This document shows, one piece after another, positions 1 through 64,000 of a DNA stretch of 64,000 bases (its first letter is position 1; each line of letters starts with the position of its first letter). The DNA lies in the NCBI GenBank assembly GCA_040220235.1, contig JAVJTO010000077.1. One strand, written 5' to 3'. Under the pieces are notes generated by a model that saw only the letters and a program-made list of their open reading frames with translations, was not told the DNA's origin and did no database searches. A program made the translations under genes and the position numbers. The DNA comes from Coleofasciculus sp. B1-GNL1-01. Lineage in GTDB: Bacteria > Cyanobacteriota > Cyanobacteriia > Cyanobacteriales > Coleofasciculaceae.

Positions 1-116
1 TGCGTGGCTATTTCTTAGGCGATCGCGTATTGCGCCATGCGATGGTTAAAGTTGCTGCGGCTCCAGAGCCCGTGGTAACCTCAGAGGAAGAAACCTCGAC
101 AGAACCAGAAAGTTAA
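1..116 (+). CDS. grpE: Nucleotide exchange factor GrpE, 3' end (partial)
   Basis: The frame from nt 3 reads RGYFLGDRVLRHAMVKVAA..., the GrpE C-terminal motif. TAA at 114-116, directly upstream of dnaK. Confidence 0.92.
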   Translation, partial: RGYFLGDRVLRHAMVKVAAAPEPVVTSEEETSTEPES

Positions 117-259
117 GCGGCACGGGGATACTCCCCCTTGGGTGTCTGTCTTAAAACAATCAACCCCAAACAACGGTTGAGCGCACGTCAGGTGAGTTCT
201 GTAGCCACAGATTACCACCTTAAAAAGAAAACCTTACCGATCAGATAGGCCGAAGCGCT

Positions 260-2230
260 ATGGGAAAAGTCATTGGCATCGACCTGGGCACAACAAATAG
301 TTGCGTGGCTGTCCTCGAAGGAGGTCAGCCCCTCGTCATTTCCAATACGGAAGGCGGACGAACCACACCGAGTATTGTGGGATTTGGTAAATCGAATGAG
401 CGCTTGGTTGGTCAACTAGCGAAGCGTCAGGCAGTTCCCAATGCTGAAAATACTGTCCATAGTATTAAACGGTTTATTGGTCGCCGATGGGATGACACGG
501 TAGAGGAGCGATCGCGGGTTCCCTACAATTGTGTTAAGGGTCGCGACGATACAGTCGATGTCCAGATCCGCTCCCATCAATATACCCCGCAGGAAATCTC
601 TGCCATGATCCTGCAAAAGCTGAAAGCCGATGCCGAAAACTTTCTCGGTGAACCCGTAGAACAAGCGGTGATTACAGTACCTGCCTATTTTACCGATGCT
701 CAACGGCAAGCGACCAAAGATTCCGGAACCATCGCAGGTTTAGAAGTGTTGCGGATCATCAACGAACCAACCGCCGCAGCATTGGCGTATGGGCTGGACA
801 AGCAAGACGAAGAACACCAAGTTCTCGTCTTTGACTTAGGCGGCGGTACGTTTGATGTCTCGGTGATGCAATTGGGCGACGGCGTATTTGAAGTCAAAGC
901 CACGTCTGGCAACAACCATTTAGGGGGAGATGACTTCGATAACGTGATCGTGCGCTGGATGATCCAGGAGTTCAAGGAACAAGAAGGCATCGACATCGGC
1001 GCAGATAAAATGGCGCTACAGCGTTTGCGAGAAGCCGCAGAAAAGGCAAAAATTGAACTCTCTAGCATGTTGAACACCTCGATCAACCTGCCGTTTATTA
1101 CCGCAGATGAAACGGGTCCTAAACATCTAGAGATGGAATTGTCGCGAGCGAAGTTTGAAGAACTGGCGAGTGACTTGATCAAAGGCACAGTTGAACCCGT
1201 AAAACAGGCACTTAAAGATTGCGAACTTAAGCCCGATGATATTGACCGGATTCTGCTGGTTGGGGGTTCGACTCGCATCCCCGCCGTCCAGAAAGCGATT
1301 AGTAAGTTTTTCGGCGGTCGCCAGCCCGATAAATCGGTCAACCCCGATGAAGCGGTTGCCCTAGGCGCAGCCATTCAAGGGGGCGTCTTGGGCGGTGAAG
1401 TTGAAGACTTGTTGCTGCTCGACGTAACTCCATTGTCACTGGGGATTGAAACCTTAGGCGAAGTGTTCACCAAAATTATCGAGCGTAACACCACGATCCC
1501 CACCAGTAAATCGCAAATCTTTTCCACGGCGACGGACGGACAAACCTCTGTGGAAATTCATGTCCTCCAGGGTGAACGAGCGATGGCTCGTGATAACAAG
1601 AGCCTGGGTAAGTTTCTACTGACAGGCATTCCTCCGGCTCCCAGGGGTGTGCCTCAAATTGAGGTATCCTTTGATATTGATGTTAATGGAATTCTTAACG
1701 TCTCAGCGGCGGATAAAGGCACAGGACGAGAGCAAAGCATCCGGATTACCAACACTGGTGGATTAAATAGTGGTGAAGTGGAACGGATGCGCCAAGAAGC
1801 CGAGCAATTTGCCGAAGAAGACCGCCGTCGGATGCAACTGGTGGAACTGAAAAATCAAGCCGAAAGCCTCTTCTACAGTTACGAATCGACCCTAAAAGAC
1901 AATGCCGATTTGGTACGCGAGGACTTGAAGGCGCAGGGAGAGAAGAAAAAGCAACAGCTACAAGCTGCACTCAAAGACCCCTCGATTGCAGTGGAGGACG
2001 TTAAACAGCAACTAGAAGATTTCCAACAAACCCTGTTTACCATTGGTGCAGCCGTCTACCAAGAGAGTGCGCCCGATTTGGAACCCGATGAGATTAGCGA
2101 AAGCGAGGAGGAACTTGCCTCACCTGTAGAAGTTAGCGAACCCTCGGAATCGGAACCCGAAGAAGAAGAGTTAATTCTGAACTTTGATGATGAAACGGTA
2201 AATAATACTGACTATGAAACAGTTGACTAA
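260..2230 (+). CDS. dnaK: Molecular chaperone DnaK (grpE-linked, DnaK1-type paralog)
   Basis: [15 protein letters not shown] and DLGGGTFD Hsp70 motifs, with an acidic C-tail. Confidence 0.98.
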
Positions 2231-2402
2231 GGCAATGCCTACCTAAATGATAAGTAGCAATTCGCTGGTTTTTTATCCAAAATGGATAAGACGTGCAGGT
2301 GATCCGGATATCAGCCCTCGGTGGCGATAAAGCTGATTCTCTGTACAAACTATCCCGATTAACCCACCTCCATAACGTAATCCAACCCTCCCGCATTGCT
2401 CT

Positions 2403-3530
2403 ATGCCTGACTACTATGACACTCTCGGCGTCTCTCGCGACGCTGACAAAGAAGAAATAAAGCGGGCTTACCGTCGCCTTGCCCGAAAGTACCATCCCGA
2501 CGTTAACAAGGAACAAGGAGCGGAAGAGCGATTTAAAGAAATTAATCGAGCTTACGAAATCCTTTCCGAACCCGAAATGAAGGCACGATACGACCGCTTT
2601 GGTGAGGCGGGTGTATCCTCAGGTGCTGCTGGAGCCGGCTATCCCGATTTTGGGGATATGGGTTTTGCTGATATTTTTGAAAGCTTCTTCAGCGGTTTTG
2701 CTGGGGGTATGGGTCAGCAAACGGGACGTCGGCGTGGTGGACCGACGCGAGGGGATGACCTGCGCCTAGACTTGAAGCTAGAATTTCGGGAAGCTGTATT
2801 CGGTGGGGAAAAGGAAATTCGCATTCCTCACCTAGAAAACTGTAATACCTGTAACGGTACGGGAGCTAAACCGGGAACGCGACCGCGTACCTGTTCGACC
2901 TGTAGCGGCTCAGGACAAGTGCGTCGCGCGACTCGTACCCCCTTTGGCAGTTTCACTCAAGTGTCAGTCTGTCCAACCTGTAACGGCGAAGGACAGGTGA
3001 TTGAGGATAAGTGTGAAACCTGTGGGGGAGCAGGTCGCAAACAAGAAACCAAAAAGCTAAAAATTACGATTCCGCCCGGTGTGGATAATGGAACCCGGCT
3101 ACGGGTTTCTAAGGAAGGGGATGCTGGATTACGCAGTGGTCCTCCAGGAGATTTATATGTCTACCTATTTGTTGAGGAAGATGCGGAATTTCAGCGAGAT
3201 GGAATTAATGTTCTGTCGGATCTGAAAATTAGCTATTTACAAGCGATTTTAGGTTGTCGTCTCCAGGTTAATACCGTTGATGGTCCGGTGGAGTTGAAGA
3301 TTCCCCCAGGAACCCAACCGAATACGGTGTTGACATTAGAAAATCATGGTGTGCCAAAATTAGGGAATCCGGTGAGTCGGGGCGATCATTTGATTACAAC
3401 TCAAATCGACATTCCCACCCGAATCACAGCGGAGGAACGGGAGTTGCTGGAGAAGCTGGCAAAAATTAAAGGCGATCGCACGGGTCAAGGGGGTATAGAA
3501 GGATTTTTGGGAGGACTGTTTCGCGGATGA
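2403..3530 (+). CDS. dnaJ: Chaperone DnaJ (class A)
   Basis: J domain with HPD, G/F region and four CxxCxGxG repeats. Confidence 0.98.
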
Positions 3531-3796
3531 GTAAGCCCACGGGATCGACAATTAATCAGACACCTGATGCTCAACTGGATTTGCGAGGAACACCTTGCCC
3601 AATTAACTTTGTGCGGACTAAGCTACGTCTAGAACAAATGACGCCCGGATCTTTACTAGAAGTGTGGCTTGATCCGGGGGAACCGATTGAACAGGTTCCC
3701 GATAGTCTGACGATGGAAGGGTATCCGATTGAGGCACTCGACGATCGCAAAGACTACTTTGCCCTAAGAGTGCGGCGTCCGCAAGCTTCTGCATGA
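3527..3796 (+). CDS. TusA/SirA-family sulfur carrier-like protein
   Basis: LDLRGTPCP motif, 89 aa, ATGA overlap with dnaJ. Confidence 0.85.
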
Positions 3797-4992
3797 GCGA
3801 GGGAGTCGATAGTCCAGCGTCTGAGTTATCTGCCCCCTTATTGGGGACAGTTCTGGCAGTTCAGGCGAATTTCTACCAGGTTCGATTAGAGTCAAAACTC
3901 AGCCAGGACGGGTTTGGTACAAACGTTACCATCAATAACCAGCAGCAAATCCCTAAACCCGCCCCTACAAATCAGGTTCCCGATCACCCTAGCTTTGGGT
4001 CAACACTCAACACTCAACACTCAACACTCAAAACTTTACTGTGTACCCGTCGTTCCCGATTGAAAAAAATTGGTCAACGGGTCATGGTTGGCGATCGCGT
4101 GGTCATTGAGGAACCAGACTGGACGGGTAACCGAGGTGCGATCGCAGAAGTTCTCCCCCGGAAAACTCAACTGGATCGTCCTCCTGTGGCTAATGCTGAG
4201 CAAATTCTGTTGGTTTTTGCGTTAGCAGAACCTACCCTGGATGCGTATCAACTGAGTCGCTTTTTAGTCAAGGCAGAATCGACAGGTTTCCAGGTGTGTT
4301 TGTGTCTCAATAAAAGTGATTTAGTCACACCAGAAGAACAACAGCAGTGGCAGCAGCGCTTGAACGCCTGGGGATACCAACCCCTATTTATCAGCGTTTA
4401 CAATAATATCGGTTTAGCCGAACTCCGCGATCGCTTAAACCAGAAAATTACCGTCTTAGCTGGATTGTCTGGAGTGGGAAAATCCAGTTTAATTAACCAA
4501 CTTGCCCCCGAAGCCAACCTGCGCGTGGGAGAAGTAACTGGAAAATTAGGACGGGGACGCCACACTACCCGCCATGTAGAATTGTTTGAATTACCCCAAG
4601 GGGGTTTATTGGCAGATACGCCGGGATTTAATCAGCCTGACTTGGATTGCACGCCAGCCGATTTAATCCATCATTTTCCCGAAGCGCGACAACGGTTAAC
4701 GGTAGCCAGTTGTCAATTTAGTGATTGCTTACATCGAGATGAACCTAACTGTGTGGTACAGGGAGACTGGGAACGCTACGATCATTATCTGGGTTTCTTA
4801 GAGGAAGCGATCGCGCGTCAGGAACGCTTAAACCAACAAGCTGAGCCAGAGTCCACCCTTAAGGAGAAAATAAAAGGCAAGGGACAAACCCAATACGAAC
4901 CCAAGTTAAACACTAAGAAATATCGGCGGCGTTCTCGGCGGACTCAACAGCAGGATTTAGAGGAACTCTATCAGGAAATGGAAGATTTATAA
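3793..4992 (+). CDS. rsgA: Small ribosomal subunit biogenesis GTPase RsgA
   Basis: Circularly permuted GTPase motifs NKSD, GLSGVGKSS, GRHTT and DTPG, plus the CQFSDCLHRDEPNC zinc site. Confidence 0.96.
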   Translation: MSEGVDSPASELSAPLLGTVLAVQANFYQVRLESKLSQDGFGTNVTINNQQQIPKPAPTNQVPDHPSFGSTLNTQHSTLKTLLCTRRSRLKKIGQRVMVGDRVVIEEPDWTGNRGAIAEVLPRKTQLDRPPVANAEQILLVFALAEPTLDAYQLSRFLVKAESTGFQVCLCLNKSDLVTPEEQQQWQQRLNAWGYQPLFISVYNNIGLAELRDRLNQKITVLAGLSGVGKSSLINQLAPEANLRVGEVTGKLGRGRHTTRHVELFELPQGGLLADTPGFNQPDLDCTPADLIHHFPEARQRLTVASCQFSDCLHRDEPNCVVQGDWERYDHYLGFLEEAIARQERLNQQAEPESTLKEKIKGKGQTQYEPKLNTKKYRRRSRRTQQQDLEELYQEMEDL

Positions 4993-5070
4993 CTGAGTAT
5001 TTGCCTCTGACTCATTCTCGACTGATGGTTGACCGAGAAGAGGAATTTGATTGGATGGTGTATTGCCGTA

Positions 5071-5265
5071 TTAATTTTGAGCCAAAAATTGCCGAACCTG
5101 TACCATTAAGTTAGTATTATGCTGAGGATATTCTTGGTAGTTAGGTGAAGGACTAGAATAAGAACCCAGGAATATTAATGCTGGGAAAATCATGAAAAGA
5201 CTTGTATAAGCAACTCCCATAGGGCTAAGTAATTTTTTAAGGTGATTCAAATTATTTTTTAGCAT
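5071..5265 (-). CDS. Small hypothetical protein with one hydrophobic segment
   Basis: 64-aa ORF in an AT-rich intergenic space. No recognised family. Confidence 0.35.
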   Translation of the reverse strand: MLKNNLNHLKKLLSPMGVAYTSLFMIFPALIFLGSYSSPSPNYQEYPQHNTNLMVQVRQFLAQN

Positions 5266-5445
5266 ATCAGTTATCTTTATTGTTGATAAAAGTCACTTTT
5301 TTGGGCTATATGCTCTGCCTAGTCTCCATATATTAACCCTAATTCTCTATTCATAGCGTCTACCCCAAGTTTCAAGTTTAAATTAAATATTTATATCTAT
5401 AGACAGATGGAATATTTCTTTAACTCTGAATGGATTAAATGACAT

Positions 5446-5536
5446 TACAGCGGTTTTCAATTTAGTTGATGACAGAACCTGATTTAGAAAGCAATGGGAT
5501 AAAAATTTTTATTCTCTAAACGCGAAAAGTGCTGTA
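5446..5536. mobile_element. MITE family 1
   Basis: Imperfect terminal inverted repeats TACAGCGGTTTTC / GAAAAGTGCTGTA with TA termini. Confidence 0.55.
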
Positions 5537-5578
5537 AAGTGATGAAAAAACTGTTCCTGTTCTCTGTTTCCCTTTCCT

Positions 5579-5681
5579 TAAGCTGTTCGGCATTTAAACC
5601 TTAATATCAATAACGGCGAAAGCCTTGTAGTGCGAGCATCTTGCTCGCTACTAATACCCAATTTAAATGCATGACAGCTTA
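5579..5681. mobile_element. MITE family 2, copy A
   Basis: TIRs TAAGCTGTtcgGCATTTAAA / TTTAAATGCatgACAGCTTA and internal palindrome GCGAGCATCTTGCTCGC. Homologous copies at 26767-26869 and 40432-40561. Confidence 0.85.
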
Positions 5682-5688
5682 CTTCACT

Positions 5689-5802
5689 TATAGCGCTACG
5701 CGCTAGGCAATGGGCAATAGTGAAGAAAAACACTGACTCATCAAGGGATTGAGCGATTTAAATTTTTCTTCTTTTGTCCTAACCTGTGTGCGTAGTGCTA
5801 TA
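5689..5802. mobile_element. MITE family 3, copy A
   Basis: TIRs TATAGCGCTACGC / GCGTAGTGCTATA. Homolog at 35785-35901 and a left end at 32754. Confidence 0.8.
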
Positions 5803-5893
5803 TATCATGTCCTGATGATTGCCCATAATTGCAATGCTTTAAAAATAAGGGTTTCAGGCATTTTTATTCAGGGGGGTTTGACCGGACATGATA
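5803..5893. mobile_element. MITE family 4, copy A
   Basis: TIRs TATCATGTCC / GGACATGATA. Homolog at 19788-19877. Confidence 0.75.
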
Positions 5894-6682
5894 TTATTCA
5901 GCAGTCCCTAACTTAGTCCCACAAATTTTGCAAAACTGAGCATCAGAATCATGAAAAGGTAAACCACACCCGCCACAGACTTTTTCCACTTGGTTAGCCG
6001 TTTTAAGTAAGTGCTTGACTAAATCGCCCAATTGCCAAGGAATCAAAGCAATGCCTGTCAAAATCATCAGCACTGTTAGTAATCGACCCCCTTCTGAAAT
6101 TGGCGTGAGGTCACCAAATCCAACGGTGGTCATCGTTACTACAGCGAAATAGAAGGCATCTAAAAATGTCTTGAATTTTTGAGGATTTATTCCATGTTCA
6201 ACTTGATAAATTAATCCTGAGTAAACAAATATTATGGTAAACAATGTAAATAATATTCGAGCTAAGATAATGGCATCTTGATTGCTAAGCCTAAAAACAT
6301 AAATTTTTAGAGTAAGGAAGCGAATTAACCGTAAGATACGAAACCAACGGAAAATTAAAATAAATCGGATATCCGTCACGCCAATAAAGAAAGGCACGAT
6401 CGCGATTAGATCGATAAGCGAAACCGGGCTAAAAAAGAAATTAACTTTAGAGTCAGCAACCCAAAAGCGTAGTAAATACTCGGCAACAAAAATAATTAAG
6501 ATAATTCGATCAATAATATCCAGACTTAGGCGAAGCAGCGACGGTATGGGATAAGTCTCGCACACGAAAATTGCTGAAGATAAGAGGATTAACCCCATAA
6601 TCAGCAAATTAATCCGCCTACCCACAGGCGATTCAATATCTTCTACGTAAAGAGCAATAGTTTGTCGCAAATTATCGGGCAT
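5894..6682 (-). CDS. Potassium channel / ion transporter (6TM Kv-like)
   Basis: S4-like RWFRILRLIR, pore motif TMTTVGFGD and a C-terminal zinc ribbon. Confidence 0.9.
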   Translation of the reverse strand: MPDNLRQTIALYVEDIESPVGRRINLLIMGLILLSSAIFVCETYPIPSLLRLSLDIIDRIILIIFVAEYLLRFWVADSKVNFFFSPVSLIDLIAIVPFFIGVTDIRFILIFRWFRILRLIRFLTLKIYVFRLSNQDAIILARILFTLFTIIFVYSGLIYQVEHGINPQKFKTFLDAFYFAVVTMTTVGFGDLTPISEGGRLLTVLMILTGIALIPWQLGDLVKHLLKTANQVEKVCGGCGLPFHDSDAQFCKICGTKLGTAE

Positions 6683-6896
6683 TAATCTGGCACTAGCAAA
6701 GGAAAGTTAAAGACGAATGGCACTGACTTATAGGCTGGTGGGCAATGCCCACCCTACGGTAGATCAAGGGTTTTGGTGTTCCAAAAATGCTTATTTCAGT
6801 GCTATTTAACTTAAAGACTGGAGTTGAGGTATTTACCAAGATGCCCTCAATCAAACCCAACCGATTCAGCACTAACTTAAATTGTAAGATAGACCA

Positions 6897-7574
6897 CTAT
6901 CTGTATGAGGCTCGAATTGCGTCCGCCCGACAATCTCGCAACCAGAGCTGCACAGCTCGACCCATAATACCATTGCTACTCTCTCGCGGCGGCGTTGGTG
7001 GGCGTTCTGGTGAAGGTGAACCTAGGCGCGTAAACATCAGAGCCAAACGCCATCCACTATCGGTATTGGTTAAAAATAGCCAGTGAAAACTCTCTCGTTC
7101 GATCGCACCTCCCTCGACATATTGGCGTTCGAGAGTGGTAAAAAACACTTGCTGTGGGGGTTCTACGTTTGCAGTCGTCACAGAATTATAGGAACCGGGA
7201 CCCAGAGTCAGGGGTTGAAATTCCGCTCGCCCTGCCACAATGATATATAGATCGATGTCAATGTCCTCATTTACAGGTCGCGATCGCTGAATCACCCGAT
7301 TCGCGTAGTCAGGTAAATCCCGCAGCATTAGAGACGTTAAAGTTTCTACATCTGAGGGACAAGTTGCCGATTGAGCTAGAAGTGTGGGTTTAGGAAGACA
7401 GGAGTGCAGGAGTGCAGGCGTACAGGGGAGGACTCTGAGCTTTGTTGGTTTCGTCTGCAGCGTTTGTGAGCCGAGGGTAAAATTGGGGTTAAATGCCCCA
7501 CTATCCATCTGAAATCCCAGCCAACAGGCAACTGTTAAGCATTGGAGCAACTTAAGATTCATAAGGAGTGACAA
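6897..7574 (-). CDS. Conserved cyanobacterial hypothetical protein (probably exported)
   Basis: 225-aa ORF with CPxD..LLRDLPxYANRVIQR and WLRDCR motifs typical of a cyanobacterial family. The start is uncertain. Confidence 0.7.
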   Translation of the reverse strand: MSLLMNLKLLQCLTVACWLGFQMDSGAFNPNFTLGSQTLQTKPTKLRVLPCTPALLHSCLPKPTLLAQSATCPSDVETLTSLMLRDLPDYANRVIQRSRPVNEDIDIDLYIIVAGRAEFQPLTLGPGSYNSVTTANVEPPQQVFFTTLERQYVEGGAIERESFHWLFLTNTDSGWRLALMFTRLGSPSPERPPTPPRESSNGIMGRAVQLWLRDCRADAIRASYR

Positions 7575-7679
7575 GAGACTTTGACAAGAAACTATTTCAA
7601 CCCAAAAAATAGAATAGTGCGATCGCTAAACTATCAGGAAATTTACTAATAATTAAGCTACCCTAGGAGGATAAAAACA

Positions 7680-7907
7680 ATGAAAATTGACACAGACGGT
7701 AAAATTACTATTCCTCCAAACATTCAAAGCCAGCTTGGGTTTCGACCAGGAACAGAAGTTCAACTTGAAGTAGTAGGAAATACCTTACGCATTCGCAAGC
7801 CTCAAGGTTTCAGCCGAGGAAGACAAATGATTGCTGCCATTCGTGGTAAAGCAACGAACCGCCTGACAACTAACGACATTATCCAACTAACTCGCGGAGA
7901 CCGATGA
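7680..7907 (+). CDS. AbrB/MazE/SpoVT-family antitoxin (VapB-like)
   Basis: GKITIP..LG...GTEV AbrB fold, AGGAGG SD, and overlap with the PIN gene. Confidence 0.88.
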   Translation: MKIDTDGKITIPPNIQSQLGFRPGTEVQLEVVGNTLRIRKPQGFSRGRQMIAAIRGKATNRLTTNDIIQLTRGDR

Positions 7908-8308
7908 GCGAAATTCTGGTAGATAGCAATGTCGTCTTGGATATTCTCACCGAAGATCCTCAATGGTTTGACTGGTCATCGCAAATGCTAACTGACTACG
8001 CCAATCAGGGAGATTTGGTGATTAACCCGATCATTTACGCCGAAATATCGATTGGGTTTAATCAACCCGAAGAAGTAGAAGACGCTTTACCAGAAGATTT
8101 TTTTCGTCGAGACCCCTTACCCTATTCAGCCGCTTTCCTAGCAGGACAAAGCTTTTTGGCATATCGCCGACATGGAGGTGAACGGCGATCGCCACTTCCT
8201 GACTTTTATATCGGCGCTCATGCTGTCATAGCAAATATGCCTCTGCTTACCCGTGATGTCAATCGTTATCTTACATATTTTCCATCCGTTCAACTCATTA
8301 CACCATAG
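7904..8308 (+). CDS. vapC: VapC PIN-domain toxin
   Basis: LVDSNV, PIIYAE, LPDFYIGAHA and LLTRD PIN motifs. Confidence 0.9.
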   Translation: MSEILVDSNVVLDILTEDPQWFDWSSQMLTDYANQGDLVINPIIYAEISIGFNQPEEVEDALPEDFFRRDPLPYSAAFLAGQSFLAYRRHGGERRSPLPDFYIGAHAVIANMPLLTRDVNRYLTYFPSVQLITP

Positions 8309-8347
8309 GTATCTAGCTGATGATTATAACTATATCAGCGCTAAGCG

Positions 8348-9055
8348 CTATAACTCCTCACAAATTCTTTCCCACGCTGCAACGGGGTCAGGCGCAGCCG
8401 TGATCGGGCGTCCAATTACCAGGTAATCAGCCCCCGCTTTCAGAGCATCTGCTGGCGTCATCGATCGCCGTTGATCGCCCTGTTCCGACCAACTGGGACG
8501 GACGCCGGGACAAACCAAGAGAAAGTCATCGCCACACACTTGTCGAATCTGGGACACTTCTTGGGGCGAACAAACTGCGCCATTTAATCCAGCTTCCTGC
8601 GCTAAAAGTGCCATCTGTAGGGCGTATTCGGGTAACTCAATCGGAACTTTTAAATCAAAGGCTAAATCTCGTGAGTTCAAACTGGTGAGTAGGGAAATAG
8701 CAATTAACTTCGGGGGTGAACAAGCGGCGGCTTCTGCTCCTTCCTTCGCTGCTGCTACCGCTCCTTTGAGTGCCATGCGACCTGCTACGGCATGAATTGT
8801 CAATAAATCTACCCCGTATCGAGCAGCTGCCCGTGTTGCCCCAGCTACCGTATTGGGAATATCGTGAAACTTGAGATCTAAAAATATCCGTCTTTGCCGA
8901 TCTTTGAGAACCTGAAGAATCGCGGGTCCACTACTGACAAATAGCTCCAGTCCGACTTTCCAGAACCTCACCTGCGGTAATTGTTCCACGAGGGCGATCG
9001 CTTGGGCTTCGGTTGGTACATCTAAGGGGACGATAATCCGCTCTGCTACTGACAT
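8348..9055 (-). CDS. pyrF: Orotidine-5'-phosphate decarboxylase
   Basis: [17 protein letters not shown] and VIGRPI motifs. Start taken at MSVAER; an alternative GTG lies at 9082. Confidence 0.97.
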
Positions 9056-9156
9056 GGAAAATGCTTGTTGATAAGTAGCCACAGATTATCCCATTTTTCT
9101 TTAACCGCGCAACTTATGCAATCCCAGAAGGCGTTCTGATACTCAATTTGGGTTGA

Positions 9157-9239
9157 CCTCGCCCCTACACTTGAATAAGGGCGGGTTTAGTCAAGTTATT
9201 GGTTTTTGTCAAAGGTTATCTGTAAAACCCGCCCCTACA
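9157..9239. repeat. REP-like GGGGCGGGTTT...AAACCCGCCCCTAC element
   Basis: Inverted pair ending in CTAC. Related copies at about 3906, 14759, 16063, 48293, 48408, 58930, 60476 and 61575. Confidence 0.85.
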
Positions 9240-9269
9240 ATTTACATTTCTCAAACCTATAGAAAGTTT

Positions 9270-9299
9270 AAGGGGAAAGAAATTTCTTTCCCCTTTTTT
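9270..9299. terminator. Intrinsic terminator-like perfect palindrome
   Basis: AAGGGGAAAGAAATTTCTTTCCCCTT (26-nt palindrome) followed by a T-run on the + strand. Confidence 0.6.
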
Positions 9300-9454
9300 G
9301 GTAGTTATATGCGTGAAGTGTCTCTCCCTAATAGGGAAAAGACTTCTCCCGACCCACAGGCATATAGCCTGTTTTGTACGAAACTATTGAGGAACGATAC
9401 TCAGTTCCGAGGCACCGCTTTACAGGAATCCGACTCCCTCGGACGTTCGTTCTT
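9270..9454 (-). ncRNA. Candidate structured small RNA or leader RNA
   Basis: Extended -10 TGcTATACT on the minus strand (9468-9460), followed by nested stems GAACGA/TCGTTC and TCCGAGG/CCTCGGA and further hairpins. Confidence 0.4.
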
Positions 9455-9774
9455 TTCTCAGTATAGCAAAGCTAGTTGTATCTATGCTTTTTGCTGTTCT
9501 TTCTATGTTTTTTAGCGCTAAGTAATGGCTCTGCCTTCTGCATAGATGCTAGATAAAAAAGCCATTCCTAGAAAAACCCATAGCAGTATTAGCGGCAATA
9601 ATGGTGACATGAGCGAACCTCCTCTGGAACACACAGTCTGATTATCTTTATAATACCACTTGCCCCACGGATTTCATTGACAAATTTGTCAATTTGCGCT
9701 AATTCCCAGCTTCTCCTGATCCCCCTGCTTGCACGCCCGGTAGTCAAAAACTTTTGCTGACATGCACTAGCTGC

Positions 9775-10968
9775 TTAGGATGTCAACCGTACAGATTTCT
9801 TTTTCCCCACCTGTAACACCTTACCCGCTAAAGCTTCTGGGGAATCAAAAGTGCAGTCTACATCTGTAATGCGATCGCCCTCTAGTTTCACACCGCCACC
9901 TTTAATCTGTCGCCGCCCTTCGCCACTACTACTACACAACCCACTGGCATTAAGGATATAAAACAACTTGGCGGGAAACTCGACTTGGGAGAGGGAAAAT
10001 TCCGGGATAGCCCCCCCACCTTTTGCCTCATCTGCTTCCTTTTGACCGTGATATTGGGTGACAATTGTCCAAGCCAGGAGTTGTTGGCGATCGCGAGGAT
10101 TGATTGGCAGTTCCTCTAAGGGTAAGTCGGTGAGTAGCTCAAAATAGTCCTCTAACAGATTATCTTTCGTCCCTTCCAGCTTCTGATACATGGGTTGAGC
10201 CGCTTCCCGCAATCCCACATAATTGTTCAGGGACTTCGACATTTTCAGCACGCCATCTGTACCAATTAAAATCGGCAGAAGCAGTCCAAACTGGGGGGGT
10301 TGACCAAAATGCCGCTGTAAGTCTCGCCCCACCGCAATATTAAATTTTTGATCCGTTCCGCCTAACTCCACATCTGCCTGAACTGCCACCGAATCATACC
10401 CTTGCATCAAGGGATAGAGAAACTCATGCAGGTAAATGGGGTTTTCCTGTTTAAATCGTTCCGCAAACCCCTCCTTCGCTAGCATCTGCCCCACCGTCAT
10501 CGTGGCTAACAAATCGAGAATCTCTGCCAAATCCAACTTACTTAGCCATTCCGAGTTATAGCGAATTTCCAGGCGTCCGGGTGTTTCAAAATCTAAAATC
10601 GGACGCACCTGATCCAAGTAGGTGTGGGCATTTTGCTGCACCTGTTCGTCAGAAAGATGCTTCCGTACTTCCGATTTACCACTTGGATCACCGATTCTTG
10701 CGGTAAAATCGCCAATAATTAGGACAGCCGTATGACCCGCATTCTGAAACGCCCGTAATTTCCGTACAGGAATACTATGACCCAAGTGGATATCTGTCCC
10801 CGTCGGGTCAATTCCCAACTTGATCCGCAAGGGACGTTCAGTTTGGAGAATCCGTTGCTCTAGGTTCTCACTCGGGTCTTGAGAATCCGGTTGGTTGGGA
10901 AAAATGTCACTAACACCTCGGTATAACCAAGATAATGACTGAGACATTGTGTTTAAAGAATTTGACAT
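9775..10968 (-). CDS. tyrS: Tyrosine--tRNA ligase
   Basis: GIDPTG..HLGH (HIGH) and KMSKS motifs with a C-terminal S4-like domain. The start may be 10947. Confidence 0.97.
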
Positions 10969-11140
10969 TCGTCTGGGAAATCTTTCAAGATTAACGTGCA
11001 GGAGAATGGCAGATGTTTAACTGCTGAGGGGTTTGGGGAGCGATAAGTCCCACGATTAGCGTTGGGATGCTTCGACAAGCTCAGCAACACCATGGATTCC
11101 CCAAGTCAATTGAGTGGGATTCAATATCCCCGAAATTGAC

Positions 11141-12459
11141 ATTTACCACTTCAATGATAATGTGGTAGAACCTACCTATGATTCTAAACCACACCTACCG
11201 CCTATATCCTGATAACCAACAAGCCCAACTTCTAGATGAGTGGTTGGAAACATTGCGGGTGTCCTACAACTATGCGTTGCGGGAAATCAAAGACTGGATT
11301 GCTTCTCGCAAGTGTCCAATGGATAGGTGTAGTTTGGAGTTTGAGTATATCATGAGTGCCGATTATCCCTTTCCTAGCTACCACCAACAACAAAACAATC
11401 TACCTAAAGCTAAGAAGGAATTTCCACGACTCAAATCTGTTCCCTCCCAAGTCTTGCAGACTAACATTAGAAGGTTACATGATGCTTGGGACTTCTTTAG
11501 GGAGAGGGGTTATGGATTCCCCCGCTTCAAGAAAGTGGGACAAATGAAGTCGATGTTATTCCCACAATTCAAGACCAACCCAGTTACAGGTTGGCACATC
11601 CAACTGCCCAAATTAGGGAAAGTGGAAATCAACTTGCATCGACCTATCCCTGACGGATTTGTGGTTAGGCAAGTACGGGTAGTCAAAAAGGCAATGGGAT
11701 GGTTTGCAGTAATTACTCTGTACTCAGATCTGGAAATTCCAGATCCTTCACCTCATGGTCACGCCATTGGGGTAGATGTGGGTTTGCTTTCCTATCTGGC
11801 GACCAGTGATGGATTTGTCGAACCTGGACGTAAATTCTTCAAAACCGAACAAAGGCGGCTGAAAGTGCTACAGCGTCGGTTAGCGAAGAAAAAAAAGCGT
11901 TCCAAGAATTACGAGAAAGCCAGGAAGAAGGTAGAGAAGCAGCACAATCACATCGCACTCCAGCGGAAGGATTACCAGTATAAACTTGCCCATAAGCTTT
12001 GTGACATGGCGGATACTATATTTGTTGAAGACATAGATTTCCGAATCATGGCAAAGGGTTTTCTGGGTAAGCAGACGATTGATGCTGGTTTTGGGCAGTT
12101 TCGCTCTATCCTTAAGTGGGTCGGTAAGAAGCGAGGAGTATTTGTGGGCGAAGTAGATTGCCGAGGTACTTCCCAGACTTGCCCGAATTGCCGAATCACG
12201 GTCAGGAAAGAACTCTCTGAGAGAATACATTCTTGTCCTGAATGCAAATACGAGGTAGATCGGGACATTGCTTCAGCTCAAGAAATCTGTAATCGAGGTA
12301 TAGAAACGTATCCAGGGACTCTGGAAAAGCAAGAAATTGGCTCTCAAGTTGAGGTGTCGGGGGCTATGTGCCTAGATAACTGGCGTAGGGGAGCAATGCC
12401 CAATCGTGAGGTTGGGAAGCCCACAGCCTAATCTCCGATTTGGTGTGGGAGGATGTCAC
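11141..12459 (+). mobile_element. IS200/IS605-family element carrying tnpB only (IS1341-type)
   Basis: Left-end hairpin TACCAC/GTGGTA after TTGAC, right-end hairpin CCCACA/TGTGGG followed by GGATGTCAC, and no tnpA. Ends are inferred. Confidence 0.75.
11178..12431 (+). CDS. tnpB: RNA-guided endonuclease TnpB
   Basis: N-terminal YRLYP HTH, GFPRFKK, RuvC GVDVG / FVED / DRD, and a CPNC..CPEC zinc finger. Confidence 0.95.
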   Translation: MILNHTYRLYPDNQQAQLLDEWLETLRVSYNYALREIKDWIASRKCPMDRCSLEFEYIMSADYPFPSYHQQQNNLPKAKKEFPRLKSVPSQVLQTNIRRLHDAWDFFRERGYGFPRFKKVGQMKSMLFPQFKTNPVTGWHIQLPKLGKVEINLHRPIPDGFVVRQVRVVKKAMGWFAVITLYSDLEIPDPSPHGHAIGVDVGLLSYLATSDGFVEPGRKFFKTEQRRLKVLQRRLAKKKKRSKNYEKARKKVEKQHNHIALQRKDYQYKLAHKLCDMADTIFVEDIDFRIMAKGFLGKQTIDAGFGQFRSILKWVGKKRGVFVGEVDCRGTSQTCPNCRITVRKELSERIHSCPECKYEVDRDIASAQEICNRGIETYPGTLEKQEIGSQVEVSGAMCLDNWRRGAMPNREVGKPTA

Positions 12460-12777
12460 GATTTACCGTTTTTTATGCCAATCCAGAACGGCAATGTTAC
12501 CATTTTTGCAGCCAAAAGCCAAAATATTTCGGTTTGTTATCATGAACGATTATCTCAGGCTTAATATTAAGATCTAAGGGAGAACCCGTCCACTGATTCA
12601 ACGCTGGGAGCAACGTCTACAGGGGTCAAGAATCGCCCAAACCGAATTGATCGCTAATCCTGACTTTGCCATAAATTTCTGTAATCATCTATAGAAGGTA
12701 TAGAACGTATCCCCCCTAAGGTTGCCTCCCACACAGCCATTCAGTATTTTTTTCTTGAGTGAGGAAGTGAAATCACA

Positions 12778-14700
12778 GTGTCGTCTAGTACCATCCAACA
12801 AAAACAACAAAGAGATAGTAAAAACGGATTGCCACCCGCTTTCCGATTCGTGCAAGGAGTCGCTCAGGTAACAGGCGGAACCATTCTCGGCATTACAATG
12901 CTAACTAGCTCGGTTGTGGCTGGTGGGCTGGTGGGCTTGGCGACAAGCTTCCGCAATCTTCCCGATGTGAGAGTCCTCAGGGGCTATGTTCCCACCGAAA
13001 CGACCTACGTCTACGATGTCAAGGGGAAGCACCTGGCTAGCCTGCATGGTGAAGCCAACCGAGAGGTGGTTAAGTTAGAAAACATTAACCCCAATCTCAA
13101 GCGAGCAGTGATTGCCATGGAAGATAGCCACTTCTATATCCACCATGGCGTTAACCCCAACAGTGTGGGTCGAGCCTTTTTAGCCAACTGGGAGAAGGGG
13201 GCTGTGGTTGAAGGCGGTTCTACCTTGACTATGCAGCTGGTGAAAAACTTGTTTCTGTCGCGGGAGAAAAAGTTCTCGCGTAAAATTGCCGAGGCAGTCA
13301 TGGCAATTCGGCTGGAGCAAATCTTCACCAAAGATCAGATATTGGAAATGTATCTGAATCAGATCTATTGGGGTCATAACAATTATGGCATTCAAACAGC
13401 CTCGGAGAGCTACTTTGCCAAGCCCGCCACCGACTTAACCTTGGCAGAATCAGCCATGCTGGCTGGATTGATTCAGTCTCCCGAAGAATATAGCCCTTTT
13501 GTCAACTATCCCTTAGCCAAACAGCGGCAAGCAATTGTCCTGGAACGGATGCGGGAACTGGGATGGATTACAACTCAAGAGAAAAAAGAGGCATTAGCTC
13601 AACCATTGGGCGTGGGTAAGCCCACTTCCTGGCAAACCAGCCAGCTTCCCTACATCACAGAAGCCGTTGTCGCGGAGTTGAATGAGCGATTTGGTCGCGA
13701 TGCGGTTCTCAAAGGCGGGATGCGCGTCCAAACCACGGTGGATTACAATTTCCAGCGCATGGCGGAAAACACCATCGCTCGCGCTCACCGGAACTTGCGC
13801 CGTCGAGGGCTATATGCTGACCAAGTCGCACTAGCAGCGGTTGATCCGCGCACCCATTATGTCAAAGCTTTGGTGGGGGGTATCGGTTACGAAAAGAGCC
13901 AGTTCAACCGAGCGATTCAATCCCGACGCCAACCTGGTTCAGCGTTTAAACCCTTTGTTTACTACACAGCTTTTGCCAGTGGTAAATATACGCCTTATTC
14001 TACGGTTATGGATACCCCAGTCAGTTACCGGGATGGGAGTGGTTGGTATTCGCCGAGAAACTATGGCGGCGGTTTCGGTGGGGCGATGAGTATTCGTAGT
14101 GCGTTGGTGCAGTCACGAAATGTGCCAGCGGTTAAGCTGGGCAGAGCCGTTGGTTTAGATAAAGTGATTGAAGTATGCCGCACCCTAGGGATAAAAAGCC
14201 CCATGGAACCCGTCACCTCCTTACCCCTGGGTGCGATTGGGGTGACACCGTTGGAAATGGCGGGGGCTTATGCCACGTTTGCTAATACAGGTTGGCATTC
14301 TGATCCGACGATCATTGTCCGGGTAACCGATAGTATGGGCAATGTGTTATTAGACAATACCCCGAAACCCCGTCTCGTGCTTGATCCCTGGGCAACGGCT
14401 TCACTGAATGCGGTTCTCCAAGGGGTGATTCAAGGTGGAACCGGAACCTCTGCTCAAATTGGACGCCCAGCGGCTGGAAAGACAGGAACAACCAGTTCAG
14501 AACGGGATGTCTGGTTCGTCGGATATGTGCCACAATTAGCGGCGGCGGTGTGGATTGGTAATGATAACTACAGACCGTTAGGCGGTGGGGCGACAGGGGG
14601 CGGATTTGCAGCACCGATTTGGCGAGACTTTATGAGTCAGGCGTTGAAGGGTGAGCAAGTGCGCTACTTTGAACCTGCGTCTAAGTATCCGCGTCCTTAG
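12778..14700 (+). CDS. Class A penicillin-binding protein (PBP1A family)
   Basis: Transglycosylase EDSHF..HHG and GGSTLTMQL motifs; transpeptidase SAFK, SRN and KTG motifs. Confidence 0.96.
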   Translation: MSSSTIQQKQQRDSKNGLPPAFRFVQGVAQVTGGTILGITMLTSSVVAGGLVGLATSFRNLPDVRVLRGYVPTETTYVYDVKGKHLASLHGEANREVVKLENINPNLKRAVIAMEDSHFYIHHGVNPNSVGRAFLANWEKGAVVEGGSTLTMQLVKNLFLSREKKFSRKIAEAVMAIRLEQIFTKDQILEMYLNQIYWGHNNYGIQTASESYFAKPATDLTLAESAMLAGLIQSPEEYSPFVNYPLAKQRQAIVLERMRELGWITTQEKKEALAQPLGVGKPTSWQTSQLPYITEAVVAELNERFGRDAVLKGGMRVQTTVDYNFQRMAENTIARAHRNLRRRGLYADQVALAAVDPRTHYVKALVGGIGYEKSQFNRAIQSRRQPGSAFKPFVYYTAFASGKYTPYSTVMDTPVSYRDGSGWYSPRNYGGGFGGAMSIRSALVQSRNVPAVKLGRAVGLDKVIEVCRTLGIKSPMEPVTSLPLGAIGVTPLEMAGAYATFANTGWHSDPTIIVRVTDSMGNVLLDNTPKPRLVLDPWATASLNAVLQGVIQGGTGTSAQIGRPAAGKTGTTSSERDVWFVGYVPQLAAAVWIGNDNYRPLGGGATGGGFAAPIWRDFMSQALKGEQVRYFEPASKYPRP

Positions 14701-14731
14701 TCATTTGTCATTGGTCATTTGTCCTTTGTCA
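14697..14731 (+). repeat. STRR heptamer array (TTNGTCM)x5
   Basis: ttagtca tttgtca ttggtca tttgtcc tttgtca. The first unit contains the PBP stop codon. Confidence 0.9.
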
Positions 14732-14896
14732 TCTGCCCTTAGAATTATTGGACTCCGTTGGGGCGGGTTTAGTAACATCTGGGTGAACATTAAATGTTAA
14801 TGGTAAAACCCGCCCCTACAACAGACATTCCACCGGAACGTCTCTACAACCCCATCTCCCTTGTAGGATCAAGGAAATCTCAGTAACAAATGTCCC

Positions 14897-17878
14897 ATGA
14901 CGCTAACACAGGTTTGGGGTGCTTTACTCATTTTTGTCCTCTGTCCCCTACTGGGTGGACTTCCCCTGATTTCCTGGATTACCTACCTATTCACTAAACG
15001 CCAACTCTCTCAAGTCGGTACAGGTAACGTATCTGTCTCCGCCGCGTTCTACCACGGTGGACGTTGGGTGGGTATCTTAGCCGTATTATCAGAAGCTTTG
15101 AAGGGAATGGCGGCTGTCTTGCTGGCGCGTTATTTCTTCCCCACAGAACCCGCCTGGGAAATCATTGCTCTGATTATGCTGGTAATGGGGCGCTACTGGA
15201 TGGGTAAAGGTGCTGGAACCACAAATGTGGTTTGGGGATTTGTGGTACATGACTGGCACGTCGCGTTGTTGGTCTTTTTAATTGGGGGGATTGGCTTTAC
15301 GATTATCCGCGATCGCACGACGGGACGCTATGGTGTTTTAGTCCTATTTCCCCTAATTCTGGCGCTGTTACATCCCCATGACTTCGCTAGAATTATCAGT
15401 GCGATCGCATTGGGTCTGATTATCGGTTGGATTTATCAGAAAATTCCCGATGACTTAGACCTTTCCCCAGACCAAGCTAAATCAGAATCTCAATCCGTGT
15501 TTCGTTTTTTCCGAGGCGATAAAGCTATTATTCCGTTGGAACGTGAACTTGATCCCCAACAGGTTGGCTCAAAAGCCGCTACCTTGTCCCAGCTTAAACG
15601 CTGGGGTTATGCTGTACCTCAAGGATGGGTCTTACCCCCAGGGGATGATATGGACCCTTTGGTTAAATATCTTCCGGTTTCCGAATCAGAACCCCTGGTT
15701 GTCCGTTCCTCGGCGATTGGAGAAGATGCGGAACTCTCGTCGGCGGCTGGACAATATCAAACGGTTTTACAGGTAACCAATCGTCCGGCTTTAAAAGACG
15801 CCATTACCCAAGTCCTCGCCTCCTATCATAATCCCGTCGCCACACAGTATCGCCGTAACCGAGATTTACCCGACACGGCGATGGCGGTCTTAATTCAAAA
15901 ACAAATCCCAGGCGTCTTTTCCGGTGTCGCCTTTAGTCGTGATCCGATGCAGCAGCAACAAGACACCGTAGTCATCGAAGGATTACCCGGAGATGCCTCC
16001 AAAATTGTATCCGGTCAAGTCACCCCAGAACAGTATCGGGTATTTTTCCAGGAATCTAAGCCTGTAGGGGAGGGTTTGACCGATAACGTTCCCGAACAAA
16101 CCGATAACTCGACGAGACCCGCCCCACTTGAGCAACAGGAGACTGGAGATAATCGTTCCCCATCGGTTGAAATTGAAGGAGAGGGAGATTTACCCCCAGC
16201 GTTAATCCAGGAGGTGGCTGTTTTAGCGCGAGACTTGGAAGACCGCTATCATGGGATTCCCCAAGATATTGAATGGACTTATGACGGTCAGCAGTTATGG
16301 TTACTGCAAACACGACCCATTACCAATCTACAACCCATCTGGACGCGCAAGATTGCCGCAGAGGTGATTCCCGGACTGATTCGACCCCTCACTTGGTCTA
16401 TTAATCGTCCCCTCACCTGTGGCGTTTGGGGAGAAATTTTTACCATCGTGTTAAAAGAACGATCGCAGGGATTGGATTTTAATCAAACTGCTACACTGCA
16501 TTATGCTCGCGCCTATTTTAATGCCACATTGTTAGGTGATATTTTCCGGCGCATGGGTTTACCGCCAGAAAGTTTGGAGTTTCTGACAAGGGGAGCGAAA
16601 TTTTCTAAACCGCCCCTGAAATCCACGCTGCGGAACCTCCCCGGATTATTGCGTCTGTTAGGTCGGGAATGGAATTTAGATAAGGATTTTGAGCAAGATT
16701 ATCAACACCATTTTGCTCCGGCTTTACGTCAACTGCAAGAGCAATCGGTTTCAGAATTATCAGATGCCGAAATTCTGGAACGAGTGAACCAGATATTATC
16801 GGAATTACAACGAGCCACGTATTATAGTATTCTCGCTCCTTTAAGCCTCTCCCTGCGACAAGCGTTGCTCAAGGTAAAGGATGAAGAATTAGATAGTAGC
16901 CAAACTCCAGAAATTGCCAGCTTGCGATCACTCGCCCAATTAGCCGACGATACGCGCCATTTATTAAGTCCAAAACAAATTAATTGTGATAATCACGCTT
17001 CTGTCTTTACCACCTTGTCAGAAATTCCCGATGCTCAAAGTGTTTTAGAACAATTCGACCAATTTCTGGCACAATATGGTTATCTCAGCGATGTCGCCAC
17101 AGATATTGCCGTTCCCAGATGGAAAGAAGATCCGCGACCGATACGACAACTCTTTGCCCAGTTTTTATGTGATCCTCCCCCAGCACCTAAACCGCCCAAG
17201 CGTCAGCGCTGGAAAGCGGAAGTGGTACAAGCGCGTTTGAATTTAAAAGGGCGAGTAACTGAAGTTTATTCCCAATTTTTAGCCGACTTGCGTTGGAGTT
17301 TTGTCGCTCTAGAAAAACGGTGGTTAGAATCCGGTTTACTCTCTGAAGCTGGGGATATTTTCTTCTTAGAATTTGCGGAGATTGAGCGTCTAATAGCGGA
17401 AACCGATCAAGTTTTGCGAGAGGAACTTCCCAGATTGATTCATTATCGCCGATCGCAGTTAGATGAACATCGTCAATTAGCTAGTGTCCCTCCCCTCGTC
17501 TATGGCAATCCTCCCGCCGTTTCCTTGCTGATGCAAACCCAATCCGAACCCGCTCAACAGCGTCTTGTGGGAATTGGCGCAAGTGCTGGACAAGTGGAAG
17601 GTTGGGTTAGGGTTTTAAGTAACCTACAATCGGTTCCAGACATTGACCGTCAAACGATACTGGTTGTCCCCTACACGGATTCCGGTTGGGCACCCTTATT
17701 AGCGCGTGCAGGCGGCTTAATTGCTGAGGTTGGCGGGCGGCTATCCCACGGCGCGATCGTGGCGCGGGAATATGGGATTCCAGCGGTGATGGATATTCAT
17801 AATGCGACTCAGATGTTCCGCAATGGTCAACGGGTAAGAATTGATGGGCGATCCGGAATTGTGGAGGTTTTGGAGTGA
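14897..17878 (+). CDS. PlsY-like membrane domain fused to PEP/pyruvate-binding ATP-grasp and phospho-His swivel domains
   Basis: N-terminal GTGNV and GKGAG with TM helices; GSKA, VRSSA..ED and DIEW..LLQTRPIT; C-terminal GGRLSHGAIVAREYGIP. Confidence 0.85.
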   Translation: MTLTQVWGALLIFVLCPLLGGLPLISWITYLFTKRQLSQVGTGNVSVSAAFYHGGRWVGILAVLSEALKGMAAVLLARYFFPTEPAWEIIALIMLVMGRYWMGKGAGTTNVVWGFVVHDWHVALLVFLIGGIGFTIIRDRTTGRYGVLVLFPLILALLHPHDFARIISAIALGLIIGWIYQKIPDDLDLSPDQAKSESQSVFRFFRGDKAIIPLERELDPQQVGSKAATLSQLKRWGYAVPQGWVLPPGDDMDPLVKYLPVSESEPLVVRSSAIGEDAELSSAAGQYQTVLQVTNRPALKDAITQVLASYHNPVATQYRRNRDLPDTAMAVLIQKQIPGVFSGVAFSRDPMQQQQDTVVIEGLPGDASKIVSGQVTPEQYRVFFQESKPVGEGLTDNVPEQTDNSTRPAPLEQQETGDNRSPSVEIEGEGDLPPALIQEVAVLARDLEDRYHGIPQDIEWTYDGQQLWLLQTRPITNLQPIWTRKIAAEVIPGLIRPLTWSINRPLTCGVWGEIFTIVLKERSQGLDFNQTATLHYARAYFNATLLGDIFRRMGLPPESLEFLTRGAKFSKPPLKSTLRNLPGLLRLLGREWNLDKDFEQDYQHHFAPALRQLQEQSVSELSDAEILERVNQILSELQRATYYSILAPLSLSLRQALLKVKDEELDSSQTPEIASLRSLAQLADDTRHLLSPKQINCDNHASVFTTLSEIPDAQSVLEQFDQFLAQYGYLSDVATDIAVPRWKEDPRPIRQLFAQFLCDPPPAPKPPKRQRWKAEVVQARLNLKGRVTEVYSQFLADLRWSFVALEKRWLESGLLSEAGDIFFLEFAEIERLIAETDQVLREELPRLIHYRRSQLDEHRQLASVPPLVYGNPPAVSLLMQTQSEPAQQRLVGIGASAGQVEGWVRVLSNLQSVPDIDRQTILVVPYTDSGWAPLLARAGGLIAEVGGRLSHGAIVAREYGIPAVMDIHNATQMFRNGQRVRIDGRSGIVEVLE

Positions 17879-17918
17879 GTAAAATTATCAATTAGATTGC
17901 ATGAAGATCAGGTGTTAA

Positions 17919-18701
17919 TTGAGTGTTGTCTTGTGCTATGAACGAAGAACGCCGCCAAATTTATATGGATTTGCTGTTGCAATTCAAAACCCCACGGATA
18001 ACCTACCGTACACCGACTTAGAAGTTGAAATGAGCCGCACATTCTTTTCCTCTACCCAAGTCTTAGCAAAAGAGGAAGCAACTGAATCTGCTCTTAAACT
18101 TAATCAAGAGTTACCATTAGCCCACTGTATTCACTTTTCTTGTCATGGCAAGTTTAACCTCCATTCACCCCTAGAATCATCCTTAATCTTAGCTAAAGAT
18201 GAACAACCAGAAGATGGACGACTCACGCTAGCAGAAATCTTTGGACTAACACTCAATCAATGCCGCCTTGTCACCCTCTCTGCTTGTGAAACAGGTTTGA
18301 CAGGACTCAATGATATAAGCGATGAATATATTAGTTTACCCAGTGGATTTCTCTACGCAGGTAGTCCTAGCGTTGTCAGTAGCCTTTGGAAAGTTCAAGA
18401 CTTTTCTACTGCCTTCTTGATGATCAAGTTCTATGAAAATTTAAGTAAATTGCCCAAATTAGAAGAAGGGACAATTGCCATTGCTCTGAACCAAGCTCAA
18501 AAATGGCTAAGAACTCTAACTAGCAATGAATTTGAAAAACTCTTAGATAAATACCATTCTCAAATTGAGCAAATCTTTGCCCAACTTCCCAAAAGCAAGT
18601 CTCGCATTTTCAAAGCATCCCTGAAGCAAGCGCGTAAGCGCCAACCCTACCCGTTTGCTAATCCCTATTATTGGGCTGCTTTTACGGCTATAGGCATCTA
18701 G
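17919..18701 (+). pseudogene. N-terminally truncated CHAT (caspase-like) domain ORF
   Basis: HFSCHG and LSACETG dyad and PYYWAAF tail. It lacks TPRs and the first CHAT strands, and has a weak TTG start. Confidence 0.6.
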
Positions 18702-18708
18702 AGTTCCA

Positions 18709-19347
18709 CTAGGAGACATTACAGAATTTTCTAATTCCAATCTTAAAAGCATAAATGACAACTGGAGTAGCTAACCCTGAGGGAATTAACGTCGTAGCAA
18801 GTAAAGCTTCCACCGAACCCGCTAGCAATCCTGCCATTATCTCATCTCTAAAATCTTCTTGACAAAGAATGGGACGGCATCGTTCAGATATTCCCTCTAA
18901 CCACTCTCTAGCACCCCGTTCAGGTTCTTGTCCTGCTTCTATGGCTAGCACCACAGCAGCATCTTCTAAATGTCCTTCACACGCCTCGATTTCGTCAAGT
19001 GCTGCGATTGCTTCTGGATAATCTCTCAATTGCTTACGAAAATTTTCAATTTCTTCTTGGGTAACGACAGTCATATCATTCTTCCCCGAATTAACTCTTT
19101 CTTGCTCTTTTTGTCTTTGTTTTTCGTGATCGCGTTCAGATCGTTTCCGAATGGCTTCCTCAGCTATCTGGATATTCTCTTCAATGGGTAAACCATCAGG
19201 AGTACACATTGGTCCATACCATGTCGCTTCTGAGTCGGGGGGATTACGACGACTAAACAGAGTACGAATTGCTTCATCATCATCTCGATGAGACAGAACG
19301 TATATTTTTAATTCGGCTGTACTCATCGCTTCAAAGTTCGGCTTCAT
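18709..19347 (-). CDS. DUF6887-like domain fused to a second conserved cyanobacterial domain
   Basis: The N-terminus PNFEAMSTAELKIYVLSHRDDDEA resembles DUF6887. The second module starts at internal ATG 19074 (MTVVTQEEIENFRKQL). Confidence 0.65.
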   Translation of the reverse strand: MKPNFEAMSTAELKIYVLSHRDDDEAIRTLFSRRNPPDSEATWYGPMCTPDGLPIEENIQIAEEAIRKRSERDHEKQRQKEQERVNSGKNDMTVVTQEEIENFRKQLRDYPEAIAALDEIEACEGHLEDAAVVLAIEAGQEPERGAREWLEGISERCRPILCQEDFRDEIMAGLLAGSVEALLATTLIPSGLATPVVIYAFKIGIRKFCNVS

Positions 19348-19522
19348 TCAAAAACCTCCATAATCCATTACGAGACACGATAATTTGTAGTTCTTCACCT
19401 GCGAAAATATAGACTTCTCCGGTTTGAGCATTAAAGCGGAATAGCTGAATGTCCCGATAATAGTTAGACAGCATCTGGCAGACACGCAAACAGGTTTGAG
19501 CTTGTTCGTTGGTTGGATTAAT
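19331..19522 (-). CDS. DUF6888-like small protein with ATT start (absent from the ORF track)
   Basis: Reads (I)NPTNEQAQTCLRVCQMLSNYYRDIQLFRFNAQTGEVYIFAGEELQIIVSRNGLWRFLNEAEL*. GAGGA lies 7 nt before ATT, and the ORF overlaps the start of the DUF6887-like gene. Confidence 0.7.
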   Translation of the reverse strand: MNPTNEQAQTCLRVCQMLSNYYRDIQLFRFNAQTGEVYIFAGEELQIIVSRNGLWRFLNEAEL

Positions 19523-19787
19523 ACTCTATTCCTCAATTGTGGCACGGATACTACAATACAGGTCTTGTGTATCTGAGCAAATATATTGGAGAGACACGGA
19601 AAAATCGTAGGTGCATGTCAACGAGAGTAGGTTGGGTTGAGGAACGTAGGCGGAGCCTTCTCGTACTCCGGAGGAGAACCCGAAGGGTAGAGTAACCCAA
19701 CAAGCGCAGGTTAGCATGAACATTACGTCAAACCTGACATGCTCCCAAAACCATCGGCTTTTGATGCTCCCGAAGCTGGAGGGGTGA

Positions 19788-19877
19788 TATCAAATCCTGT
19801 TGATTGCACACCAATGCAATCACGTCAGAATGAGGGTTTCAGCCATTTTTAGTGAGGTTATTTAACCGGATTTGATA
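19788..19877. mobile_element. MITE family 4, copy B
   Basis: TIRs TATCAAATCC / GGATTTGATA. The interior (GATTGC, AGGGTTTCAG.CATTTTTA) is shared with 5803-5893. Confidence 0.75.
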
Positions 19878-20426
19878 TGATTTGACTGTTCGATGAAACC
19901 GATGGTCTGGTAAGCGCACTCAAGCACAGCCGGGAAATAAATTTCCGGCTGAAAGCTAAAGTAAGCTAAAGCTTACAGGATTAAAGGCAAAAACCTGTTT
20001 AAAGGGATTTTAACTTTTAGCCCATTCGCGTGACACGAGGCTACTGACATGCCAAATATCGCTATTACGCCATCCTGAGACGAGAACTGACCGCGATGCT
20101 ATACTAACGCCAAGGTCAAATCTATTGGCGATCGCTAAATATCCTGCTCTGTTCCGGTAGTCGAACATTTACGCAAGGCTGTTTAGCGATGATATGTCTT
20201 TAATCCTGAGAATAACTCGAATTCTGCTTTCCACGACTTCCTCTATGGGAAAGCGAGAGGATCAATATATGGAATTTCCTGAAGCTCTGAGTATGATGGG
20301 GTAAATGTAGATGCACCCCAGATATATACACTAACCCAACTCGTCTAGGATGGGATGAGGGGTAATACCCCCACCCCCCTACAGAAAAATTCAGGTTCGT
20401 AATAAGCTGACAACTACCAGACTGCT

Positions 20427-20984
20427 ATGGCTCGCAAAAAAAAATCCGGCCGCAAAAAAAACAATATCGAATCTTTGACGTCGAATCTTCCTGAAACGTC
20501 AGAGACATCTGAATCCACGAAAACAGTTGAGGAATCAACCCAAGACAGCACTGAGGTTAATCCTCCTCAAACTGAGGAGTCAACCCAGAGTTCTACTCCC
20601 CCCAATCCTCCAGCAACAGAAGAAAAAGCCGAGTCAACTCAGAGTTCTACTCCCCCCAATCCTCCAACGGCTGAAAAGAAACCCTATCTAGCCATTAAAC
20701 CCAAACCCATCCCTGCCAAATCCGTTGAAAAGAAACCGCCACCCCCTCCAGTTACAGAAACGACAAATGAAGCTGGCGAACTGTTTCACAAAGGCGACTC
20801 GATTACAGTAAAAGCGCCTTGGGGAGGTAAGGCGACAGCAGAAATTGTAGACTTTTATCAAACCCACAGCGGCAAGATTTGGGCGCAATACAATCCCTTA
20901 GATTCTCAACCAAACTGGACTTGGTATAGCGGATGTATTCGTACCAATCTTTTGGAGAAAGCAACACAAACCGCTCAAGAATGA
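20427..20984 (+). CDS. Hypothetical protein with Pro/Thr/Glu-rich N-terminus and small beta-rich C-terminal domain
   Basis: 185-aa ORF with a duplicated ESTQSSTPPNPP segment. Confidence 0.7.
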   Translation: MARKKKSGRKKNNIESLTSNLPETSETSESTKTVEESTQDSTEVNPPQTEESTQSSTPPNPPATEEKAESTQSSTPPNPPTAEKKPYLAIKPKPIPAKSVEKKPPPPPVTETTNEAGELFHKGDSITVKAPWGGKATAEIVDFYQTHSGKIWAQYNPLDSQPNWTWYSGCIRTNLLEKATQTAQE

Positions 20985-21616
20985 TGAAAGACGACTGAAA
21001 GATTGTTCGCAGGCATCGGGTAGATTTGATCCAAGGCTAGATGCTGATCTTGGGCGATTGCCACAATATCCTCAAGGTCACGCACACCCCAGTCTGGATT
21101 GGACGCCTTCAACGAGGCATCAAAGGCAGCATTACTGGCAGCAGTATGCTGTCCATTGCGCTTGAATGGACCATATAAATAGAGAACGCCTCCTGGAGGA
21201 AGCAGACGACTTGCCCCGGCTATCAGTCCCAAGCACGCTGACCAGGGGGCAATGTGAATCAAATTAATGCTGACGATCGCCTTCAACGGTGAGGTTTCCC
21301 AATCAACAGGTGACTCCTTCTCTACAGACCAACTCGGTGTCTGCACATCAATATCTAAGGGTGGGTAAAGATTATCAGCAGGTTCGTAAGCAGACCAGTC
21401 TGCAATACTGGCACGCATGAGAGGATTGGCATCAGAAGGTAACCATTGACGTGGCTTTAGACGTGGGGCAAAGAAAACAGCATGTTCCCCTGTGCCACTA
21501 GCAACTTCTAAAACTGTACCTTTTGCAGGCAGTACGCGACGTAGAATCTCAAGAATCGGTTCGCGGTTGCGTTGAGTCGCAGGTGCATATTGCCGTGCAT
21601 CGTCCGTTGTACTCAT
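20975..21616 (-). CDS. DUF938-family SAM-dependent methyltransferase
   Basis: APATQRNREPIL, LEVASGTGEH, YGPF and MPANN motifs. Confidence 0.9.
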   Translation of the reverse strand: MSTTDDARQYAPATQRNREPILEILRRVLPAKGTVLEVASGTGEHAVFFAPRLKPRQWLPSDANPLMRASIADWSAYEPADNLYPPLDIDVQTPSWSVEKESPVDWETSPLKAIVSINLIHIAPWSACLGLIAGASRLLPPGGVLYLYGPFKRNGQHTAASNAAFDASLKASNPDWGVRDLEDIVAIAQDQHLALDQIYPMPANNLSVVFHHS

Positions 21617-22374
21617 AATTTCTGCTTATCGATTAGACTTACCTAATTTCTATTACTTGCCCCGTTCCTCATTTCTTTCATGAGCAGTGGAGGAGTACGC
21701 ATGAGTAAGGCTGAACAGGGATCATTGTAGGTGAGGTTTGCTGTGATCAGCCAAAGGTTGCCGGAGAAATTGGCTGGGGGTGCATCGCGAATGTAGTCTT
21801 TATAATAGTTAGTTTATAAGCATCTGGGTCTTTGGCGGCTAGAAATTTATTGTTTTATCAGTTAAAATAATATATGACTAAGAATAGCTAAGGGTAAACG
21901 CAGCAAGAGTCAATCTACCAAACGCTGACCGATACAAACGGTACAACGTCAGCTTGAGGGATAAACTTCAAGCCTAGCTAAAAAGAGCTTGTTAATCACT
22001 TGCTCAACCATAGAACCCCTTGCTCAAAACACTATACCTGCTCTTCTGTGACCCCTTATACTCTAGCAGCTTACCCTGTTTAAAGTTGTAGGAACGCCAA
22101 TTTTATGTCAAGCCGAGTGACTAGACTGACAAACTATAAGGATTGAGTTAAGCCAAGAGAACAATGTTTGACTTGATTCTGTAGATGTTGCCATTGGGTA
22201 GCGTCCAATCAAACAACATATTTCTTTGTTCCCGTTAAAAATTTTATAGCAATCGATTTTAAAATGCTGCAACCGGAATAAGCGGCTAGATTCCGGACTA
22301 ACTCGGTATTGGGGTGCTGTGATCTACCGATTGGTACGCTATCCGAACTCAAGCCCCCTTATCTAAGATTTGTG

Positions 22375-22818
22375 ATGAAAACGATTAAACCCACTAACTC
22401 GGAAACATCAACCTTTCAAAACAACGCCATCCAACCCCGTCTAATTCTTCAAGCCATTGCCTTTACTCTGATTTTGTCCTTTAGTGCGGGTCATCTATCA
22501 CCCAAGAATAAAGGGATGACGAATCAGTCTCCTCAGGCGAATCCTCAGCTATCTACGGCAATTGGTCATATTGTTTTGCAACATGCCTCCGAGCATACAC
22601 GAGTGCCTTCCTCGAAACTCGACCTAGTTGATGTGCAACCCCATACCTGGTCTGATAATTGTCTAGAATTGGCTGAAGCAGAAGCCTCTTGTCAGCAGAT
22701 ACCTGTATCTGGATGGCAAGTGGCTGTTGCCAAGGGGCAACACCGCTGGATCTATCGCACAGATGCTTCTGGTTCCGTGGTTAAATTAGAAAGCAGTAAC
22801 GTTGATTCTAGTAAGTAG
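22375..22818 (+). CDS. Hypothetical exported protein
   Basis: TM segment followed by a TWSDNCL..CQQ..VSGWQV..WIYRTD module. ATG at 22375 chosen as start. Confidence 0.7.
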   Translation: MKTIKPTNSETSTFQNNAIQPRLILQAIAFTLILSFSAGHLSPKNKGMTNQSPQANPQLSTAIGHIVLQHASEHTRVPSSKLDLVDVQPHTWSDNCLELAEAEASCQQIPVSGWQVAVAKGQHRWIYRTDASGSVVKLESSNVDSSK

Positions 22819-22949
22819 GTTAGCACGATTGTGGGATCGTCAGCGTATACAAAGGATGAATGACGTAGCTTGCTTCTTGCTATCGCGAGTATGACGAATG
22901 ACGATCCCCACCGTTAACTTTAATTGTCCCCACCTACTTAAAGCCCTTT

Positions 22950-24830
22950 CTAATCCGAGACGTCCCAATCCGCTGAAATTTCCGGCGATCGCGCAGGTAG
23001 GGGAAAGAGTGCCTGAAACGCTGCCTGACGCTGGGGTGAGGATTCGGGCGCGTTGTCCCACAGGGTTTCGTAGAAAAAGAATGACACCCCAGCAAATCCT
23101 CGCTGACGCACAGCTTCGACTTGCTTTTGAATTTGTGATAACGAAATCGGCTTATTTTTTAATCCGGCTAAAATCCCGATCCCCACAGGGATATGACGCC
23201 GCGCCGCCTGGACTTCCGGCTGTTCGAGTTCTGCAATAAACCGATCAAAGTCATTCCGATAAATCTGGACGATCAACTCTTCAACCAAACCACGACGTTC
23301 CCAGGTATACCAATCGGCGAGATAGAATTCATAGGAAAAATCTTGAGGATTGGGAGACAGGGAGATAATCACATCCGACTTTTGCGCTTTAATCGCTCGG
23401 AAAAGTTGGGTTAAGTAGTCGGTAATTTTGTTCGCCCGCCATCGTACCCACTCTGGGTTTTTGGGATCACGAGGAGGAGATTGACCTTGATGCTCTTGTT
23501 GATAGAGCTTAACGGTCAAGGGATCATAACCAAACTCAAAGGGCAAGCCGAAATGATCGTCGAATTGAATCCCATCAACATCATAGTTGTTGACTAACTC
23601 AACCACTAAATCCTGGATAAACTGCTGCACTTCCGGGTTAAAGGGATTCAGCCAAACGCGATCGTGACTTCCTTCTTGTTTAATCTTCCCACCTTGGCGA
23701 TTTTGCGTCAGCCAATCGGGGTGACGTTGGGCTAACTCCGAGTCAGCGGGTGCCATAAATCCAAATTCAAACCAGGGAATCACCCTCATATCCTTTTGAT
23801 GGGCTTGTTGGATGATTTCCTTGAGCATATCTCGTCCTTGGGTTCCCTGATTGGGATCAAGGGATTCATCTAACGGAGTCACTAGCCTTACCGCCCGCCC
23901 AATTTCCCGTTCAGCCACTTGACTAGGGTAGAGGGTATAGCCCCAATTCCAAACGGTGGGATAGACGGTGTTGAAGTTGAGTTGATCCAGGCGTTGAATG
24001 GCGTTGGTAATGCCTTGAGTGGAAAATAAGACTTGGCTATCAATATTCGTCAGCCACACCCCACGTAACTCAGCTTGAGCCGAATTAGGAACTTGAGTCT
24101 CGACTTTAGCAATGTACTGGGAGGGGATCAACTCAGCGGTTTGAGTCGCTTGGCACAAAAAAGCGGCAATTTCAGCCCGACTCGCATTTTGGTTCGGGTT
24201 AAAGGTTTGCACACTGGGATAATTAACTACAAGCTGGTTTTCTACAGCGGTTGCGATCGCGCCTTGGGAATAATTGGGAATCGTGCTAGCATCTTCAAAT
24301 GCTGATGTCAAGGTTTCAACAGCAGGTTGCTGGGGAACATACTTCAACCCACTGGCTAAAGAGACTAAGGCTTGCACACGGGGGATCGGTTGATTGGGTT
24401 GGAATAGTCCACCCGGATAACCCGCTAAAAATCCGGTTTGATAGGCTTGGTGAATCGCTTGACTTGCCCAGTGTCGAGTTGGCACATCGGCAAATTTTCC
24501 GCCCGTGCGTATCTCTGGCGCATCCGGAAAGGCTTTACCTAGCATGGCGGCAAATTCAGCCCTAGTTACAGGGGCATTGGGTTGAAAACGATTATCTGGA
24601 TAACCACGAATAATCTGCTGCTGGGCTAACTGTTCAATGCACGATTGCGCCCAATTTCCTTGGATATCACTCAGCCGCGTTTGAGCGTAAGCTAGGGTTG
24701 GCAGCCATAAGGCTAAGCACAAACCCAACATAAACAGAAACATTAACCAAGCCTGATGCCCACAAGCACGGCTAAAAGCAACTAGCCCATCGGCAAAGGC
24801 TGTAAATAAGGTTTTGACCAACTGTTTCAT
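22950..24830 (-). CDS. SLH-domain glycoside hydrolase (DUF187/GHL10-like)
   Basis: Three SLH repeats (GYPD..F.P...TRAE), then ELRGVW, PWFEFG and DGIQFDD motifs. Confidence 0.9.
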   Translation of the reverse strand: MKQLVKTLFTAFADGLVAFSRACGHQAWLMFLFMLGLCLALWLPTLAYAQTRLSDIQGNWAQSCIEQLAQQQIIRGYPDNRFQPNAPVTRAEFAAMLGKAFPDAPEIRTGGKFADVPTRHWASQAIHQAYQTGFLAGYPGGLFQPNQPIPRVQALVSLASGLKYVPQQPAVETLTSAFEDASTIPNYSQGAIATAVENQLVVNYPSVQTFNPNQNASRAEIAAFLCQATQTAELIPSQYIAKVETQVPNSAQAELRGVWLTNIDSQVLFSTQGITNAIQRLDQLNFNTVYPTVWNWGYTLYPSQVAEREIGRAVRLVTPLDESLDPNQGTQGRDMLKEIIQQAHQKDMRVIPWFEFGFMAPADSELAQRHPDWLTQNRQGGKIKQEGSHDRVWLNPFNPEVQQFIQDLVVELVNNYDVDGIQFDDHFGLPFEFGYDPLTVKLYQQEHQGQSPPRDPKNPEWVRWRANKITDYLTQLFRAIKAQKSDVIISLSPNPQDFSYEFYLADWYTWERRGLVEELIVQIYRNDFDRFIAELEQPEVQAARRHIPVGIGILAGLKNKPISLSQIQKQVEAVRQRGFAGVSFFFYETLWDNAPESSPQRQAAFQALFPLPARSPEISADWDVSD

Positions 24831-25450
24831 AAAAGGAGCAAATCTAGAGATATCACTATTGACGGGCTACACACCTTCCTGATCAGGAATGACTGGCTGA
24901 GTTAGGCAAAGGTTGCCAAAGCGACTTATTGCCATTGGCTGTCGGATCAAGACTGGGGGAGTCGTTTTGAGTTTTGTGGCTCTGACTGATTTGGAACGTT
25001 GCTCCGAGACTTTTTGTATTTTTGGCTACAAACATTTCTGTATTGTCGGTCAATGACATGGCGAATTGGCATAATATTTAAAGTTTTTCAACATTTTCCG
25101 GCTGGGGTACTCCCAAGACTTACCCAAAAATTTCACATTTAAGGTGTATTTTGTGAGTAATACTGTCTTTATGTCAGGAATCTTAGCCGATCTCCCCCAT
25201 TTCCTCATGATTGCCCCAGCAGGTTTTGGGATAAATAACCTTAAACGGCTGAACTCATCTCCATCGGCTAGGTTAACAAAACTTGGCGTTAAATGAGTGG
25301 AAAGGTTCAGGATGACAAGACGGGGAAACAAGAGGGAGCAGGAGGGTTCCAGGTGCGGGAGAACTGGGGAGATTAGCTGGTCAGCTATTTAGAGCCATGC
25401 TGCACTAGAACCGTCCGCCCTAGCTCAGAAAATCTGAACTGGATAAAAAT

Positions 25451-25468
25451 GTTAAGTTTTATTACAAT
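25451..25468 (+). promoter_or_regulatory. HLR1-like direct repeat (possible RpaB site)
   Basis: GTTAAGTT-tt-ATTACAAT with 10-nt period, upstream of ORF 25650. Confidence 0.3.
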
Positions 25469-25649
25469 GGAACGAATTGGGAGACCGACACATTGTTGTC
25501 CTATATCGGTTCATACGCACTCATCCCCTAAGATTTATTAGAAATTAGGAAGTTGGATTAATTTTTTATTTAAAAATACAAATAATTACGAGGGAAAACT
25601 TAGATAGAATCCAAGCATTCAAATTAGGAAAAACTGTCAGCATCTTCCT

Positions 25650-26162
25650 ATGACTAATATAGAAGCACAAGCTTTCAACGCAAATAACGAACAATCCCTG
25701 AGAAAGCTTGCCAGAGCAATCATTATGTCCCAAGGTCATTTTGCCCTGATTTTGGTGTGCAGCAAGTTTTCACCCCAACCCCTATCCGTATTAAACCAGT
25801 TACAAGAATTCTCTGCACTTCCTATCCAGGGTGTGATGCTGCCTCCCTCCGTGGATACTCTGTTTACGGCAATACGCACAGCCGTGGATGAACCACCACC
25901 TCCGGCTGTCGTTGTCTTTGGTCTTGATTCGGTGGTTGCTGTTGATCAAGTTTTGAGTGCAACTAATCTGGTGCGTGAAGAGTTTCGCAAACAGTTTCCT
26001 TTTCCACTTGTTTTGTGGATCGACGATACAATCTTGCAAAAGATGATTCGACTAGCCCCTGATTTTAAAAGTTGGGCAGCGAATCCCCTGCGGTTGGAAT
26101 GTTGTTGTCACCATAGGGCTTTTCAGCAAACTTACAAGATGGCTTGCGTTCATGGAAGATAA
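25650..26162 (+). CDS. Stand-alone domain resembling the N-terminal degenerate ATPase module of large cyanobacterial TPR/WD40 proteins
   Basis: LARAI..SQG.FALIL, N.VREEFR..FPFPLVLW and RLAPDF.SW motifs. Confidence 0.65.
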   Translation: MTNIEAQAFNANNEQSLRKLARAIIMSQGHFALILVCSKFSPQPLSVLNQLQEFSALPIQGVMLPPSVDTLFTAIRTAVDEPPPPAVVVFGLDSVVAVDQVLSATNLVREEFRKQFPFPLVLWIDDTILQKMIRLAPDFKSWAANPLRLECCCHHRAFQQTYKMACVHGR

Positions 26163-26235
26163 CAAATAAACACAGAATGTGATAGAGTTATAGGTGGCTG
26201 ACTAACTATCAAGATTATTCTGAAAATCTGGTTCA

Positions 26236-26625
26236 TTATTTAAAATTCCACGCTGCGATCGCTAAACATCCCCATCCCAGGATCAAGGCGACTCCCCCCA
26301 GTGGAGTAATAGCACCCAGCCATTTAATACCGCTTAAACTCAGGGCGTATAGACTGCCGGAAAAGATAGCGATGCCCACAATAAAAGCGATTCCAGCGGC
26401 GATGAGGGGAGATGAGGGAGTTTCAGCGCGAGAAAGCAGCAATGCCACAATGAGCAACGCTAGGGAATGATAAATTTGATAACGACTACCCGTTTCAAAA
26501 ATGTCTAAAGCCCGTTCACTTAGTTTTTCTCTCAACCCATGAGAAGCAAAAGCTCCAGCGGCGACAGATAAACCGCCGAACAGGGCAGCAACACCTAAAA
26601 AAATCCGAGTTATCGTTAATTTCAT
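26236..26625 (-). CDS. DUF423 membrane protein
   Basis: GAFASH, YQIYH, FSGSLY and GAITPLGG motifs. Confidence 0.92.
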   Translation of the reverse strand: MKLTITRIFLGVAALFGGLSVAAGAFASHGLREKLSERALDIFETGSRYQIYHSLALLIVALLLSRAETPSSPLIAAGIAFIVGIAIFSGSLYALSLSGIKWLGAITPLGGVALILGWGCLAIAAWNFK

Positions 26626-26766
26626 ATTAGGATTTTTATTAATTTCTTAGAGACGTTCCGCCGGAACGTCTCTACTGCTTTTGACGGCTAGGGTTACAAA
26701 GGGACGCTAATCGTGCAGCGTGGTGGAAATAACTCACCCATTAACCAGAGACTCAATAAAAGCAGA

Positions 26767-26869
26767 TAAGCTGTCATGCATTTAAATTGGGTATTAGTAG
26801 CGAGCAAGATGCTCGCACTACAAGGATTGCGCCATTATTGATATTAAGGTTTAAATGCCGAACAGCTTA
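26767..26869. mobile_element. MITE family 2, copy B (inverted)
   Basis: Near-identical reverse complement of 5579-5681 and the same 103-bp length. Confidence 0.85.
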
Positions 26870-26908
26870 CCTAAACAAGTGCAGTCATCTGCCTTCTTGT
26901 ACGAGTCT

Positions 26909-27463
26909 CTAAGCGCCTTCTACCGCAAGTTGCTTGGGTAAATAACCCAATTCTTCCAATTTTTGTAGCACTTTTGTGACACTCTCCGATAACTCTTCCT
27001 GATCAGTGCGGCATTCCACTTCGGGGTTGAGTGGTGGTTCGTAAGGATCATCAATTCCGGTAAACCCAAGAATTTCTCCAGCGCGGGCGCGTTTATATAA
27101 TCCCTTGACATCTCGTTCTTCACAGGTTGCCAGGGGAGCATTAACATAAACTTCTAGAAAATCACCAACTTTTTGGCGTACCTCTTCTCGAATTGCCCGG
27201 TAGGGCGAGATAGCCGATACCAAAACGATTACACCATTGCGGGTCAGTAGGTGAGACACAAAACCAATGCGACGGATATTTTCGTCGCGGTCTTCTTTGC
27301 TAAAGCCCAAGCCTTTGGTGAGATTCTGACGAACAATGTCGCCGTCTAAGACTTCTAGCTTACACTCCTTCTCTTGCAAGGTTTTGGCTAATGCTTGGGT
27401 AATGGTGGTTTTACCCGCACCACTTAGACCCGTGAACCATATCGTTACACCGCGCTGATTCAT
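26909..27463 (-). CDS. cysC: Adenylyl-sulfate kinase
   Basis: WFTGLSGAGKTT, LDGD, RDVKGLY and FTGIDDPYE motifs. Confidence 0.97.
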   Translation of the reverse strand: MNQRGVTIWFTGLSGAGKTTITQALAKTLQEKECKLEVLDGDIVRQNLTKGLGFSKEDRDENIRRIGFVSHLLTRNGVIVLVSAISPYRAIREEVRQKVGDFLEVYVNAPLATCEERDVKGLYKRARAGEILGFTGIDDPYEPPLNPEVECRTDQEELSESVTKVLQKLEELGYLPKQLAVEGA

Positions 27464-27689
27464 GATTATTTCTGTCGCTATCCTAAAGCCTACTGTAAGT
27501 ACAATTTATCCTGTTTTCTCAGGTGAAACACTCATCGTCAAACGTCTGTTTTCTGGAATAACAGCTTGTTTGATGATCAGACCTAGATTTTAACCTGAGT
27601 CAAGGAATTGACAATAGTTTAACTCTATTGTTCCAAGAACCCAACCTAAAAAGGTGACATGCTCCCCAACCGAAAACGTTTTGAGTAAC

Positions 27690-28730
27690 TTACAATCGAG
27701 AGGCGCATATTGCTGCACCAATTAGCCCAACCTGGGGATTCATCACAATATGAACTGGAACGTTTTCCAGCAGGGGACTGACCCGACCTTTTTCCGTAAA
27801 GGTTCGCAAGAAACTACCATCCTGCATCAAGGGCAAAATCTTAGCCGCAATCCCGCCAGCAATATATAGCCCACCGTAGGGTAAGAGTTTGAGTGCTAGA
27901 TTCCCCGCTTCTGCACCGTAAGCTTCCACAAACATTTTCAAGGTCTGTTCACTGAGATGGTCGCTCTTTTGCAACGCTGCTTTAGAAATCTCCGCCGCCG
28001 GATCAACGCTTTTTTCACTGCGTCCCATTTCCCGTTCCCAGGTTCTAACGACTTGGGCAATATCTGGAGATTCGTGGGCAAATTGCCGATCGCGCAAAAA
28101 CTGGTAAACGGCGACAATTCCTTGACCGGAAACGACTCGTTCAGCGGAAATGCGCTGAATATCGTACTTCTCGCGTAAATATTGTAAAAGTTGGAACTCC
28201 AGTTCAGTGCGGGGGGCAAAATCCGCATGTCCGCCTTCGGACGCGAAAACCTGATACCTGTCCTGGTTCTGAATCAGAAATCCTTGTCCTAACCCTGTAC
28301 CCGCACCGAGTACCGCAATTGGCGCATCAGATTGGGGTGTAACCTGTTGCAGCGTACATAAATCATCCGCCTCTAAACCGAGAATCCCGTAGCCAACCGC
28401 CGCAAAATCATTGAGCAAAGTGATTTTCGCGATCGCGAGTTCTTCCTCTAAGCGTCTAGCGTCCAACACCCACGCCAAATTGGTCAAGTTAGAGGTATCG
28501 TTAACCACAGGACCTGCGATCGCAAAACAGGCTTTTTCAATGGTCAGTTTCTGCTGAAGCTTCTGTCCGGCTTCTGATAGAAACGTTTGGACGATCGGTA
28601 CTAAATCTGGGAAATCCCGGCTAGGATAACGGGCTTCATGGAGAACCGATAACGATTCCGAGTCTGAATCCTCCACCAGTCGCAAAATCGTTTTAGTCCC
28701 GCCGATATCTCCTGCCAGTATTAATGTCAT
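27690..28730 (-). CDS. glk: Glucokinase
   Basis: GDIGGT, LNDF, GAGTGLG and SEGGH motifs. Confidence 0.96.
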   Translation of the reverse strand: MTLILAGDIGGTKTILRLVEDSDSESLSVLHEARYPSRDFPDLVPIVQTFLSEAGQKLQQKLTIEKACFAIAGPVVNDTSNLTNLAWVLDARRLEEELAIAKITLLNDFAAVGYGILGLEADDLCTLQQVTPQSDAPIAVLGAGTGLGQGFLIQNQDRYQVFASEGGHADFAPRTELEFQLLQYLREKYDIQRISAERVVSGQGIVAVYQFLRDRQFAHESPDIAQVVRTWEREMGRSEKSVDPAAEISKAALQKSDHLSEQTLKMFVEAYGAEAGNLALKLLPYGGLYIAGGIAAKILPLMQDGSFLRTFTEKGRVSPLLENVPVHIVMNPQVGLIGAAICASRL

Positions 28731-28743
28731 AGAATCTTATACT

Positions 28744-29382
28744 TTAATGAAATCGAATCACGTCTTCAGTTTGACTGAGGTGGGAAGTATCCCCGTTGAG
28801 TTCCATCACCCATTTTTCCTCATGACGCATGAGTTTAACTAAACAGCATAAAGCGGCGTTCACTTCGGGTTGACCCGGAATTAATCCCCAGGTCGCACCG
28901 ACGACTGAAGCACCATGACCTACTAATAAGATATCGTCTCCGAATTCTGTGGTCAGCAGGCGAGCTGTTTGAGCGGTGCGTTCTAGCACTTTCTCATTTG
29001 TTTCTGGATACTGAGGGATGACGCGGGAGGTATACCCCGAATCAATACAGGGAAAACGCTGTTGTAATTCCTCAACAGACAGTCGTTCTGGCTCTGTTCT
29101 CATCCATTCCGGATTCAGCCATTCACTCAAACCCGCCTCCATCTTAATGGGTAAGTCCAAAATCTGAGCAACTTGGTTCGCTGTTTGTACCGTTCGCAAA
29201 AACGGTGAGGCGAAAATATGCTTAATCGTCTCCCCCTTTAACCGTTCACCTAACTCCCGCGCTTGACCAACGCCATCGTCCGATAACGGGGGATCATAAG
29301 GACGTTCTGCTGTGTTAAACCAGTCAGGGTTAACAAAGTCGAGGCGATTTCCGTGTCGGGCAATCCAGAGGGTTTGAGTCAT
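28744..29382 (-). CDS. Histidine phosphatase (phosphoglycerate mutase family)
   Basis: RHG, SPFLRTVQTA and LLVGHG motifs. Confidence 0.92.
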   Translation of the reverse strand: MTQTLWIARHGNRLDFVNPDWFNTAERPYDPPLSDDGVGQARELGERLKGETIKHIFASPFLRTVQTANQVAQILDLPIKMEAGLSEWLNPEWMRTEPERLSVEELQQRFPCIDSGYTSRVIPQYPETNEKVLERTAQTARLLTTEFGDDILLVGHGASVVGATWGLIPGQPEVNAALCCLVKLMRHEEKWVMELNGDTSHLSQTEDVIRFH

Positions 29383-29523
29383 TCGTTTATGTCCTTCGTC
29401 ATTTGTCTTATGTCAGGGAACAGAGAACAGGGAACCGGGTAAGGTATAGTTTTGAGTTAACTCCCAACTTCCCCTGCTCCCCCTGCTCCCCCTGCTCCCC
29501 CTGCTCTATATGGACGGCTTTTG

Positions 29524-29551
29524 ATTAAGATATGTTACAATATTTAACGAA
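29524..29551 (+). promoter_or_regulatory. HLR1-like tandem half-sites upstream of the group-2 sigma factor
   Basis: ATTAAGAT-at-GTTACAAT-at-TTAACGAA with 10-nt period, similar to the RpaB HLR1 consensus. Confidence 0.5.
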
Positions 29552-29821
29552 GTGTTAGCTAGTGTTAGATATAACGTATGCAATAAGCAGAGGCAAAAAC
29601 AAATCAGATAGATAGTCAATTCTAAATCTGGGTTAGAGATGGGGGCTTTAACTCACCCAGTCATACACATTTCGAGTTTTCTAATCAATCCATTTTCCCC
29701 TATTGAAATAAAACTTAACATTTCTCTCATAGAGAATCGTTCACCCCAGCTTAAGGTGAACCCTCCTGAAAAGGAGCTTAGTTGCTTGAACTCCACTCAT
29801 AATATAGATATAGCGATCGCT

Positions 29822-30781
29822 ATGAAAACTGCTCAGACCTCTACAGACCTTGTCCGCACTTACCTCCAAGAAATTGGTCGTGTACCCCTGTTGACCCACG
29901 AGCAAGAGATATTATACGGAAAACAAGTCCAGCGTTTAAATGCCTTAGAGCAAACCAAAGAGTCGCTGTTTGAACAATTGGGTTACGAACCAACGCTGTG
30001 TGAGTGGGCAAAAGCCTCGTCCCTATCGGAAGCCGAGTTACAATCGTGCATCAGGGCGGGTCAAGTCGCTAAGCGCAAAATGGTAGAAGCCAATTTACGT
30101 CTGGTGGTTTCCGTCGCCAAGAAATATATCAAGCGTAATGTAGACTTGCTGGACTTGATTCAGGAAGGTACGATTGGCATGCAACGGGGCGTAGAAAAAT
30201 TTGACCCGACCAAAGGGTATCGTTTCTCTACCTACGCCTACTGGTGGATTCGTCAAGCGATTACCCGTGCGATCGCGGAAAAAGGACGAACGATTCGCTT
30301 ACCGATCCACATCACAGAAAAGCTGAACAAAATCAAAAAAGCCCAGCGCCAACTCTCCCAGAAGCTAGGGCGTGCTGCTACCATATCGGAATTGGCGACG
30401 GAATTAGACCTGACACCCAAGCAAGTCCGGGAGTACCTGGAGAAAGCACGTCAACCTCTATCGTTAGATCTGCGGGTCGGCGATAATCAAGATACGGAAT
30501 TAGGAGAACTGCTCGAAGATAGCGGACCTTCGCCAGAAGATTTTGCTACCTATTCAGCCATGCAAATCGATCTGGAGAAGTTAATGGCGGATTTAACCGA
30601 GCAGCAACGTGAAGTGCTAATGCTACGCTTTGGTCTAGTCGATGGTCAACCCATGACACTTGCCAAGATTGGCGATCAACTCAAAATCAGCCGGGAACGA
30701 GTCCGCCAAATTGAACGGGAAGCGCTGTCTAAGCTTCGCAAGCGCCAAGCCGACATGCGTGAATATATTGCAGTCAGTTAG
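29822..30781 (+). CDS. sigD: Group 2 RNA polymerase sigma factor (SigD-like)
   Basis: [44 protein letters not shown] and region 4 RERVRQIE. Start placed at MKTAQ rather than 29639. Confidence 0.8.
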
Positions 30782-30892
30782 TTGGTCTTATGAGACAACC
30801 TGATATTATGGGTTCGGTTCCGCCTACCTGATTATCAATTATCCCTTGTTAAGTTAGATGGAAGATATAGAGCTATTGCTCGGAGGTAAACG

Positions 30893-31234
30893 GTGAACAA
30901 CCAATCTGATCGTGTCCCAGAATTTTTTGAAGGCAATGGAGACAATAATCTTTTGTGGGAGTACGTACAATCGTTGAGTCCAGAAACCGTTTCCCATTTA
31001 TCCAAACCCACCTCGGCTGATGTGTTTCAGGTCATTGAACGTAATGTGATGGGATTGTTGGGTAATATTCCTTCAGACCATTTTGATGTCACTATTAATA
31101 CTAGCCGCGAGAATCTAGGACATTTGTTAGCCTCAGCAATGGTCAGTGGTTATTTCCTACGCAAAGCAGAACAACGCATGACATTTGAGAAATCGTTGCA
31201 AAAGACCGATTCCTCCGGCGCAGATGCTGGCTAG
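30893..31234 (+). CDS. DUF760 family protein
   Basis: N.LWEYVQSL.PE and ENLG.LLASAM.SGYFLR motifs, with a GGAGG SD. Confidence 0.88.
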   Translation: MNNQSDRVPEFFEGNGDNNLLWEYVQSLSPETVSHLSKPTSADVFQVIERNVMGLLGNIPSDHFDVTINTSRENLGHLLASAMVSGYFLRKAEQRMTFEKSLQKTDSSGADAG

Positions 31235-31346
31235 TGCAGCGGGCATAAAAATACTTGAGCAGCTTCGTAGATACGATGAAGCTGGGGAAGCTGGGGAAGC
31301 TGGGGGAGATATTAGCTGTTCAGCTATTTCTGCCTTCTTGCACTAG
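31231..31346. mobile_element. MITE family 5 (CTAG-bounded), copy A
   Basis: CTAGTGCA...TGCACTAG ends. Inverted homolog at 61784-61898. Confidence 0.75.
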
Positions 31347-31393
31347 AGTAAGAAGGCAGAAGAAAAGAAAGTCATCTACAGGACATAGGATAA

Positions 31394-32515
31394 TTGGGAC
31401 GAAATCGAAAATCGGCAGACTCATTCGCTAGGCTGCCGATTTCATCTGTAGAAAACCAGCGACAAACTCTCTTAACCTGGTATGCCAACGCCTGTCGAGA
31501 CTTGCCTTGGCGAGGTAGCACCGATCCATATCCAATCTGGATTTCGGAAATTATGTTGCAGCAAACCCAGGTGAAAACGGTTATCCCTTATTATCACCGT
31601 TGGTTGGCTGAATTTCCCACTATTGAAGCGCTAGCGACAGCAGATTTACAACAGGTGCTTCTGGTTTGGCAGGGATTAGGATATTACAGTAGAGCCAGAA
31701 ATCTCCACAAAGCCGCTCAAAAAATAATCCAGGACTACGGGGGAATTTTTCCAGATCAACTGAGTGATGTTTTAGCATTACCAGGAATTGGTCGAACCAC
31801 TGCTGGCGGAATTCTCAGCGCCGCTTTTAATCAACCTGTGCCAATTCTGGATGGGAATGTGAAGCGAATTCTGGCACGATTGGTAGCTTTATCGATACCA
31901 CCTGCTAAAGCAACAAAACAGCTTTGGCAACTTTCGGAAACGTTGCTTGATCCAGAACATCCTGGCACGTTTAATCAGGCGTTAATGGATTTAGGGGCGA
32001 CTATCTGTACTCCTAAACACCCCGATTGTTGCCATTGTCCTTGGCAGAGTCACTGTCAGGCGTACAATCTAGGTGTTGCATCTAAGTTACCCATGCGTGA
32101 AGCCTCTACCCCCTTACCTCACAAAATCATTGGTGTTGCTGTAATTTGGAATGACCAAGGACAAATTTTAATTGACCGCCGCCCTGCTCAAGGGTTACTG
32201 GGTGGATTATGGGAGTTTCCTGGCGGCAAAATTGAACCGGATGAAACCGTGGCAGACTGTATTAAGCGGGAAATTCGGGAAGAATTGGGAATTGAGATTG
32301 AAGTAGGCGATCGCGTAATCACGGTTGATCATGCCTATAGCCATTTTCGCGTGACGTTGATTGTCCATCACTGTCGTCATCTCTCAGGTGTGCCTCAAGC
32401 CCTGGAATGTGATGAAATCCGTTGGGTAACCCTAGAGGAAATTGACCAGTTTCCGTTTCCCAAGGCTAATACTCAGATTATTGGGGCATTGCGTCAAGAG
32501 GCTGAAAGGATGTAG
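31394..32515 (+). CDS. mutY: A/G-specific adenine glycosylase with C-terminal Nudix domain
   Basis: SEIMLQQT, WQGLGYY, HhH LPGIG and the Fe-S motif C-x6-C-x2-C-x5-C. Confidence 0.95.
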   Translation: MGRNRKSADSFARLPISSVENQRQTLLTWYANACRDLPWRGSTDPYPIWISEIMLQQTQVKTVIPYYHRWLAEFPTIEALATADLQQVLLVWQGLGYYSRARNLHKAAQKIIQDYGGIFPDQLSDVLALPGIGRTTAGGILSAAFNQPVPILDGNVKRILARLVALSIPPAKATKQLWQLSETLLDPEHPGTFNQALMDLGATICTPKHPDCCHCPWQSHCQAYNLGVASKLPMREASTPLPHKIIGVAVIWNDQGQILIDRRPAQGLLGGLWEFPGGKIEPDETVADCIKREIREELGIEIEVGDRVITVDHAYSHFRVTLIVHHCRHLSGVPQALECDEIRWVTLEEIDQFPFPKANTQIIGALRQEAERM

Positions 32516-32527
32516 AGATAGAGTAGA

Positions 32528-32613
32528 TGGGGTGAGAGGGTGAGGGGGTGAGAGGGTGAGGGGGTGAGAGGGTGAGGGGGTGAGAGGGTGAGGGGGTGAG
32601 GGGGTGAGGGGGA
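32528..32613 (+). repeat. G-rich octamer tandem repeat (GRGGGTGA)n
   Basis: About 10 units of ggggtgag/agggtgag immediately after mutY. Confidence 0.9.
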
Positions 32614-32837
32614 GAAAAAAGAAAGTTCTACATTGATTACAAAACTTCATAGAGTGCCGTTTTCTTTTGTCCGAATACTTATTCCCTGGGCGATCGCGGT
32701 TGGCAATAAAAAAGCCCGCTCTGAAGCAATTATTAATCCAATTCTGTTGGAAGTATAGCACTACGCAGACACGTTAGGACATCAGTTAATCCTAGTAATG
32801 ACCTGATAACAGGCAAAAGGGAAATGTAAGAATGTCC

Positions 32838-34704
32838 GTAAGGATTCAGGTCGGTGTTTAGCTTGTTAATCAGCCTGGGGGCGCTCGCCGTGATCAAATA
32901 ACTTTGAAAGGGACTCAAGTCATATCGGCGAGTGCGCCCAGGCTACTTTTCCCACTCCTCACATCGCGACAAAAGGATTGACCTTGGCAGTAGAGCCAAG
33001 TAATTCATCAACCTGTAATTGACTATGTAAGTCATTCAAGGAATTGGTTCGGGTAAAAGGGAACAAGTCGATTGAACTAACTCGACCTCAGCCCTTAAGG
33101 CTTGTTGGAAAAACGTAAGAACCGAGCGTCCCTGTCGTCTACAAGTCTGTATGACGGTGAGTAAGTCAGCCGTTTGTTGAAATCGTGCCATCGAACGTGA
33201 CCCGCCACTGACTTTACGCTTGGTCACGGCTAAACGTAAAGAACGTTCAGCCAGGTTATTGTCCGGTGGGATCTGAGGATGCTCAAGAAAATACCACCAT
33301 TGCTGTGCTTTGTCTCGCAGAGAACGTAGCAATTTCCCCGCCTCATAGCCCGCCTGTCTTATCCACTGCTGTATACTTAGCTCTACTCGTAGCTTAAACC
33401 CAGCCGCCCAAGTGCGATAGGCACTATCATCTTTTGTTTGTCGCCATTTTTTGTGTTGGGCAAAAGCTTCTTCAATCAACTCAATGAATGCTTCTCCCAA
33501 AGCCGGGTTGTTACCGTGATTCAACTTGACAACTTGTTTAAAGTGACGCAACAGATGGGCTAGACATTTTTGCTGAGCTTGAGCGCTGTAGCCGTTATAA
33601 ACGCTGTAATCATCCGTGCTGAGTACACCTTCAAAGCTTTCTCCTAGCTGAGTTACTAATTCGGCCCGTGAGCGAGTGTCACCCGGATGAAACACGCAGA
33701 ACGACTGACCCGTTGTTACCCACAGCCATTCTTTAAGTCCAAGTACGGGCCAGGGGGATTCATCTACATGTACGGCGGGTTGTTTCTTGACCCATTCCCG
33801 TAATTGTTCAACGCTGTTCTTGATAGCATCCGCCATTCTCGCGTTGGTCGCCACCAGAGTTCCAACTCCAATCTCCACTCCACCCAGTTCCTTGAGCAGT
33901 TCTTGCTGCTTTTCATATGAAAGATGACCATAATTTCCTAACCACACCAAAAAGGCTTGTAGTCTCACACTCAAGTCAAGACCTGGTACAATATCTTCTG
34001 GCCAGCAAGCCGTTTGGGTTTGACCACACCTGGCACAAGTACAACTGTGTCGCTGGTATTCTACTACCTCTATTGGACGCTCTACCAATTGGGCTACTTG
34101 TTGCCTCTGTATAGCTACTGGGGTTTCGATAAATTCTACACTGCCACAATCAATACATTTTTGAGGCTTAAGGATTTCATATCGGTCTACTCGTTTAAAG
34201 CCTTTACGGGTCTTTCCCTGATGACCCGGTTGCCCTCCTGGTTTCCTTTTGGGTTGGGACTTGTCTTTGGCATCGCTTTTCGGTTTTTCCGGTTTTTTGA
34301 GCAGGTCAGTTGAGGGGGGCTTTGAGGAGGTTGTACTGTCTTTTTGAAGGCTGGCTTTGAGGCGAACGACTTCTTGCTTTAACTGCTCTATTACTAGTTG
34401 CTGCTGCACGACTATCTTCACCAGTTCTGAGCTGGGCAATTGTGGCAGACGCTCTAAATCTATTTCTCTTTCTGGTTTCATGGCAGCAGCACAACTGTTG
34501 ACTTAATTACAGCACATTTTTGGGTGCTTTGATTCACTGATTTTGATCACTCCACCCTTAGGGCGGGTAGTGAGCCGAAAGTCGGGGTGGAGCCTCCCGT
34601 CAACGAGAGCTAACACTCTTTGGGCTGTATTGGGTAAGACTCTGGCTCCACCCCTAATCATCAAGGCAGCCATTTCACCCACAAGGGCCGACCTGAATCC
34701 TTAC
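32838..34704 (-). mobile_element. IS66-family insertion sequence, single-ORF (ISBst12-like) type
   Basis: Perfect 17-bp TIRs GTAAGGATTCAGGTCGG (32838-32854) and CCGACCTGAATCCTTAC (34688-34704) flank a transposase. Confidence 0.92.
33036..34481 (-). CDS. IS66-family transposase
   Basis: SSKPPS.D, KPGGQPGHQG, zinc finger, HVDES, QKCLAHLLR and PDNNLAERSLR motifs. Confidence 0.95.
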   Translation of the reverse strand: MKPEREIDLERLPQLPSSELVKIVVQQQLVIEQLKQEVVRLKASLQKDSTTSSKPPSTDLLKKPEKPKSDAKDKSQPKRKPGGQPGHQGKTRKGFKRVDRYEILKPQKCIDCGSVEFIETPVAIQRQQVAQLVERPIEVVEYQRHSCTCARCGQTQTACWPEDIVPGLDLSVRLQAFLVWLGNYGHLSYEKQQELLKELGGVEIGVGTLVATNARMADAIKNSVEQLREWVKKQPAVHVDESPWPVLGLKEWLWVTTGQSFCVFHPGDTRSRAELVTQLGESFEGVLSTDDYSVYNGYSAQAQQKCLAHLLRHFKQVVKLNHGNNPALGEAFIELIEEAFAQHKKWRQTKDDSAYRTWAAGFKLRVELSIQQWIRQAGYEAGKLLRSLRDKAQQWWYFLEHPQIPPDNNLAERSLRLAVTKRKVSGGSRSMARFQQTADLLTVIQTCRRQGRSVLTFFQQALRAEVELVQSTCSLLPEPIP

Positions 34705-34730
34705 TACGTAGTTCTTTACCTAAATAAAAA

Positions 34731-35714
34731 ATGACAAATCCTGATATCGGTTATATACCCCCTGATTATCTAGATCGCTACCCCGAAACGTTAGCAAGAG
34801 AGGCAATTTTATCAGTACGCCAAGAGCGACAATCTAAATTATTTACTCCCCAAATGAGTCAGTACCGGGAAGCAGTGCAGGCGGTTCAGGATATCCACAG
34901 TGATTGGTATGACTTCTCTGATGTTGTAGTAAAAGTGGGTCGTCCTGAGGAACTCACAGCCGCACAACAGCAGCGATTTTATCAGTCGTTGCAAGCCTTT
35001 TGCCCCTGGAAAAAAGGACTATTTGAACTATTTGGGATTTCCATTGATGCAGAATGGCGTTCAGACTGGAAATGGGCGCGAATTTTGCCCCATATTCAAT
35101 CTCTGAACAATCGCCGGGTGGCAGATATTGGCTGTCACAATGGCTATTTTATGTTTCGCATGGCGGATCAGGAACCGGAGTGTGTGATTGGGTTTGAGCC
35201 AGTTCCTAAGCATTTCTGGAACTTCCAGCTTATCCAAAACATTGTTCAGCAACCGATGCTGACGTTTGAGTTATTGGGGGTTGAGCATATTGATTTTTAT
35301 CCCAATTTCTTTGATACAATTTTTTGTCTAGGGATTCTTTACCATCATCGAGATCCGATTAATTTATTGGGTAAATTACGGCAAGCTCTAGCACCGAAGG
35401 GAGAAATTCTTATTGATTGCCAGGGAATTCCGGGCGAACTTCCTGTGGCTTTAACTCCTCGTAAGCGCTATGCTCAAGCACGCGGTATTTGGTTTTTGCC
35501 CACTCAATCTTGTTTAGAGAATTGGCTAGTACGGGCTGGTTTTACTCAGATTCACTGTTTCTTTGCTGAACCTTTGTCCGTGCAGGAACAACGCCGCACA
35601 CCTTGGGCAAATATCAATAGTTTACGCGAATTTCTGAATCCTGATGATTTATCTGTAACGATAGAAGGGTATCCCGCACCCTGGCGCTATTATGTAATTG
35701 CTCATAAAAATTAA
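34731..35714 (+). CDS. cmoB: tRNA U34 carboxymethyltransferase CmoB-like
   Basis: PWKKG.F, IDAEWRSDWKW, DIGC.NGY, GILYH, RYAQ and TIEGYPAP match the CmoB signature. Confidence 0.85.
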   Translation: MTNPDIGYIPPDYLDRYPETLAREAILSVRQERQSKLFTPQMSQYREAVQAVQDIHSDWYDFSDVVVKVGRPEELTAAQQQRFYQSLQAFCPWKKGLFELFGISIDAEWRSDWKWARILPHIQSLNNRRVADIGCHNGYFMFRMADQEPECVIGFEPVPKHFWNFQLIQNIVQQPMLTFELLGVEHIDFYPNFFDTIFCLGILYHHRDPINLLGKLRQALAPKGEILIDCQGIPGELPVALTPRKRYAQARGIWFLPTQSCLENWLVRAGFTQIHCFFAEPLSVQEQRRTPWANINSLREFLNPDDLSVTIEGYPAPWRYYVIAHKN

Positions 35715-35784
35715 ATCATATTTTATGGGTTTTCATGAGCGTTAAACCTAACAATTTAGCACGCCAACTACGGAATAACCCATT

Positions 35785-35901
35785 TATAGCACTACGCACT
35801 AAGGTTAGGACATATCCAGAAAAATTTAAATCGCTTGACCCTGAGCGAAGTCGAAGTGTTGCCTATTGCCTATTGCCTATTGCCTAGCGCGTAGCGCTAT
35901 A
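35785..35901. mobile_element. MITE family 3, copy B (inverted), carrying a (TTGCCTA)n expansion and a CTGAGCGAAGTCGAAG repeat
   Basis: TIRs TATAGCACTACGC / GCGTAGCGCTATA. The interior matches the reverse complement of 5689-5802. Confidence 0.8.
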
Positions 35902-35903
35902 TC

Positions 35904-36416
35904 TCAGGTTGGCAAAAGCAAATCAACGTCCAACAAAAAGATAGTTTTTGCTCCAGAATCTTGAGGAATCACTGCCACATGACGGGCAATATTCACCGTA
36001 TCAGAACGACGATAAGATTCTGGTAAAAGCCGAATTGCTGAAAGTGGTACATCTATTAAAATAGGCGCGTCAGCGACAGGAATGCCATAGAGTTCACCCG
36101 TTTTATTTTGCATCGTTACTAGATATCCTCCCCCATTAGCAGCTTCCGGTAAACTCTCTTTGAAAAAGCGCTGATATAAATCGATGACCGTAATTTCTTC
36201 TTCACCAGAGTGGGTGACTCCCACCTGATTCATCCCACTCCCATGAACAGGGGCGCGATTCAAGATTTTGTAGACGGATTCAATTGGTAATGCTAGATGC
36301 AAGTTTCCCAAGGTAAAAAGAATTAACTTTAATACTTGTTTCGTTTCTCGTGTCGTTTTTTCTGAAAGTACGGATTGATTTTCTTGGGATTGAGTATTCA
36401 TGACATTATTGTTCAT
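35904..36416 (-). CDS. cheW: CheW-like protein
   Basis: CheW-like beta domain and last gene of the taxis cluster. Confidence 0.8.
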   Translation of the reverse strand: MNNNVMNTQSQENQSVLSEKTTRETKQVLKLILFTLGNLHLALPIESVYKILNRAPVHGSGMNQVGVTHSGEEEITVIDLYQRFFKESLPEAANGGGYLVTMQNKTGELYGIPVADAPILIDVPLSAIRLLPESYRRSDTVNIARHVAVIPQDSGAKTIFLLDVDLLLPT

Positions 36417-36665
36417 AACAAAAATCTTCCTTTAGACAACAAAAATTACAGTTGGTGGAGAGGGCGCAGGTCGGTCAATGGTGTTCTTACTTTTCACGGG
36501 ATCTGGAAAACCTCTCTCCGAACCTCTCCCTAGCCCTCTCCTACAAGGAGAGGGAAGCGGAATATATTTTTTTATTTGGAGAGGCTTTGAATTCTCCCCC
36601 ATAGAACAAAAAGCGAAGCAACATCTGGTCTCCCCCGTGCAACAGAAGCGAAGCATCCGCTGGCT

Positions 36666-36770
36666 TCCCCCTTTTGAAGGGGGACGGGAGGGGGATCTAA
36701 AAGGGGGACGGAAGGGGGATCTAAAGGGGGGACGGGAGGCGGATCGATAAGGGGGACGGGAGGGAACCGA
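36666..36770. repeat. Tandem repeat of about 24 nt (AAGGGGGACGGGAGGGGGATCTAA) x4
   Basis: Four degenerate units between cheA and cheW. Confidence 0.8.
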
Positions 36771-36875
36771 TCAAGGTATTGCAGAGTTTTAAGCTTAAGA
36801 TGACACAAATGCGCGTCGGGGCTACCCTACATTTTTTCACCTAATGACAAAGGACAAATGACAAAGGACTAATGA

Positions 36876-39800
36876 CTAATAACTAACAAGACTATTTTCG
36901 CGGATAATATCCTTCAACGACCCCACAAACTCTTGTTCCAAATAAGGCTTCGTGAAATACCCACTCGCCCCCAACTGCATCGCTAACCAGCGATGTTTTT
37001 GACTGCTGCGAGAGGTTAACATGGCAACGGGAACGCTGGACAATTGCGGATCTTGACGCCGTTGACTGAGAAACTCAAACCCATTCATATTCGGCATCTC
37101 AATATCACAAACCACTAACTGCACCGATGCACTTTGCTGCAATTGCTCGATCGCCTCTCGACCATCCCGCGCTTGTAACACCCGAAAACCTGCCCGTTCC
37201 AGGGTTAGCGCTAGGGTTTGTCGCAACGCCACCGCATCATCGACAATCAAAATTGTCGGTACTTGCATCATTTTGTTAAGAGTAGTTGTATCCCCTGAAC
37301 CCATCGCCGTTTCGTCTGAAGCCGCTTTCGGTACAGGCGTCGCCGTTGGCGTCATTGCTCCATGGGCAAATTCCAACAGCGCAATCCCATCAATCACCGG
37401 AATCACACTCCCATCCCCCAAAATCGTACAGCCGTAGGTATAACTAGGGGGAGAAATCGCCGCCCCAAAAGGTTTAATCACCAATTCTTGTTCTGTAACC
37501 AGACGCTCCACTTCCAGAGCAAATATCTGCTGATCCTGACGCAGTACCAACAGGGGTAATTGCCATGTCTCTGGTGCAGCAACTGAACTTAAGGCTTGAC
37601 TGGTAAGGCTTTCCGGTAAGGGGCGCTGATACTCCAACAGCTCCCCTAATCGATACGTCGGGACTAATTCTCCCCGCCAATGGAGAAACCGTTGCGCCCC
37701 GGATTTTTTCACTTGGTTGGCTTTGGGAATGATAATTTCTTCAATACTGTCCGAGGGTAACGCTAACACGGTTGTCCCGATGAAACAGACCAATAATTTG
37801 GCGATGGTAAGGGTTAACGGTAGACGTAATGTAAACGTCGTCCCGCCTCCTGGTGTCGAGGTTACCGAAATTTTACCTTTGAGCGATCGCAACTGAGTCC
37901 GCACCACATCTAACCCCACCCCTCGTCCCGATAACTCGCTGACTTGCTGGGCGGTGGAAAATCCTGGCTCAAAGATAAATCCCCACAAACGCGCCTCTGA
38001 GATTGTCGCTAATTGGTCACGGGAGACTAATCCCACCTCGACCGCCCGACGCCCAATTCGCTCGGCATTTAACCCTTGACCATCATCCCGGACTTCAATA
38101 ATTGTTTGACTTCCCTTGTGATACGCGCGAATCTCCATTTGTCCCGATTCCGGTTTTCCCCGTTGATGCCGAATCTCAGCAGACTCAATTCCATGGTCAA
38201 AGGCATTTCGGAGTAAATGGAGTAACGGATCATAGAGTTTTTCTAACACCGCTTTATCCACCAAAACCCCTGTTCCGGTTAGTTTCAAATTCACCCGTTT
38301 GTGATACGTGTTAGACAGTTCTCGTAATATCCGGGGAAACCGATTCAAGACTTCCCCAATCGGTAACATCCGCGCCCACATCAGCTCATCCCGCAAGTGG
38401 TTGAGCATTTGACGCTGCTGTTCCGTGGTTTGATCGGATTTCTTGGCAAATAGGGCGATATCATCAACCGCTTCTTCAAGCTGCACCATCTCTTCCAGAA
38501 TCCCTTGGATTTGGGAATAGAGAGCGCCGTAGCTATCCATTTCCAAGGAGTCAAAATCCGCTAATGTTTTCAGCGTTCCATCTGGAGCGCGATCCGAGTT
38601 TTGAAATCCCAGCGATCGCCCATTACCGCTTGGGGAAATTTGACGAGCCTCCGCACCCGCCATCATCCCATAGCTGTACCGTTCTGGTGCAACCAGCATC
38701 TTATCCGATAAATTTTGCAATTTATTCACAATCTGCCCAAATCGCCCAAATCGATCCAGCAAGGCTCGCACAGAACCCTGTAATTGCTGATTCTGGAGGG
38801 ATAACCCATTGCGGTTAATTGCTAATTCCCCCACCAAGTTATTCATTCGTTCCAGTCGATCTAAATCCACCCGCACGGATAGAGTCGGCGTAGGGGCGGG
38901 TGAACGAGGAGGAGTCGATGCAACGGGATTGTTGCTGGTTAGCTGATCAGTTAAAGACGCCGTGAGATTACGCTGATCCAATGGATTGGAAACCAACGAA
39001 TTCCCTTGAAACAGAGTTAATTGCGACGCCTCTTCCAGGGCGGGAAGTTGATCAAAAACTTGCTCAATCGATTGAATCGCAACATCCAGGTTGATCGGTT
39101 CAGTCGGAACTAATGCAGAGGGTTCAGGTACGACATCCGCTTCGATGTCGGTGACGGTTTCGGGAGTAACCTGGAGGTATTCCTCCGTTTGGGCGAATAT
39201 AGAACTCTCCTCGTTAACCTCTTGTGTCTCTAAAATCTCCTCACCTTCAGACGTACCAAAAATATCGTCTAACGAGGGAATGGATGAGGGTGATTCTGCT
39301 GTGGCTGGCAGGTTATACGGTTCAGTCTCTTGAGAAAACAAATCGGCGAGTAAAGGAAGCGTTTCTGGTGACGCCGCGATCGCATCTTCCTCTGTATAGG
39401 CTTCAATTGGTTGTCCTGCGGACTCTTCCTCGTCTATCGAAACCTCAGTTAATGGCAATCCCCATTGCCAATCACTCGTTTCCCACTCCTGAGAAACCCT
39501 TCGACTTCGCTCAGGGTTAACCGTTGCTGGGGTGGGAGACTCAGCCAGGGAAACTAAAGCCTCAGACGGATTTCCTCCCGTTGTTGGTTCACCAGAGAGA
39601 ACCGCTTGACGGCTGAGTTCAAAATCAGCTAGAGCTAATTGCGTAACCTCTATAGCCCTGTCAGGGTGAACCTCCAGCGCCTGTTGTGCCGTTTGGGCGA
39701 TCGCGCCAAATCCGGGCAAGTTTAAGAACTCAGCAAATCCGGCAAACACTTCAATTTGGGCGCGTAATTCTCCCGCCACTTCATAAGCCTGAGGATTCGC

Positions 39801-40322
39801 TACCACGGTAGCAAGACGTTCCAACCCTTCAGCGACATCGACTTCAAAAATCGACACCGCCATATTGATCCCCAATTCAGCGGAACTGGGCATATAACTA
39901 TCTGCCTGAGTCAGAGCATCTCCCAATCGTGCCTCAATTTGGTCAAAAATGGGAGTCCCCGTGGATATAGCCGCATCCGCATCAAAGGAACCGGTGGTAA
40001 TTTGCGATTTCAGCGGCACACTCAGACAGTCATAAGCTTGTAGCAGTTTATTTTCTAGCTCAATGTCAATATCAACGGTATCACTATACAGTGCCTTAAA
40101 GATATTTTCCAAGCGGTGAGCTAGAGTCGCGATCGCCTCTAATTCAACACTGGCTGCGCCCCCTTTTAACGAGTGAGCCGCTCGCATTAATTCGTGAACT
40201 TTGGCAGTGCTGCGCTCATCTCTGAGATTTAATAACCCTGTTTCTAAGGTCTGTAAAAGTTCTGGTGCCTCGGCAATAAAAAACTGATAGGCTTGGTCAC
40301 GAATATCGGGATTAATTGCCAT
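36876..40322 (-). CDS. cheA: Hybrid CheA-like histidine kinase (Hpt-HATPase-CheW-REC)
   Basis: MRAAHSLKG, HLLRNAFDHGIE, SGRGVGLDVV and a C-terminal receiver domain. Confidence 0.96.
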   Translation of the reverse strand: MAINPDIRDQAYQFFIAEAPELLQTLETGLLNLRDERSTAKVHELMRAAHSLKGGAASVELEAIATLAHRLENIFKALYSDTVDIDIELENKLLQAYDCLSVPLKSQITTGSFDADAAISTGTPIFDQIEARLGDALTQADSYMPSSAELGINMAVSIFEVDVAEGLERLATVVANPQAYEVAGELRAQIEVFAGFAEFLNLPGFGAIAQTAQQALEVHPDRAIEVTQLALADFELSRQAVLSGEPTTGGNPSEALVSLAESPTPATVNPERSRRVSQEWETSDWQWGLPLTEVSIDEEESAGQPIEAYTEEDAIAASPETLPLLADLFSQETEPYNLPATAESPSSIPSLDDIFGTSEGEEILETQEVNEESSIFAQTEEYLQVTPETVTDIEADVVPEPSALVPTEPINLDVAIQSIEQVFDQLPALEEASQLTLFQGNSLVSNPLDQRNLTASLTDQLTSNNPVASTPPRSPAPTPTLSVRVDLDRLERMNNLVGELAINRNGLSLQNQQLQGSVRALLDRFGRFGQIVNKLQNLSDKMLVAPERYSYGMMAGAEARQISPSGNGRSLGFQNSDRAPDGTLKTLADFDSLEMDSYGALYSQIQGILEEMVQLEEAVDDIALFAKKSDQTTEQQRQMLNHLRDELMWARMLPIGEVLNRFPRILRELSNTYHKRVNLKLTGTGVLVDKAVLEKLYDPLLHLLRNAFDHGIESAEIRHQRGKPESGQMEIRAYHKGSQTIIEVRDDGQGLNAERIGRRAVEVGLVSRDQLATISEARLWGFIFEPGFSTAQQVSELSGRGVGLDVVRTQLRSLKGKISVTSTPGGGTTFTLRLPLTLTIAKLLVCFIGTTVLALPSDSIEEIIIPKANQVKKSGAQRFLHWRGELVPTYRLGELLEYQRPLPESLTSQALSSVAAPETWQLPLLVLRQDQQIFALEVERLVTEQELVIKPFGAAISPPSYTYGCTILGDGSVIPVIDGIALLEFAHGAMTPTATPVPKAASDETAMGSGDTTTLNKMMQVPTILIVDDAVALRQTLALTLERAGFRVLQARDGREAIEQLQQSASVQLVVCDIEMPNMNGFEFLSQRRQDPQLSSVPVAMLTSRSSQKHRWLAMQLGASGYFTKPYLEQEFVGSLKDIIRENSLVSY

Positions 40323-40325
40323 ATT

Positions 40326-40395
40326 TTCGTCCTTTGTCCTTGGTCATTAGTCCTTGGTCATTAGTCTTTGGTCATTCGTCCTTTGTGCTTGGTCA
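40326..40395. repeat. STRR heptamer array x10 (TTNGTCM on +)
   Basis: Ten units ending 3 nt before the cheA ATG on the minus strand. Confidence 0.92.
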
Positions 40396-40431
40396 CAGTT
40401 TCTTGATTGAGTGGAAACTGCTATCCTTAGC

Positions 40432-40561
40432 TAAGCTGTTCGGCATTTAAACCATAATGTCAAGAATTGCGAAATCCTTGCCGTAGTAGTGCGAGCATCT
40501 TGCTCGCTACATTGAGCATCTTGCTCGCTACCCATTCCCAATTTAAATGCGTGACAGCTTA
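40432..40561. mobile_element. MITE family 2, copy C (internal palindrome duplicated)
   Basis: Same TIRs as 5579-5681, with GAGCATCTTGCTCGCTAC present twice. Confidence 0.85.
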
Positions 40562-40591
40562 GAGCATAGTTTTATTAGCGAGGGTGTAAAG

Positions 40592-40987
40592 ATGTCCAGT
40601 AAGAGATTCCAAGATTTACAGGTTTACCAGTTGGCAGAACGATTAGCTAATGAAATCTGGACAATTGTGAACGACTGGAATGGTTTTACTAGAGATACCG
40701 TAGGTAAACAGATTGTTCGTTCAGCGGATAGCATTGGTGCCAACATAGCAGAGGGAGTAGGGCGAGGAAGTTTTCAAGACAATCGGCGATTTATTCGGAT
40801 CGCTAGAGGCTCTTTGAATGAAACTCAACACTGGCTAAGACAAGCGTACATTCGCCATCTATTAACTGATGAACAAGTAGATACACTTAAATCAATCATT
40901 GATGAACTCGCCCCAAAACTCAATGCCTACCTAAAATCAATTGGTGATCACCCTAGTTCCAATCAACAAATGACAAATGACAAATGA
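40592..40987 (+). CDS. Four-helix-bundle protein (23S rRNA IVP / Avd-like family)
   Basis: FQDLQVYQ, QIVRSADSIGANIAEG.GR and RFIRIARGSLNET motifs. The ATG at 40547 lies inside a MITE, so 40592 is preferred. Confidence 0.92.
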   Translation: MSSKRFQDLQVYQLAERLANEIWTIVNDWNGFTRDTVGKQIVRSADSIGANIAEGVGRGSFQDNRRFIRIARGSLNETQHWLRQAYIRHLLTDEQVDTLKSIIDELAPKLNAYLKSIGDHPSSNQQMTNDK

Positions 40988-41033
40988 CGAATGACGAATG
41001 ACGAATGACGAATGACGAATGACGAATGACTAA
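40971..41033. repeat. STRR heptamer array x9 (TGACNAA on +)
   Basis: tgacaaa x2, tgacgaa x6, tgactaa. It contains the stop codons of both convergent genes. Confidence 0.92.
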
Positions 41034-43897
41034 TTCAATTTAAACTGACCCACTTCTGCCTGTAACGCTTGCGCCACTTGTCGGAGTTGTTCAAATGAGT
41101 ACGATACGTCACTAGCTCCTGTGGATGTTTGAGCCGCAATATTTGCCACTTTTGTCATTGTTTCCGTCACCGATTCAGAGGCTCGTGTCTGAATTAATGT
41201 GGCTTCGGTAATCGCTTCAACCAGGTCACTAATCTTGTTGGATACAGAGGTAATCTTGTTCAGAGAAGCACGAGTTTCATCCACGAGTTTTGTACCCATA
41301 ACCACCTGTTCTGTCCCAGCTTCCATTGCGGTTACCACCTCGTTGGTTTCGGCTTGAATTGCCGCCACCAGCTTTTCAATTTCGCTAGTCGCATCAGCAG
41401 ACTGTTGAGCCAGCGATCGCACTTCGTCAGCAACCACCGCAAACCCTCGTCCTTCTTCCCCGGCGCGGGCTGCCTCAATGGAGGCGTTGAGCGCCAGCAA
41501 GTTGGTTTGGGCGGCAAAGGTGCTAATCAGGTTAACAACCGTGGAAATCTTTTGTGACGATTCACCCAAGTGTTTGACTTTTTTCGCCGTTTCTGCTACC
41601 GTTTCGCGAATGGCGAGAATCCCGTCTACAGTACGGTTCATCGCCTGGTCTCCTTCTTGTACCATCTGACCCGCTTCTTGCACCGCCGTTAACGCTTGTT
41701 CGGCGTTTGCGGCAACCATTCGCACCGACTGAGCCATTTCCTGGGCGCGGTCAAGGGCGACGGAAATTTCTTCGGCTTGGTGCAGCGCTTCTTCGGCTAG
41801 GGATTGTACCGCCACTTCATTACTGCTCGTGGTATCCGCCACTTGACCCGCCGCTGCTTGCACCTGAGTAACAATTTTCCGCAGGTTAGCAACTGTGGCA
41901 TTATAAGAGTCTGCCACTGTACCGATTTCATCTTCGGTGACTCGTGCGCGAATGGTTAGGTCACCTTTACTAATCGGGTCTACCTCCTTCAGCAGTTCTA
42001 AAGCTCGCTGTTGCAACCCTTCTTTCAGTAGCCGCTGTTCTTCCGCCAGGTTTCGGGTTTGGTCAAGTAGGGTGAGTCGGTCAAGGGACAATCGCATCTG
42101 ATCGGCTAAGCGTTGGAGAAAATCAATGTCCCCAGGTTGCCATTCGTGGGACTTTTGGCAGTGGTGAACGCTAAGTAAGGCAAAGGGTTGACCTTGCGAC
42201 ATCAGTAAAACATCCAGGGTAGACTTAACTTCCAGATGTTCCATAAACTTCAACTGTTCAGGTGCTAACCCGGCGGTGGCAACATTCGTAATTGCCAAAA
42301 TCCCGTCATCACTGTGAGTCGCTAGCTGTTTTGGTGACAAGGGGGGATATTTGATATTGCTATTGAACGCATGAAACTGACCCCCAGTAACGGATTCAGC
42401 CGCAACCTCACCACTACCATCGGGGTTAAGGCGATAGACAATCACCCGGTCAGCTTTATAGATTTTGCGAGCATTGATCACGGCAATGTCGAAAATATCT
42501 TGAATCGCTTGGGCGTCAAAGGAACGGACACTGGTAATCTCTGCCAGCAAGTTTGCCTTTTCTGCTGCCAAGGTTTGTTCCTGCACCAGGGTTCCAATCT
42601 GTTGAGCCATGTCGTTGATGTTTTCACCCAAGACAGCCATTTCGTCTTCCCCAGCCACGTCTAGACGAGTATCCAAGTTTCCCTGACCAATTTTGGTGAC
42701 CGCATCGGCTGCACTCACAATCGGACGAGTGGCACGGTTGGCAATGGCGGCGGCTACCGCTGATACGAGTAAAGCGGTGAGTGCTGTACCACTGGCTAGG
42801 GCAAGAAGTAACCGTCGCTGCGGTTCAAACGCAATCTTGGTGGGTGTGGCAACCATCGCCGTCCAGGGTAGGTCTTGCACCCCTTCCAATTGTTGTTCAG
42901 GAGCGTAGGCTAACAACTCTTGAGCACTTTGAACCGTATCTGTTGTCACTGTACTTCCTGATTTCCCTGCGGTTTTCAATTGCTCAAAATTCACAAACAC
43001 GTCTGAGGCACTCTTACCCTGCACATCTGGCTGGTTCGATACGAAAATTTCAGCACCGCCCTCAGATAAGTCAAGTAAATAGTATTCGTCACCGCCAAAC
43101 CCGAAGTTGGAAATCAGGTCATCGAGGGCTTCTACAGGCATACGAGATCGGATCACGCCAATGGTTTTCCCGGTGGCATCTTTTACGGGTGCAGCCGTGT
43201 GAATCACAAATTTGCCACTGGATTCAGAGATTGTGGGGTTATCGATATAGGGTCCATCCAGTTTGAGGGCAGCTTGAATGTATTCGCGATCGCTGTGATT
43301 CGGTAGAGGATCTCCCTGAGACTGTACAATTACATTGCCCTGGAGATCAAACACAGCAATGCTGTCATAGATTTTGTAGAAATCGACGTAGTTGTCGAGA
43401 GTGGCTTGTTTTTGAGCCAGAGTTGTTGAATCAACCAGCTCCGGATCAGTGAGAATTTGCAGACTCGCCAGAATCTGAATATCCCCGTACCGTTCCCGCA
43501 TGAAACGAACCACCTTATCTTCAATACCTTCAGCACGGGCGATTTTCGCGTTGCCAATTTCTTGAGCAATTGCTCGGTCAGCAAAATAGTAGGCAGTGAT
43601 TCCGGTTACCAGTACAGGAAGCGTACCAATAATGATTGCTAATGCTGTGGCTTTATTTCGCAGATTCAGCCGTTGCCACCAAGAGGTTGATGACTGTGAT
43701 TTGGGAATGGTTTGAGTCTTTGCCTTGTATCCTTCCCCATCAAATTCTAGTTGTTTGAAAGCCTTTGGGGTTTGAGTTGAGAGACTGTTATCAGAAAGGG
43801 GATAATCATTGAGTACTGAACCATTATCATTGGATGTCAGATTGGAGATAGCACCGTTATTATTTGTGGAGTTTGTATTGGGTGATGTTTGAGTCAT
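41030..43897 (-). CDS. Methyl-accepting chemotaxis protein (Cache-HAMP-GAF-MCP, PixJ-like architecture)
   Basis: Two TMs, a periplasmic Cache-like domain, HAMP, GAF and [31 protein letters not shown]. Confidence 0.95.
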
Positions 43898-44160
43898 GAT
43901 AGAAACCTCGTCGTTGAACATCAATAGGGTACGAGAGATACTACTCAACTATTCCGCAAGTCAAAAGAAAGCCTTGCGTTTGGTTAAGCAATACCAGATA
44001 GTGCTATGAAATTAAGCGAAATTTTTGGGGTTATATTGATCAGCCGTCGTCAATTGGCTGATTTTGAGAAATGTTTGATAGACGCAACTCTTGGTTCAAA
44101 GGATCTAGCTAACTTGACACCTCACCAGTTTGACAAATGACAAATGACAAATGACAAAAT

Positions 44161-44733
44161 TTACTGAATTTTGGGCATGGCTTCGGTAATAGCTGTGCCA
44201 TCGAGAACGGCTAACATCTCACCACTGGATTTCACCCAATATCCCCGCAAAAATGGTGCAAGTTCGGGAGTGACGGGAGCAGAGGGTGGGGATTGAATCC
44301 CATCGGGGTTGCACCATTCCATATCTTCGATGCGGTTAACCACAAGTCCTAGAATATGGCTTTTTACCTGAGTAGAGTTGTGCGATGAAGAACGAGTATG
44401 TAACACAATTGCTGTGTAGTTGGAAACCCCCGTTATCTGCTGATACCAAGGCGTGAGTCCCACTAAATGTCCGATATCCACCATCCAGAGAATCTCACCC
44501 CGCCAGTTATACACACCCATAACCCAAGCGGGTGTATGAGGAATGGGTACAATCTGACCAATGGGAATATGCAACACCTCCGTCAACTGTCTAACTGACA
44601 ACAAAGCCGTTGTATCGGGTAGCAGATGAAACCGCAAAAACTGTTCTGTGTCGCTAGCTACAGACGCAGGCGATCGCGGCTGGATCTCTATGGATGATGA
44701 TAAGCGGTTTTGGGTTGATAAAGTGTCAGACAT
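44161..44733 (-). CDS. cheW: CheW-like coupling protein
   Basis: IVPIP...WVMGVYNWRGEILW motif. Confidence 0.92.
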   Translation of the reverse strand: MSDTLSTQNRLSSSIEIQPRSPASVASDTEQFLRFHLLPDTTALLSVRQLTEVLHIPIGQIVPIPHTPAWVMGVYNWRGEILWMVDIGHLVGLTPWYQQITGVSNYTAIVLHTRSSSHNSTQVKSHILGLVVNRIEDMEWCNPDGIQSPPSAPVTPELAPFLRGYWVKSSGEMLAVLDGTAITEAMPKIQ

Positions 44734-44739
44734 GGTAAG

Positions 44740-44883
44740 GAACTGTTTTGTTTGTAGTAGGCACTTTAGTACCTTCTGCTTGACTTACCAGCACTAAAGT
44801 GCTGACTACGAACTGTTTTGTTTGTAGTAGGCACTTTAGTGCCTTATCCTTGACTTATTAGCACTAAAGTGCTGACTACGAAC
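44740..44883. repeat. Two tandem 70-bp REP-like units
   Basis: Each unit has GTAGTAGGCACTTTAGT...GCACTAAAGTGCTGACTAC inverted arms. Confidence 0.85.
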
Positions 44884-44891
44884 CGTTTTAA

Positions 44892-45257
44892 TTAGGGGCG
44901 AATGAGCTGTTTAACTGTTCGGACAAGCTCATTTTGATCCACGGGTTTAGCCAGGTAAGCATCTGCTCCCTGTTTCATGCCCCAAAATTTATCCATTTCG
45001 CCTCCTTTTGTCGAACAAATAACGACAGGAATATTGCTAGTTTCAGCCGCCGTTTTTAATTCACGGCAGACTTCAAAACCACTGCGACCCGGTAGCACGA
45101 TGTCTAAAATAATCACATCCGGTTTTTGCGTGCTAATTTTAGCCAAAGCCTCTTCGCCACTATGGGCAACTAAGACATTGATACCACCTTGCTGTAAGCA
45201 ACTGGTAATAATTTGCATATCCGTTGAGGAATCTTCAACAACTAGAGCTGTTCCCAT
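44892..45257 (-). CDS. Single-domain response regulator (CheY/PilH-like)
   Basis: VVEDS, ILDIVLP, DKFWGMKQGADAY and KP motifs. Confidence 0.95.
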   Translation of the reverse strand: MGTALVVEDSSTDMQIITSCLQQGGINVLVAHSGEEALAKISTQKPDVIILDIVLPGRSGFEVCRELKTAAETSNIPVVICSTKGGEMDKFWGMKQGADAYLAKPVDQNELVRTVKQLIRP

Positions 45258-45357
45258 GGTAATTACCTACCTAATGAATACAAACGAATTTGGTCAATGA
45301 GAGTTATTGTTAACTTCATTTTTACTCATCCTAAAAGTAAGGATGAACGATGAAGAA

Positions 45358-46722
45358 TCAATAAACACCCTGTTTTATATGTTTATGGAGTACCGTGAGC
45401 AAATTCCTGGAATTTAAAGGTTTGCTCAAGAAATCCGAGGCTCCAACAAATTTGGCGTGAAGTCGATCCGCTGCCCCATCTTTTCCAGTTAAAAAGACAA
45501 TGGGCGTGTTTTGAAAACAGGACAGTTTGCGTAATTGAGTGCAAAGCTCATATCCGTTGACATTTGGCATCACCAGGTCTAAAAAGATTAAATCGGGTTT
45601 GCGTACCAAAAGAGTGGGAATGGCTCGCAAGGCATTTTCCACACCAAGAAATCGGTAACCTGCCGCCCCGATTACTTTTTCCATGGTGTGAATCACCCAA
45701 CGACTGTCATCTACACAAGCCACCAGGGATTGAGTTGAGGTTGCGTTTGCGCTTGTGAGCGGTGTTTTCGGCAGGTTGGCTTTTCCAGAAGTGGGAGTAA
45801 TACCCGTGGGATAAGCTTTAACCTTCTCTTTCCCTGGCTCTAAGACGCGCCGTGGCAAGACTTGCCGTGGCGAGACGTGCCGTGGCTCGTCTCTACATTT
45901 TTCTCGGCTTTCCTGCTTGTCAGCACCAACATTTTCTCTATTCCTTACCGTATTGGAAGTGGGTGCTGGTAAATCGGGAATATCAGTTAGTTCTACCCAG
46001 CCTGATTTCAGGTAAGGCATTAACGCTTGAGCAATATCCCCAACATGCCGACGCTGTTTTACGGCTAAGTCACGTAATGTATGGTGTCCGTCGAGTAAGT
46101 TAGTTAATGTTTGGTAAACCTCGACGGAACGGTTGTTTCGTAACTGTTCCGGTTGTTTAATAACCGGAGCTTGATTGGGAGAGTAATCCGCAAGCTGGGC
46201 ATTGTGCCAAGTTTGCCACAACGATTGGACTTGTGCGATCGCTTGATTAATTTCAATCAAAACCAGTTTCGTGGGTAACGAATAATTATGCTGGATTTGA
46301 TGGGTTACTTGCTTCGCTTGCACGAGATCGAACACAACCTCAGTCAGCACAGCACGAATCATATTGGCGGCTTGTTTGGGAGTGATTCGTCGCTGCTTGA
46401 CCCATAAACACAATAGCTGATAGTCCCAGCATTTTTTCACATTGATACTGGCTAGATCACTCCGAATTGTGTCAGGATGAGTCAAAATTTGAGGGCAGTG
46501 AATGGCTAAATTACGTTGCCACCGTCTCACAGGATGAACTCCTCCTGTGGCATAAAGGATACCGCCTAGGTGTAAAAAAAAGATCCATTGGTGTCCCGTT
46601 GGATCGTTCAACACCAGTTCACCGCTAAACTGAAATCGCTGTAAGGTTCTAAGAGACCGAACTTGCTCTAGGGAAGAGAGCGTTGGAGTTGAGATTACAG
46701 AGGGAATTTGTCTAGCCGTCAT
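45358..46722 (-). CDS. PatA-family response regulator (PATAN-REC)
   Basis: YATGG.HPVRRW.R PATAN motif and C-terminal receiver ACVDDS..FLDLVMP. Confidence 0.92.
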   Translation of the reverse strand: MTARQIPSVISTPTLSSLEQVRSLRTLQRFQFSGELVLNDPTGHQWIFFLHLGGILYATGGVHPVRRWQRNLAIHCPQILTHPDTIRSDLASINVKKCWDYQLLCLWVKQRRITPKQAANMIRAVLTEVVFDLVQAKQVTHQIQHNYSLPTKLVLIEINQAIAQVQSLWQTWHNAQLADYSPNQAPVIKQPEQLRNNRSVEVYQTLTNLLDGHHTLRDLAVKQRRHVGDIAQALMPYLKSGWVELTDIPDLPAPTSNTVRNRENVGADKQESREKCRDEPRHVSPRQVLPRRVLEPGKEKVKAYPTGITPTSGKANLPKTPLTSANATSTQSLVACVDDSRWVIHTMEKVIGAAGYRFLGVENALRAIPTLLVRKPDLIFLDLVMPNVNGYELCTQLRKLSCFQNTPIVFLTGKDGAADRLHAKFVGASDFLSKPLNSRNLLTVLHKHIKQGVY

Positions 46723-47635
46723 CGGTTTCTTGCTATGACTAAGGGTTTAACAAAAGCCAGAAATGTCTAATAATGTCGGTGTTTTATACCCGCGTTAGAC
46801 TTCAGTCGCTTTTGAAGGGAACATCACCCTGAAACCTTAGTTAGACAAAGTTTTTTCGTCTAAAAAAGACTATCTTTGCCAACTCTCAGAAGATTTTGAA
46901 ATTTCTCTATCAGGGAACTAAACAGAAGTGCAATCACTACAGCGCTCTGAGCGATATCAGACCTAGAATTGTAGATGCTGGTCTGATGAATGAACACTCT
47001 GTATCCCTACAATTAAGCTTGGATTTCTTCAGCGTTATGCAATGAAGCCGTTGGCGCATTCAGTCATCCAAAACCTTAGAGATTCAAAATTAGTCAATCG
47101 CGAGTGGTAGAAGTCCCTACTTGGCTCAACTCTTTTTGGGGAGAATTAAAATGTGCAGTTGGTTGGTTTGGCACGTTTGACTCCTGATCGATCAGAGTTG
47201 AGTTTTTTGGCGTTGTCTTACACGTTAGACAACCTGTAATACAGACTAACTTACTTCCGTATATTTGTCTAGAGGACTCGGAGATGAATTGACTATTTCA
47301 GGTAATTTTTCGACAAAGCTTTACAAAAGACTCAGTTTCCTAAAGTTCAGATTAGTCCTGAGTCAGAATTGCTTGAGAAATACTAGGTAAATTAACTCAA
47401 TCTATAATTCCCCTTAACCTTGACCATTGGTTTCAATAGCGGGGCAGACTCAAGGCATTAAAGAAGTAAACTTTTTATCTATTCAAGATATTATTTATAA
47501 TTCAACAACATTGGAATCTTGAATTATTCTTGCTCGGTGTATTGTTAATATATCTTTACATTAAGCGATAAAAAAATGGGTAAAATTACTGATATAGCAG
47601 ATGACCAATAACGAAATGTAAACGTTTTCCGAAAT

Positions 47636-48256
47636 CTAGCCTTCGCTTAAATTCATTTGACCTCGAAATCCTGTAACAATGCGACTACCATCTTTAAGGA
47701 TATGAATCTCCATTTGATCAGAAGCCCAGGTGATTTGGTCTTTTAATGCGGGATTAAATACCCGAACGCGCTGATTTCGAGAGGAGACGGGTGAATCGGG
47801 AGAATTAATAGCCAAGGATTCAACAAAGGGACCATCGACTAAAATATCAAGTTGTCCTAATAACTCTTGTGCGCCTGGAGGAGCCTCGGGTGATTGCAGT
47901 TCCCCTAACGTAAATCCACTAAAGGACATAACATTTAACCCCGCCGCTTTGAGTTTCTTGGCTAACTGCGCTAGGGCTGGTGCTTGCCAAAAGGGTTCTC
48001 CCCCAGAAAAAGTTACGCCTTGATTATGAGGATTGGACAAAATTTTATCCGCTAATTTATCAACAGCAATTAACTGGTTAATTTCAAAAGACCAGGAGGC
48101 TGGATTGAAACAGCTTGCACATTCTCGTTGACACCCTTGCACCCAAACAACAGCGCGACAGCCAGGACCGTTTACTTCTGACTCGTCAACGTATCCCATG
48201 ATATTTAGATATCCAGGAGGAATGTCATTGGTCATTTGTCCTTTGTTATTTGTCAT
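47636..48256 (-). CDS. Radical SAM protein, NrdG-like activase family
   Basis: VNGPGCR..WVQGCQRECASCFN, GVTFSGGEP and DILVDG motifs. The N-terminus is made of STRR units. Confidence 0.9.
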   Translation of the reverse strand: MTNNKGQMTNDIPPGYLNIMGYVDESEVNGPGCRAVVWVQGCQRECASCFNPASWSFEINQLIAVDKLADKILSNPHNQGVTFSGGEPFWQAPALAQLAKKLKAAGLNVMSFSGFTLGELQSPEAPPGAQELLGQLDILVDGPFVESLAINSPDSPVSSRNQRVRVFNPALKDQITWASDQMEIHILKDGSRIVTGFRGQMNLSEG

Positions 48257-48488
48257 CGATCATTTGTCCTTTGTCACAATGCTTTAACTCAATTGGGGCG
48301 GGTTTAGTTACATCTGGGTGAGGTTAGAAACGATAATAGTGAAACCCGCCCCTACACCCTTCAAAACCATGCCCGACTAGCGAAGCGAAGAGTCAACAAT
48401 CAAAACGTAGTCAGGGCGGGTTTTGAACAAAACCTTATCATTAACAGCGAGACGAAAGTCCCTAAACCCGCCCCTACTCAAAACTTTT

Positions 48489-49289
48489 TCAACGTGGAGC
48501 GCATCGAACAGAGATACTGGTCGCATCTTGTATTTTAGCGGCAAAGGTTTGTAAGACATCCCCACTCACTTGTTTTAATTGTTGTACAGGATAGGGACGT
48601 GATTCGGTCGGGGTATGATTACCCCGTCCATCAAGTTGATGGGTTAAGGGTTTAGGGCGGGTGGGAGTGTTGAGTTGAATTTCATCGGGATGTAGCGATC
48701 GCACTAACTGCATATAAGTGTCTTGACTGGGCTGATTCGGTAGGGTTAACAGCATTGTTTGTAGTCCTATATGTCCTGAATATCCCTGACGAAACGCCTG
48801 GATACCTGTCCAGATTTTCTGCCAATCGAGTTCCATGACAGGACGATTCACACGCCGTAGTTGATCAGAATCCACCGCATCGAGTTTAACTGAGACTTTA
48901 TCCGCCAGGGATAACGCCGCCTGCACGTCTGGATCACCTAATAGCGTACCATTTGTCAAGACTAAGACAGGTTTGTGAGTCATTTCCTTAACCTGGGCAA
49001 TAATCTCCGCCAAGTTTAGGGCTAGAGTCGGTTCGCCATTACCACTAAGAGTGACTACATCAACCTCCCAAGGCGCAAAAGCTTGTAAATCTTGGATAAT
49101 TTTTTCGGTAGGGACAAAAACGTGACGTTGGCGGGTGCGACGTTGAATTTCTCCTAACTGACAATAGACGCAGTTAAATGAACAAGTTGATTGGACTCCA
49201 ATGGGATCAATACCCAGCGATCGCCCGTAGCGCCAAGATGTCACTGGACCATAAACGGAGGTAAATGTGGCGGTTGATTGAGTGGTCAT
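48489..49289 (-). CDS. Radical SAM protein
   Basis: YGPV.SWR.GRSLGID, CSFNCVYC and GEPTL motifs. Confidence 0.9.
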   Translation of the reverse strand: MTTQSTATFTSVYGPVTSWRYGRSLGIDPIGVQSTCSFNCVYCQLGEIQRRTRQRHVFVPTEKIIQDLQAFAPWEVDVVTLSGNGEPTLALNLAEIIAQVKEMTHKPVLVLTNGTLLGDPDVQAALSLADKVSVKLDAVDSDQLRRVNRPVMELDWQKIWTGIQAFRQGYSGHIGLQTMLLTLPNQPSQDTYMQLVRSLHPDEIQLNTPTRPKPLTHQLDGRGNHTPTESRPYPVQQLKQVSGDVLQTFAAKIQDATSISVRCAPR

Positions 49290-49356
49290 AATTTTTCCTC
49301 CTGTATTAGACGAGGATTCCTCACATCGGTTTTAATCAGGATCTTTCTCAATTATC

Positions 49357-49932
49357 CTACTCAGTCGCGACCGTTTGCCATTCTAATATGACCACTGAGG
49401 GAACTCTCAGACTGGTCGTGCGATCGCCCTTCATGGGTAGAGACAGTGTAACCCCTGTAGCCGTCGGTAATTCGGACAACACGTCCTTGATATTATACTC
49501 ACCCACATTCGCCCCTGGGGATTGGTCGGCAAACAAATCCTCAGCCTGCAAAACTTTACCTGTATTCGTCATAATCTTTAAAGGTTGGGGGTGAGCAAAT
49601 TCTGCCATCCCAGGAAAACCAACCAAACGCAGGTTAATGTCTTTAGCTTCACCTGCTTTCACCCGTTTGAATAATACAACTTGCCAAGATTGACCCGTTT
49701 CATCTTGCAAGGTATGGCGGGATTGATACAGCATTTGTCCGGGGGCTTCTTCGATTTGGCGGATAGAAGCGACGGCTGAGGGAGGGGTGAGGCTTCCCCA
49801 ACCGATAACCATCAGCAGGACAAATGCACCTAGTAACAGTAGCCTCGATAGCCATCGCCGTAACCCACACCAGATAAGGATTGTGGAGTTTGAGTTTTGA
49901 ATTTTTGATTGTGCCATTTTTGATTTGTTCAA
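49357..49932 (-). CDS. DUF3122-like exported protein
   Basis: EEAPGQMLYQSR.TL.D..G.SWQVVLFKR and LRLVGFPG motifs. The start is uncertain. Confidence 0.75.
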   Translation of the reverse strand: MNKSKMAQSKIQNSNSTILIWCGLRRWLSRLLLLGAFVLLMVIGWGSLTPPSAVASIRQIEEAPGQMLYQSRHTLQDETGQSWQVVLFKRVKAGEAKDINLRLVGFPGMAEFAHPQPLKIMTNTGKVLQAEDLFADQSPGANVGEYNIKDVLSELPTATGVTLSLPMKGDRTTSLRVPSVVILEWQTVATE

Positions 49933-50230
49933 CCTTTTGATTTCGTTCGTTGATTTAATCTATTATTTGAGTATATATCCAATTAGCGATTAAACAAAGA
50001 AGGCAGGGGAAATTATTATGCCCATTTCCTGCAAATAGGGTATTTCAGCCTGACACAACTTCATCGTTCATCGTTGGTTGTTGGTAGGTAGCTTCCGAAG
50101 CTGGATCAAGGTTCGGAGGAATGTCCCGGTTTTAACGAAGCGTAACCGAGAGAGGTTTCAATTCCTCAGGGTTGCGCTATCCTAAAGAGGAGTTAGCCTG
50201 TAAGATATTAAGTTCTAGGAGGAATGTATT

Positions 50231-50722
50231 ATAGCTAACAAAGACAAGCAACGAATCAACCGTCAGATCAAGTCTCCTCAGGTTCTGTTGATTGATCATG
50301 AGAATAACAATCGCGGTTTGACGGATACTCGTGAGGCTCTCCAACTGGCGAAAGAGGTGGGTTTAGATTTGGTGGTCGTCTCTGAGCGTAAAGATGCTCC
50401 CGTGGCAAAAATTTTAGACTACGGGAAACATCAGTACCAACAGAAGAAGCGCCAGCGCCAGAGTTCTAAACCGACACTTAAGGAAGTGAAACTGCGTCCC
50501 AATGTAGGCGAGTCTGATTACAGCTTACGCATCAATCGAGCTGTTGAATGGTTGAACAAAGGCGATTCTGTAAAGTTTCAGGTGCGTCTGCGGGGACGGG
50601 AACATCAACATCGCGATCGCGCTACAGAACTGCTGGAGCGCGTGGTGTCTGATCTGGGTGAAGTTGGCAAAGTTCAGTCTTTTGATCGACGAGCATTGGT
50701 TGTTCAGATCGTTCCATCCTAG
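50231..50722 (+). CDS. infC: Translation initiation factor IF-3 paralog 1 (start ATA 50231 or ATT 50228)
   Basis: RINRQI..PQVLLID, LDLVVVS, PVAKILDYGK, KEVKLRP and RGRE motifs. AGGAGG at 50217-50222. Confidence 0.9.
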   Translation: MANKDKQRINRQIKSPQVLLIDHENNNRGLTDTREALQLAKEVGLDLVVVSERKDAPVAKILDYGKHQYQQKKRQRQSSKPTLKEVKLRPNVGESDYSLRINRAVEWLNKGDSVKFQVRLRGREHQHRDRATELLERVVSDLGEVGKVQSFDRRALVVQIVPS

Positions 50723-50932
50723 CTTTAACCCAAGCTGGTTGGTGAGATGAGTGCTTAATAAGCGTGGCATTCATCCCAGATTAGTGTTAGGGTGTAGAAA
50801 ACGTTCCTACTATCTGCTAATGTCTAATCGCCCCTAACCTATCTCAAACCTTAGCGGGATATGGTGTGATCAGCATTGGGTTAATCTAATAAAGGTGAGC
50901 TAGTGGGATGTTGAACTTAGGAGGAAAGTCTC

Positions 50933-51424
50933 ATCGCTAAGAAACAGAAACAACTGATTAACCATAAAATCAAATCACCTCAGGTTTTGTTGATTGACCA
51001 TGAAAACAACAATCGTGGCTTGACCGATACCCGTGAGGCACTACAAGTCGCTAAAGATGCGGGTCTGGATCTAGTCGTCGTCTCTCAACGTAAAGACGCC
51101 CCTGTGGCAAAAGTTTTAGACTACGGGAAACATCAATATCAGCAGAAAAAGCGCCAACGCCAGAGTTCCAAACCAACACTTAAGGAAGTCAAGTTACGTC
51201 CCAATGTGGGTGACTCCGATTACGGCTTACGCATCAAAAGAGCGCTTAAGTGGTTGGATAAAGGTAATTTAGTCAAGTTTCAGGTGCGTCTGAGAGGACG
51301 AGAACATCAGCATCGCGATCGCGCCAGGGAACTACTAGAGCGTGTGATTGATGACCTCGGCGAAGCGGGGAAAGTCCAGTCTTTTGATAAGCGATCGCTG
51401 ATTGTTCAGGTGGCTCCCGCCTAG
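50933..51424 (+). CDS. infC: Translation initiation factor IF-3 paralog 2 (start ATC)
   Basis: Same IF3 motifs as paralog 1. AGGAGG at 50919-50924, 8 nt before ATC. Confidence 0.9.
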   Translation: MAKKQKQLINHKIKSPQVLLIDHENNNRGLTDTREALQVAKDAGLDLVVVSQRKDAPVAKVLDYGKHQYQQKKRQRQSSKPTLKEVKLRPNVGDSDYGLRIKRALKWLDKGNLVKFQVRLRGREHQHRDRARELLERVIDDLGEAGKVQSFDKRSLIVQVAPA

Positions 51425-51692
51425 ATTAGCTTTTCGCTCAGGGATCACTGAGATTATCTGTTGGTAGCTGTTTGGGATAAACCAGGCAGCTTTCTGCTAT
51501 GTAATATTTTATCTTTACTTTAGCCCATAGCCTTGTTGTTCTATACAGTGCTAGTTCAACACAACGGCAAAATTAATCACCAAATGAAGCTGTGATCAAC
51601 CTTTGCTCTTTTATACTAGACATAGTAAGACTTTACAGGGTTGGGTTCAGGCAAACCAACAAGGATCTGACATTTTGTGTGAGGAACTAATC

Positions 51693-53606
51693 GTGAATCA
51701 ACATCACCTAAGATTTTGGGGGAAAATAGGTCTATTGTGCCTAATTGCTGGTGCTATTCCTTGGGATGCCAATCCTGCTATTGCCCAGACAACTGAGTTA
51801 GAATCTACGATTCCAGAGGAAGCTACTCATCCGATTAATACTCTCCACGTTGGACTTAGCGATCGCACGCCTCTATCCGCGACACCTCTGAATCAGGCTG
51901 GGACAACCGATCAACCGACTCATTTACAAATAGCACAAGAGGTAGAGGATAATAACGCCCCAGTTACCTCTGTCTCAGATATGTTAGAACGCCTCGATTC
52001 AGAGTCATCCCCGATGGGACAAGTTACCTCAGTCTCCCAACTCTCCGATGTCTCTCCCGGAGACTGGGCGTATGAAGCCCTGAGAAGCTTAGTTGAACGG
52101 TATGGTTGCATTGCGGGTTATCCTGATGGCACGTTTCGGGGGAACCGCGCCCTGACTCGCTACGAGTTTGCGGCTGGGTTAAATGCTTGTTTGCAACAAA
52201 TTGAACGGTTAATTGTGGGGACAGGAGTTGATGACAGTGAGTTAGTCACATTACGGCGACTGATTGAGGAATTTGAAGCTGAACTCGCTACCCTGGGCGC
52301 AAGAGTTGATAATTTAGAAGGACGAGTCGCCTTTTTAGAAGATAACCAGTTTTCTACAACCACCAAATTAAATGGTGAAGTCATTTTCTCACTCATTGGT
52401 GCAACCAGTGATGAGGAAGATGCCAATATTATTCTGGCTGACCGAGTGCGCTTGAATCTGAATACCAGTTTTACGGGTCAAGATTTACTGATTACGGGGT
52501 TACAAGCGTATAACTTTGGTGGCGATATCACCGGGGCGGGTAGCGTTCAAGGGGCATTATTTCCTGGACGAGATGCTTTTTTAAGTGAAGGGTCAACAAA
52601 ACTCAGTGTTGAACCCCAGTTTCCGGAATTTAACCCCCAAGACTTGAGCGAGAGTGCGGGGTCTAATGATGTTGAACTCTACAAACTCCTCTATATTTTC
52701 CCATCTGGCATCAACAATTTAACCCTATTTGCTGGAACAGCCGCAGAAGCCTCCGATGCATTTCCCGCCATTATTCCTTTTTCCAGTGAAGGACAAGGGG
52801 CGATTTCGCGATTTGCCACATTAAATCCGGTTGTACGAGTGTCTGGGGGAACCTCGCAAACGGGTTTAGCCTCAGCTGCGGGGTTTATTTGGGGTATTTC
52901 CGATGCAATTGATCTGCGGGCGTTATACGGTAGCGTCAATGCGGCGATTCCGGAACAAGGGGACAATAATATCTTGGGGTCAGGGTTCTTTGGAGGGAGT
53001 ACCGTCGCCTCAGCCCAGCTTACGGTTAAACCCAGTTCTCAATTTGATATTGGTCTGAACTATGCTTATAGTTACCATGACCTGAATATTATGGGTCTAG
53101 GATTAACTCGATTCTCCTCCAATCCACTGAATATTCCTGGACGCACGGTTGATGATGAGGGTAATCCTATCGTTGGCGGGATATTAGATACACCCGTTCA
53201 CGTTAATTCCTTAGGTGCGACTGTAACCTGGCGTATTTCTCCGAAAATTTCGCTGACGGGTTACGGTGCTTATTTCTTTGTTGATGCTGTCGCTGGTGCA
53301 GATGCATCATCTGATTTCACGACTTGGATGGCGGGGTTACATTTCCAAGATTTATTTAAAGAAGGAAATACGGCGGGTCTAATTTTTGGACAACCGTTGC
53401 ATCGGGTAGAAGCAGATGGCGAAGCCGATTTGACAGAACCGGGTGTTGACCGAGAAACCCCCTACCATCTAGAGGCGTTTTACAACTTTAAGGTTAGTGA
53501 TAACGTCAGTATTACACCAGGAGCATTTGTTCTGTTTAACCCAGAAAGCGATGGGAATAACGATACCGCTTTAGTCGGTGTACTGCGAACTACATTTACC
53601 TTCTAG
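51693..53606 (+). CDS. Cyanobacterial SLH-OprB outer membrane porin
   Basis: QVTSVSQLSDV.P.DWAY, SLH domain, QFSTTTKL and terminal LRTTFTF. GTG start with a GAGGA SD. Confidence 0.93.
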   Translation: MNQHHLRFWGKIGLLCLIAGAIPWDANPAIAQTTELESTIPEEATHPINTLHVGLSDRTPLSATPLNQAGTTDQPTHLQIAQEVEDNNAPVTSVSDMLERLDSESSPMGQVTSVSQLSDVSPGDWAYEALRSLVERYGCIAGYPDGTFRGNRALTRYEFAAGLNACLQQIERLIVGTGVDDSELVTLRRLIEEFEAELATLGARVDNLEGRVAFLEDNQFSTTTKLNGEVIFSLIGATSDEEDANIILADRVRLNLNTSFTGQDLLITGLQAYNFGGDITGAGSVQGALFPGRDAFLSEGSTKLSVEPQFPEFNPQDLSESAGSNDVELYKLLYIFPSGINNLTLFAGTAAEASDAFPAIIPFSSEGQGAISRFATLNPVVRVSGGTSQTGLASAAGFIWGISDAIDLRALYGSVNAAIPEQGDNNILGSGFFGGSTVASAQLTVKPSSQFDIGLNYAYSYHDLNIMGLGLTRFSSNPLNIPGRTVDDEGNPIVGGILDTPVHVNSLGATVTWRISPKISLTGYGAYFFVDAVAGADASSDFTTWMAGLHFQDLFKEGNTAGLIFGQPLHRVEADGEADLTEPGVDRETPYHLEAFYNFKVSDNVSITPGAFVLFNPESDGNNDTALVGVLRTTFTF

Positions 53607-53721
53607 TCGTTGACCCAACCTTGGGTTTCAACCCATAGCTACAATGCAACTACGAACTCCTCAAAAGAACAAGGACACGGCATTGCCGTGTCCCTACGAT
53701 ATCACTGATGTTCTAGATTAA

Positions 53722-54780
53722 TTACGCGATCGCCATAGCGGGTTCGTGCCAACGCCCAACGGCTTTACCAATCACTGCCATTTCTTGGACTAAGCTATCA
53801 AAGCTATCCGGTGTCAGGGATTGGGGTCCATCGGATAACGCTTTAGCTGGATTAGGATGAACTTCAATCATCAACGAATCCGTTCCGGCTGCGATCGCGG
53901 CTTTTGCCATTGAGGGTACATACTCAAACCAACCCGTACCGTGGCTGGGATCAATCATGATCGGCAAATGGGTGAGCGATCGCAATACAGGTAAAACCGA
54001 TAGATCCAGTGTATTCCGGGCATATTTCCGGTCAAACCCCCGGACACCCCGTTCACACAGAATCACATTGGGATTTCCCCCCGCTAATACATACTCCGCC
54101 GCCATTAACCATTCATCAATGGTTGCCGACATTCCCCGCTTCAACAACACTGGTTTATCCTGTGCGCCTACTTTTTTCAACAGGGAGAAATTCTGCATAT
54201 TGCGGGCACCGACTTGCAGTACATCGGCTACTTCGGCAATTTTCTCCACATCGGCTGTATCCATGACTTCGGTAATGATCCCCAAACCCGAAGCCTCCCG
54301 TGCGGCGGCGAGTAAGCCTAAGGCACTTTCTCCATGACCTTGAAAGGAATAGGGCGACGTCCGAGGCTTATAAGCACCTCCCCGCAAAAATTTAGCGCCC
54401 GCCGCTTTTACCCGACGCGCCGTTTCCACAATCATCTCTTCGTTTTCTACCGAACAGGGACCGGCTACCAGCACCACTGGATGATGTTCCCCAAAGTAAA
54501 CAGGTCCATCGGGTGTTGATACCACAACCTCGCCAGCTTCCCAGTTACGATACTCACGGCTTGCTCGTTTAAAGGGTTTCTCAACCCGCAGCACTTCTTC
54601 TATCCAGGGGCTAATTTCCTGAATTTGCAGCGGATCTAAAGCCGCCGTTTCACCGACTAGACCGATAACAACCTTGTGTTTACCCACAATCGGTTCTGGT
54701 GTTAGACCCTGTTCGCTGAGTTCCTGACTAATGCGATCGATTTCGGCTTCTGGAGAGCCGACTTTCATGACTACAATCAT
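53722..54780 (-). CDS. aroF: 3-deoxy-7-phosphoheptulonate (DAHP) synthase, type I-beta
   Basis: AGPCSVE, RGGAYKPRTSPY and DPSHG motifs. Confidence 0.96.
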   Translation of the reverse strand: MIVVMKVGSPEAEIDRISQELSEQGLTPEPIVGKHKVVIGLVGETAALDPLQIQEISPWIEEVLRVEKPFKRASREYRNWEAGEVVVSTPDGPVYFGEHHPVVLVAGPCSVENEEMIVETARRVKAAGAKFLRGGAYKPRTSPYSFQGHGESALGLLAAAREASGLGIITEVMDTADVEKIAEVADVLQVGARNMQNFSLLKKVGAQDKPVLLKRGMSATIDEWLMAAEYVLAGGNPNVILCERGVRGFDRKYARNTLDLSVLPVLRSLTHLPIMIDPSHGTGWFEYVPSMAKAAIAAGTDSLMIEVHPNPAKALSDGPQSLTPDSFDSLVQEMAVIGKAVGRWHEPAMAIA

Positions 54781-54926
54781 AAGTTTTAAGGTTTAAGTTT
54801 TCAATTGAAGAAGAGGACAAGTTTTGACCCTTCGCTTCGCTAGTCGGGTATGGCGGATGAGTTTTGAGGTTTGACCCTCTGCTCCTCTGATCGCCCTGCT
54901 CCCTCTGCTTCCTAGCAATGAAAGAG

Positions 54927-55403
54927 CTAACTTTTTTTAGCCTCTCTCGCCTCACGCCATGCTGATGTGAGTCGTCCTAGATTGGTTGTGAATTCCTGCC
55001 AACCCAGTAACGTTCCTGGACTGTCTTCCTCCCAGGATGCTGAAAGAACACCATAGGTTAATCCCAAAACGCCTAAGCCAAAACATCCCATACTCACCAG
55101 CACCACGGCGACATTGGGTAACTCGACCTCTAGATTGACCACCAGAAGATAGCTAACCACAAAGGAAAGCATTCCCAACGCTGTCGGAATACCGCAAAGT
55201 AATGCCATACGCCGCACCATACGCTTACTCACCTGATCAGGAATAGTCATCGACTCAGGAGTAGAAGCCTTTGGTTGATCCGGTTTGGCTGGGGATTTCG
55301 CCTTAGCTTTATTCGCTACAGGTTTAGCCTGTGATTTCGACTTTTTTTTTCGCTTTTGGTTCGGCTCAAAAGGTAAAGGGTTGCGGGAGGGTTCGTCAGA
55401 CAT
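54927..55403 (-). CDS. PAM68 family photosystem II assembly factor
   Basis: IP..VS.RM.RRM...CGIP and YGVLSASW motifs, downstream of rpsO. Confidence 0.9.
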   Translation of the reverse strand: MSDEPSRNPLPFEPNQKRKKKSKSQAKPVANKAKAKSPAKPDQPKASTPESMTIPDQVSKRMVRRMALLCGIPTALGMLSFVVSYLLVVNLEVELPNVAVVLVSMGCFGLGVLGLTYGVLSASWEEDSPGTLLGWQEFTTNLGRLTSAWREAREAKKS

Positions 55404-55419
55404 AAGCTTTAGTCGGTGT

Positions 55420-55689
55420 TTATCCGCGAATACCTAAGCGCTTAATCAAGGCTTGGTAATGTTCAGGATTGCCTTGACGCACATAACTGAGTAAACGTTT
55501 GCGCTGACCAATCATCTTTAAGAGTCCCCGACGGGAGGCATGATCCTTTTTATTGGCTTGCAGATGTTTACTCAAGCGACTAATGCGATCGCTGAGCATG
55601 GCGATTTGCACATCTGCCGAACCTGTATCGGTGTCGTGAATCTGATAGCTGTCAATAATTTCTTGTTTGCGTTCTTGGGTTAAAGCCAT
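55420..55689 (-). CDS. rpsO: 30S ribosomal protein S15
   Basis: DTGSADVQIA and KDHASRRGLLK motifs, 89 aa. Confidence 0.98.
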   Translation of the reverse strand: MALTQERKQEIIDSYQIHDTDTGSADVQIAMLSDRISRLSKHLQANKKDHASRRGLLKMIGQRKRLLSYVRQGNPEHYQALIKRLGIRG

Positions 55690-55788
55690 GGATAAATGTT
55701 CATTGGTATAATCCAGCAGTTTTTGATCATATCATTTTTCATGATTCATGGTATTCGCTCGTCGAGACGCCAGCTAGATGGTTCATAA

Positions 55789-56220
55789 TTAACGGCTTGA
55801 GCGACGAGTGTCCAGCCACTGCTGGAGTATAATAGCTGCGGCTTTGCGGTCGATCAGAGCTTTATGGCGAGAGGGCGATCGCTTCTCAGCATGAAGTAAC
55901 TGTTCGGCTTCAAAAGACGTTAACCGCTCATCCACATATTCTACGGGTAATTGTAGGGCAGCGCTCAAGCGACGGGCATATTTTTGTACCTGTCGCGCCT
56001 GGAATCCCAGCGTCCCGTTCATCGAATAGGGTAATCCAACCACCAGAATTTGAACTTCGCGTTGTTCGACGAGTTCTCGAAACTGGGATACATCCTGCTC
56101 AAAAGATGTCCGCTTGATTGTGGTTAAACCTGTAGCAATTAAGCCAGTACCATCGCATCCGGCGACACCAATTCGCTTACTGCCAACATCCAAGCCCAAG
56201 GCTGAGATTTTCTGCATCAC
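55789..56220 (-). CDS. ruvX: YqgF/RuvX-family nuclease
   Basis: LGLDVG.KRIGVA, VGLP, DERLTS and ID..AA..ILQ motifs. Confidence 0.95.
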   Translation of the reverse strand: MMQKISALGLDVGSKRIGVAGCDGTGLIATGLTTIKRTSFEQDVSQFRELVEQREVQILVVGLPYSMNGTLGFQARQVQKYARRLSAALQLPVEYVDERLTSFEAEQLLHAEKRSPSRHKALIDRKAAAIILQQWLDTRRSSR

Positions 56221-56256
56221 ATAAGTAGGTGGACACCATTAAAGTTAAAGGTGGAG

Positions 56257-56312
56257 ATCGTCATTTGTCATTTGTCATTTGTCATTTGTCATTTGTCATT
56301 TGTCATCCGTCA
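56257..56312. repeat. STRR heptamer array (TTTGTCA) x8
   Basis: Tandem units between the GNAT gene and ruvX. Confidence 0.92.
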
Positions 56313-56332
56313 TTCCACAACTCAAACCTCCC

Positions 56333-57565
56333 CTACTCAGCATCTGTCGAGTTGGCTGGCGGTGGAATATCCTTCTGTTTCGATGAAGAATTGGCTCCAT
56401 TTGTTTTAGAAGCGGCGTTAGGTTGTTGGGAGAGGGATTCCCACCAGGACATACGGCTGGGGATGGGAGTACGGGCTGGCTGGAGTCCCTGAAGCACTTC
56501 TGATAACTGTAACCCTTCTAATTTCTTGGCTTCCCGGATTTTATGCCACACTGAACGAGACATAAGCAGAGTATGCTCGATTCTCTGAGCATCTAACTGT
56601 TCCAGGTAGTCTTCTCGTTCCGGTTGATAGTCGGCTGAAGCCAGATGCAAAGACTGGGCAGGATATTGTTGGGTAATCCGCGCCATTTGTGAGAATAACT
56701 CTGGATACAGACAAGTGTAGGCAGGGTGAACAGTGAGCTGGGCTTCGTGCGCTCGACTCCCATCTCGGCAAAGGGTGAGTTGAAAATAACCAATAGCTGC
56801 TTTGCGCTGGGATTCAAACACATAAGCATTGATCACTTCAGTACGATTGAACCACTGCTGTAGCGTCGAGACTAGCGATCGCATAAATCCTGTTTTAAAA
56901 TCCTCGATATGACGGTCAAACACTTGACGCACTAACGGAGGCATGGACGCCGTATCTAGCTGATACAATAGTTGAGCATCAGCATTGCTCACCGGGAGCA
57001 AGTTGGGTAAATCAGGTTCGCGATCGCCTAGTTTAGCTAAGGTTTGCTCAGAAATTGACCAATATGTCAATTGCGCTAGAGGTTGAAATCCATTACGCCG
57101 ATACAGTGCCAGGGTATCTTTATTGTGGATATTGACTTCTAGTAACCAGGTGCGAGCTTCCCAGATAGTCTCGAAGCAATGGCGCAAGAGTGCCGAGCCA
57201 GTTTCAAGTTTGGCGGGTTTATTAATGGATTCAGGAGACGGATCGGGAGCAACTAACACCTGTTCCACGCGCCAAGTACTGCGAGTCCGATTAAAGGGCG
57301 ACACTTTAATTAATCCTCGCAGCCGCTGAAATTGTTCAGCGACATAGAAACAAAAATCATACTGGCAAGGATTCGGAAACCAATTCAAAACCATCAGCAG
57401 CCCATACCAGCGTCGAACTTGCTGAAGTTGGCGAATGAAGGTTAACGAGCAGCTATTACACTCCGTATCTGTGGCTTGAGTCGTAAGCTGCTCAATTCTC
57501 TCCAAATCGCCGTATTGAATGGGGCGAATGACAGTCTTCGCGTTTTCCGGAACAGGTGAAGTCAT
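56333..57565 (-). CDS. GNAT-family N-acetyltransferase (conserved cyanobacterial type)
   Basis: VSPFNRTRSTW and LALYRRNGFQPLA motifs. Start placed at MTSPV because the upstream extension is repeat-derived. Confidence 0.85.
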   Translation of the reverse strand: MTSPVPENAKTVIRPIQYGDLERIEQLTTQATDTECNSCSLTFIRQLQQVRRWYGLLMVLNWFPNPCQYDFCFYVAEQFQRLRGLIKVSPFNRTRSTWRVEQVLVAPDPSPESINKPAKLETGSALLRHCFETIWEARTWLLEVNIHNKDTLALYRRNGFQPLAQLTYWSISEQTLAKLGDREPDLPNLLPVSNADAQLLYQLDTASMPPLVRQVFDRHIEDFKTGFMRSLVSTLQQWFNRTEVINAYVFESQRKAAIGYFQLTLCRDGSRAHEAQLTVHPAYTCLYPELFSQMARITQQYPAQSLHLASADYQPEREDYLEQLDAQRIEHTLLMSRSVWHKIREAKKLEGLQLSEVLQGLQPARTPIPSRMSWWESLSQQPNAASKTNGANSSSKQKDIPPPANSTDAE

Positions 57566-57807
57566 GTTGAGTAAAGATGCTAGGAAGCCAACAGCAGACA
57601 AGACCAAGTTTTTTGCACTGTAGTATACAGCGACAAGATTCAAGTTACTGTCCTGCCAATATATTAACGATTTTCCCTGTCTGTTCATCGGGAACAGGGA
57701 ATAGGGAACAGGGAACAGGGAACAGGAAGCGTTTTGAGTTAACTTCCCCATCTTCCCCATCTCCCCCATCTCCCCCATCTCCCTCATAATCACTAGGGAC
57801 TTTTTTC

Positions 57808-57825
57808 GTAAACATTTGTAAACTA
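57808..57825 (+). promoter_or_regulatory. HLR1-like direct repeat upstream of cruF
   Basis: GTAAACAT-tt-GTAAACTA with 10-nt period. Confidence 0.35.
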
Positions 57826-57941
57826 TAAATCATTGATGCTTGTATACTCGCAAACAACCATTGCCTTGCCGCATCTGAATCGGAATGCTGCGTCTTGCCG
57901 CTAGAACAAGTCTGGGGTTTTCACCATTTTAGGAGTTTTTC

Positions 57942-58868
57942 ATGAACCAACTGATCAAAATTGAGCGCTCTTTGTTGATAGGTCATATCGGGGCTATGGC
58001 ATTTGGACTAGCAGGGCTACTGCTGGTGTTGCCTCACCCCGAATGGATTATGAGTTTACCACCACAGGGACAAACCCTATTTCAATGGTCAATGGCTGGG
58101 GGTGGAGTCGTCTACATTATTTTAGGAGCAGCAGCCGTTGCAATTTATGCCTACCGAACTCTGGGACTGTGGCAATGGTTAACGTTCATGGTTCCTGCTA
58201 TTGTCATTTCCTTGACCAGTGAACTCCTGGGAACGAGTACAGGTTTCCCCTTTGGACATTATGGTTACTTAAGTGGCTTAGGCTATAAAATTGGGGGACT
58301 TGTGCCGTTTACGATTCCCTTATCCTGGTTTTATTTAGGATTGGTGTCTTATCTATTGGCTCGTGTGGGGTTAGAGAGAAGAGTGGCGACGAATCAATCA
58401 CTGAGTTGGTGGCGTCACTTGAGTGCGATCGCGATCGGTGCTGTCTTACTCACCTCCTGGGACTTTGTACTTGATCCCGCCATGAGCCAAGCCTCTGTCC
58501 CCTTCTGGTTATGGGAGCAACCGGGTGCCTTTTTTGGGATGCCGTATCAAAATTTTGCGGGTTGGTTAGGAACAGGTGCTGTCTTTATGGCTGTCGCGGC
58601 TTTATTTTGGCAGAAAACGCCAATGGCATTGTCTAGACGCCAATTGGGATTGCCCTTAGCCGTTTACCTGAGCAACTTTGTCTTTGCGGCTGTGATGAGT
58701 ATCGGTGCCCAAATATGGGTTCCTATTGGCTTAGGGATCGTGTTAGGCGTTATTCCCGCTGTAGTATTGTGGCGGATGGCAACGACTACACCCACATCTA
58801 ACACCCTCGAACAAGGACAACGCGATCGCACTCTAGAGGCGAAAGTGCCTGTGGCATCTATTAAGTAA
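57942..58868 (+). CDS. cruF: Carotenoid 1'-hydroxylase/hydratase CruF
   Basis: SELLGTSTGFPFGHY, VPFTIPLSWF, WDFVLDPAM and GMPYQNF motifs, adjacent to cruG. Confidence 0.9.
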   Translation: MNQLIKIERSLLIGHIGAMAFGLAGLLLVLPHPEWIMSLPPQGQTLFQWSMAGGGVVYIILGAAAVAIYAYRTLGLWQWLTFMVPAIVISLTSELLGTSTGFPFGHYGYLSGLGYKIGGLVPFTIPLSWFYLGLVSYLLARVGLERRVATNQSLSWWRHLSAIAIGAVLLTSWDFVLDPAMSQASVPFWLWEQPGAFFGMPYQNFAGWLGTGAVFMAVAALFWQKTPMALSRRQLGLPLAVYLSNFVFAAVMSIGAQIWVPIGLGIVLGVIPAVVLWRMATTTPTSNTLEQGQRDRTLEAKVPVASIK

Positions 58869-59128
58869 TTTGTCATTCGTCCTTTGTCATTCGTCATTTG
58901 TCCTACTCGCGAAGCGCCAAGCAAGTAAAGTCGGGGCGGGTGTAGGGTGCGTTAGCGTTCGCGAAGCGTTCCCGTTCGCGCAGCGTTCCCGAAGGGTAGG
59001 GTAGCGTAACGCACCATTATCCAACGATAGTAGTGAAACCCGCCCCTACACAATTTCCCCCAGCTTCCCCATATTCCCCTGCTCCCGATAACTGATAACT
59101 GATAACTCCCCCTGCTCTCCTGCGTAGA

Positions 59129-60301
59129 ATGGTAGTTGCCCTAATCCTATTACTGATCCAGATTCCCGCTACTTTAATCCTGCTGTCGCGCCTGCTGAAA
59201 GGTCCAGGGCGTCGTTCTCCCATAGAAGCCAAGTCCCCTACCCCCGATCAGGTGGGGGCGGTTAGTATTGTGGTTCCGACTCTCAATGAACGAGAACGCC
59301 TCAATCCTTGTCTGATGGGATTAAGTCAGCAGAGTTACGAAGTACGCGAAATTATTGTAGTGGATAGTCACTCTACCGATGGCACACGGGAGTTAGTCAA
59401 AGATGCCCAAATCAAAGATCCGCGATTTCGGCTGATGACCGATGACCCATTGCCACCGGATTGGGTAGGACGCCCTTGGGCGTTGCATCAGGGCTATTTG
59501 CACAGTTGTCCCGATAGTCAGTGGATTTTGGGCGTTGATGCGGATACCCAACCGCAACCTGGATTGGTGGCGGGGTTAATTGATATTGCTGAAACTTCAG
59601 GGTTTGACCTGGTATCTCTGTCACCGCGATTTATTCTCAAGTATCCGGGGGAATGGTGGCTACAACCAGCGTTGCTGATGACGTTAGTCTATCGATTTGG
59701 TCCGACTGGGATTACCAGTAATTCCGCCGAACGGGTGATGGCAAATGGGCAGTGTTTTTTGTGTCGCCGACAGGTTTTAAGCCAACTCGATGGGTATAGC
59801 AGTGCCAAGGGTTCATTTTGTGATGATGTGACACTAGCCCGGTATGCCGCTAGCCAGGGATTTAAGGTGGGGTTTTTGGATGGTGCTAATGTGCTGAAAG
59901 TCCGTATGTATGAAGGCGCTTGGGCGACTTGGCAGGAGTGGGGGCGATCGCTAGATTTGAAAGATGCTTCTAGCCCAGGTCAACTCTGGAGTGATGTGTG
60001 GCTACTGTTGAGTACCCAGGCATTGCCTCTACCCGTGTCTTTAGTGGTTCTGGTGAGTTTGAGCTTCGGCATATCTTCACCCGTCCTCATGACTGTCCTA
60101 GGGTTAAATCTAGGGTTATTGGTAATGCGCTGGGCATTAGTGGGCGCGATCGCCCGTTCTTATGATTTCACTCCATCCTCATCCCCCGCCGCTTGGCTAT
60201 TTTGGCTTTCACCTCTGGCTGATCCCTTAGCTGTGCTGCGGATTTTCTTGTCCGCTAGGCAAAGACCAAAACAGTGGCGGGGGCGGATTTATAGCAGTTA
60301 G
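59129..60301 (+). CDS. cruG: Carotenoid 2'-O-glycosyltransferase CruG (GT2)
   Basis: VVPTLNE, DADT, ANGQCF, FCDDV and EWGRSLDLKD motifs, following cruF. Confidence 0.88.
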   Translation: MVVALILLLIQIPATLILLSRLLKGPGRRSPIEAKSPTPDQVGAVSIVVPTLNERERLNPCLMGLSQQSYEVREIIVVDSHSTDGTRELVKDAQIKDPRFRLMTDDPLPPDWVGRPWALHQGYLHSCPDSQWILGVDADTQPQPGLVAGLIDIAETSGFDLVSLSPRFILKYPGEWWLQPALLMTLVYRFGPTGITSNSAERVMANGQCFLCRRQVLSQLDGYSSAKGSFCDDVTLARYAASQGFKVGFLDGANVLKVRMYEGAWATWQEWGRSLDLKDASSPGQLWSDVWLLLSTQALPLPVSLVVLVSLSFGISSPVLMTVLGLNLGLLVMRWALVGAIARSYDFTPSSSPAAWLFWLSPLADPLAVLRIFLSARQRPKQWRGRIYSS

Positions 60302-60514
60302 AGATGGGAAATGGGGGTGCAGAAGGGCAGAGGGGCAGAGAAGACAAGGCTGATGGGGATGCTTCGCTTTTGTTTCATGGGAGAAGGGGAACTGGATTCT
60401 CTTGCTCCCCTCTCCCCGGCGTGGGAGAGGGGCTGGGGGTGAGGGGTTGAGCTTAAGTTGACACGAAAGTCCCCAAACCCGCCCCTACACACTCAACATT
60501 TCCCCAATCCCTAA

Positions 60515-61420
60515 TCACTCTTCATCACCCGACTTAACTTGGTCTACTCGTTCTAATTGCCAGAGAATCTGGTTGCCTTCACGCCGCACTCGCGAGACAA
60601 TCCAGTTGCGCCAGGGCCAATGATCTCCTCGACTGGTAACGGCACTGGCATTGATATCCATTAAATCAGCTAGTTCAGAACTACTAATCAGATAGCCCTC
60701 ACTGGCGATTTCATCAGCAATGCGTAGGGTCTCGATTAAGTTTCCCAGTTGGGCAACTCTAACTTCGCGGGGTAACTCGTCATTGGAATTGTTTGGTGAA
60801 TCCGGTATTTCTATCATGGGTGTTTCTGATGTAGGAAGGCTCGATGGTACATCTTTGTAAACTACATCAAAAGGGGTCTTTTCATCTGATACCCCTGTTA
60901 CGGGTGTCTCCTGGGGTAAGGTGGGAGAGGTGGAATTCTTTACTTCGACCAGTTGTGTTAGTCTAGGGGATTTACCGTTGGCAAAGGCATTGGCAATTTG
61001 ATCACAACGCTCGTTGCCTTGGTTGCCACTGTGTCCCCGTACATACTGCCAAGTGACTAGGGGAGAATTGACCGCATCGAGTTTTTCCCATAAATCTTGA
61101 TTTAAAACGGCTTTTCCCTGAGAGGTTTTCCAGCCTTTCTTTTTCCAGCCCTTAATCCATTTGGTAATGCCGTTCTTGACGTATTCACTATCGGTATAGA
61201 GGGTAATCGGCTGAGTTTGTCCAGATCCCTGAACCAGGATCAGGGCTTCAATCGCGGCTAAGAGTTCCATACGGTTATTGGTGGTTTTTGCCGTAGCCCC
61301 CCCTATTTCATGCACAGAACCATCGGTAAAATACACAACCGTACCCCAGCCACCGGGTCCGGGATTGCCACTACAGGCTCCATCTGTATAAACACTTTTG
61401 ATTTGACGAGTGACAGGCAT
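60515..61420 (-). CDS. rnhA: Ribonuclease HI with C-terminal extension domain
   Basis: YTDGACSGNPGPGG, TTNNRMEL, TDSEY and VRGHSG..GNERCD motifs. Confidence 0.95.
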   Translation of the reverse strand: MPVTRQIKSVYTDGACSGNPGPGGWGTVVYFTDGSVHEIGGATAKTTNNRMELLAAIEALILVQGSGQTQPITLYTDSEYVKNGITKWIKGWKKKGWKTSQGKAVLNQDLWEKLDAVNSPLVTWQYVRGHSGNQGNERCDQIANAFANGKSPRLTQLVEVKNSTSPTLPQETPVTGVSDEKTPFDVVYKDVPSSLPTSETPMIEIPDSPNNSNDELPREVRVAQLGNLIETLRIADEIASEGYLISSSELADLMDINASAVTSRGDHWPWRNWIVSRVRREGNQILWQLERVDQVKSGDEE

Positions 61421-61783
61421 TGTTTTGGTTTATCAATAGACTCCTAACTGGTTGTAGCAGAGTTCGTACCCCATCAGCACGACGGGTGCTTAAGGGGGAG
61501 CTGGGGAAATGTAGAGACGTGCCATGGCACGTCTGGGAGCTGGGGGAGAGAAAGTGATCAAGTCCGTATGACTGTGTAGGGGCGGGTTTTACCCATAACG
61601 TTTCGGATCAAACCAGTACCTGAACTAAACCCGCCCTGGCTGATCCTTCGTTTCGCTCAAGGACATGGTTTTGAGTTACGATCTCAAGTGACTATGATTG
61701 ATAGTACAATTGTTCATCTCATTGGGGAACAGGTGATTGGGAATTGGAGATTGGGATTGGGGAAGTTTTGACCCTTCGCTTTG

Positions 61784-61898
61784 CTAGTACAAGAAGGCAG
61801 AAGTCCGAAGGCAGATGGCAGAAGGCTATAAGGAACATAAGGTAGCTGCTTTTAAGGAGCTTGTTAACTGGTTAGTATTTGAAGCCGCGCTGCACTAG
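61784..61898. mobile_element. MITE family 5, copy B, inserted into another repeat
   Basis: CTAG at both ends. The flanks rejoin to the repeat seen intact at 54819-54863. Confidence 0.8.
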
Positions 61899-61998
61899 TC
61901 GGGCATGGTGCGTGAGTTAACTCCCTCATCTTCCCTATCTCCCTCATCTTCCCTATCTCCCTCATCTTCCCCTTGTCTCCCTTACATCCTGAAGCCTC

Positions 61999-64000
61999 GT
62001 GAGTTACGAACCCCTCCATCACAAATATCGCCCTCAGACGTTTGCCGATTTGGTTGGTCAAGAAGCGATCGCGCAAACCCTCACGAATGCTATTCGTCAA
62101 GAGAAAGTTGCCCCAGCTTATTTGTTCTGTGGTCCCAGAGGTACGGGAAAAACCTCGTCAGCGCGGATTTTAGCCAAGTCCCTTAACTGTCTGACTACCG
62201 ATAAGCCAACGCCTCAACCTTGCGGTACTTGTGACGTTTGTCGCACGATCGCTCAAGGAACCGCCCTGGATATCACCGAAATTGACGCGGCGAGTAATAC
62301 GGGTGTTGATAATATTCGGGAAATCATCGAACGCGCCCAGTTTGCCCCCGTTCAATGTCGCTACAAGGTGTATGTGGTGGATGAGTGTCACATGCTCAGT
62401 AGTGCGGCGTTCAATGCATTACTCAAAACCCTAGAAGAACCCCCTAAACATGTTGTTTTTGTCTTAGCCACCACCGATCCTCAACGAGTTTTACCCACAA
62501 TTATTTCTCGCTGTCAACGGTTTGATTTTCGTCGCATTCCCTTAGCGGCAATGGTCAAGCATCTTCAAGACATTGCCACCCAAGAAAGCATTAATATTAC
62601 AACAGAAGCGATTACCTTAGTCGCACAAGTGGCACAAGGGGGATTACGAGATGCTGAAAGTCTGCTGGATCAACTCAGCTTGTTAGCCGGAGAAATAACC
62701 GTTGAGTGTATCTGGGATTTAGTTGGGGCAGTACCCGAACGAGACTTATTAGCACTGAGCCAAGCGATCACGGATAATAATGCTCAAGCCGTTCTCGACT
62801 GTTGCCGCAATTTAATGGATCGGGGACGAGAACCCTTAGTTGTGCTGCAAAATTTAGCCGGATTTTATCGAGATTTACTGATAGCTAAAACCGCACCCAG
62901 TCGTCAAGATTTAGTCGCTGTTACACCGCCAACCTGGAAACAGTTAGGCGAGTTGGCTCAATCGATGGATACGACGGATATTTTACAGGGACAACAACAT
63001 TTAAAAAGTAGTGAAGTCCAGGTAAAAAATACAACCCAACCGCGCCTCTGGTTAGAAGTCACCCTGTTAGGCTTATTACCCGAAGCATTGCGCGTAGAAT
63101 CGGCAAGTAATCAGACGCGATCGCATTCCCAAACGAGTCAACCTAGAACCCCCCAGCCATCAGAACCTCAACGCCGTTCTCAACCTCCCTCTCCCCCCCC
63201 TGCGGCTGCACCTCAAGCGCCAACCCCTCAACCCACTGCCTCAACCCCTGAGACTCAATCACCCCCGCCAGTCCCATCCTCGCCATCCTCTGTGCCACCT
63301 GCTCATCAGGAAACCGTACCTGCCGTTCCTGTTGCAGAACAATCGGCGGATCACGAACAAATTTGGCAAAATATTCTTGACAATTTAGGACAAAATAGTG
63401 TCAAAGCATTATTAGGTCAGCATTGTAATTTATTTAGTTTTGATGGAACCGTAGCGCAGATCGGAATTACGTCTAAACCACTGTTGAAACTAGCACAAGA
63501 TAAACTGCCCAATATTCAAGCTGCTTTTCAAAGGGTTTATCAGAAAGACATCAAAGTCATGTTCAAAGTTCTTGGAACCACATCGGCTAAACCCGCAGCG
63601 ACAAATCGGGAACCTGTTACACCATCGCCGTCTAAATCGCCGTCACCTGTAGAAGAGGAAGACGATCAGGATCATAGAAAAACTCAAGGAACTGTTATTC
63701 CTCAACCGGAACGTCAAATAGTCCAACCGACTGAAACTTCGTCTAATCAGGCGCAGGAAACTCGCTCCGTTTCTCTACCTCAATCTTCGATATCAGAACC
63801 TATAGATACTGGAGACTGGGATGAGGAGAAAATTAAAGATGCTGTAACTGCCCTAGAGAAATTTTTTGGTGGTAATGTGATTAATCTAGAGGATGAATTG
63901 AATCTGCCTACATTGGAGATAAGAACATCCACAGAGGTAACCAAGCCAACCATACCTTCGCTTCAATCCCAGTCGTTTAATGAGACAGATTCAATCACCA
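61999..64000 (+). CDS. dnaX: DNA polymerase III subunit gamma/tau (partial, runs off the window)
   Basis: GTG start MSYEPLHHKYRPQTF, GPRGTGKTS, DECHML and SRCQ motifs. No stop was noticed before the window end. Confidence 0.96.
   Translation, partial: MSYEPLHHKYRPQTFADLVGQEAIAQTLTNAIRQEKVAPAYLFCGPRGTGKTSSARILAKSLNCLTTDKPTPQPCGTCDVCRTIAQGTALDITEIDAASNTGVDNIREIIERAQFAPVQCRYKVYVVDECHMLSSAAFNALLKTLEEPPKHVVFVLATTDPQRVLPTIISRCQRFDFRRIPLAAMVKHLQDIATQESINITTEAITLVAQVAQGGLRDAESLLDQLSLLAGEITVECIWDLVGAVPERDLLALSQAITDNNAQAVLDCCRNLMDRGREPLVVLQNLAGFYRDLLIAKTAPSRQDLVAVTPPTWKQLGELAQSMDTTDILQGQQHLKSSEVQVKNTTQPRLWLEVTLLGLLPEALRVESASNQTRSHSQTSQPRTPQPSEPQRRSQPPSPPPAAAPQAPTPQPTASTPETQSPPPVPSSPSSVPPAHQETVPAVPVAEQSADHEQIWQNILDNLGQNSVKALLGQHCNLFSFDGTVAQIGITSKPLLKLAQDKLPNIQAAFQRVYQKDIKVMFKVLGTTSAKPAATNREPVTPSPSKSPSPVEEEDDQDHRKTQGTVIPQPERQIVQPTETSSNQAQETRSVSLPQSSISEPIDTGDWDEEKIKDAVTALEKFFGGNVINLEDELNLPTLEIRTSTEVTKPTIPSLQSQSFNETDSIT

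Follow-up and report, generated by a model that had tools for sequence, protein, structure and literature searches.

A heptamer-flanked four-helix-bundle gene in a cyanobacterial taxis operon: very probably one copy of a widespread cassette related to rRNA intervening sequences

What is a four-helix-bundle gene doing inside a taxis operon whose genes are read on the other strand, and why is it enclosed by two mutually inverted arrays of a 7-base unit? The question arises from a 64,000-nucleotide stretch of contig JAVJTO010000077.1 of Coleofasciculus sp. B1-GNL1-01, here called the window, in which the gene separates an MCP gene from cheA. An earlier note on the sequence had proposed a candidate mRNA intervening-sequence cassette. 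The features concerned are the following:

33036-34481: IS66-family transposase, intact-looking, 6 kb from the cassette
36876-40322, minus strand: cheA-like hybrid kinase (Hpt, dimerisation, HATPase, CheW and receiver domains), the downstream host gene
40326-40395: cheA-side arm, 10 heptamer units, TTNGTCM as read on the plus strand
40431-40562: nested MITE-like element, 132 bp, with 21-nt terminal inverted repeats and internal GTAG-type palindromes
40592-40987, plus strand: four-helix-bundle gene, 131 aa, intact (TIGR02436 / PF05635)
40971-41033: MCP-side arm, 9 TGACNAA units, the inverse of the cheA-side arm
41030-43948, minus strand: MCP (dCache, HAMP, GAF and MCP signal domains), the upstream host gene

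Profile matches in the window give the operon order PatA-type regulator, CheY, CheW, MCP, insert, CheA, CheW, the identity of the first gene being our reading of a DUF4388 domain combined with a receiver. The layout described in the earlier note was confirmed. Coordinates and profiles place the plus-strand gene between the minus-strand MCP and cheA, and all nine units of the right array fit TGACNAA; the left array does consist of ten units at 40326-40395, but only eight of them match TTNGTCM exactly. The arms, announced as imperfectly complementary over some 60-70 nt and about 575 nt apart, give a best inverted match (40333-40395 with 40971-41033) of 63 nt at 79% complementarity and 575 nt apart. 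The MCP stop codon TAG (41030-41032) does lie inside the outermost unit of the MCP-side arm, in register, and 3 nt do separate the outer edge of the cheA-side arm from the cheA ATG. Read on the operon strand, this arm contains an AAGGA word resembling a Shine-Dalgarno sequence, which may serve cheA.

Three features were absent from that description. The inner units of the MCP-side arm are at the same time the final codons of the gene (QMTNDK-stop). The nested element, with 205-303 BLAST hits per position in the source genome, is a secondary insertion in the cassette leader and stands outside the cassette design. The source genome contains 1,564 period-7 arrays, 7 being its commonest repeat period, with the arm units among the top families. 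Further single arrays of the arm family lie at 36841-36886 (cheA stop), 44131-44158 (before the MCP start) and 48223-48276 (where a radical-SAM gene begins; array-encoded residues open the longest ORF of this gene). The four-helix gene has a GC content of 40.7% and a GC3 of 0.33, the corresponding values of its two neighbours being 49% and 0.47. An Rfam search over 40200-41200 returned only a chance snoRNA match (E 0.18) and no credible family, and the IS66 transposase has no visible link to the cassette.

The protein scores 99.1 bits against TIGR02436 (cut-off 24) and 105 bits against PF05635 (cut-off 33.8). Its structure model (pLDDT 88.9) predicts helices at residues 10-27, 31-57, 61-87 and 93-117, and the top structural match of this model is 2GSC (Xcc0516; TM 0.83/0.93, rmsd 1.0), followed by BT_0352 and then by Avd of the DGRs (4DWL; TM 0.71/0.85, E 0.012, 17% identity). 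The solved relatives 2GSC and 2RLD contain five chains each, and the accessible parts of two papers describe the likeness of PF05635 proteins to Avd and a basic pentamer (PMC10053308, PMC6182149). The cassette protein resembles Avd in its four-helix fold and in belonging to a mostly basic group of proteins, but it is much closer to Xcc0516. It is itself weakly basic (pI 8.1 versus a subfamily median of 9.5, with pI above 9 in 68 of 88 homologs). Purifying selection has acted on it in the long term, as dN to relatives is 0.12-0.19 and dS 0.7-4.2 (the L053 pair was left out, being out of frame); an in-frame stop was seen in 9 of 97 copies, some of which are possibly frame artefacts. The protein matches only PF05635 / TIGR02436-type profiles and has no transposase or recombinase domain. 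Neither a recombinase nor a nuclease or reverse transcriptase was seen to accompany the element. A reverse transcriptase of the kind that adjoins Avd in DGRs is absent from 9 window proteins and from the 68 neighbours examined, which comprise 67 of 106 cluster representatives and one further protein.

Given 1,564 period-7 arrays in the source genome, enclosure by chance had to be controlled for. We gathered 110 homolog loci, 30 from relatives plus the best 80 of 555 in GTDB, and kept the 97 that had at least 50% identity and enough flank. Inverted flanks were found in 91 of these 97 loci, and 6 failed. When the same geometry was shifted by 0.9-1.2 kb the counts were 0/79, 0/95, 2/92 and 2/89, and direct orientation gave 7/97. 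Period-7 arrays occurred on both sides in 75 loci, and periods of 5, 6, 8 or 9 in none of the 97. Among the best 80 of 555, the hosts at 59-80% identity include cyanobacteria, Acidobacteria, Planctomycetes, Chloroflexi, Verrucomicrobia and deltaproteobacteria. Other PF05635 genes from five genomes passed the inverted-flank test at 13 of 14 loci; in the source genome, three of five intact PF05635 genes are without arms. Among its 5,941 ORFs, 30 lie between nearest arrays that are mutually inverted, 22 of them with outward and 6 with inward geometry, and the gene at 40592-40987 is one of the six. Thus 40326-41033 is very probably one copy of a widespread heptamer-flanked four-helix-bundle cassette, a relative of the rRNA intervening sequences and not one of them.

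Since the units of different loci are related, the raw inverted score is a weak control (501 of 1,164 foreign pairs reached a score of 12, and in 48 of 97 loci the own pair scored above every one of the 12 partners), and unit spectra were used instead. At 63 measurable loci the left-right unit similarity was 0.81 for a locus's own arms and 0.20 for foreign arms. Across sites, unit similarity correlated with protein identity (rho 0.26, 4 of 2000 shuffles), also within cyanobacteria (21 sites, rho 0.36, 2 of 2000 shuffles); outside cyanobacteria the correlation was absent (14 sites, rho 0.06). One Dolichospermum genome harbours two cassettes with unrelated units (similarity 0.02), and a pair of cassettes that are 83% identical and sit at different sites has its unit in common. 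These comparisons, in which kin are not independent, are suggestive of a unit that belongs to its cassette. The unit consensus is K-T-N-G-T-Y-M, with a frame chosen to maximise T2 and G4, so that these two columns are partly circular; within a locus position 3 varies most (constancy 0.73 versus 0.88-0.99), as would be expected of repeated binding sites with one free position. The arm unit at 40326-41033 is that of the host's dominant repeat family. TTNGTCM triplets are abundant in all eight congeners (343-2,254 overlapping matches), and a moderately close relative of the protein in only one of the eight, which indicates that the arrays persist or spread without the protein. Across 61 genomes no clean association of TTNGTCM arrays with the subfamily of the cassette protein was observed.

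The 97 loci represent 58 different neighbour pairs, for the most part tight junctions within operons. Pfam matches of 68 neighbours indicate, in our own reading, that the conserved operon pairs nifS-nifU, nuoC-nuoD, kdpA-kdpB, dndD-dndE, livG-livF and manC-manB have been hit; the nifS-nifU case is L049, and in L016 the cassette follows a cas7-type (DevR) gene. Flanking genes are co-directional in 86 of the 95 classified loci, compared to 64% of ORF pairs in the source genome. According to a crude ORF caller, the gene is in sense orientation between such genes in 62 loci and antisense in 24, with 9 arranged otherwise and 2 unclassified (n=97). The first arm begins at most 10 nt from the host stop codon in 61 of 73 cases. 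This stop is in register with the unit, at its TAG position, in 44 of 66 loci (16 of 30 sites), and it is TAG in 45 of 66, versus 27% of ORFs in the source genome. The bias may reflect an element that targets unit-like stops, or else arrays that, supplying stops and starts in all frames, rescue insertions at gene ends.

The MCP-cheA junction was compared in eight congeners, whose cheA is 92-98% identical. In six of them the gene is missing, and a junction of 80-124 nt contains arm remnants and a different palindromic filler. These six junctions (L113-L118) have a short GTAG-type palindrome where the cassette core would be; a similar, doubled palindrome lies at 44740-44889 of the window, between cheY and cheW. 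A seventh congener (G008, locus L119) has kept about 34 nt of the 3' end of the gene in the same orientation, so residence at the junction is old and no fresh jump. Past this remnant L119 has a short stretch that reads like a copy of the opening codons of cheA, followed by other repeats, which suggests a complex deletion. For the eighth (G005) the contig begins inside the arm, the MCP side was not found and the case is undecidable. The gene-less congener alleles thus look, from their sequence, like deletions or replacements and not like pristine pre-insertion sites. No clean pair of filled and empty sites with a target duplication was found, the gene-less alleles holding arm remnants or other fillers. 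Since most congeners do without the insert, it is probably neutral for the taxis operon.

Among 21 more distant best-match junctions, some of which may belong to paralogous operons, one carries a sense-oriented cassette with another unit and one (L129) is a bare 11-nt junction, too distant to align. An inverted match, with varied units, was seen at 15 of the other 19. In a further set of 20 junctions, three that were picked for an adjacent match carry antisense genes or a fragment, and inverted ends are kept in 7 of the other 17. The four-helix genes at MCP-cheA junctions do not form one clade (AU p 5e-4 and 1e-5 for two junction classes, on a 44-row subset with a quick tree, the groups being set by site after the tree was seen; 51 of 91 branches of this tree are open), and L163 has a different four-helix subfamily at this junction. 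The MCP-cheA site has been occupied repeatedly.

The orientation of the insert can differ between alleles of a single site. A Nostoc junction provides one case, with the same insert and its leader present in both orientations (dS 0.17). Among the best 30 of 61 genomes this junction had 19 antisense and 3 sense alleles and 8 without a protein match, of which 5 hold a hairpin of another unit, 2 have collapsed to a few units and 1 is a short remnant; the host tree of these alleles, built on 810 bases, is weak. A second inverted pair, at dndD-dndE, has a dS of 0.01. Both orientations being present at single sites, antisense placement is likely to result from inversion and not from regulatory design; for the gene in the window, recombination between the arms offers the best account of its antisense state. 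Antisense placement, to which the earlier note had drawn attention, is ordinary, as 24 of the 97 loci share it. Two of the outcomes that the note had named as counting against its proposal did not occur: homologs are flanked by inverted arrays far more often than ordinary genes (91/97 versus 6 of 5,941 ORFs), and the gene is not fixed at the junction in relatives, being missing in six of eight congeners. Both agree with its notion of a cassette that is bounded by repeats and needs no transposase from within. In place of the empty alleles that it had asked for, gene-less alleles were found, with the signs of deletion or replacement described above.

How, then, should the arms be understood? In an mRNA intervening sequence the arms would pair in the transcript, loop out the gene, join stop and start and be cut by RNase III, and the element would spread via the excised RNA with the protein as an Avd-like RNA chaperone. 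The closest precedent is the intervening sequence in helix 45 of the Coxiella burnetii 23S rRNA, for which the accessible part of the report describes an S23p ORF, terminal inverted repeats, a 28-bp stem that is nearly perfect, tandem heptamers and an RNase III cut at the first repeat (PMC4990558). The protein fold resembles that of Avd, a partner of DGR RNA in the portion of the work available to us (PMC6182149), and co-directional junctions are strongly preferred. In addition, the arms are predicted to pair, as the earlier note had anticipated: the minus-strand fold of 40300-41060 has a z of -4.95 versus 20 shuffles (part of this signal being added by the nested hairpin element), the arm duplex has -49.5 kcal/mol on the operon strand, and the mean pairing probability of the arms is 0.67 in a 1.1 kb context. 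Several properties nevertheless speak against arms that are maintained as an mRNA duplex, and on this point the earlier proposal was not supported. The predicted duplex loses no stability on the opposite strand (-57.8 kcal/mol), and its longest unbroken helix is 10 bp, compared with the 28-bp stem in Coxiella. No G-U excess was detected on the operon strand over 95 arm pairs (117 G-U versus 149 A-C), the classes being 77 versus 94 in sense loci, 21 versus 14 on the gene strand of antisense loci and 26 versus 34 in gene-less hairpins; in the window all 13 of 13 arm mismatches are non-wobble. Unit order is unmatched between the arms (0.836 versus 0.843 when shuffled, 51 heterogeneous arm pairs), the closeness of stop and start follows from insertion into a short junction (as short as the 11 nt of L129), and reverse transcriptase is absent among the neighbours scanned. 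Slippery arrays can pair in any register, so that these tests weaken, rather than refute, the idea of folding or incidental cleavage. Taken together they favour arms that would be read by a protein at the DNA level, and the arms may still fold incidentally or be cut by RNase III; we regard the mRNA intervening sequence as unlikely.

Another explanation places the repeats, and not the gene, at the origin: the gene would be a horizontally acquired passenger, and enclosure a by-product of host arrays that arise at stops and starts. The source genome arrays are indeed polarised, with the outer edge at a stop or start codon in 613 of 1,564 and the inner edge in 137, and a like polarity is described for Xanthomonas and Nostoc (PMC4692102) and for Beggiatoaceae (PMC4679880), as far as the parts consulted of these papers go. 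The abundance of arrays in congeners without the gene, and the gene-less inverted matches at many MCP-cheA junctions, would also fit. However, ordinary genes in the source genome show the opposite geometry (22 outward versus 6 inward), and the gene has the same arms in Acidobacteria, Planctomycetes, Chloroflexi and deltaproteobacteria, where arrays are absent 0.9-1.2 kb away. Within one genome, separate cassettes differ in their units, and the unit goes with the protein. By the flank controls, the ORF geometry and the unit data, host-driven build-up appears largely refuted, and we consider it quite improbable. Still less can be said for a domesticated invertible switch, in which flipping of the core would toggle antisense transcription or polarity and thereby tune cheA expression and taxis. 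Such a switch would be consistent with both orientations at single sites, one pair being nearly identical, and with the repeated occupation of MCP-cheA junctions. Against it stand the 58 unrelated neighbour pairs, the gene's absence in six of eight congeners and its frequent breakage or deletion at the Nostoc site. No invertase lies nearby, and a promoter scan of the gene strand over 40250-41150, which is a weak test, gave no promoter-like site. This makes a switch very improbable indeed.

We therefore return to the cassette. With moderate confidence we propose that it is a selfish element without a transposase, whose arms would serve at the DNA level as sites for recognition by the protein and for recombination. 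Such a cassette would spread into tight stop-to-start junctions of operons. The protein is predicted to assemble, as Xcc0516 and Avd do, into a basic pentamer. It would recognise the unit of its own cassette and join the arms, which would thus be putative DNA binding sites and at the same time substrates for host recombination; the inserting enzyme would be encoded outside the cassette. Recombination between the arms could flip the core, giving the antisense state of the window, or delete it, so that gene-less hairpins and loose arrays remain. A 7-nt unit, whose length is not divisible by 3, shifts the frame from one repeat to the next, so that stop and start codons are available in all frames of an arm, and insertions at gene ends may thereby be tolerated.

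The rRNA intervening sequences are, in our best reading, the closest known kin of the cassette. As described in the accessible part of the Coxiella report, they have in common with it the protein family, the position inside a terminal inverted repeat, heptamers beside the ORF, and a patchy distribution with signs of horizontal transfer and decay. Unlike them, the cassette at 40326-41033 lies between the protein genes MCP and cheA and not in rRNA, its arms are long and degenerate (79% complementary), and its core occurs in either orientation. REP/RAYT elements and MITEs likewise combine one coding copy with inverted-repeat flanks and many gene-less derivatives. The cassette differs from these in that its protein has no transposase domain, its ends are tandem heptamer arrays and not palindromes, and no target duplication was found. 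As tandem 7-mers with many intergenic copies, the repeats of the source genome fall into the heptamer tandem-repeat class, whose cyanobacterial members are known as STRRs. Heptamer repeats have been reported from filamentous cyanobacteria, Xanthomonas and Beggiatoaceae, and the accessible portions of these reports name no protein or mechanism and yielded no link to a "helix bundle" or "S23" (PMC4692102, PMC4679880). The same portions describe further likenesses: a period of 7, intergenic location, polarity towards stop and start codons, some convergent pairs and suspected horizontal spread.

In the literature searched, with subscription papers and supplements outside the scope, no description of this cassette class outside rRNA was found. 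Two orphans are tied together by the cassette: a large family of proteins whose function is unknown, and the surplus 7-base repeats, for which the parts seen of the published accounts give no mechanism (PMC4692102, PMC4679880). As a tentative extension, possible rather than probable, four-helix-bundle cassettes may be a widespread mobile class without transposases, in which a ring-shaped protein would read its own heptamers and drive insertion, inversion and exchange at stop-start junctions together with host enzymes; the rRNA intervening sequences would then be those copies that inserted into rRNA, and the 7-base repeats of cyanobacteria and other bacteria their gene-less descendants. If this is true, each protein lineage should favour its own heptamer, the rRNA intervening sequences belong to a broader family of elements that target junctions, and a route of mobility that does without a transposase is indicated.

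Some individual loci deserve mention. A well-supported small clade of the subfamily (L007, L019, L020 and L021) has little or no arms, and is possibly a domesticated or decayed branch. In the source genome, a PF05635 gene at C49:75168-75470 lies between short inverted repeats that are G-rich/C-rich and not heptameric in appearance. A decayed four-helix gene lies at C96:75994-76176 of the same genome, between an FMN_dh-family gene and a peptidase S49 gene, and in the congener G004 the same site is occupied by an intact copy of 53% identity (L022). Finally, L004, L013, L061, L071, L101, L103 and L211 have a second complete hairpin after the stop codon of the four-helix gene, and L004 and L013 have one ahead of its start as well, as if the ends of the four-helix gene had been targeted anew.
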